From Hormiphora californensis (Eukaryota; Animalia; Ctenophora): a stretch of 64,000 nucleotides of DNA. Location of the stretch: the NCBI GenBank assembly GCA_020137815.1, contig CM035350.1, positions 2,046,001 to 2,110,000 of the forward strand, in the 5' to 3' direction. Position numbers and translations under genes: made by a program. Below the pieces are notes generated by a model, which ran no database searches, was not told where the DNA came from, and saw only the letters and a program-made list of their open reading frames with translations. Below, piece after piece: positions 1 to 64,000 of this stretch; positions within the stretch are counted from its first letter, which is position 1, and each line of letters opens with the position of its first letter.

Positions 1-805
1 GGCGTTATAGATTAGACTTTAGAGATATCGGAACAAGATTTTTAATATCTTCTCTGGCTGCTAATCTCACTTTCTCTCTCACACATACACGCCCTACTGT
101 ACAATATCATTGATATTTAACTTTAGAGATAGAAAGAGAAAGTGATGGAGATGGAGATGGAGATAAGAGTAGAAGACAAAAGAAGAGAAGGAGAGGAGAG
201 AAAGTAGGAAGAGATCCTCTAGCTACTGAGATGCAGATAGATCTCTTCTCTTCATCTCTCAGATCCTCCCCTTCTTCGATTCCTCGATGAGATACCTGCC
301 ATCTATGATCGTAAACGTATAGTAGCTTTAGGTAATTGAAGATGATAATGTACGAAGGTGTCGTGACGGTGGAGGACTTTGAAAAAAAGGTGGGAGAAAA
401 CGAATATTAATAATATTGGGTGTGATAGAGAGTCAGGAAAGCCAACACTGGAAAACCTTGCTCATGTTGTAATTGTAACTAAAGTTTTAAATCATTCCTA
501 GCTTTGCTCCAAACAGATCATCAGGTATATTTTGTATTTCTTTTGTGCTCAGTGCACGTCCAATTAATGAGTATCTGAAAAGAAAGGTTGGTTTTAATTC
601 AGATGGTGGACGATGGTCAAAGAGGGGGGGGGGGTATTAAATTTACGGCAAGAATTTATTTGCGTTATGTTTTAACATTTCTTTTCAGGGGGGTAAACCC
701 CCGAAAGCTGTCATGTTCTAACCCTTCTTTACAAGTCTAGCTAGGCAACAGGCAAATACTCTGACCACAGTTCTCGCACACTGAATAGCGTCATCTCAAA
801 CGCTA

Positions 806-1607
806 CAACTTTTTTCGGGGTCGCACGATTTTCCCTAACTTTTCAAACTTTAGCAGATTTTACTTTCCAGTTTCAATTTTACAACCTTTTCTTGCCGTAT
901 GGTTTTGATGGTGGCATTTTTAGGCTCTGTTTTTCTGCTGTTAATGAATCCTTTTTTCTAATATCTTTTGCTATGTTCGAAAGTAAAATAACTCGCTAAA
1001 CAATGCGGAGTAAAAGGGTAGCGAGTAAGGTCATCCACTTCTTGTCACCAAATTTAGATGGTTTTGGCCATGGCTCAGCCATTTATTGGTCAAATTGCTT
1101 CATCTTGGGCTCGTTGGAAAGAGGGCATCGAGCTCTTTCCACACAGCTCAAGAAAATTAAAATCGGTGCAAAAATGGCGGTGTTATGGCCAAAATGCGCA
1201 TTTTAAGGCGTTTCGCGCCACAGCTCCGCCATTTCTTCACCAACTTGCAAAAACTAGGGCTGTAAGGAAAGAGCTCGATGCCCTCTTTCCAACGAGCCCA
1301 AGATGAAGCAATTTGGCCAAAAAATGGCTGAGCCATGGCCAAAACCATCTAAATTTGGTGACAAGAAGTGGATGACCTTACTCGCTACCCTTTTACTCCG
1401 CATTGTTTAGCGAGTTATTTGACTCTCGAACATAGCAAAAGATATTAGAAAAAAGGATTCATTAACAGCAGAAAAACAGAGCCGAAAAATGCCACCATCA
1501 AAACCATACGGCAAGAAAAGGTTATAAAATTGAACCTGGAAACTGGAAAGTAAAATCTGCTAAAGTTTGAAAAGTTAAGAAAAATCGCGCGACCCCGAAA
1601 AAAGTTG
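806..1607. mobile_element. Palindromic (foldback) MITE, TA-flanked (Tc1/mariner-type, non-autonomous)
   Basis: The left arm from CAACTTTTTTCGGGGTCGC (806) is the near-perfect reverse complement of the right arm ending GCGACCCCGAAAAAAGTTG (1607). Arms are about 340 bp with an imperfectly palindromic centre near 1200. TA on both sides (804-805, 1608-1609). Confidence 0.85.
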
Positions 1608-2569
1608 TAGGTATGGATGTGCTTTTCGGGGTCGCGCGCAGCAGGGCTTTTGTTGTTTGAGTTGACCTTTTTTTTTTTTTTTTTTTTTTTTTTCGACGTC
1701 AGCGCGGCCATTTCTCGATCAATGTGACAGTCCAACTATTGGATGTGACAAGCAACGATAATAGCACTCAATACGGTCCCTTGCTTGACCCCGGTGACTT
1801 GCACCGACACTGTCTGTCTCACCCAATCACGAGTGTGTGCTACCAATCTCGATAGCACGCAGGTTCAGTTTTGTCAAACAAAGTTAATGACATGATTTCT
1901 ACGCTACCTCTAGACAGTTGACCTTTAGGTTTGGTTTTGTTTGGTTTGCTCCCGCCCTTCGGACAGGAGGCCGAGGTTTGGTCTTGGTTGCTCGTCTGCA
2001 GCTCTCTAGAGGTAGGCGCGGGTGCCCGGTATTGGGTGAAGTTGTTTTGCAGTAGCCCATGGGGCCCCACGGTTTTTGGGGTTTTTGAACTCACCCTTCC
2101 AAAACAATTACTGCAACTGCAGTGCAAGAAGTAAAACAGCAGTGATTATTGTCAGGAAGCCGAAAAGAATGTCGGAAAACAATATGAAGTAATTGTAAAA
2201 AGTATCACTCCGCTGAGCCACATAACGAAAAACAGATAACTTATAGGGTAGACTGGGGAGGCTACTAGCCTTGCTAGTCCGACTGAGATCATGCTTGTTT
2301 TGTTCAAACCCCGGGGCGCGGGGAGGGAGGGTCGAACAAGGCAAGATCATGCCCCTGTTTTCACCAGACCTCTAACTTTTAACAATTAACTGAACTCAAT
2401 TATAAAACAACAATAGATTTATCTCTCGGGCCCCAACAAGTGCAACCCAACTGTAATAATATGTACTAATTAATAGTTCTTTAATAGTAACCGCTCAGAT
2501 CACCTCTCAGTGTCAGTGTCAAATCTGCATATATAAGTAGACATAAGTTGACCAAGATTATTAACAGTT

Positions 2570-5500
2570 TCACTCAGTTTTCTTCTCCTCTGCCCCCTTG
2601 TCTGTTTGCCTGACTCTGAGCCACAAGATGAAGATGGAGAGGAAGAGGTATCCGACACCCATAATAACCATAGCAACCAAGTTAGGGAACCAGATATCTC
2701 CCTGAATTGAGAAGAGGGTTAGAGTGGGTTAGGAACAACGATCAAGGGGCCACCTGACAGACCTTGTCAGTACTGCCATTTGTCATGTACAGCTTGTCAA
2801 GAAAACACAAACTTCTATACTAAACTTCTACTGGATGAGTACGAGTTCGTTAACTTTTTGAGTTTTCGCGCTCCTGGCTCCGACACTATGGACAGGTAGT
2901 GAGAGGCTTACCGCGTCTATACTGTAGTAGTCGAGTATTTCATCCCCATTTTCGAACACACACCGTGGACTTGAAGCGTTTTTACAACCTAAAAATACAG
3001 ACATACATTATACGGAAACAGTACAACTACAATCATCAGAACCATGTATAATAGTTGACATGTTCCCAGTCTGCCGGCTCTCACACCGGGCGGAAGGCCC
3101 AGTGTGAGCTCAACTGGACGAATGGACAGAATGCGTAGCATGGCAAATGTATACATAGTTAGTAGACACTAGACCAAATGTCCTAGCTATATTCTCAGTT
3201 TATCAAAAAAAGACTCAAACTAAAGATCTCAGATTTACTTAGTTCGAGGTCTTGGAATTCGTTGATAATGAGAGACCCAAATCCGTACCGGAACCACGAC
3301 ATATACTGACTGGGTAGAAGTAGTAGGGGTTGACGCCTCGTTTGGTAGAGACCTCGAATAGGAAGAAGGGCAGGATAAAGAGGGGTGTTTAGAGCGGCGC
3401 TATCACAGCATTACCCGATAGACACGCTATCAAGTAAACATGTGGTGGAAACAAAAGGAACACTCCCATAACGGGGATTAGCCCCCCCCCCAAAGAAAAA
3501 TCCAGCAGCAGTCTCGGAGACCTAGGAGGGAGGGAGGGAGGGTTAGACCTAGGAGGGAGGGTTAGACTCAGAAGGAATGGATCAGATTTCAAGGAGGGAA
3601 TTTTATAAGCAGCTAGGCTGTCAGGCACTGTACGCTGACAGCGGTTAGACGTTTCTGCTTACCTCCAAGCCCCCAGAAACACTAGCCCACTGGAGTAGGG
3701 TTGAATAAGCCGGTAGGCGTCTGAATGAAAACAAAAAACAGGCATTATATGAATCTTATATCACAAAGGTGTAGGTAATATGGGGTAAACAGATCGTTCC
3801 ACACCTCGCTTCACATTGAATTTTTCATACTTTCTTTTTATTCTTATTTGTCTTTCGTGCGGAGCACGGAAACAGTGTCAAGCAACTCAAGCTTCACACC
3901 AATAGAGAGACTCACCTCAATAAGAACCTTTGATGACATGACAGATATGACACCGTACATTCCATTCCTATACTCCCTCTTGATAATGGGTAGATCCATT
4001 GGTAGGTTCTGAGAGGAGAGGACGGTCAAGAGGGGGGGGGGGCAAACACTCAAAGGAGAGTTAGCAGGTACCTATATGATGTACTATGGCAGGTTCAGGT
4101 TATGTTCTAACCCTCCCTTTACATCGGGGCACCCGAAACAAAGTCTAGCCAGGCAAGGCAGTGTCATGACTAGCCAAGACTGGGGAGAAAGACAAACACG
4201 TACCTGACTCTGTACAAATGTGTTTCCAAATGTCATTGCTGAGACGATAAAGAAGAGGAACCCACTTTTATCCTGGAATGCTTCTTCGTCGTTATCGTTG
4301 TTCAGATAGGCTAACCCACCTAGTAGACCTAGCACCTGGGAATGGCAGTATAGTGTTTCAGTTTTCAGGGGGGGGGGTTCCAACCTATTTTTTTGTATTT
4401 TTTTGTACTTTTTTGTACGGACCATACATAAAAGTATCCAAAATTCCTGTTTTTTTCCATACAAACAATACAAAAAAATACAAAAAAATACAAAAAAGTA
4501 ATGAAAGATGTGGGTGCCTGATAAAAGTATAAATAATACATAGCTGGGTTCTGTTTATGTTCATGTACCACCTATTATATATATGAACGTTTTTAGTTCC
4601 ATTGTCATCCATTTTCCCGCTAAAAGTACTAAAAAAGTATGTAAAATTACACGTTTTTGAAATTCGAAAAAGCAAAATCATTGATTCAGATTACGATTCG
4701 GGATAATTTTCTCGGTAAGACATTGCGATTCGGCGAAATTTCTCGCTTAAAAATACGATTCGAGAAAATTTTCTCGGTAAGAAATTGCGATTCGGGGAAA
4801 ATGGGGGGGGCCAACGCTCATTTTTTATATATTTTTATATATTTTATATACCTTTTTTTTGGAAAAAAAAAACATAATTTTTTATATATATATAAAATAT
4901 ATAAAAATATATAAAAATACATATGAATATATAAAAATATATAAAAATATATAAAAAATATATAAAAATATATAAAAAATTGTGCCGAAAGTGTGAAAAC
5001 AGAAAGCTGTTTTTCGCCATAGCGGGATCAAATATCATTCAATTGATCTCAAACTTGGTCAGCATCTTCATCTAGATAATCCTGATGATTTTCCGTCATT
5101 AATGTGACGTTTGTAACATCGTGACGTCGCGTCAATAACGTCATGACGTCAAAATGACGTCAAAAATGATTTGTTTTTTTAGTTTCGCGATCCCAACCTC
5201 TCTTCACCAGTTCTAGTACATCTGCACGGATCAACATACAAAAAATGATTGAAATCACACCAAAACTGGTAGATATTATTAGGCCGGAACCTCTCTTCAC
5301 CAGTTCTACTTTTGACAGTGCATAATTCACTTTTGAACACATTCTCAATTATGTAAAACAGCTATCACCCTCTCAAACACTTAAATTAACTCTATGAAAC
5401 ATATTCAAGTGAACAATAGATGGAAATAATCCCCTTTTTTTAAAGTAAAAGGGGTGAAAAAAGGGTTTATTTTATATATTTTTATATACAGTCGGACCCC

Positions 5501-8500
5501 GATTTAGGGACACCCTCGGGGGAAAGGGTCTTGTCCACTAAATCGGGGTGTCCACTAAATCGGGGTGAGCCATATTTGACCCAAAAAACCTATTTTATTG
5601 CCCAAAATGCTATATTATTAAGACTAAATACACCTCTAACTGTTATATGCAATATTCATGTATTGATGACATGATCATTTCTGATTAGAAAAAGAAAAAT
5701 ATAAAATAATTATTTTTCAAAAAAAAGTGGAAAATTTTCTAAGTTATACCAGCCCGTCCGGTTTGTATTTCGAATCGGTGCAATTTACTGGATATCCTGT
5801 CTAATTAGCGGGTTCAAAACGAACCGATACGTGATACCATACCGAATCGGGGCACCCTAAGCGGGTGAGGAAGTATAAAAATTTCAAAATAACTTTTTCT
5901 TTCAAAATTTATGGGGAGCACCGATCAAAGCATTGACAATTGTACTGTAAAATTTTGCAAAAAAAGTTATAAAATTTTTTAAAGGTATACCAGCCACGTC
6001 CGAATCGTGTTTCGAATCGGTGCATCTTATCGCATGTCCTGCTGCTAAACGGAACGAATCGAAACGTGATCCCCATCGAATCGAAATTTTGACGCTTGGA
6101 CCTTGGTGAACTTGTGATTCAATGGGCACCATGGGGATCACGTGTTGGTTCGTTCCGAACCGTCTAATTAGCAGAAGGACATGCGATAAGATGCACCGAT
6201 TCGAAACACGATTCGGACATGGCTGGAATCTTTTTGAAAGATTTCACGAAAAATTTCCCAAAAAAAATTCAAAAATTTTTGGGGGAAAAAAATCCTGTCC
6301 CTAAATCGGGGTGTCCCTAAATCGGGGGTCCCTAAATCGGGGTCCGACTGTATTTTTATATATTATTTATACAACTTTATATATTTTTATATATTTTTAT
6401 ATATTTTTATATATTTTTATATATATATAAAAAATTCCAAAATTAAGGAAATATATAAAAAATTCGTTGGCCCCCCCCCCCGGGAAATTTCTCGCTTAGA
6501 AAATACGATTCGAGAAAATTTTCTCGGTAAGAAATTGCGATTCGGGGAAATTTCACGCTTAGAAAATACGATTCGAGAAAATTTTCTCGGAAAGAAATTG
6601 CGATTCAGAGAAATTTCTTGCTTAGAAAATACGATTCGAGAAAATTTTCTCGGTAACAAATTGCGATTCGGGGAAATTTCTCGCTTAGAAAATACGATTC
6701 GAGAAAATTTTCTCGGTAAGAAATTACGATTCGGGGAAATTTCTTGCTTAGAAAATACGATTCGAGAAAATTTTCTCGTTAACAAATTGCGATTCAGGGA
6801 AATTTCTCGCTTAGAAAATACGATTTGAGAAAACTTTCTCGGTAAGAAATTGCGATTCGGGGAAATTTCTCGCTTAGAAAATACGACTCGAGAAAATTTT
6901 CTCGGTAAGAAATTGCGATTCAGGGAAATTTCTTGCTTAGAAAATACGACTCGAGAAAATTTTCTCGGTAAGAAATTGCGATTCGGGGAAATTTCTCGCT
7001 TAGAAAATACGACTCGAGAAAATTTTCTCGGTAAGAAATTGCGATTCGGGGAAATTTCTCGCTTAGAAAATACGATTCGAGAAAATTTTCTCGGTAAAAA
7101 TTGCGATTCGAGGAAATTTCTCGCTAAGAAAATACGATTCGAGAAAATTTTCTCGTTAACAAATTGCGATTCGGGGAATTTTCACGCTTAGAAATTCTTG
7201 GATAGAAATTTCGATATGGAAAGATTTTCTCTCTTAGAAATTCCGATTTTTCGTACAAACAGAACAAAAAAGTTGTACAACAAATTATGGAGATGTGCTA
7301 ATGTACCACCTGGGAACGTTTGTCGTGTATTTATTATCTTTCATTCGAAATTCGAAAAAGTAAACATCATTGGTTCAGATTTCGAAAATTTTGAATATAA
7401 TGTTTCCTTGTGTTTTGATAAAGAACAATTAAAACATGATTAAGACATGTTTTTATCTTCTAATTATAAGAAAAAGTTGCTAATTTTGTATCAAACCACA
7501 GTTTAATAGGAATTTATGACACAATTATGATCATAAACTAAAATTTCAGCGATCAGAAAGGCGTTGTTTAATCATTTATACCCCGTTTTATTTTTTTGTA
7601 TTTTTTTGTATTTTTTTGTATTTTTTTGTAGCTTGTTTTTGTAGCTTGTTTTTTTCCGTACAAACATACACAAAATAGGTTGGAACCCCCCCGTTTTCAG
7701 TTGTCTCTCTGTCCGTGAGTCCCTACTCCCCCTCTGTCTCTCTCACTCCTTCTCCCTCTCTCACACTTTCTCTCTCTCAGTTCCAACTTACCAATGTCTG
7801 TACTATCCTAATTTTGGTGTATGCCGGGTTTCTGAACACATTCCTCCAACTTCGTCTCAGGTTCGCTGTGAACTGTGTCGTTATGTTCGCAGCACTCCTG
7901 TGTAGGGAAATGGTGGTGAAGTGAACTGGGTTAATGACTGTCTGGCGGTGCCGATCTGAACGCACTGTCAATCAAAACGGGGTCTGACATTAGCTCATTG
8001 TGGAGTGTAGACATGCGAGACTTCGGAATGTATGCATTTATTTCGGGGAAAAAACACTGATTAGAATGTTTTTATCACCCCAGTCCTAAGCTCAAATCGG
8101 CTGTATGCTAGCCCTACAGCAGTTGTTCTTATACTTGCTAGCGAACTAAACAGCAACTCATGCAACTACCGTTTTTACCTGATTGATATTTTCATGTCAG
8201 CATCCTGGAACTCCTTCTTAGTCTCATCAATGTTGGTCGCCACCAGTTTGCCCTGATCCGAAGCTGCGAACTTGTCTGTTATCATGGCCACCTTCTCTCT
8301 ACATTCCTCCTCCTGCCCTGGTATCATGGCCAGGGTGAAGATATAGTGGTCAGCGGGGTTAAAGTTATCCGGGCAGGGCTGGCCAACTGATCGGAAGAAC
8401 GTGAGGGCATCCTTGCAGGGCCCAGAATAGGCACATTTTCCGTTAGCCACTAGATACAACCTGCGGAGAGATTTTTAGTTAATATTTGTTCATCTGTCGT

Positions 8501-8559
8501 GTATTTTATAAAACCGAGACTGTAATTTGGTAGACAGTCAAGACTAAAAGATAATCCGA

Positions 8560-8627
<68 letters not shown>

Positions 8628-11600
8628 AGAAAAGATGCGGATGTCAGTCAAAATTGCCAGCTTTATCACGAGATCCCACAGAAAGCTGAGAACATGTTTT
8701 GAGTGAGTGACAGTGAATATAGTCTCGTGATCCAGGCACATTATATAGAGCCAGCCCCGACACAACTCTACCATTTCCATTTCTCCAGTACTATGTCTGA
8801 TAGCGGATCTCTCCAGATCCATCTTCACAGGTAAGAGAGCTCCCTCTTGAACTGCACAACGTGCATTACGACGTGCATTACACGTTCCCTCCCTTGCTAA
8901 TTTAACTTCAGCACGTAGTACACCCTGTGGAACCACATGCACACTGTGCCTGTGTAACACCATTCTAGCTTGCTTGATATTTGAATTTCATATCTCTATA
9001 ATATCTCGCCTGCAAATGCTCTGACAGTCTCGCCTGCTCTTGACCCCCTCACTCTCTCTCTGCAGGTATACAGGGTACAAGAATGTAGAGGATGATATGA
9101 AGATATTTAGTGCCGTTACTGGGTACAATGTCCTAAAGTGGTCTGACAATGATCCGATACAGATTGTCATGATAGAAAAGGTAGGTACAGATTTGATCTA
9201 CCGAACCCTCACAGACCGGTGTGAGCCACACAAGAGCAGATCATACTAGCCGCCTTTAGTTAGAATTTATACTTGAACTCGTATTGCAATTTGTACTATC
9301 TTTTGCTGATATTCTTCAAACAAAGCACAATCCCTTACCCCCTCCCCCACTTCAGAAAGAGACGGAAGAGGGCCTCCAAATGATAGAGAGTTTGATATAC
9401 GATGTGTGCAGATCGGAGAGTTTCAAGGGGTGGATGGCATTCCCTGATAACCACGTGAGCCCCCTCTACTACACACCACTACTGGATCTCAAACTACAAG
9501 GTACGTGGGGGGGGGGGGAGAGTTTAGAAAAATGGAAACTGTTTCCTATTACACAGCTATCTGATCAGACCCCGTTTCGATTCCCAATAGTGCGTTCAGA
9601 TCTGGTCAGCGCCGCCAGACAGTTCCATAGCAGCCTCGTCGAAAGGACTATCCTCTCTGACTAACTAGTGATATATTTCAGATGTCAAGTTTTCCTCGAT
9701 GATAACACCCTTTGAGTTGAAATCTCACTGGTCAATATGTGTGGACCCCTCCCGTACCATTCACGCTATGTTTGAGCACGATATAGGCCGCCTGGTGATC
9801 TTCATATGTCGGGACACACACTGGCAGAAGATAGCCATACATTACGACGAGCTAGAGCAACACATAATTCAACAGGTAATTAACTATGTAATTAATAATT
9901 AGTAATTTGTAATAAGTAGCTCGAATTAGAGGTTGAATTCCATTATAACATTGACAATCCCCGTGTGGTAAAACTAAATCACACTATTTTCAGCACTGTG
10001 ATAACTCAATAAGGATGGTTCTCTTCCTAAAGAATTGTCCTCGTTTCTTTGAAGTTGAATCAGAAGTAAGTATACTTCACCCCCGTACCACACGGCGTGC
10101 CTGGTGAAATTTTAACACGGGACCATAGCATGCGACGGGAATCACATTACGTGACTGGGTAATCACCTGAGGCGTACGGTGGGAAAAAAAACATCGCTAA
10201 ATCTTTTTTTGACACTTTGGTTGATTAAGGGTCAATATTGGCTATTTAAACGTGGTCCCAGCAAAATCTACGGACAGAGACGAAATATGTACCCGCTAGC
10301 CTATTTTGTAGAGTAGAATCGGATTCAAACGTGAAATGAATCATCAAATGAATTTCATAATGGTACCAAATATGCAACTGATGAGTTTTAATTGTCTTTG
10401 GAGGTTTTTCCTATCTATTGTAACACTGAATTGAATAGAATTACTAGTGCAATCGTTAAAATGGTCATTTTCTACCAAGAGCCAAGTTTTCGTGTATATC
10501 GATTTATGGTTAGATTTGGGCAAATTGTTGAAATCTGCCAACTAGGAGAACCGTAACTTGATTTTCTTGTTTTTTGGATTTTGGCATTTTTGACAAACTT
10601 CTGATTGAAATGGTCAATCGGGACCATGCTTAAGTTGTTTATGGGACAATTTTCGACTAAAATCCAAGATTTCATACCAATCCAATAACAGATCGTTGAT
10701 TTATAGAAAATTTAAGTAGGCAAAACGGTGAAAATAAGCAAGAAAAGTTGTCATTTTGACCGTTTTGCCTACTTAAATTTTCTATAAACCAACGATCTGT
10801 TATTGGATTGGTATGAAATCTTGGATTTTAGTCGAAAATTGTCCCATAAACAACTTAAGCATGGTCCCGATTGACCATTTCAATAAGAAGTTTGTCGAAA
10901 ATTCCAAAATCCAAAAAACAAGAAAATCAAGTTACGGTTCTCCTAGTTGGCAGATTTCAACAATTTGCCCAAATCTAACCATAAATCGGATATACACGAA
11001 AACTTGGCTCTTGGTAGAAAAATGACCATTTTAACGATTGGCACTAGTTTCAAATTCCTATCTCAACGTTTTCAATGGTTTAGGGGCCAAAAACCTCCAA
11101 AAAATGGTAAAAAATCAACTTTTGACCATTTTACAGTCATTTTAGAGATTCGACTTCAACGGCAATCGATTCTACGTGCAAAAATAGGTGGGGGTGACAT
11201 ATTTCGTGTGCTAAGTCATTATTGATTTTTCGGGACCACGTTTAATATAGCCAATTTTGACCCAAATCAAATAAAAGTAAAAAAAAAGATTTTAGGGAAT
11301 GGAATGTTTTTTCCCGCACCGTAGCGCCATTCTGTAGACCCTCAGCTACCACGTACAAGTGGTGGTTTCCCGTCGCATGCTAGGTTGTGTTAAAATTTCA
11401 CCAGGCACGCCGTGACCAGTCATACACTTATATAGCTAGTTACTATCTCAAACCTACGAAAGAAAAGAGCGATTTCTTTCTATCTCCTACCTATCTAACT
11501 TCAGACCCCATCACACTTTACCAAACTCCTGTCAGGCGCTTGAGAAGACCAGGAGAGGGCTGAAGAAGAAGGGTCACATGGTGGACGAGAAACTAGAGAA

Positions 11601-14600
11601 GCAAGTTGCGTCTAAAGGCACAGTTCTCAAGAGTCAGGTCGCTCAGAGAGGACACCAAGTCAGATATACCCAAGTGCTCGGCCATTGAGCTAACCTACCC
11701 CTCAGGGGACAGCTCTATCTCAAGGATCATATCTGGGTTCAAGAAGCACCAGTTCCAATGTTTCTTCACCCGGTTTGAGGACCTCCGGCACTGATGAAAT
11801 GGCATGAGGGTGATGACAAGATCGATCAGGGTACCTGGATGTCAGATCTGATCTCCACCCAACCCTTCCTAGCTCAGGAACACCAACTTTATCTTCTCTC
11901 TGAAGTGTCTGGAATCCCTGGGGTACCAGTTCCTTGACAAACTCTTCAAGACATCTCCTAACCACAAGAAGAACTTCTTCCGCTTCCTGACCGAGAGGCT
12001 GGAGGAGATAAAGGAGGAGGGAGTAGAGAGAATCACTCAGACCATCTACAAGCTGGTCCAGGGCTTCGAGAAGGATCCCTACCTTGATCCGTGCAGTGTC
12101 TTTGAGATGTATAGTAACAAGGTGATTGTTCGAGAGTGCGACATTAAATCTCACTACCAGTACATCAAGAGAATTATTGTCACTCCCTCCCGGTTCATCT
12201 ATGTCCCTCCTGAGCCCATTGCCATCAACAGGATCCTCCGGGCTCACATTGACTTCGTCGATAACTTTGCGAGGGTTTGCTTTAGAGACGAGGATTTCTC
12301 GCAGTTCAACGTTCACTCTGATAAGGCCACTGAGAATGTCAAGGTAGTGATCAACGAGGGAATTACGATTGCGGAGGGGGTAACGTTCCGGTTTCTGGGT
12401 TGCAGTAACTCCCAACTCAGATCCCAGGGGCTGTGGTTGTTCTACCCGCAGTGCCCCCACAGCATTGAATCCATTAGGGACAAGATTGGGGATCTGTCCA
12501 CCATGAAAACCATCCAGAAGTATGTGACCCGGATGGGCCTGGCGTTTACCGCTACCGACTTTTCCCTGACTGACAAGGTTGAGGTAGAGGAGATACCTGA
12601 GAAAGAGATTGTAGTGGGGAAGAGGAGGTACATTTTTAGTGACGGAGTGGGGTGCATCTCCCCAGCGGTACAAGATCTCATCATCAGGGAGAAATACGGC
12701 TCGGAGGTGGGCGAGGCGAGACCAGTTGCATTCCAGATCAGGATGGGAGGGTGCAAGGGCATGGTGGCGGTGAACCCGGAGCTGGGGGACCGGTTGGTGG
12801 TTCAGATCAGGCCCAGTATGAAGAAGTTCTCCTCTAAGAACATGGTTTTAGAGCCGTGCGGGTACAGCGGTCCTAGAGAGCTTCACATGAACAGACAGGT
12901 GATTGCCATCCTTCGAGCTCAGGGTGTCCCAGATCAGAGCTTCATCCTTCTGCAGAACAGGAGTCTCATAGAGCTTGCTGAAATGTTAACTAACGAGCGG
13001 CTGGCCAGGACCGAGTTGGGGTCCATGTTGGGTATGAAGGTGGCCGATCTAAAGGAATGTGGGTTGAAGGTGACCACGGAACCATTCCTCCGGAGAAAGC
13101 TGGTCTCCCTATACAAGTTCAAGATCAGAGATGCCATCACCAAGACCCGGTTCCGTATTGACCACAGGTATGGCCGACAGATGAAAGGGATAATGGACGA
13201 GACAGGGACCCTCCAATATGGGGAGGTGTTTGTCCAGTACAGCGACCTAACGGACCCCACCATGGAGAGAAGACTAACCCTCCAGGGTGATGTGTTTGTC
13301 ACTAAGAACCCCTGTCTGCACCCTGGGGACCTCCAGAGAGTTATAGCACGGGATGTCCCGGAACTACGTCACCTTTATGACGTCATAGTGTTCCCCGGAC
13401 AGGGTAAGAGACCCCATCCCAATGAGCTATCTGGATCTGATCTGGACGGTGATGAGTACTTTGTGTGCTGGGAGCCCAAGTTGATGCCCACTATTTCCTG
13501 TGAGCCTGCTGAGTATTACATTGAGGAGATAGCAGAGGAGAATGGAGAGGCACCCCCGCCCCCACCAGAGATGACAGAGGAAAGGATCAACAAGTTCGTG
13601 TTCGATTACATCACCAAGGGATCCAAGCTGGGCCAGATCAGCAACGCCCATGCTATATGGGCAGATAAAATGAAAGAGGGAGTGAGGTCAGAGAGATGTA
13701 TTGGGCTGGCGAAGAAGCACAGTGATGCAGTTGACTTTATAAAAACTGGTATTGCTCCAAAGTTTGACTTTAATGAACGTAGCCTGGACTACCCTGATTG
13801 GATGCTGAAACCGGACAAGACGGCCTATCACTAGCAAGACCTGCTATTGGTCAGATGTTCCACTGTTGTAGAGGGTCTAGATCATCACATCCTGCACAGG
13901 AAGGTGGGTGATGAGAGGATAAGACCGAGTCCTCTGTTCACCCTCTACCAGCCCCCTACTGTGGAGGAGCTGGCCAGCGCTACCCGATACTACACTGAGT
14001 ACTGCACAGATCTAGCTAACATAATGTCTGCCTATGGAATAGAGGAGGAGGGAGATATAGCTGCGGGATACCTCAACTCCATCAAGATGAGTCTGGCGAA
14101 GGAGCACGAGAGGAACTATGACATGAGGGAACAGTGTTTGGCGATGTTCCGAGCTCTCCAGAAGAAGACAAGACGGGCATTCTTCCACCACGCCGGGATT
14201 TCCAACCTGTGCTGGAGAGAGAAGGAGGACAAGGTATTGAGACAGGCAGCAGCGTGGTACTGGGTGGCTTATAATGACCCCCCTCTTCACCAGGGATACA
14301 GTCTCCTCTCATTCCCGTGGTGTGTCACTGAGGTACTGATAGCCATTCCAGAGGTGATGGGAACCAAGAGGGAGGACAACTGTGTGGCGGCCGTGCTACA
14401 AGATAACGTGATTGAGTGGTACCAGTCCGCCCTGAGACAGGGTGAGCTTCTAGAGGACACCCTCAGGGACACAATTAATGAGGTCCTACACCACAGCAAG
14501 GGAAAGATCAGGGATGCCAGTAGGGGGAAGTATGGGCTCATTCCTTCCAGGAACATTCTCCTGTTCACAGAGGAGAAGGAGAAGTGTTTTGAGTGGGTGA

Positions 14601-17600
14601 AGAGGAACGAAACTAACAACTGGATAGTAAAACTGGCTAATGAGACCAAGGACCCCTCTCCTCTCATCACTGTCTCAGCAGACCACGGGTTGAGGATTTA
14701 CCTGAGTAGAGATCCACTCACCTGGACCAAAGTGGAGCTACTCAAGCAGTATAATAACAAGTATAGCAGTGTCGGGCATGCTCTGTACATGGCCATTAGT
14801 TGGGCGGGGAGAGCGGGTCTGGTGACTCCGGACAAGGAACCTGATATAGGGGTTAGTCTGGTGGAGCACATGATACAGCAGGGTCACATCAACCTGCTCC
14901 ATGAGGGAGAACAACTAGAGGAGGAGGACACCATCCCCACTGGAAAGAGACCAAGGAGGTCGACTGCTAGCTACTACATTGGGTATCTCAAGTGGGTGAT
15001 AAGGGGTCTACCCTCCGAGGAGGGGAGGACACTGGGTGAGGAGGTGCTGGCCGGGGCCAGGAAGGTTCTTAGCACGGGGAAGAGTTTGAAGTCGGCTATG
15101 AGAGAGTTACATTGCATCTCCTACACTCTCTCCTTTGATACCAGTGATACATTCCAAGCTCTGAGTCTCAGGAGAAAGAGTGAGAAGAAAAAGTGTTACA
15201 CTATCGCCAAGGCAACATCCTTCTGTAACACGTACTTTAGGGAGCCCAGCGTTGCTAAGGTGGTTGCTAAGGGCGGGAGACCAGTTGACATCAAGATAAG
15301 AGAGGCGGAGTTGGGTGGTATGAGCGCCTTGATCCTTGAAATGTGGGGTGATAACCCCCAACAGATGAATGAAGCGGCTGACTACCTACAGATTGATGAT
15401 GGGAAGTTTGAACTAAAGGGCCACTTCCTCCACATTTCCCACCCCGGCTACCACCAGCTGTGTTACATTGCACCCAGACCCGATAGATCAAAGTGTGTGG
15501 AACAGTATACCTGTGTGAGGAAGCTGGACGAGGAATCAAAGAAAGATGCCACCGTCATCCACTACATAGAACCTATCTACTACGAGCGGCACAATGACAT
15601 TAGGGGTGTGGTGGGGAGAGAGGTGGAGAGCAGAGTGAAGGCCATGCGAGATGTCCCTCTCTACAATCCTATATCACATGGCGATCTGACTCTCCGGGCC
15701 CAATTTGGCAAGCTTTGTATTCGCAAAACGGAGGGGCACCAATTTGAGAAGAAGTACATGGGAGGTTTCAAAGATTCAAAGGACCGTGATTTGATCATGA
15801 AACACTTCCTGCAGAGCGGCAAGAAGGGCAGGTCTGTAGACACTTGGACGGTGTTCGTTGTGTTTGAGGGACTGAGGTACAAGATGGTGTTCAATGAAGA
15901 CCAGAAACTCCAGAGAGTCTCGCTGGAGGAGATTCTCTGGACGGATGTGATGTTGCATAGGACAGAGGGGAGTGATCTGAACATCACCCTGACATCAACT
16001 CACACCCTAGCAATGGACAGACTCCGACACCTACCTCTCACCCACGCTACCTACACAGGGAAGGTTGGGAAGTGGTTCACAAAGACACCTGATGGGAAGC
16101 TGAGGGTGGCAGAGGAGGGGGTCCCATGCTTTATCAGCCGTGTCGAGGTGGCCTAGAGAGAGTGTTCACCAGGTCAGCAAACAGACTAGAGACTTCCCCT
16201 TCACGCTGCACGAGAGACATATGGATGTGTACATGAGGAAGGGGGCAGGCGGAATAGAGCTGGAAAAGCTCAAATCCTACACTGAAGTCTCCCTGGAAGG
16301 AACTTTATCTAGTCTGGAGAATGCAGATAAGATTGTGCAAGAACTTCGTGCAAATGTCAACCGATCTGGCAGTTAACCCCAGACAACCACCGGGCAGATC
16401 TAGGAAGTCGAGTGGTAGGGGCCGAGGGGCTGTTATAACAGCAGGGCCTAGTAATATCGGGTATACTGGGGTGGGCAGCATGGCCCTACCTCCTCTTCAC
16501 ATGCCGACCAGTCTAGAAGATGGACTTTACATGCAGGGTCTCAGGGCGGCAGTTGCAGTACCGACCATCTACCAACCAGCACCACCCGCAGTCTACCAAC
16601 CAGCACCACCCACAGTCTACCAACCAGTGCAGCAGCAACAAGAGGGGGAGGAACCTGATGTGGAGATAGTTGAGGTCCTCTCTACCACCTCTCTAACCGG
16701 GGGAGTTGATGTGATTCAGGAACAGCAGCCCACACAGCAAATACAGCCACTTTGGGCGAGGACCGACTTGATGGGATCCGCTATAGAAGAGGGAGAGGTA
16801 TTGTGGTAGAAAGACTGGGAGTGATTATTGTTTGTGTTTTTTGTTATCTTGTTAATTTGAAAAAGCAGCAATGCAACATATGTTATGTTATGAAGGGCAT
16901 GTAACTTTTTTTCTGTGAAAATGATATGTCATATTGTTTTACATATATTTTATTGTTTTGTTATGGTAAAAAAGTTGTCTTGATCAATGTCTCGAAATGA
17001 AGATTGAAGCCTACCCTGCCTCGACAGTACAACCAGTACAATGTACACTTAGTACAACTAGCACAACTAGAACAACTGGACATATGTTACTTACTGATCA
17101 AACATTGCAAATACTTCTGAGGTTGGCTGGTGGATGGTACACAGGATGGTTCTGTTAGCTTTAGCCAACTTCCCTATCAGTCTTACAATGCTCTGTGCCA
17201 TAAAGGAATCCAGACCTGGGGGAGGGGTAATGACTTGGTAACTGGGGCACTATGTCTCTGTCTCTGTCTCTGTCTCTGTCTCTGTCTCTGTCTCTGTCTC
17301 TGTCTCTGCCTCTGTCTCTGTCTCTGTCTCTGCCTCTGTCTCTGTCTCTGTCTCTGCCTCTGTCTCTGTCTCTGTCTCTGTCTCTGTCTCTGTCTCTGTC
17401 TCTGTCTCCCTCTCTCTGATCTCTCTCTGTCTCTTACCGCTCGTGGGTTCATCAATGAAGAGTAGAGGTGGGTTCATGAGAAGTTCACATGCCACGGACA
17501 GCCTCTTTCTCTCTCCTCCCGATATGCCCCTAATCAGGCCGGCAGGTGCACCACACAGTGTGTTCTCCACCTTCGTTAGACCCAACTGAAGGGATATGTA

Positions 17601-20600
17601 TCTCGTTATGGCAGTTGTTACTGACACACCGCTACAGCACTCAGTTCCTTGAATTGTTCATACTGGAAACAGGGTCAAGCGACTCAATCAGGGTCAGTTC
17701 CCGGCTGTTGACCGGATTCGGTTCCAGAACACAGAACTGCGCCGCGCGGAACATGGTTGCCGCGTTGTGCGCAGAGAATATTACACCTGTAGCACCGCGC
17801 GCTCCATACAATGTGTCCAGAGCGACTTGATAATCGGAGAGGTTCAGACAAATTTCACAGCTCAATCTGGAATGGTTGGGGCGAGACAGGCCTTTCCTTT
17901 AGGTAATAAGGGAGCCCCCAGAGTGGTCTAGGACTTGTCACTCACGCCGCCAAGTGACAAGGAGGGAGCCCAGTTTACTTACCTCATTCAGAATCTTCTT
18001 TACGATTCGTTTCTTCTCTCCATAAGGAGTGTTACTCCCCATACGCAGAATTGCCTGCAAAGAAGGGTTAGCATATATCACGTACTTATGATCCCTTACC
18101 CACTGGTGTTGAGGCATGTTAATGAGATTGCAAACAAGTCTTTTTTATCGACTGCATCATGGGACTCATAAATATGAGTCAATGACCACGTAAGCAATAA
18201 GATCTGTCAAAGAACTTCTCCCATTACGCACTCTCTGTCTCTCTGACCTCTGTATTTCTCTCTCTCTCTCTCCCTCTCTCTATCTCTCTGACCGATATAG
18301 CGAATGTATGAAACTGCAGTATAGTACATGTGAGCTCACTGTATTACTTCAGAACATTCCCTACACAGACTTTTAACACTCTCCCGCAATTAAAGATATG
18401 AACAATACGACACACACTGGTTCATGATTAGAGAGGGGAACGGGGGAGAGAGAGGGGAAACGTCAAGGCTATTCAGGGTTCATTTTCAAGGTTTTGTATG
18501 TGACCCAATTCCCCTGGATTATCTCACACACGCAGAACTCAATTTTGTCTCAACACAGTATAGTAATGTAAACAAAGCGATACTCTTGCTATTGCATATT
18601 TTCGGAGTTTAATTTCGAATCAGAAGTAATTTCGGTGAATAGATTTGTGTCTGAAATAATTCCGTTTTATGTTGATATTATTTTGAGTCAGTAGACACAA
18701 CAGTGATATGATTAATGATATGACCTCACTGTTCCTGCTGCATTGAGTAAAGACATGATTCTATTAGCACAGCAGTGGAGAAGTAACTGTTGAGTATCTG
18801 ATGAACTGATATACTAACAAGATACACTTTTTTCTTTCTTTTTTTCTCCGTGCTAAAAACACGATGTACTTAGGTCATGGCGAATTTAACAGATCCTTGA
18901 GTAGCCCCGATACAACTATACAGCTATACAGCACTGGTGTGGTTGTGTGTGTATGAGGCAATAATAGGAAGAAGCACCCCTGTATTTCCTACTATAATTA
19001 TACCCCTCTTGTTCTCTCCCCCTCACGACAATATATTTTCTCCAAACAATACAAATCTGTGTAGGTACAGCGACTGTGTGTAATACACTGTATACTATAA
19101 ATTATAATACTGCAGCAGTGAACAGCATCCTCCTTCTTCGCCTCTAGGTAGTTCCCACTTGATATTCCCTCCCCCCATTCATGCCCCTTCCCTAATTCAG
19201 GTCCCATGCTCCTTATTTCAACTCACATGGAACATTAGAACTTCCTTGACTGTCATTGTAGCAATGAAGAAGTCTTCCTGCTGGACATAAGCTGACAGAT
19301 GCATCATCTTCTTACGGGTCGCGTCAACTCCATTCATCCGAATAGAACCTGTGAGAAGATGGTAATTTAGAAGAGAGAAGATAGCAACCGTATAATAATC
19401 CAATTTATTTTGTCTCAGCTCGCTTTCTAACCGAAAGTATGCAGCTGGAGATAGTGTAATGGCAGTCTCGCTAGTACTGTTGCCACGAGATATGGCAGCA
19501 CTAAACAAACATATATCATGATCGTGTTAACCCAGTTTGACGTGAAACTGCCACCCGTCGACCACGTACATGTAGATAGATCACAAACAAGCACCATTAA
19601 ATAATTAGCTGAGAGATAATGAACAAGAGAGATATTGCATCACCTGATTCTGAGAGTGAAACGGCATTCTTTCGAGCTAGAGTGTTCAGGAGAGTCGTCT
19701 TCCCTGCTCCACTGCAAAAGAGTGGTATTTAGTGGCGCGGTATGGGGGGTAGTTTGAGGTTGGAATGACTGGTGATGTAATATGCATTTTAATTTAAATG
19801 TGACAGTAGTGACAATGCCCATAAATAGGTCCCTGTAATTTCACAGTGCGTGTCAGTGGAGTGTGTCTGTCAGTAGCTCGATATTAGATTGGTTCAACAT
19901 ACATGTGACGGGATGTGTGTGTGGCTCGGTCTACTACCCCCACCCCCATACAGGGTATATAGGGTCGGTCCTGCCCCCAAACAATTTGGAGAGAGAATCA
20001 GCCTGATTACAGTAGACATCTTTATGATAAGCAGACTGGGGAATATATTCATCTGTATTGTAATACACCCTGTGGCCTGTACCAACAAGTGAGGCATGTA
20101 ATATGTATGTTATAGTGAGAGAGATATAGGGTGTCTATTCGACTGGCCGAGGGTCCATTACAACAATTATTACTGCAGTAGCAGCTTGATATTAGCAGAA
20201 GAAGAAGGAAGTGGGTGGACCTCGTTAGTACAGCCCTGGGGCACGTGATAATACCTGGTATAGGGATTAGGGGTATGTTGTACATAAAGCCTAGTGGCCA
20301 AGTAGGGATGAGCTTCACGCGAGTATCTAACAGATCTCTCCGAAACACAAAGAAGACTTGACTCATTTGTCAATATGAATATTCATTCTACATTTTAACC
20401 GATTCCAGGCAGGATGAATAATGTAGAAGAGAGAAAATATACCATCACAGTTGCATGTGTTCAGTGTGCAGTTACAGTTTCGGTAATCAGTGTGCAATGC
20501 GTGTAGTGAGTGTATGTGCGTGTGTGTGTGTGTGTGTGTGCGTGTGTATCTATATTTACCTGGCTCCCATGATAGCCATGAAGGTTCCTGGTTTACAAAT

Positions 20601-21036
20601 TCCACTAACTGAAACAGGGTCAACATGTTAGGATGTGTTATATGTTAACTGTTCATGTGTCTATGTAACAACACTATATGGTTGGTACTTGGTTGGTTAG
20701 AGCGGTTGGTGCTATTAGCCTTGTTTGGGGCTGCCGGTGGGTAACACTATAAAGTCGCCACGGAACATCTTACCCTCACTAAGGATCTGTTTCTTCACTT
20801 TCGGTCCCTTTCTACAGCACGGCATCCCCTGTGCCCGTATCAACAGTAGCACTGACATCCAAATTCTCCCAGGATAAGGCGACGTTGGAGAAGGCCCCAA
20901 ATCGGTTCTTCTCAGTTTCACCAAGAGACATAGTGCTGAGGTCGGAATCAAGGCGCTCCAGGGGCACTGCGACATGATTTGTGGCATTGTTGTTGTTGTT
21001 GGGTAGGACGATAACTGGTGCCGGATCTTTAGCCAT
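2570..21036 (-). CDS. ABCG half-transporter, white/scarlet family (about 15 exons, several indels)
   Basis: Minus-strand exons at about 20774-21036, 20560-20608, 19644-19711 (Walker A GAS/GAGKTT across the junction), 19227-19348 (AYVQQED), 17983-18054, 17438-17585 ([19 protein letters not shown]), 17095-17215 (LDS, TIHQP), 8179-8460 ([10 protein letters not shown]), 7792-7897, 4204-4335, 3916-4008 (REYRNGMY), 3663-3720, 3239-3521 ([13 protein letters not shown]), 2912-2988, 2570-2701 (stop). GT-AG boundaries. True start uncertain. Confidence 0.92.
4803..6481. mobile_element. Non-autonomous TIR element B inserted in the satellite of element A
   Basis: TIR GGGGGGGGCCAACG...TTTTTTATAT at both ends. 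Approximate TSD GGGAAA(A)T. Subterminal TATATTTTTA repeats. It splits the 63-bp array (units at 4693-4800 and 6482-7192). Confidence 0.75.
5489..6350. mobile_element. Tc1/mariner/pogo-type MITE C inserted in element B
   Basis: TA|CAGTCGGACCCCGATTTA ... TAAATCGGGGTCCGACTG|TA. Related copy at 46862-47600. Confidence 0.88.
6482..7192. repeat. 63-bp tandem satellite (about 11 copies; each unit a dimer of about 31-bp subunits)
   Basis: Unit GGGAAATTTCTCGCTTAGAAAATACGATTCGAGAAAATTTTCTCGGTAAGAAATTGCGATTCG, containing the 16-bp palindrome CGAGAAAATTTTCTCG. Confidence 0.95.
8557..8624. repeat. (GA)n microsatellite
   Basis: Seen directly. Similar (CT)n/(GA)n tracts at about 27272-27368, 27832-27943, 42678-42813, 44356-44528, 45501-45616, 48385-48471, 53415-53614; (TCTCTG)n at 17253-17408; (TG)n at 33502-33590. 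Confidence 0.95.
8793..16809 (+). CDS. Eukaryotic RNAi-type RNA-dependent RNA polymerase (RRF/EGO-1/QDE-1 family) with long C-terminal extension; multiple indels
   Basis: Exons at about 8793-8830, 9066-9180, 9356-9500, (9569-9604?), 9682-9874 (AMFEHD), 9994-10065, then a large exon 11505-16809. Core motifs: [77 protein letters not shown] (DLDGD at 13439-13453), [11 protein letters not shown]. Confidence 0.93.
10091..11414. mobile_element. 1.3-kb foldback element with Chapaev-like (CMC) ends, inside an RdRP intron
   Basis: TIR CACGGCGTGCCTGGTGAAATTTTAACAC at both ends. 4-bp TSD ACCA (10087-10090, 11415-11418). Near-perfect internal palindrome at about 10443-11048, centred near 10745. Confidence 0.88.
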
Positions 21037-21442
21037 CCTCCTACCTTGAAAAGAAGTTCTGTGTTATTGTGGTGATCACTTTCCATGGACATTTTACACT
21101 GGTGGACCGTGCATATCCGTGAATTTCCATCATTCGAGAGTCGAGACGAGTCCCCCCGGATCTCCCTCTCCTACGCTATAAGTGATAGATGCTTCGTGCC
21201 ACTTAGTGGGCATCAGTTGGCATATGCTACAGACTTCTGTAAGAACTAAGAGATAAGGCAGCGCTTTTCAAGTGGATGTTGACTTTTTGTCCAAGATTTT
21301 AATTTTTAAATTTTTTCGGGCGCGATTATAATCTGGGTGCCTTGCAGCGTGTTTACAGGTGCGCGCTGCCAAAAAAGTACACCTAAAACCACTTAGACCG
21401 ACTTTTTTCAAACGGCTATAGCCACGCAACCACATGGCCAAT

Positions 21443-23270
21443 TAATAATAATAATCAATACATTTAATATACCGCTTAATAGTGTTAAAAATAAATGGTT
21501 CACTACCGGGGTAAACGGATAAACGTTATACCATTTACCACTTTCTAAAGCGGTAGTTGCCTACCCAAAAGAAGAATGTTGTAGAACAGACTCCCCTCAG
21601 ATAGGAACTATATGCCAGTAGATAAGTGTGTGCATTGGCCATTGAGTTTAAAAAATATTTAATAAGAGAATAATTAATTAATTAATTTCATATGAGTAAA
21701 TACTGTTAATTAATAGTTTAATCAAGATAAAATCAGAGTTATATTGTACAGGTGATCAGATTAATTTAAAATAAGTCAGATAAGATTTACAGTTGGTATA
21801 AAAATAAATTATAAAAATAAACTATGTTGTGTATAAAAAAAACAGCCCGTAAAAAACTAGAAAAGGTAAAAAAAAATTACGTCAGGATAAAGTAAATTAC
21901 TGAAGATGCTAACAGATGGGTGAGTGAAGTGAACGATGGAGACTAATATATACTGTGCTATCTAATTGTAGACTTTATCGAAAAGGTGGGTCTTTAATCG
22001 CTTTTTAAACACTTCAGTAGAATCTGACTCTCGGATATCTCTAGGGAGGCTATTCCATAGTTTAGGAGCACAAATGCTAAATGCCTTAGTGGTGGATGAA
22101 TACTTATGCCTGTGTGATATCTGAAGAAGTGTAGAGTCACTGTTGGCTCGAAGGGTCTTTGTCTTAGGCGTTCGAAGAGGAATGAGGTCACTGATGTAGC
22201 CTGGAGCGAGGTCATTGATGCCTTTATAGGCCATGAGGCAAATCTTGAAGTGAATTCTGGATTTTATAGGCAAGAAGTGAAGATCTTTTCTCATCTGGGT
22301 TACTCCTCTGTGCTTCCGAGTTCCATAGATAAATCTCACAGCGCTGTTCTGGATCTTCTGCAGCCTGGAGATGTCTCGCTCAGTTATACCAAACAATAGA
22401 GCATTCCCGTAATCTAAACGAGAGTGAATCAAGGTGTGAACCAGCTTAATCTTCAGCTTTTTAGGTAACTTCTTAGCTATTCTCCAAAGGTTCAGTAACT
22501 GGATGTTACAGGCCTGAACTACCTTTGAGATATGGCTCGACATCGAGAGAAGTGGATCAAAATAAATTCCGAGGTTTCTTGCTGAGAAAGTGCACTTGAT
22601 TCCCGTTTCAGTCGTGGTAGCTACAGGATCCTCATTAGGCTCGAGTATAATTGAAACAGGATTTGTTGATTTATCTGCCTTGTTGTTCAGAATGAGTACC
22701 TCCGTTTTTCCGGCGTTCAGCTTGAGGTAGTTCAATCTCATCCACAACTTGATGTCCTTTATGCAGTTCTGGAGTGTGGCAACGACTGTATTGAAACTGT
22801 TAGGTGTGAAGCTCGTATATATTTGAGTATCATCGGCAAAGAGATGAATATTGAGCCCGTGCTTTTCAGCGATCTTCTGTAGTTCTCTCGTATACATGAT
22901 GAAGAGGATGGGGCCAAGTATACTTCCCTGAGGCACTCCTATTTCTACATCGATAGACTCTGACCTGCAGTTTCCAATCTGAACCGAAGTAGACCTACCT
23001 CGTAGATATGAGCCGAACCAAGCTAGTACACTGCCTCTGATTCTGTACTGACTCTCGAGCTTGCGAAGCAGTGCAGCATGTGAGACCGTGTCGAACGCAG
23101 CGCTGAGGTCGAGTAGGAGCAAGATGACTTTGGACTTCTTGTCGAGAAGTAGGGCGACATCATTCAGAATCTTGATGGTGGCGGTTTCGCAGCTGTGAAA
23201 CTTCCGATAGGCGGATTGGACTCCAGACAAGAGTTTGTTCTTCTCCAGGTACTCAGTCAGTTGAATTTGA
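21443..23270 (-). mobile_element. 5'-truncated L2/CR1-group LINE (RT ORF 21962-23230)
   Basis: SAYRKFHSCETA, LLDLSAAFDTV, GVPQGSILGP, LFADDTQ, SRLDYGN, FKKRLKTHLF. L2-like 3' end AAGCGGTATATTAAATG...(ATT)n at about 21443-21478. Confidence 0.9.
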
Positions 23271-23599
23271 GTAAACTAAACGGTAACTGATAGAGAATCG
23301 ATAGCCCTAACCGATAACCCCAAACCAAACCCTAACCCGACCCTAACGGATAGCCCTGACCCGTCGCGCGCGCTAAAATCGATGAATTGTTAGCAATGCA
23401 AGGCACCCAGATTTTTGGCATACGTTGCAGGCCCCTTATATACTCCATTTTTTTTCAACTGTTCACCCCCCAAAGTCGTGCGCGGAATTGTTTTGCGCGT
23501 TTATCACATGTTAACGTGTAGAGCGCGCAGCGTAAATTAAAATATCGCACGCGCACGAGTTGGAGGGTGAACAGTTGAATAAAAATGGACTTTAATATA

Positions 23600-23821
23600 A
23601 AGTCGGATTTTTTGAAACTGTCACCCCCCTGAAATAACAAAATTTGCCATATCTCCGGTTCCTGATAAGATAGAGACTTGAAATTTGGAGGTTCGGAAGA
23701 ACTTAGCAAGATCTTCGTAACCTCCAAATTTCAAGTCTCTATCTCGTCAGGAACCGGATTTATGGTCATTTACGAAATTTGAAAATACCCAGGGGGGTGA
23801 CAGTTTCAAAAAATCCGACTT
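23600..23821. mobile_element. Small palindromic MITE (TIR AAGTCGGATTTTTTGAAACTGTCACCCCC)
   Basis: TIRs flanked by TA, with an internal hairpin. Same TIR at 32545-32695. Diverged relative adjacent at about 23440-23594. Confidence 0.8.
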
Positions 23822-24353
23822 TAATATATGCGGGGGTGCGCGCATGAGGGGGCTGCAGCGCATTCCAACCCAGATTTTAACGTTTTCCAATTTTTTCCGT
23901 CAAGTCATTTTATTTTTAAAACTCGCAAATAAATAATAACGCGCCGCGGCCGCTTTTTAAAATTTGCGCCGCGCGGCGCGATATTGATTCTCAGATTTCC
24001 AAATAAAAAGTTTAAAAAGTTCAAAAAGTTCAAAACGCTCAAACAGCCAAAAAAATCTCTCGTTTTCGTACCGAAACGCACTGGCCATGCATACGGTGCA
24101 GCCCCCTCATGGCACATAGGCTTAGGAGGGGCTTACTACGTATGTAAACGTTCTGACTTAACTGCTGGCACGTGTTGCAGTTCTATAGCAACGATTTTTA
24201 ACACTCTGGAGGGTGAATACTTCACTCATGAACGATTTACTAGAGATAAAATTGACCCAAATTTAGGCATTTTCGTGCTAACAGCGTATCTGCGATGATA
24301 AATCTTAATATCCGATAGGGGTGCAGTAGGTAGGATGCTGGGAACTTGAGAAA

Positions 24354-33060
<8,707 letters not shown>

Positions 33061-34363
33061 ATCACAGTTGATTATCAGCCCTTTTTAACAATCACTAGGT
33101 AATGAACAAGTTGTTTCTCTACTGTACTGTAATACTGTAATACTGTAATACTGTACTACTGCTGATATAGTTTCGTTATCAGAAACACTGCAAACAATAC
33201 AAAATATAGTTACATGGACTACTAGTAACCTGGACTACTAGTAACACTAGTAACACCATTATTGTTACCTTTTAGAAACTGTTTCATGCTACAACGCACG
33301 GCTCTTGTTCTACGTTTTATTTTCTCTCGTTTTTGCTACATATAATGTCTACCGTGTTTTAAATAGTAGTGATATGACTGCGTTATATATTTTCTAGCTA
33401 CAGCGACAGTATAAGATAAACCCCCCCCCTGTTGTATTGGATCTGTATTCTTCCGCTGCTTCATATATCAGAGTATCTCATGAGCAAGCAAATTCTGGCC
33501 CGTGTGTGTGTGTGTGTGTGTCAGTGCGAGTGTGTGTGAGAGTTTGTTTGTGTGTGTGTGCGTGTGCGTGTGTGTGCGTGTGTGTGCGTGTTGTTTTGGA
33601 AGTTAGGAAGCCTGTGATTCTATACAGAAAGATATTATTACTGTGTAGTTGTATCTGGAAATTTTGATGCCAGTTTTCAGTCTACCGAAATCCAGCGTTT
33701 AAATTTGCCCTCTTCATCTCAGCGAATTCAATCGAGTTGATAACTGGCGAGGGCGAGTTTTTATCAAATATACTGCAATTAGAACGCCGCGCTTTCAAAC
33801 TTAATGCGCGCTAAAACATGAATTTAAAAAACATAACAAAATTTCTTGTTGTTTTTGCTCCGAACTTTTTTGAACTTTTTAAAAGCGGAGGTCGGGTACT
33901 GTGACCTCTGTGGAGCCTGCCGCTGATGACCCCAGGCACTTCTTAGCATGCTATAAGCGACATATTAGGCACTGTATTATTTTGATTTGTAATAGCACCA
34001 AACCAGCTTATTTTATGCTCTAAATCGCTGATCGCGTCCCGCCGCTTGCAAAAATCGAGATCGTAGCCTCAGAGTACTCAGTACTGACTGATGACTCACA
34101 ATTTACAGCCATTTCTTCATATTGATGATCTCTCAGGACTAAGAGACAAAATTAATGGCAGAGCAGCAGCAGGTCTTGCGGGAGGTTTTAATTATTCTTT
34201 TTTGTCACATTTGATTTTGCCTACCGGGTTTGGCGAGAGTGCAGACCTCATCCAGCCTCCAGCAATTCGTCGGCCGTCCAATGACTTCATTAATAAGTAT
34301 GTGATGAAGTGTCCCAACTTTTTACAATCTAAAATTTTAACTTTCTACTAAGGGGACAGTACC

Positions 34364-37300
34364 ATGACAAAAAAGAAGTTCGTAGAGGCTCCGTCTGGGA
34401 AATGGGTAAGCCTATTTGTTTCAAAACTGATTTATAAAAAGTTGGGTCGCTTCTGATCATTGCATTTATTTTGTTTTTCTTTTTTTACTTAATTGACTTA
34501 ATCAATAATCTTGTATTTTTTAAACATCATAAATTCATAGCTTTATGTCAGATCGCCGAAGTAAAGTAAGAACTCAGGAGAACCCCAAGCAGAGATCATC
34601 TAAATCAAACGAAAACCGACCACCCAAGTCATCCTCTAAACCCGATAAAGATAGTCGGACTAGAGATGAGAAACGACGAATAAAAGATGAACCAGTAAAC
34701 GGGAGCAGCAAATCTTCCAAAACATCTTCAAGGGACAATATCAAGAGTGAAACTAAAACTCGAGGAAGCGATGAAGAGAAAAGGAGGGAGAGAAAGAGCA
34801 GGGTAAAAGACTCTGAAAGGGAACGTAGTAAAGATTCTCAGCGGAAGGGAGTCGGGAGATCGCGAAAAACGGAGGGAATCCAGTCACAAAGAAAGGGATA
34901 GAGACAAGGAGGTAGATCGCAAACGAGACAAAGATAGTGATCGCAAACGAGACAAAGACAGTGATCGCCGGAGAGACAAAGACAAGGATAAAGACTAGGG
35001 AAAGGCACCGTCGAAAGGAAACGGAAGATGAGAGAAGGGAGCGAAAAGAGCGTGAGAGAGCAGAAAGGACGGCTTCAAAAGGAGAAGGAAGCAACAAGAG
35101 GTGGTGAAACCCCCAAAACCACCCACTCCTCCTCCTCCCCCTCCACCTGAACCGGAGGAAGCAGAGGAAGCAGAGGATGAGTACGACTACGAAGATGAGG
35201 AGTTTGAAGATTATGATGATGATTTTGAGAGTGATCCTGGTGATGAAGATGAAGATGAAGAAGATGAATCAGAGTTCGATAGTGATCTTGGTTCTGAGAG
35301 CACGGCTACCCCAGAAGTCGCTGCCTATCAGTGATACCCAGAAATTGAAGATCAGGGAAGCCATGGCGTTGGAAAATTCTCGTGTTGAGTCCTCTACTCC
35401 TCCCATCAACCTTCCTTCCTCTCCTACAAACACTCCCATGCCTTCGTCTCCTGTGGCTGACGCTAAAAGATTCTCGCAAAAACATCAGAGTACTGGATTT
35501 CGCCGCTGCCCAAAAGTCCCAAGCGAAGGACAAAGCTCTCTCCAAAACGGCACAACGAGGTCGGGATCTCATGCGGCTCATTGAACTCGACTCGGTTTTC
35601 TTTGATCTCATCGAGCTGAAGCCACAGACAGAATACGAGCTCTACATGAAGTCGTTTGGTCGAACTGAGACCCAGCAGAAACACACCCAGTACAACGAGG
35701 ACGCTGTTGATAGGGAGATGATGACAGAGGAACCGGATGTTAGGAGTTGCTGGAGTCAGCATCCTGCTGATACTGCCGTGGTTTCTGCTCACGAGGGAGA
35801 TGTAGACCCTGATCAGGAACCCTCCGAATCATATGATCCTGCCTCTCTGGATAGGTTCATTGCTCTCTCAGCCAAGATTGTCACCACTCTACTAGAGGAG
35901 AGGGCATCTAGTCATGGTTATGTTCATACCTTCAAACCAGTCAACACATCCAAGTTTAGTGATACCTCAGCGGAGTTCCCTGCTAATCCCATCACAGCCC
36001 ATCGTGCCCCCATCTACTGTACTCCTGTTACCGCCCAGACCTTCCTTGTGTGCTACACTCGCCCTAAATCAGACACCTCACCCCTTCCCACCCACGGTCT
36101 CAGTTGCACGTGGACTCTTCAGGATATTTACCAGCCTACTGGGATCCTATCCAGCAACTCTGCTCACAGGACAGCCTGTGTCAGTCCGTACAACCCGACC
36201 CTCATATTTGTGGGGTGTGAGGATGGTTCTATATCTGTGTGGGACCTAAACGAACCGGGAAACCTTCACTCTTCAGTCCAGGTGAACAACCTAGGATACA
36301 CGGTCCGATCCCCGACCTACAACACATCATCTGTCCAAGTGGCAGAGGCCCACCACTCTAAAATAACCCATATGGACGCTGTGAGGTTGGATCAAGAACT
36401 CCAGGTCGCTGCCTCCTTCCAGATCGCCTCCCTTGACGAGTCTGGTATTCTCATTGTATGGGTGGTCATTTCAGTGACAGACGCGTCTCTCTCCGGGTCC
36501 CAGATTGACCTTGGACTTCGGCCTGGTGGAAAGGTAAAACTGGTGAAAAGTGCACTGATAAATGTAAACTTCCCCCAGAATCCTGCAATAGATCTCTTCC
36601 CAGAGGTCCGGACATTCGCATTCAGACAAAGTTACTCAGATACCAGTCTGTATTTCGTGACAACCGACCAGGGTACTGTCTTGAAGGTATCCAGAAACCC
36701 CTCCATTGGACAACCAACCACATACGCCCCTGAATACTCCACTCCTACAATTGTGGGCTCCATGGATTTCAACAAGTTTAACTGGAAATATTTCCTAGCC
36801 GGGACAGCGGACGGGACGGTGTGTTTGTTCTATGTAGATAGACCCACCCCCCTCCTTGTCCTGGACAGGTTTACAAAGGGACGGCCAGTACGGACTGTCA
36901 AGTGGTCACGGTCCAGCTCCACACTGTTTTATGTAATGGACTCTGCAAACACGTTCTATTTGTGGGATCTCAGCGAGCGGGATTCGTCGCCTCTTGTGGT
37001 TGAAACTTACTCTAAAGGACTCCTATCATTCACAGAAATGCTGCCCTCAGCAGGACCCCCTGTTGTGGTTTTTACCTTCAAAGATGGCACAATGGAGGGT
37101 CACCATGTTAAGAAATCAGCTATAAGGGATGACGTGAACAATGTTAGTAAACTGGAGGGATATCTAGCGACGGTGTTGTAGCAGTGAGTTCAGAGACAAT
37201 CGAGAGGGAGGGTTCTATTTGTTTGGCTGGTCCAAAAGTGTTGTCGTGCAGGACCTTACTGTGTAAGGAGCTGTGAATGTGTTGTAGTGTTTGAATTGTG

Positions 37301-40300
37301 TGTTGGTAGTTTTCGAGCTGTTTAGAAAAATTGGCTGTTTGAATTTTCTCTCCCACACCCATTATAATACCAGACCATGTTTCACCTGTATACTTCATCC
37401 CCAATCTCTCAGTCTCTCACTGCTCCATCCCCAATCTCTCACTGCAGCCTCTACCTCTTGTAGGATGATCGGGGCCGGGGAACTGGTGGCAGAGCTGAGA
37501 GAACAGCTCACGGAAGAGTTCACCAAACTTGGTACAACGCCCTCCCAGTTTTGCCATGAAAACTATCAGGTCTACAAGGCAGCCCTGGGCAGGATCACAG
37601 AACATAGCACCGTCTACAAGCCCATCCTTACCGCTATCTCAAATACCTTCCACTCTGAAATAACCACTCTCCAAGAAACAGAGACCCGGGGTAAATTCCG
37701 AGAATCCTACGAGACAGAGCTGGAATTAGCGGACGAGACGATGATTAACCTGAGGAAGAGGGAGGAACAGCTGAAAGAAACTGTAGCCCAACTCCAATCA
37801 GAGAGAGTCACTCTAACGGAGTCCATTGTCAGCTTAAAGGAGCTGGTTGCAGATATCAGTGCACAGAGTCTGATGGTGGAGGAAGATGTGTTCCAAAACA
37901 AAGTTCTGGATGGCTTCACTTTGGAACAGATGACTAACGTGAACCTGCTCAGTAGGGAGGTAATGAAGTTGGAGACGAGGCATAGAGACATGCTGGAAAC
38001 CCAGGGGTCGGTGTTTGTACCGCGGGAGAAGTTTGAGGAAACACGGAGACTGTTGTTGAAGAAGGAGGAGGTGAAGGAGAGTAGGACTGATCAAATGCAG
38101 CAACTCTATAAACATGTTCCTGTTTTAAAACACATGTTAGAGGGTCTACAGCATGGTGACCATGCCCCCACTTCATTTGCTGAGATCGAGCAGTTAGCCA
38201 GGGAAGCTGTTGAGAATGTCAATGGAAGTGGACCTCTCTATGTTGAGGTGTATGATGATGAAGACCCAGCGAAGGAGAAAGAAGCAGAGCAAAAGTTAGC
38301 CTATATTGAGCAGTTAGATGAGTTCCTGAGGGAGGAGGATTATAAAACAGCTGCTATACACGCTGCTAGCTCCCCCGGTGGATTTCTCAGAACCATGACA
38401 ACACTTGAAGAGTTCAGAGCGGTTAGTAATGGAGATGAAACAGTCACCCCCTCACCCCTCTTCACATACTGTGCAACCCTAATGGCCACTGTACCCCAAC
38501 ACGAACCAGCACCCGAGGACCAGAGTTATGAGTGTGTGGCCGTGGCGCTCGGTGAGGGCAGGATGGATAATATCGCTCAGTGGATTGCTAACAAGTACCT
38601 TACTCTCTCCAGAAGAACGGCTGACTTGTTGCTGTGTAGTTGTCAGTGTAGGGGGAGGTGTGATTGTGAGAGTGGGACGCTGGCCATTGCTGTTTATCGA
38701 GATATTGCAGATCACACCATGACAGTCCACTCTCTGGCACGACAGGGTGCTCTCTACAGGGCCATACACTTTGCTAAGACCCATGAGTTGGGGGATCCCG
38801 CTCTCATGGCTCTACTGGGCCAGTTACCTTCGGTGGATCTGGCGGCTCTGTTGATTTTAGAAGAAGGATTCCATATTGGGGAAGTGTTGGAGTGTCTGTT
38901 GGTGAACCATAATGACAGTGTTTTTATTGGCCTCCTCAAACTACTAGATGACAATAACGATTTAAGGGAGGTTCTTGTGGCTGATGGCTCTCACGAGGGA
39001 GTCCAGTGGTCAGATTTTATTGAACTATGCCTCAGTTTGGGAGAGGATGGAATTGCAGAGGAGATACAAGCATTTTCAATTTCCCACGAAGCTATTGCTT
39101 CTGCAGCAGCATCTTTAGATCAGCCCGATGAAAATATTGAAGAATGAAAGATTGTACATGTTTTGTAGAAAATCTTCACACGCAGCTCTTACACACAACT
39201 GATCGTGTCTATTGTGTGTGTACTCAGTCATAGCTCGGAGGAGGTGGTCATAGCAACGGGCAGCCCGTTTTTCAACTTATAAAGTGTGTACTTTTTCAGC
39301 AGTCAGTATAACAGAGGCGCGCACACTGACGCCGCGCACCATCGTCTCCTCAAGGTGATTTTCTTCTGTCATGTGTGACTGTGTGTCACACTGTCATGTG
39401 ACTGTGTGCTGCATTTAAACTCAGCTGGTGTGTGCTTTATAGCTGATTTCTATAGACCTGTATTACTTTGGGGTGTCTTGAACTCTCTGCTATGTCACAG
39501 GATTCTATGCTGTTCTTTCTCAGGGCAGTCCGTGAACTCTGTGAAGTGTGCTCTCGGCTCTATGTTTGCTAACGTAGCAGAGCAGCTAACCAACTAATAT
39601 GATAACATGACCCTCTATTTCAGTTTACTTCTGATGGCTGGCCTCCAAAAGGACCCATAATACCTGGACCTAGTACTGCTGCACCTGCGACTACAATCCC
39701 TCAACCACCACCATGTTTTGTTAGGAATTTTGAAGAGAAAAAGAATGGATTCTCTAAACTCGTGAGTGTAAATTATCAATACTCAAGTGTTATGAAAATA
39801 AAGTGTGATCTAATGTTCGAGCCTTGAGAATATCCTACTATTTGTCTAATGTTGAGTAACCCTCATCACAGGACAACAAGTATACGTTGCGGGGTTGTGG
39901 GGAGGCACTGGGGAGGAAGGATCTGAGCCTAAGAAGGAAGGAAACGGGAGAGACCCTTCATCAAAGTGATGATATTATAGCTTGGGGTGACAACCGCCGA
40001 GGTGAGGGAAGAGGTTGTGATTTAGTAATCTATTTATTTCGTCTACTACAAGTTCATTTACTTCATTAGCTTTGATCATCTGGTCCTAATTACCATTTTC
40101 CCTTCCCTTTCAGACCAGAAGATATCTCGGACACACTCCACCTACACCTCCCCCTCTCCCAACCAACCCGGCTGAACACAGGAGGTTTGGTAGGCGGCCC
40201 AATCCTGCCAACCCAGTCTACCAACTCAGTACCACTACAGCGTGTTGGTTTGGTAATGACTCCCAGTCAACCCCTTACAAAGTCCTAGCGGAGACTCAGC

Positions 40301-40371
40301 ACCGCCATAACAGGCCAAATACCTGGAAGTACAGTACACATGCTCCCTACACCCTGGCAGACCTAGCTTGA
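34364..40371 (+). CDS. TEX36: TEX36-like (HDNR-family) protein; host gene
   Basis: Exon 1 34364-34405 (MTKKKFVEAPSGKW|gtaag) joins in phase 0 to exon 2 39624-39761 (FTSDGW...NGFSKL), exon 3 39872-40001 (DNKYTLRGCGEALGRKD...HQSDDIIAW) and exon 4 40114-40371 (HRRFGR...TPYKVLAETQ...NTWKYS; one +1 indel near 40150). Matches recalled TEX36 motifs MTKGRRF..DGRWF, FSxHDNR, LGRKK, RRFPR. Confidence 0.65.
34545..37181 (+). CDS. DYNC2I1: WDR60 / dynein-2 intermediate chain 1 (intronless; about 6 single-base insertions at 34840-35470)
   Basis: Charged R/K/D/E N-terminus, acidic YEDEEFEDYDDDFESD, RGRDLMRLIELD...EYELYMKSFG...QYNED...WSQHP, then WD40 repeats (GCEDGSISVWDL, DLGLRPGGKVKL, YLWDL). Confidence 0.88.
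37465..39147 (+). CDS. CLHC1: Clathrin heavy chain linker domain-containing protein 1-like (intronless)
   Basis: TSNAXIP1_N-like start (YKAALGRITEHSTVYKPILTAI), coiled coil, clathrin-linker motif YKTAAIHAASSPGGFLRT...SPLFTYC...ECVAVAL..GRMDNIAQWI. ATG directly after the acceptor TTGTAG|G. Confidence 0.78.
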   Translation: MIGAGELVAELREQLTEEFTKLGTTPSQFCHENYQVYKAALGRITEHSTVYKPILTAISNTFHSEITTLQETETRGKFRESYETELELADETMINLRKREEQLKETVAQLQSERVTLTESIVSLKELVADISAQSLMVEEDVFQNKVLDGFTLEQMTNVNLLSREVMKLETRHRDMLETQGSVFVPREKFEETRRLLLKKEEVKESRTDQMQQLYKHVPVLKHMLEGLQHGDHAPTSFAEIEQLAREAVENVNGSGPLYVEVYDDEDPAKEKEAEQKLAYIEQLDEFLREEDYKTAAIHAASSPGGFLRTMTTLEEFRAVSNGDETVTPSPLFTYCATLMATVPQHEPAPEDQSYECVAVALGEGRMDNIAQWIANKYLTLSRRTADLLLCSCQCRGRCDCESGTLAIAVYRDIADHTMTVHSLARQGALYRAIHFAKTHELGDPALMALLGQLPSVDLAALLILEEGFHIGEVLECLLVNHNDSVFIGLLKLLDDNNDLREVLVADGSHEGVQWSDFIELCLSLGEDGIAEEIQAFSISHEAIASAAASLDQPDENIEE

Positions 40372-40430
40372 CAATGACACTGTTTAGAAGTTGGGAACAT
40401 TGTAGTTATGTGTTTAGTTTTGTGTTTAGA

Positions 40431-40499
40431 GTGTGTTACCATGGTTACTGTGTGTTACCATGGTTACTGTGTGTTACCATGGTTACTGTGTGTTACCAT
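40431..40499. repeat. 19-bp tandem repeat GTGTGTTACCATGGTTACT (about 3.5 copies)
   Basis: Seen directly, 60 bp after the TEX36-like stop. Confidence 0.9.
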
Positions 40500-41427
40500 T
40501 TGTTTAGAACTTCCCTTATCTTAAATCGTGTTTTGACCTCTTGACCAGCTACCACCCCTGTTATTATGCCTGAATATACGCCTTTGCTTATGTGTCACGA
40601 TCAGTTTGTATGTTTATTGTATAAAGTGTGTATGTAAGATATTTTACTCCTTATCAACCCGTAAAAACGAAATCAATTTAAAGATTTACGAGCCGGACGT
40701 TCTCATACTACATATATGAAATTCTGGTTCTGGATTTGAAACTCAAGTCAACAAGTTGAAGTCGAACTCGAACTAGAGTCAGAGACTCAAATGTTGAGTC
40801 TCTGAGTTCAACTTCATGACTTGAGACCGACCTATGAGGCTCTAGTAAAACAATTTTTGACCTTGTCCACTATCTGAAATGTGCCTGCGTGCCGCTGTTG
40901 GTGTGATACCTGACAGACAGGCATACATCGTGGGCGTGATATTGTCGAACTAGGTGTACATGACTACATGGTGCCATGATATCTCTCAGGGTGTGTGAGT
41001 CACACAGCTATATATTATAATCCCGGGAAAGAATGAAAACGTCCGACTCCGAACAAACAAGAATAATATTATTTTGTTCAATATCATATGGCTGGTTCAC
41101 TGCAGGAAGATAATCTGGTATATCCCATGGATCTGTCAGGCCAATGCTCAGGCTACATGACAGTTCACTGTTCACAGCCATGGATCCTACTGGATGTTTT
41201 AGAAAGACTAACCTGGACCAACGCAACTTAAAAGGTTGGTATTACAGCCTGTATGTATGCTTTTTGTCGCATTGGTATCAATGATAGTCGGGAGAGTCGC
41301 GAAGTGAAACTGAAGATGTGGAAATGATACTATCACTTCCATCTGTTCACTTCGCGACTTCGATCTCACAGGCACACATGACACATGTGCCTATATCGAT
41401 CACTATGTCACCAATATGTCGCGGTAA

Positions 41428-41578
41428 GCGGTAAATGTTGCCTTGATTTGGACACAACTCGATCACGATGCCCTCTTTCCAACCAGCCCAAGATTATGTA
41501 ATTTGGTCAAGAAATGGATGAGTTATGGCCAAACTGTAAAAATTGTGTCCAAATCAAGGCAACGGCAACATTTACCGC
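41428..41578. mobile_element. PIF/Harbinger-type (Tourist-like) MITE
   Basis: TIR GCGGTAAATGTTGCC...TTGATTTGGACACAA inverted at both ends. TAA on both flanks (41425-41427, 41579-41581). Confidence 0.7.
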
Positions 41579-42690
41579 TAAGTTAGCATAGTCCATATGC
41601 GGCATATATGGCATATAAGCCTTTGATGGGATCTAACGCGGGCAGCCTTTGATGGGCGATGGCATCTAGCTATAACATAGATATTGAGGTTTTAATTGCC
41701 CTAAAAGTCTCACTATTGATATTGATAAATATAGGTTAATCGTAATATCAATAGTAGTAAACCCAGGTGTTTATGTAGGGGTCACGTCCGCTGGGTGCAT
41801 GTGATCCACATGTGATTCACTTATCTCGATATACGGTATAAAACCCTACCGAAGATAGGGGTTTATACTTTCAATAAAAAAAAGGATATATTGGTCATAA
41901 TGATAAAGTTTAGCGGCTAGAACTATATAGCGGGCTGTGGTTTATATATGCAAAACTGACGTCCCACCTTCCGGCCTCTCCCGGATTATAATCCTAATGA
42001 CACATTTATTAGAGTGTCGGATTTTGAAATAATCTTTCCACTTCCATCTTTACTAGACGTATTTTTTCACGCTGATTCCGAATCTGTCATTTATTTTGAT
42101 CTACGACCACGTCATCCCCTGGAGAAGCCCTCCTGAATGAATTGCTTGTGCGTCGCGTTGCAGTGCTGTCACTATGCGCTCTCTCTCGCCAATTAGCTGC
42201 GCTCGCAAATTTACACACAACTGTGCCACCTGAGCTGAGATGGATCTCAACGAAGCTGCTCAGCGGTCAGAAATTTTGAGTTTAAACGCCAAGACAATTA
42301 AGATCCAATCCATCATCAATTGATCATTTGCTAATGAATTGGACCTGTTGCTTGGTTCGTAATTCCAATAAATGTCATTTATTTTCAGGAGATGGTATCC
42401 CCGAGATGCTCCCAATCATGTTGGTGTGATCAACTCTGTAATTGCAAGCTGACTGCGGCGCTAACGTCCAGCATCATACTGACATACTCCGATCCCTGGT
42501 AAGAAGATGTTCTCGAAATGTGTTCGCGATATGATCAATATGATTTTCCCAGTTTTTCCCCGAGAGGGAGAGTCTCCATCCTATCAGAGAACTACTACTC
42601 AGACCTCCCACATGTGTTTTCTGTTAAGCTGTGTTTAGTGTTAATCAGGCTCGTGCAGATTAGCTTGAACAGCAGCTAGAGAGAGAGAGA

Positions 42691-42816
<126 letters not shown>

Positions 42817-44370
42817 CCACTGTGTTCACTTGTCGATATCCCACTTTGGTGGTTGGATCGTTGTTTCAGGCACGCTCGCTCCCCCGCGACGAAAGACACC
42901 ACACTAGACTCAAGAGAACTACAGCAGCTAGATTGATGTTGGCTAGAATGGTGGTAAGGTGTGTCCCTGCTCGCACGTGGCATGGCTACCCAAGTTTCCC
43001 CGCTCCACCTACTATAATACAGCTGCTCAGTACAACCGGTCACAATACCAGGTATTCATCATTCAGATTGCGTGGTTTTCGGATGAAGTTACGTATTAAC
43101 TTGTAAATGATTGGCTCATGGATGGTGAGTCACCATTGCAGTGACTGTTTAGATGTGGGGATTTAGTTTAATTCATTTGAAATTGAATACGTAATACTAA
43201 TTTATTTTTTGGTCTTCCTCACATTTCGAGTTCAGGAGGTGAGATCCAAGTGATCAATTATAACTAAGTCATTATCTTTACTTTAACTTACGTTTGACAC
43301 TACTCCATTACGTATTGCAACGTTTAGGGATTTATCAAAAATATCAATGACTGACAGAAATTCTAGAGAATGATACTGATAGTTGAATATCGAGGCTTAG
43401 TAAAACTGTAATACATGTATCAGAACAAAATGCCTCAACATATCCCCTTGCAGTTGCCCCGTTGGTCTGTTGAATTGAAATAGACGGATATTCGATATTT
43501 TAGCTGTATCTTTTGTCCTGCTTTCTGTTGACGATGTAAAACTGCTGTTGTCCAAAGGGCTGTTGTTTGGGAGATTTAGACTTAGAGCAAGGCCTTTAGA
43601 GCTTCCCTGTTGTTATATAAAGTCCGCCTTAGGTTGTGGTCGAGACATAGATTGCGTTAGACCTATATGAGCCCGTTCATTCATGCTCATTCATGTTTGA
43701 CAAGTTGACATTTAAACTGATATATTTATTGCACTATATCGGTGTATGAAATTTGACATGAAGATCTGAGAGGATAGACTGAGATTGAGAAATATATTTA
43801 TACTGTACTACTTTCTAGTAGATAGTGAAATAGATAGAGAGATAGTGGGAAAGAAAGGGATATAGCACATGACAACTGGTGAATGAAATTGATAGACAAG
43901 GCAGCAATATGTTTTAATGTCCCTTGTTCAATAACTGCTGCAGTACCCTCCGAATATTAATCATTTGTGAGTGTATTTTAATGAACAGCCCATTCTCAGC
44001 AGTAGAATGACAACTTATTGATCTTCACTAGGCTATCTATTGACGTCACTCATGTATTTATAATACGAAACTGATCTGTGATCTCACGTTTTTCGCTACC
44101 TAGTTATAAGTATTAATTAAATGTTATCACGTTTTCTAAAGCTTTATACAAAGCTTTGACGCGTCGGTCAAGTCAATGGCACGTACAATTATTCTATCTA
44201 ACTACTTGCGAGTTTCCAATCACAGTAAACGCTGAAACGTCATGATAGACTCCTCACCCAAATCCCCTAGACGGGTTCCGTACCACCCATCTCCCAAGCA
44301 CTAAACCTATGCATTAACATGTGATCAGTAACGTGCTGTAATCCCTGGAGCAGCGCTCTCTCTCCATACC

Positions 44371-44516
<146 letters not shown>

Positions 44517-45507
44517 TCTCTCTCTCTCGCTCCCTCTGCTCATCCTGATATGATCAGATGCTAGTCAAATAGCTGGTGGTGCAATTGTGCACGTGATATC
44601 CCTCCCTTCCTTCTCATTGGTCCTCACTCACTTAGTTCAGTTGCTAAACTTTGTCTTGCTAGAAATTGATGGCGTAGATCAAATTGAAATTGAAAATAAG
44701 AGACGAGCATACTATAATGATAATTTAGGTTGGAACGGCGCGACATGTTACAATTTAAAGCAATCACGGGGGTGGAGATTAGGACGCGGTTGTCGGAGTA
44801 GATACGAAACTCTGTAGGGGTCAACTACTCCATGTAATCTACTAATCTGCAGTAGATCAGTAGGAGATATCTATTTGGATCTTTCAATCTATTCATTATT
44901 ATTCGATAGAGATCTCTAGAGAGATAGAATCATAGAGAGATAGAATCATAGAGAGATAGAATCATAGAGGGTATCTTTGTTTGATCTTTTCTATGCTTTT
45001 TATGAGCTGTTATCCCTGCTGGTGTGCTTAGTAACATAGTATCATGAGAGAAAAAGAGAGAGAAACCTAGATGGAAAAGGGAGGAAAAGAGATAGAGGGA
45101 GTTACGGTTATTGTGGTAAATCGAGTTTTACGGAACCTTGCGAACTGTATTTATCTCCCTCTCTCCCTCCTTCTCTCGCTCTCCCTTTCTCTCTCCCTTT
45201 CTCTACTTCTCTTTTTCTCTAAATCTCTCTCTCTCCTCTCCCTCTCGCGGTACGTGAGAGAGTACTCATGACAGCTGTTATGATAAGATATCCCTGAATA
45301 AAGTGATACCTTTCTCATCTCGATTGTCTCTTTCACAAGTAAAGATAGCATCATTGATCATTTTATTAAACTCGTTACATAAATTTTACATATCCCATTA
45401 GCATTAGAACGATTATTAATAATGATATTATCTTGTGATTTAGTGTCATTTGCTATCCATGATCCTTCTCTCTTTCTACATTCAAAAATATAAATCATAT
45501 CTCTCTC

Positions 45508-45619
<112 letters not shown>

Positions 45620-46861
45620 AGTTCCCTCGGGTGGGTGGTCACTGCAGGGAGATGGTTCAGGTAACGACCTCTAATGTTGTTACATAAAATAGCGCTCTAT
45701 TACGGGGGTGCGATTAGTTCGCCCTATTTGTGGGATTCGCGGCTTCTATCTACCCACTCTCTCACTCTGTCTCCCACTATCTATTACCGTTTGGGACGGT
45801 TTGGGTGTGTGGATGATACTTTTTCAACAAACATTTATCGCTCATTTCATTTGTTGTTTTATCTACATAAAATTTTAAATCTCGAGTCCATATATTTTCG
45901 TTGGAAATGGCCAATGGTCCATTATAACCTATACACAGCAGCCATACTATACTGTACTTTCCCTGAAAATGCTATGTACTTAAAGGTGACAAAATATGTT
46001 CGGACCATAGTTCAGACCATAGTTCAGCAGCCGGCCGTATCACGTCTGTGCGTTAGTTTACCGCCATTGCAAGGGCGATTAACTTTGATCAGATCACCAC
46101 CACCGAGCTCCAGCTCAGTAACAACAAACAGCTTGGGTGAGGACCTTTTGTCCACATCGCGTAGCAGTGATAGAGACTGGGCGAATTACAGTTATCGAGA
46201 GGGAGAGAGAGCAGAGGCGAGTAAATCGGTAAAGACAATGGGAGAGAGAGCGGAAGAGAGAGAGAGAGAGAGAGAGAGCGGAAAAGAGAGGGGAGGGTCT
46301 ATCGAATATAACAAGCCTCCCCTCATTTTTCTTGATGTTTATCCCTAATTTGTTTTATGCCATCTTTCGCCTAGGAGATCCGTCTGACTGCAAAACTGAC
46401 ATGACAGTTAGACAGTGGTCCGTTGACGCACCTTTAAAAATAGAAATATAAATGGTATATATTTCAAGCACCAATAGTTCCTACATCTAACCGTCTAACG
46501 GTTTCTCTGGGGAAATGGGAATTCGTCTTCACGGCTATTGGTTGCAGTAACTAGTTATAGTAGTAGTACATAGCAAATACAAACTCATTAATTTAGTTCA
46601 CTCGAATTTACCAAACTAATATCCTTTCAACTTTTTATTAATTGCTATTTCCTTTTTCCCGGGATATCAAATATTTGGAAAAGTTAGTGTAGGATTGTAT
46701 TGCGTGCACACAGATATCTATCTATGAAACATAATCCTCCTTGATATACCAGCTTGTCTACTGGTGGTATTTTGTGGCGCGTTTATCTTGAGTGGTTTTA
46801 CTTCTAGGGTTGCAGCTTACTCATACATACCTTGCTGTCGTTTATTAAGCTCCTATATATA

Positions 46862-47600
46862 CAGTCGGACCCCGATTTACCGGGATCCTCGGGGGAAGCC
46901 ATTTTGCCCGGTAAATCGGGGTGCCCGGTATATCGGGGTAGAGCATATATTTGATCCATAAACCCTACCCATAAATCCTACTTTTGTCCAAAATTCTATA
47001 CCAAGACACCTCTGTATAGTATACATTTATTGATGACAATATTATCAATATCAATGCTTCTGTAATTAGAAATAGAAAATTTAAAAAATTCAAAACTTCC
47101 CCCCCCCCCCCCCCCCCCCGACCGAGTCCGAATCGTGTTTCGAATCGGTGCATCTTATCACGTGTCCTGCCGCTAATTAGACGGTTCGAAACGAACCGAT
47201 ACGTGATACCATGCCGAATCTGGGCACCCTAAGCGGGGTGAGGAAGTATCAAAATTTCAAAATAACTTTTTCTCTGAAAATTTACGTGGAGCATCGATCA
47301 AAGCATTGACAATCATTCTGTAAAATTTTGCAAAAAAGTTATGAAATTTTTCTAAGGTAGGTATACCAGACACGTTCGAATCGTGTTTCGAATCGGTACA
47401 TCTTATCACGTGTCCTGCCGCTAATTAGACGGTTTGAAACGAACCGATACGTGATCCCCATTAGACCTAGCAAATTGCAAATGCAAGTTAACCAACCGGC
47501 AAAACTTCGAAAATTTACCAAAAAAAATTCGGGGGAAAGAAATCCTCCCGGTAAATCGGGGTTCCGGTAAATCGGGGCCCGGTAAATCGGGGTCCGACTG
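46862..47600. mobile_element. Tc1/mariner/pogo-type MITE, family of 5489-6350
   Basis: TA|CAGTCGGACCCCGATTTACC ... GGTAAATCGGGGTCCGACTG|TA. Shares internal blocks (GGCACCCTAAGCGGG, AATCGTGTTTCGAATCGGTGCATCTTATC) with 5489-6350. Confidence 0.88.
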
Positions 47601-47884
47601 TATTTCAAGAAACAAATTTTTTCTAAGAATGAACTTGCCTTGTTCGTCCCCCAACAAAACAAGAAACCACAGTATTAAGCAGTCCAAAAGCTAATAAATT
47701 GTCTCGTTTACTGAGAAACTAAACAAGTTAGGAGTTTCTTATTTTGTTGAATTGTGTGGTTTACATTTTATAAGATTCTTACTAAAGCGTTTCTTACGAT
47801 TATTGTAAGGTAGTTTATACTTTCATTTTGCTTCTAGTGTCCGTTTCCTAACCAAACACTCCCCCTCTCACAGTCCGCAGTGTA

Positions 47885-48380
47885 ATGATGATGGGAAGTG
47901 GGAAGATCACTATGTTACCACAGAGCAGCTCCACTAAAGGGTTCATGATCAAAGATATCTTAGAGAAAACACCACTCCTTCAACCAATCTCTCCGCCGTC
48001 CGTTACAGGTATGTGTTGTAAAATATATAGGGCTTTTTTCTTGCGACATCTCTACGACATTAGTAGGGTTTTACTATTTTACTGTTTTGATGTTGTTGAA
48101 GCGAGTTGTTATGATGATATGTTGTAGCGTAGGAGTCCCTCGAACCGTTCGTCCCGTTTTAAACAAGCGCACAAAGACGAACAGTTCAAGGAGTCGTATG
48201 TTGTTAACGTTGGATGAGTCTATTCATGGGGAATTTGATGTAAGATGCATAGTTGTTAGATGTCAGAGCATTGGCTTGACAGGTTGTTAAGGATATATTA
48301 ACTTGGATTATGGATAGTTCGAGAAAGTAGGGAAAGTAGTAGTTACCCTCGCAAACACCATTACCCCAAAATATGCACCA

Positions 48381-48475
<95 letters not shown>

Positions 48476-49003
48476 AGAGTTCACTTTGTGAGAGTGCAAC
48501 AAATGGGTTGTGCCCTGTTGTCTTGCTAGTCATCTCACTAACTCCCCCCCCCCTCTTTGTATTCTTCTTCACCATCTCCGTTTCACAAGGCTCATGTGAC
48601 CAGGACTTAGAGCCCCGTCAATTTGGCTCCGCTACCAGGAGCCTCATAACACACACACATATTATATTCGTGCATTTATTTATTGGTCTATAGTTTTCCA
48701 GTGATTCTCTTTCACTCTCTATTGGATCATGATTTTATAAAAGGAAAACGTGCCTCAGTTAAAAACAGACAGAAATCCATTTCGATTCGCATGAGGAATT
48801 TTCCACACGGGGGCCACTTACAGTTGTTTGATGTTGTCGCAAGTTTCTCAATATGGAGATTGGAGACAAAGAGGGAGTAATGTGGGAGATGTGTGCAGCA
48901 CATGGGGCATAGCCTAATAGAATGGCTGGATCCTATTTTCTATATAATGCACATCACATCGTGATTGACCCATTAAGTTAGATTGCCTCGACACTATAGC
49001 AGA

Positions 49004-49050
<47 letters not shown>

Positions 49051-51789
49051 GAGAGAAAGGTAGAGATAGAGAGAGATGAGAGAGAGAGAAAGAGAGGAAT
49101 TACATATGGTCATGGTGGTGGTGGTGTTCATTTTACGGTTTGTTGCCTTCAAATTGCGAACAAACATGTGTAAGTAGCCCGTGAGATTCCCAACTCGATT
49201 AGCTAAAGGACACATCTAACTAAAGGAGGGGGTCAGACCTCTGTAAAGGTCTTACAGCTCACTTAATAAAACTGGAAAAAATAGCGAGCGCCATATGTCG
49301 GGGAGTATTGTGTGTTGGCCGGATTAGTGTGCCCAATAGCGACTCAGCCCCTAGCAAATCTTGTTAACTCCTCCCCTAGCAGCCCTCTCTTTAATAGCGA
49401 TCCCCCTCCTCATAATGCCCTCATCTCACCATCTCAGATGAACTACTGCACGGGGGTTCAGAGTGCGAAATGCAGCTGATAATGGACAGCTCGGGTAAAA
49501 TGAAAAAGAAGCGGAAACCCAGGACCAGTTTCACAAATCTCCAGCTGTTTGAGTTGGAGAGGAAGTTTTATCATAAGAAGTACCTGGCCAGTAGTGAGAG
49601 GAAGAAGCTTGCTCAGTTGTTAAACCTAACAGATATCCAGGTACATAATAAACACTGTTAAAGAATATATCGTGTCAATAAATCGTGTCATTTTGCAATC
49701 TCACTTTAAAAGTTTCGAAATCCAAAGTTTTGTGGGTGCAATTACGTATTCTTGAACATCTATCAAATATAATTGCCAAATGTCGCCACTAAGTCATGCA
49801 TAAACGACACGACAAGCAGATTTAATTGAATTTTGCATTTCGTAATGGCATTACGAAAGGCAAAACTTATGAGCCTCTAGATAGTGGCACTAATGGCACT
49901 AATGTCGTGACATGAAGTATTCAGTGAATTGAAACCATTACCTATCAATTGATATAGCACCATGACTCATGTGTCATGACATCACATTCCATACAACTCC
50001 ATTAGTAATGGCATTACGAATTTTACCATTACAACATAAAACAGATCCCTATTCTCAACATGTTGAGAATATTATAATGTTGCAACAGCTTTCATCGCCC
50101 AAACACCAAAAGTATTCTTTAAAACGACTATTTGCGTGATACTCAACAACGCTTTATTTCAGGTGAAGACTTGGTTTCAAAATCGGAGAAATAAGCACAA
50201 GAGGAGTAAGCATGATATGATTCCAATTTTTGAAACAGATTGTGATGCTGCACGATCCATTCTTTTTAGCCAGGTAAAGCACCCCCACAGACACCCTTCA
50301 ACCCCTTTTCCATTCTGTCTGGCGCCGCGACCCCATTCGAGCGCACTGTAGAAATTGGGGTATCGCGCCGCCATACAGTTTCCATTCCATTCTCTCTCTC
50401 TACCTAGCTCTGCAGTCTGCAGGGTACTATTAAAAGATGGAGATAGTTTGGAGAGACCTAGTTATGATAGCTTTCTTTTGTCATTAGTAAAGCGAATCAA
50501 GTGGTGAGGCCACCGATTATCTGTTTCTAGAATATATGTCTCAAGTGCTTCTCTCCCTCTTTCTTTCTCCCTCTCTCTCTTTCTCCCCCTCACTTGAGTT
50601 AACCCTATTTATGTCTAGTCTATACCGGTATGATCTATTGGTAGCCCCCTCACTTTATCCTCAATTATGGTAATCCTCGGTCCCTGTTTCTCCGATTTTT
50701 GTGCTCTAAACCTCAACTTTTCAGGTTGGTGGTTCAGGATTTTCCCGGTCCCTCAAGGCTTTCGTATGTCATGCTCTGGCTAATGACTTTGTGACAATGC
50801 GAGCCCTCGAAGACATGCACCCTCTCGGCCCTGTGTCCCAGGTAAGAGTGGAACCGTGGGAGAGAAATAATAGGAGGGGAAGAGCGAAAACAGATTAGGA
50901 ATAGCTATTACATACTAGGCTGAGAGAAAGGGAATTTTCATGTGGGGGATAAAAGGTTGATTTCGAACAGATGGAGGACTTTGCAATGCAAAGTTTGCAT
51001 TTTTCTTGGAAGTACCTATCAACCATAGGAAAAGTTCACATGTCATTGCTAAATCATTTAACACTTCAAAATGAATTATTTAATTTTCTTCCGCTCATGC
51101 ACAACCACATAACGGCTCCATGTCCTCCCCTCATTTAATGATTTCCGGCTGCCCAGTCTAGTCAAGTGGTTATTAATCAAGAGGTCCGTTCAGCTGTCAG
51201 ATCACCCCACTTTTCCTTCATAGTTCTTTCCTGGGGATTATGTAGTTGTTTGGGCGAGGAATTTTAGTTATACAGCTACTTCGGGATACCACGCGACAAG
51301 ATTTCCTAGTTATACGGTAGTAATTGCAGTTGTGAAATCTTCGTTATGAACCATCACGATGAATCCGTAAAGCTTTTAGTACGTAATTTTACGAGCTTTC
51401 AATTTTAAACTCTGTTAAATAGTTGTTGGGAGAGGGGGTCCTTAGCTTGGTTATAACCCACTTTCATACTGGGAATACTTGTTGAGTAAGGGGGAAGACT
51501 CACACTCTTCCCCTAACTCAACAAGGGAATGCTAAAATAAGAGTAGCCATCTAGTAAATCTATTAATGTGGGGGCAGGTGCGGCAACATGTTTTTAACAA
51601 TTCCTTCTTTCACACAGGTTTCTCTACCATCTGCTATCTCAACAACAGCAAGTGATAGTGCAGCCACGACTGCTGGGGTTTGAGGATCTACAACTACAAG
51701 ATCCTAAATCCAGCCGCCAAAACCTCACGATGGAAACTGATTCCAGTACTATATGGTCATGGAATGACGATGAGAATATCTCGAGATAG
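47885..51789 (+). CDS. NKL-class homeobox protein, Tlx-like, with eh1 repressor motif
   Basis: Exon 1 47885-48008 (FMIKDIL eh1), exon 2 49438-49640 (RKPRTSFTNLQLFELERKFYHKKYLASSERKKLAQLLNLTDIQ), exon 3 50163-50273 (VKTWFQNRRNKHKR). Probable exons at 50725-50841 and 51618 onward; end uncertain. Intron between homeodomain positions 44 and 45. Confidence 0.85.
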
Positions 51790-52262
51790 TCAGAGAGACA
51801 ATTTTGTGTGATTGTGTTAAATTCCATTCTACTTCAGCCACACTTTATATAGAGCAGTTTAACTGACCCGCAACCACATAGAGAGAGGGGGGACTAATGC
51901 AACAGTGGTACCACAACTCACTGCTACGTGTCAGATGCTGGGTTGATTTTCAACGTGTCCTTGGTACCCGAGAGTGCGCGCGCATTTCCCACGGTCTATG
52001 AATACCACTACTTTGGATAATGCGGCGTCCTTGCGCGTTACAGTTATGTGTAGGAGAGGGCTGGACGCGGGACAAAGCAGTGGAATTCCTGTTCCAATTA
52101 GTTTTTTAAGAAGCGATAAACTCTCGTATAACTGGAAAATAAGCAACGTAAAAAGTAGAATAAATATGCAACTCAAGTAAGTTTGTCTCAACCATCGTTA
52201 ATTCTGTAAATTGTTCATTGAAATGTGGGTCATCGCTTTCAGTTTTCTTCCATAATCCCTTC

Positions 52263-58772
<6,510 letters not shown>

Positions 58773-60281
58773 CCTACAACTAAGAAATAGTGGCTAATGT
58801 TAATTAGAAGATACAACAAATAATTAGAGAGGTTGATGTCCATTTAAAAAACTGTCCTCCGCTCTTTTTGTGATATCTCCGGATCCTGATAATGTAGCTA
58901 CATGTAGAGACTACATCCCGAGTGCATTGGAGAGGCCTTAACATATTCTCTTTCTAATGCACCCAGGATGAAGTCCTTACCTCAGTCTACATACTACCTT
59001 ATACTATGTAACCAGGGATATCGCAGATAGTTTCCTGATAAAGCCGTAAGGCGAAAGCTTGCACAAATCAACATTTGTCCCGAATATTTCTCAGCGGCCA
59101 CCCTTCCCCGGTCCCCCACTAGATCCCTAGAAAATATATTCATTAATTTACACGCTAACTACCCACACGCACTAGGTCGCCATTAGTCGTTACGATCTGG
59201 CTGTCCAAAGGCCTGTTTACAGGTGCGTCACGCACCGTGCATGATGCCCAAAAAAGGACCCTGGACAGAATAGACTCTAACCACCAAACCCGAAACCGGC
59301 AAACCACTCAACGGTTTTGGCTAATTCAAAGTTTATCTGATGGGGAATCTCAAGCCCTAACCTCAACCCAGCAGAAACCCTACTTTAGTTCGAACCCTAC
59401 TTTAGTTCTAACTCTGAACGGTGAGTGTGACACTCAAAACAGCCAGAATTTACAAGGCTGAGAGGCTTAGAGCTTCAGCAGTTACCCTAAAGACAGAGCG
59501 CGCGGATTACAAGAGATGTTCTGAGCTGTGATTGGTAGGCTTGAATGTGCATGACTTGAACATTTCCGAGGACCCTCATTATTTTCAGTTTTGGCAAACG
59601 CTGGCTGCTGGGATAAGGCGGCGCTTTTCAATTTTCAGTTTGGAAATTTTGAAAATCTGAACAGATTTTCGTCAAGAGCTGTACTGATTTTCATGAAACT
59701 TCATTTATTAAAATCGAACGCGCGCAGCTGCGCGGCGCTATTTTGTGTTTTGCGCGTGACAAATTTTCCAAATTTTGACGCCGCGCGTCCAGTTTAAAAA
59801 ATATCCGAGCCGCGGCATTTTTGGCCAGCGTTAAAATCTGGGTGTTTTGGGAGTGCTTACAAACGGTTTTTTAGGGTTAGGGCAAAAGTAGGGTTAGGGT
59901 TAGGGTGTAGGATCAAAAGATCACATCGTATCTTAGTTAGCTGACATTGGTTGCATCGGACCGTGACCGAACATCGGGAACAATTAGTTAAATCGATTAG
60001 TTAATCGATTGGATAATTGTCAGGTCCGGTGTAAGCATGTCATGTAGAAACCTAGAGATAGAAGTCAGCTGTGACTCAAGAGTTGTGGTTCCAATGATCA
60101 CATTTATGTGAACATTTGAGGCGATAGCTCAGAGAGATAACTCGCCGAAATGATCACACTAAACCGCTCGTGTTGGTGGAGCTTTAGTCACCAATCAGGT
60201 CATTAGTGTGAACCCAGCACGAGACGGAGCAGTATAAATACACCAGTCATTTGAGAGACAAACAACACACACACATATCTA

Positions 60282-61158
60282 ACGTGTTGGGCAAAAAAAA
60301 TGTCCCCCCTAGACTAGCATAGTTCCAGATATCGTAGAGCTCTAAAATTTTACACAGTTACTCTATGGGACAAATAAATAAGTTCCACAAAATTTCAGAC
60401 TTTTAGCTCAAAGTTCATTTTTTTGATCGGAATGAACATTGTTATTCATTCCAAAAAACATGATTTTTCGGTCCAGAAGCCAAGCAATTGTCTTTGGCTC
60501 TCGATTTTCTTTCAAATGCGACCAAGAAAAGCCAAAACGGACAACCACATGGCACACAGTGGTCATGTTTCTGACAGTTAGCCAGGTCATGTGATCCCAA
60601 CCGAATCGTGAGTTGCTAATCAGGCTTAGTGGGGAAGAATCACGTATCACAGTCGCTAATGAGGGATGTGTATCGAAAAAGCGACATGTGATTCGGCATC
60701 ACTTGGGTAAAGAGGCCACTTGTTAATGAGCTTCGGATCTCATGACCAATAGTCATCGTCATCCCTCATTAGCAGCTGTGATACGTGATTCTCCACCACT
60801 AAGCATGATTAGCAATTCTGAATAAATTACACGATTCGGTGGGGATCACATGACGTGACTAACTGTCAGAAACATGACCACTGTGTGCCTTGTGGTTGTC
60901 CGTTTTGGCTTTTCTTGGTCGCATTTGAAAGAAAATCGAGAGCCAAAGACAATTGCTTGGCTTCTGGACCGAAAAATCATGTTTTTTGGAATGAATAACA
61001 ATGTTCATTCCGATCAAAAAAATGAACTTTGAGCTAAAAGTCTGAAATTTTGTGGAACTTATTTATTTGTCCCATAGAGTAACTGTGCAAAATTTTAGAG
61101 CTCTACGATATCTGGAACTATGCTAGTCTAGGGGGGACATTTTTTTTGCCCAACACGT
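60282..61158. mobile_element. Foldback MITE with TA TSD inserted in the gypsy LTR
   Basis: TA|ACGTGTTGGGCAAAAAAAATGTCCCCC ... GGGGGACATTTTTTTTGCCCAACACGT|TA. Near-identical inverted arms of about 390 bp. Confidence 0.9.
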
Positions 61159-62283
61159 TATATACAGTTATTGACTTCGTGATTTGGAACGAGAATTGCT
61201 ATTTGTACATTTGTCTAACACATTACTTGATACAACTCCCAAACTCTTTGTATCTATTACGACTACTACTACAGCCGAACAGCAAAGCAGCAGACAGAGA
61301 CAAGGTACGCCACTGATCACCAGCCACTAACATTCACCACGATCACACTCATAACACAAACGATAGCGGACACAACATTGGTGCTGTGACCAAAAGGCAA
61401 GACAAGACAAGACTCGTCGAGACAGAGACTACATGACAGGCAGTCCAACCAGCTCACTAAAGTTACTTTTCGACTCACAATCAGACACAGGAACAGAATC
61501 TACAGAATCTTTAGCGAAAAAAGGAGCAAAACCCTCCAGGCGAACGAGTGATCTGCTGAAAGAGGAGAAGGGATTGGTAATCCTACCGGCACAGCCAAGA
61601 GTAAGCCCGCCAATAAAAAGGAGGGAAAACAAAACAGATACACGCAGAGGAGAACAAGGAAATGGGAGACATATAGACAAGAAACAGGCAGAATGCTACC
61701 GATGTGGCAACATAGGACACTTTGCAAGAGAATGTTCCACACCACAAACAAAACCACCATCACCATGCCGAAAGTGCGGAGGGTGGCATTGGACAAACGA
61801 GTGTAGAAGCTCACAGAAAAGACAGGAAGAATATCAGAAAAAACGAAACAACAGGAAGTCGTATAACAACAGACAGAATTCCAACGGTAACCGAAACAGC
61901 TACCGAAACAACTGCCAACCTCAAAACAACGACAAGAGGAAATCGTTTAACCAAGGGTCTCGGAATTACCGAAACAACCAGGGCCATCAAGACAACAGGA
62001 ATGGTCCCGACAATTACCAAAACAGAGGGGGAAGGAACAACAACCAGTCCAGACACCTCAATACACAACAGGGTCTGGATAATCAGCAAAGAGGGTCCAG
62101 AGACCAACAATGGGTGTACACAGTTCGGGAAAATCCACAAGATGAGATAGAACAGATTACAAATCAGTTGAGAGTGATGCCATTGACTGATAACAACAGG
62201 GTTCGGAGAAACGACAAAAATTACGAGGTGGCTGAATCGTCCCAGGAATACAATACAACATTCATATCAAGCTTGTTAGGGGA

Positions 62284-62327
62284 TTTAAACTAGGTCAGCC
62301 CCGACAGACAGTCGAGGCAGACGGGGC
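62284..62327 (+). promoter_or_regulatory. -1 programmed ribosomal frameshift signal at the gag-pol junction
   Basis: T TTA AAC heptamer in the gag frame directly before TAG. The -1 frame runs open into the protease. Downstream stems GCCCCG/CGGGGC and CGAC/GTCG. Confidence 0.75.
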
Positions 62328-64000
62328 AAACGGAACAGAGAGTATCGTAGCCCCCGAGAACAAAATACTCTCAATCAAAGGAGACCAAGGGACATCACTG
62401 TTTGCGATAGGAGAATTGAAGGGAAATTCAGTCAAGTTCCTCATTGACAGTGGTGCCGTGTTAAATTGTATATCTACCAAACTACTACAAGCCCTGAACT
62501 TTAAACAAAAATTATGCACTGCAGAACAGTTGATGGGAGCAGGTGGACAGAACTTGCGAGTTCAAGGGAGGTACCTTTCACACTAGGTAACACTAAAATT
62601 CAGTGCCGAGTTCGTAGTGATTGACGAACTGATCCTACCCCTCATTCTTGGATCCAATTTCCTCATCGGAAATAAGCTAACAATTGACTTTGAAGCACTA
62701 CTGATGCGAAAAGGAAAGGACATCATCTCACTGAAAGTAAAGGAGGCACCAGACACCGTAATCCGGGTGAGGACTGACGATACAGTACGAATCAAGGGGG
62801 AACAGACGGTCAGTGCAGAGTGTAACGTGGTTCACGTTAACACGGGACAACTGACAGGTCAAAACGACGGATCGTACATGTACCAACCCAGTTCATTATT
62901 ATGGCCAATAGACACCATAACACCATCATGTGCAGTTGATGTAGACGACGGGAAATTGACGGTGGATTTCAGTAGCACAGAACAAGGTGTAGAGTACTAT
63001 TTTCCGAAAGGGACAGTACTGGGACACCTGACAAGTGTAAACCGAGCAACACAAAACATACAGCAACCCCTAACAATCAACCAGAAAAGAGACAAGGTGC
63101 TATCTGAACTCAAGATACAAGAGGAAGGACAGATAACAGAGTTAACAAAGTTGGTAACAGAGTTCCTTGACGTATTTGTAGCACATAAGTACGACATAGG
63201 GGACACCGACATACTAGAAGCGGAAATAACACTAACTGACGACAGGTCCATCGCACTTCCACCAAGGAGGATACCAGTAAAATTACTACCCAAAGTAAGG
63301 GAGGAAATACAAGCACTACTGGATATCGGGGTAACACAACCATCCCAATCACCATTCAGTACGCCAACAGTAATTGTGCAAAAGAAGGGCACAAGTGAAG
63401 TTCGTATCTGTACGGATTACAGGGAACTGAATAAGAAAACAGAGTCTTTTACATCCAGTATCCCATCACCAGACGTCATTGTGGCTCAAGTTGGGGGAAA
63501 AGAGTATTACACCTCACTAAAGGGTACATGAGTCTTAGAATTAAGGATTCAGACAAATATAAGACAGCGTGGAATGTCCCGAGAACCGGAATTTTCGAAC
63601 AAAACAGACTCGGGTTCGGACTCAAAAACACACCCAGCTACTTCTGCCAAGCACTAACAATGATTTTTCGACACTTACCGGGCAACATACAAGTGTACCT
63701 CGACGTCATTCTGGTGGGCACAAACACCATCGACGAGATGATACACGACATGAGGACCATCTTCGAATGCCTTCGACAAGGCGGATTGAAAATATCTCCG
63801 ACGAAATGTTCGACCATCACTCAGAGAGAAATTACTATGCGCCTGGCTAAGTTAGGACGGAAATGAAGATAAGAAATAAGCTTGGTGCGTTTTGAGCTTT
63901 AAGATCCCTATTACGAATCCTCAAGTGCAAGGAGCAATCAAAGACATCTCAGCTACCCCCAGAATAGCCAATATAAACCGAGTAACCAGAAACAGAGAAA

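Follow-up and report, generated by a model that had tools for sequence, protein, structure and literature searches.

Read from its sequence, the window analysed here, a stretch of 64 kb (64,000 nt) on contig CM035350.1 of the ctenophore Hormiphora californensis, carries a trio of cilia genes that lie nearly end to end on the same (forward) strand: WDR60, CLHC1 and a TEX36-like gene. The first of these, an intronless gene at 34545..37181, encodes WDR60 (DYNC2I1), the dynein-2 intermediate chain and a subunit of the IFT dynein. The match to human WDR60 chain 6rlb_C covers residues 468-1047 with E=2.6e-73, and IC138 came second at 1.9e-10; comparison of the matches groups the C-terminal WD40 propeller with WDR60 and not with other dynein intermediate chains, and a protein search with WDR60 recovered named DYNC2I1 matches from many animals. 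The second, at 37465..39147, is an intact intronless ORF of 560 codons, whose product contains the domain pair by which CLHC1, as a protein of ~550-600 aa, was recognised, namely TSNAXIP1_N (E=5.7e-07) and Clathrin_H_link (E=1.8e-10), both above the Pfam cut-off, and is 55-57% identical to ctenophore CLHC1. The third comprises exons at 39624..39761 (exon 2, behind the acceptor ctctatttcAG), 39872..40001 (exon 3, DNKYTLRGCGEALGRK...WGDNRR, with the donor CGAG/GTGAGG) and 40114..40371 (exon 4), which align to ctenophore orthologues at 42-58% identity. A search for the TEX36/HDNR family, suggested in the original prediction, succeeded for the orthologues but not for the exons themselves: with the Pfam HDNR profile (PF15115, gathering cut-off 27 bits) the orthologues P0077, P0078 and P0079 score 28.5-31.7 bits and P0074 24.2, whereas the window exons searched one by one, the species' own genome and a 30-aa read-through of the mini-exon described below gave no match. 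TEX36 is a Mn-repeat microtubule inner protein, present in sea-urchin sperm doublets (PMC10973386). The three predicted gene identities thus hold, WDR60 by the human match, CLHC1 by the domain pair and the TEX36-like gene through its orthologues, while the predicted ciliary theme is documented for WDR60 and TEX36, two of the three. PDB searches for TEX36 (with the profile and with P0079) returned nothing meaningful, and an atlas search with TEX36-like exon 3 no usable match. Around the trio, an Rfam search of 32-42 kb gave no match and Pfam searches of neighbouring ORFs (40-54 kb and 24-27 kb) were uninformative. WDR60, CLHC1 and the TEX36-like gene each have a single locus in the genome, which rules out that they are retrocopies with an intron-bearing parent elsewhere.

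The expectation of two intronless ORFs stands for CLHC1, but WDR60 as assembled is broken by five frame changes (0>1 at ~34840, 1>2 at ~34990, 2>1 at ~35090, 1>2 at ~35310 and 2>0 at ~35455). From its conserved start the assembled gene has stops in every frame of 34545-35480, and its open part spans 35382-37181 (599 codons, 58-60% identical to orthologues). A further break, between ~40165 and 40180, places the front (QKISRTHSTYTSPSPNQP) and the back (RFGRR...YTLADLA*) of TEX36-like exon 4 in different frames, so that six breaks fall within 6 kb in all. Tiny introns were rejected as the source of the WDR60 frame changes, as plausible GT..AG pairs are lacking and the conserved peptide continues directly in the next frame; homopolymer density was not supported as the source of their clustering, as 17 runs accompany the five breaks and 41 runs of at least 4 nt in the adjacent 3.4 kb of coding sequence accompany none. 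An intronless gene with this many frame changes is also what would be expected of a decaying processed pseudogene, a retrocopy in which the breaks are true mutations and the locus is no working unit. This is highly improbable: the genome contains no other WDR60, the shifted pieces are as conserved against orthologues as the open C-terminal part (56-65% identity in the KIREAMALENSRV block), the breaks are confined to 0.7 kb, and the neighbouring conserved TEX36-like gene is broken too. Further, WDR60 and CLHC1 are each recorded as single full-length proteins in other ctenophores, genomic-size contigs included. The frame breaks in WDR60 and the TEX36-like gene are most likely assembly indels.

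The gene order WDR60>CLHC1>TEX36-like, as traced through ctenophore sequence records, is kept across the phylum, marking an old, ctenophore-wide cluster that has not been noted before. Conservation of the arrangement had been proposed as a test of the original prediction, and the order indeed recurs in Mnemiopsis, where the three genes are the consecutive models ACHWQZ_G006896, G006897 and G006898. Elsewhere, homologues of WDR60 and CLHC1 lie on equal-size contigs six times (8,578; 9,557; 12,580; 15,954; 326,560 and 368,968 bp), and the two genes appear to share contigs in other ctenophores. The start codons of WDR60 and CLHC1 agree with the N-termini of their orthologues. In human the orthologous genes DYNC2I1 (by the 6rlb_C match), CLHC1 (by the domain pair) and TEX36 (by the HDNR family) have many exons and lie on separate chromosomes, unlike in ctenophores, where the trio is adjacent and neither WDR60 nor CLHC1 has an intron.

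Upstream of WDR60 lies a 14-codon ATG mini-exon at 34364..34405 (MTKKKFVEAPSGKW) with a GTAAGC donor, a candidate for the coding exon that opens the TEX36-like gene; it is preceded, 11 nt before its ATG, by an acceptor-like ctactaAG (34345..34352), which from its sequence is a possible spliced leader (SL) acceptor. The spacers of the locus measure 139 nt (mini-exon to WDR60 ATG), 283 nt (WDR60 to CLHC1) and 476 nt (CLHC1 to TEX36-like), the first two just as predicted. Likewise present is the AG that was said to adjoin the ATG of both WDR60 (4 nt 5' of 34545) and CLHC1 (1 nt 5' of 37465), and a similar AG lies 10 nt 5' of the ATG at 39634. The WDR60-CLHC1 spacer (37182..37464) is GT-rich, then forms a pyrimidine tract that ends in a tgtAG acceptor; neither an X-box nor AATAAA was found in it.

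The original prediction held that the mini-exon is spliced to 39624, and that WDR60 and CLHC1 are thereby nested in the first intron of the TEX36-like gene. The exon, its donor and the in-frame join are all present in the sequence: the 34405>39624 junction is phase 0/0, remains open through exons 2 and 3 and implies an intron of 5,218 nt. Exon 2 is without an in-frame ATG, the ATG at 39634 opening the +1 frame (MAGLQKDP*), and in the assembly the mini-exon supplies the sole in-frame ATG for the TEX36-like gene. The nested reading draws its support from the frame of the mini-exon, its good donor and an apparent likeness of its product and the start of exon 2 to the vertebrate TEX36 N-terminus. 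Such an arrangement would have many parallels, the published annotation listing 2,357 intronic genes nested in 1,654 hosts, many of which share the strand of their host (PMC8527503). On the other side, the acceptor nearest to the 34405 donor is that of WDR60 at 34541, across an intron-like stretch of 135 nt (34406..34540; GTAAGC...pyrimidine tract...tcatAG), which makes the long 5.2-kb splice problematic; the 34405>34541 splice would place an out-of-frame uORF on the WDR60 mRNA. Moreover, the starts of four ctenophore orthologues (MAHGQ, MVNGQ, MATVVSQ and MSMMSAILS) lie within the proximal exon and none reads MTKKKF, and Mnemiopsis has three separate gene models. The orthologues cover the HDNR profile from position 53 on, the vertebrate-type N-terminus being positions 1-52. 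The N-terminal string of human TEX36 was looked for in the literature and not found. As the orthologue starts, together with the SL that a TEX36-like mRNA bears in another ctenophore (below), do not support an MTKKKF start, we rate the nesting of WDR60 and CLHC1 in TEX36-like intron 1, with 34405>39624 as its candidate junction, at about an even chance.

These same observations suit a plain tandem trio, in which translation of the TEX36-like gene begins in the proximal exon, like that of its orthologues in other ctenophores, at a start that is masked in the assembly. This start would then be ATG 39634, with the loss of one base in the CCC run around 39653 breaking its frame; 39624 would be an SL or 5'-UTR acceptor, each gene might have its own promoter, and the mini-exon at 34364 would belong to WDR60 transcripts as a leader exon, belong to another gene, or be due to chance. 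An acceptor ~10 nt 5' of the ATG would repeat the layout of WDR60 and CLHC1, the MAGLQKDP peptide is like the orthologue N-termini MAHGQS and MSAILSHDP, and six frame breaks already lie within 6 kb, one of them inside the TEX36-like gene; an X-box at 39244 and the position of the TEX36-like gene after CLHC1 in the Mnemiopsis gene numbering fit as well. Nevertheless, it requires one further, unobserved error within ~25 nt, offers no explanation for the well-formed ATG exon, which has a strong donor, is in frame with 39624 and contributes to the apparently vertebrate-like start noted above, and leans on short N-terminal matches that are weak and compete with an HDP match in another frame; the DNA similarity between the window and the orthologous mRNA L007 upstream of the acceptor is also not significant (p=0.25). 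We regard the tandem arrangement as a serious possibility that falls somewhat short of even.

With or without nesting, the trio may constitute a single SL operon, shared transcription being put forward here as a proposal. A 44-nt SL is present on at least 56% of Hormiphora californensis Iso-Seq reads (PMC8527503). We counted 626 SL copies in the genome (110.7 Mb, 45 contigs) against 0 for a control; no SL gene was found within the 64-kb window. The TEX36-like mRNA L007, from a Bolinopsis-like species, opens with the 3' end of the SL, CAAATAATTTGAG, 29 nt before the ATG. Here the same-strand genes of a trans-splicing organism follow each other over short spacers (283 and 476 nt), and each downstream ATG has an unpaired 3' splice site in front of it. 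We propose that transcription would begin upstream of 34352 and pass through all three genes; the 3' splice sites at 34353, 34541, 37465 and 39624, each 1-11 nt 5' of a start codon, would take the 44-nt SL, as presumed for WDR60 and CLHC1; and 3'-end cleavage after each gene would free monocistronic capped mRNAs. The Hormiphora TEX36-like mRNA might instead, or also, arise by cis-splicing of the 34364 exon over WDR60 and CLHC1 to a predicted junction at 39624, and this long splice would make both genes guests of the first TEX36-like intron. In same-strand order, short spacers, acceptors before the downstream ATGs and the proposed monocistronic mRNAs the trio is like the SL operons of nematodes, tunicates (Ciona and Oikopleura), flatworms and chaetognaths, from which it differs in being a candidate by sequence, in lacking a known specialised SL2-type leader and in that the unit may sit in a coding intron. 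Counting against the operon reading, operons are unreported in ctenophores (PMC7986045). The Hormiphora genome paper published parallel nested genes and SL use, and the locus would be one such nested case, but the paper makes no mention of operons, of this locus, or of the ciliary content and conservation of the trio among ctenophores (PMC8527503). Co-transcription from a single promoter into a polycistronic RNA is plausible, and that the trio is one SL-resolved transcription unit appears to us evenly balanced.

The conserved linkage could also reflect shared enhancers and not shared RNA. The CLHC1-TEX36-like spacer contains an RFX X-box-like site, GTGGTCATAGCAAC, with 1 mismatch (39244..39257), and, 131 nt after the CLHC1 stop, TATAAAGTGTGTA (39278..39290), which may be either a TATA box or, together with a GU-rich element, a poly(A) signal of the UAUAAA form and is followed by a donor-like AAG/GTGATT (39354/39355). 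The X-box-like site and the possible TATA box suggest a promoter of its own for the TEX36-like gene. The TATAAAGTGTGTA 13-mer is repeated at 40620; as a genome-wide motif it was rejected, with 11 copies against 12 for a control. A tandem array of three perfect X-boxes, GTAACCATGGTAAC, repeated every 19 bp (40435..40486, without assigned strand), follows 64-115 nt after the TEX36-like stop and is likely a regulatory element of the trio or of the next gene, and weak X-box-like sites occur near 33209-33254. In other animals the control of cilia genes by RFX is firmly established. These X-boxes might drive separate promoters, constraint on them keeping the genes together, an explanation that gains from the enrichment of X-box-like sites in the window (19 observed against 3.9 expected) and from the perfect tandem array that borders the cluster on its 3' side, arrays like it being present at a few loci elsewhere. 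Against it, the 139-nt and 283-nt spacers are without an X-box, the RFX sites are putative in ctenophores and the array may belong to the next downstream gene; separate promoters as the cause of the linkage are accordingly somewhat unlikely, and shared cis-regulation would in any case be compatible with the operon.

Returning to the nested operon, we may sketch, as a speculation that is on balance improbable, how it could have arisen: intronless, retrogene-like WDR60 and CLHC1 would have landed in sense orientation in TEX36 intron 1 in the ctenophore ancestor, where SL trans-splicing gave them expression from the cilia promoter of the host, and the resulting intronic operon would have been conserved, later becoming a tandem operon in lobates that lost exon 1. 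If so, it would be the first type of operon for the phylum and would point to a general way for retrocopies to become domesticated through SL trans-splicing. Most ctenophore mRNAs are trans-spliced, yet operons are unreported in the phylum, and this conserved, functionally coherent cluster, which joins CLHC1 to genes for a subunit of the IFT dynein and an inner protein of the axoneme, offers a concrete test locus. Were co-transcription refuted, there would still be a deep microsynteny of cilia genes, and a case of assembly errors that mimic pseudogenes. Were it true, the range of SL-resolved polycistrons would widen to a phylum among the earliest to branch off within the animals, and the trio would provide an explanation for the large number of parallel nested genes in this genome and a mechanism by which intronless copies gain tissue-specific expression.

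The WDR60 ORF at 35382-37181 matched human WDR60 (6rlb_C) with E=2.6e-73 and is 58-60% identical to its ctenophore orthologues, while the adjacent CLHC1 ORF (37465-39147) is intact, combines the Pfam domains TSNAXIP1_N and Clathrin_H_link, and has its closest named relative in Mnemiopsis leidyi. Each of these genes is present as a single copy in the genome. The original prediction described WDR60 as one intronless ORF, a description that fails over 34545-35480: this stretch crosses frames, with stops in every frame, and the conserved protein passes through it in the order 0>1>2>1>2>0. One additional frame break occurs in exon 4 of the TEX36-like gene. Short homopolymers lie near 6 of the 6 breaks, 5 of which are of the "extra base" type; the clustering of the breaks is not accounted for by homopolymer density. 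At 34800-35480 and about 40165-40180, single-base breaks, most of them with an extra base, form a local cluster within conserved coding sequence. We consider pseudogenisation of WDR60 highly improbable here: the shifted WDR60 pieces equal the open parts in conservation, no other WDR60 exists in the genome, and the neighbouring gene is also hit by a break, which points to assembly indels rather than decay. The break-bearing stretch looks like an error-ridden assembly mimicking pseudogenes.

The spliced model of the TEX36-like gene was searched exon by exon. Exons 2-4 (39624..40371) taken singly yielded no Pfam match; an 85-residue reading of exon 4 retrieved P0074, a ctenophore TEX36-like protein, with E=1.7e-15. 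P0074 and three further ctenophore proteins align with the TEX36-like exons of the window and match Pfam HDNR at or near cut-off; the proposed TEX36/HDNR membership is supported via these four orthologues, not via single window exons. TEX36 has been described as a microtubule inner protein of the Mn-repeat type, observed in the doublets of sea-urchin sperm (PMC10973386). For CLHC1 we found no good tie to cilia in the literature. The metatranscriptome contig encoding P0074 (L007) has at its start CAAATAATTTGAG, which is the conserved 3' terminus of the spliced leader (SL) of ctenophores, and the ATG comes 29 nt later; hence, in that species the TEX36-like gene is a trans-spliced unit beginning in the proximal exon. 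L007 also contains, at 23-46, a 7-codon uORF in strong ATG context whose TGA overlaps the main ATG (ATGA), a layout typical of termination-reinitiation. A similar 8-codon uORF, with a TAA stop at 39658-39660, is present in the window.

The anticipated conservation of the trio was recovered in ctenophores: WDR60, CLHC1 and the TEX36-like gene are consecutive in Mnemiopsis (ACHWQZ_G006896, G006897 and G006898, all three within a single 21.5-Mb contig) and partly linked elsewhere, with CLHC1 and the TEX36-like gene on one chromosome in Bolinopsis. In three further sequence clusters the WDR60 and CLHC1 homologues are recorded on identically sized contigs (8,578 bp; 9,557 and 326,560 bp; 12,580, 15,954 and 368,968 bp), and so almost certainly share them. 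There, each of the two is recorded as a single full-length protein, also on genomic-size contigs, which suggests that WDR60 and CLHC1 lack introns across the phylum.

Upstream of WDR60, a 14-codon mini-exon MTKKKFVEAPSGKW (34364-34405, + strand) can be read from the sequence. All its predicted surroundings are present: a GTAAGC donor, an in-frame join to 39624, spacers of 139 nt from the mini-exon to the WDR60 ATG and 283 nt from WDR60 to CLHC1, and an AG immediately 5' of the ATGs of WDR60 (34545) and CLHC1 (37465). A further acceptor-like AG sits 11 nt 5' of the mini-exon ATG. As had been argued, the mini-exon is no WDR60 coding exon, because MSDRRSK at 34545 agrees with the MDRRxR starts of the orthologues. 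A putative coding 86-codon ATG ORF on the same strand (34091-34351), without a family match, ends 12 nt before the mini-exon ATG. That WDR60 and CLHC1 are nested in the TEX36-like intron has, in our estimate, an even chance. In favour of nesting, exon 2 lacks an in-frame ATG in this assembly, the mini-exon provides one with good signals, and the resulting N-terminus may resemble that of vertebrate TEX36. A plain tandem arrangement, to which we give somewhat less than an even chance, draws on several points against nesting, namely the four orthologue N-termini (MAHGQ, MVNGQ, MATVVSQ and MSMMSAILS), the proximal-exon start of the SL-bearing L007 mRNA, the Mnemiopsis models of three separate genes, and the far closer acceptor (34541) available to the donor at 34405. 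Further, an ATG at 39634, 10 nt past the acceptor, opens a short +1-frame ORF (MAGLQKDP, then a stop) resembling the orthologue N-termini, which a single missing C would join to the conserved frame; however, these N-terminal matches are short and weak, and a rival HDP match lies in another frame. Upstream DNA similarity between the window and L007 was not significant. Arrangements other than nested or tandem are unlikely.

The window shows an enrichment of RFX X-box-like motifs (19 vs 3.9 expected), none of which falls in the 139-nt or 283-nt spacers, and WDR60 and CLHC1 look promoter-poor. One motif, at 39244, lies 21 nt before a TATAAAG, and three perfect tandem X-boxes with a 19-bp period (GTTACCATGGTAAC) occupy 40435-40486. 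X-box(es) precede both copies of a 13-mer, TATAAAGTGTGTA, found 131 nt after the CLHC1 stop (39278-39290) and 249 nt after the TEX36-like stop (40620-40632). This 13-mer shows no genome-wide enrichment (11 vs 12 for the control) and could be either a TATA box or a poly(A) signal accompanied by a GU-rich element. Given the TATA-box option and the X-box at 39244 with its TATAAAG, the TEX36-like gene could possibly have its own promoter. Tandem perfect X-box arrays of 19-bp period with differing spacers recur at a handful of other loci in the assembly (C3:8375072, C6:8006855, C7:6224768, C12:4753386 and C13:4623274-4630642), and such arrays may represent a module that regulates cilia genes in ctenophores. 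Within 100 bp at 25719-25816 lie four X-box-like motifs, of which one is perfect; nearby ORFs have no Pfam match.

Elsewhere in the window, a cellular-type RNA-dependent RNA polymerase (Pfam RdRP, E=3e-146; 12107-16156) comprises two long same-frame ORFs a few codons apart, followed by a long extension without a Pfam match. Retroelement reverse-transcriptase ORFs (RVT_1) lie at 21962-23230 (- strand) and 28472-30752 (+ strand), the latter ending some 3.6 kb before the mini-exon starts, and an intronless UNC-93/MFS ORF of 402 codons at 54625-55833. In this window, long genes with a single exon seem to be common.

The published 44-nt SL of H. californensis is carried by at least 56% of Iso-Seq reads, and the same study, in which operons are nowhere mentioned, counts 2,357 genes nested in introns, many of them in the orientation of the host (PMC8527503); a 2021 methods paper states that none have been reported in ctenophores (PMC7986045). 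Our search of the genome (110.69 Mb, 45 contigs) recovered 626 near-exact copies of the 3' part of the SL vs 0 for a reversed control, none of them inside the window, which spans C1:2,046,001-2,110,000. The locus is real: three ciliary genes form a conserved cluster in a genome that uses trans-splicing. Judged from its sequence, the WDR60-CLHC1-TEX36-like cluster is a credible candidate operon, a reading as probable as its opposite, and one that possibly lies inside an intron.
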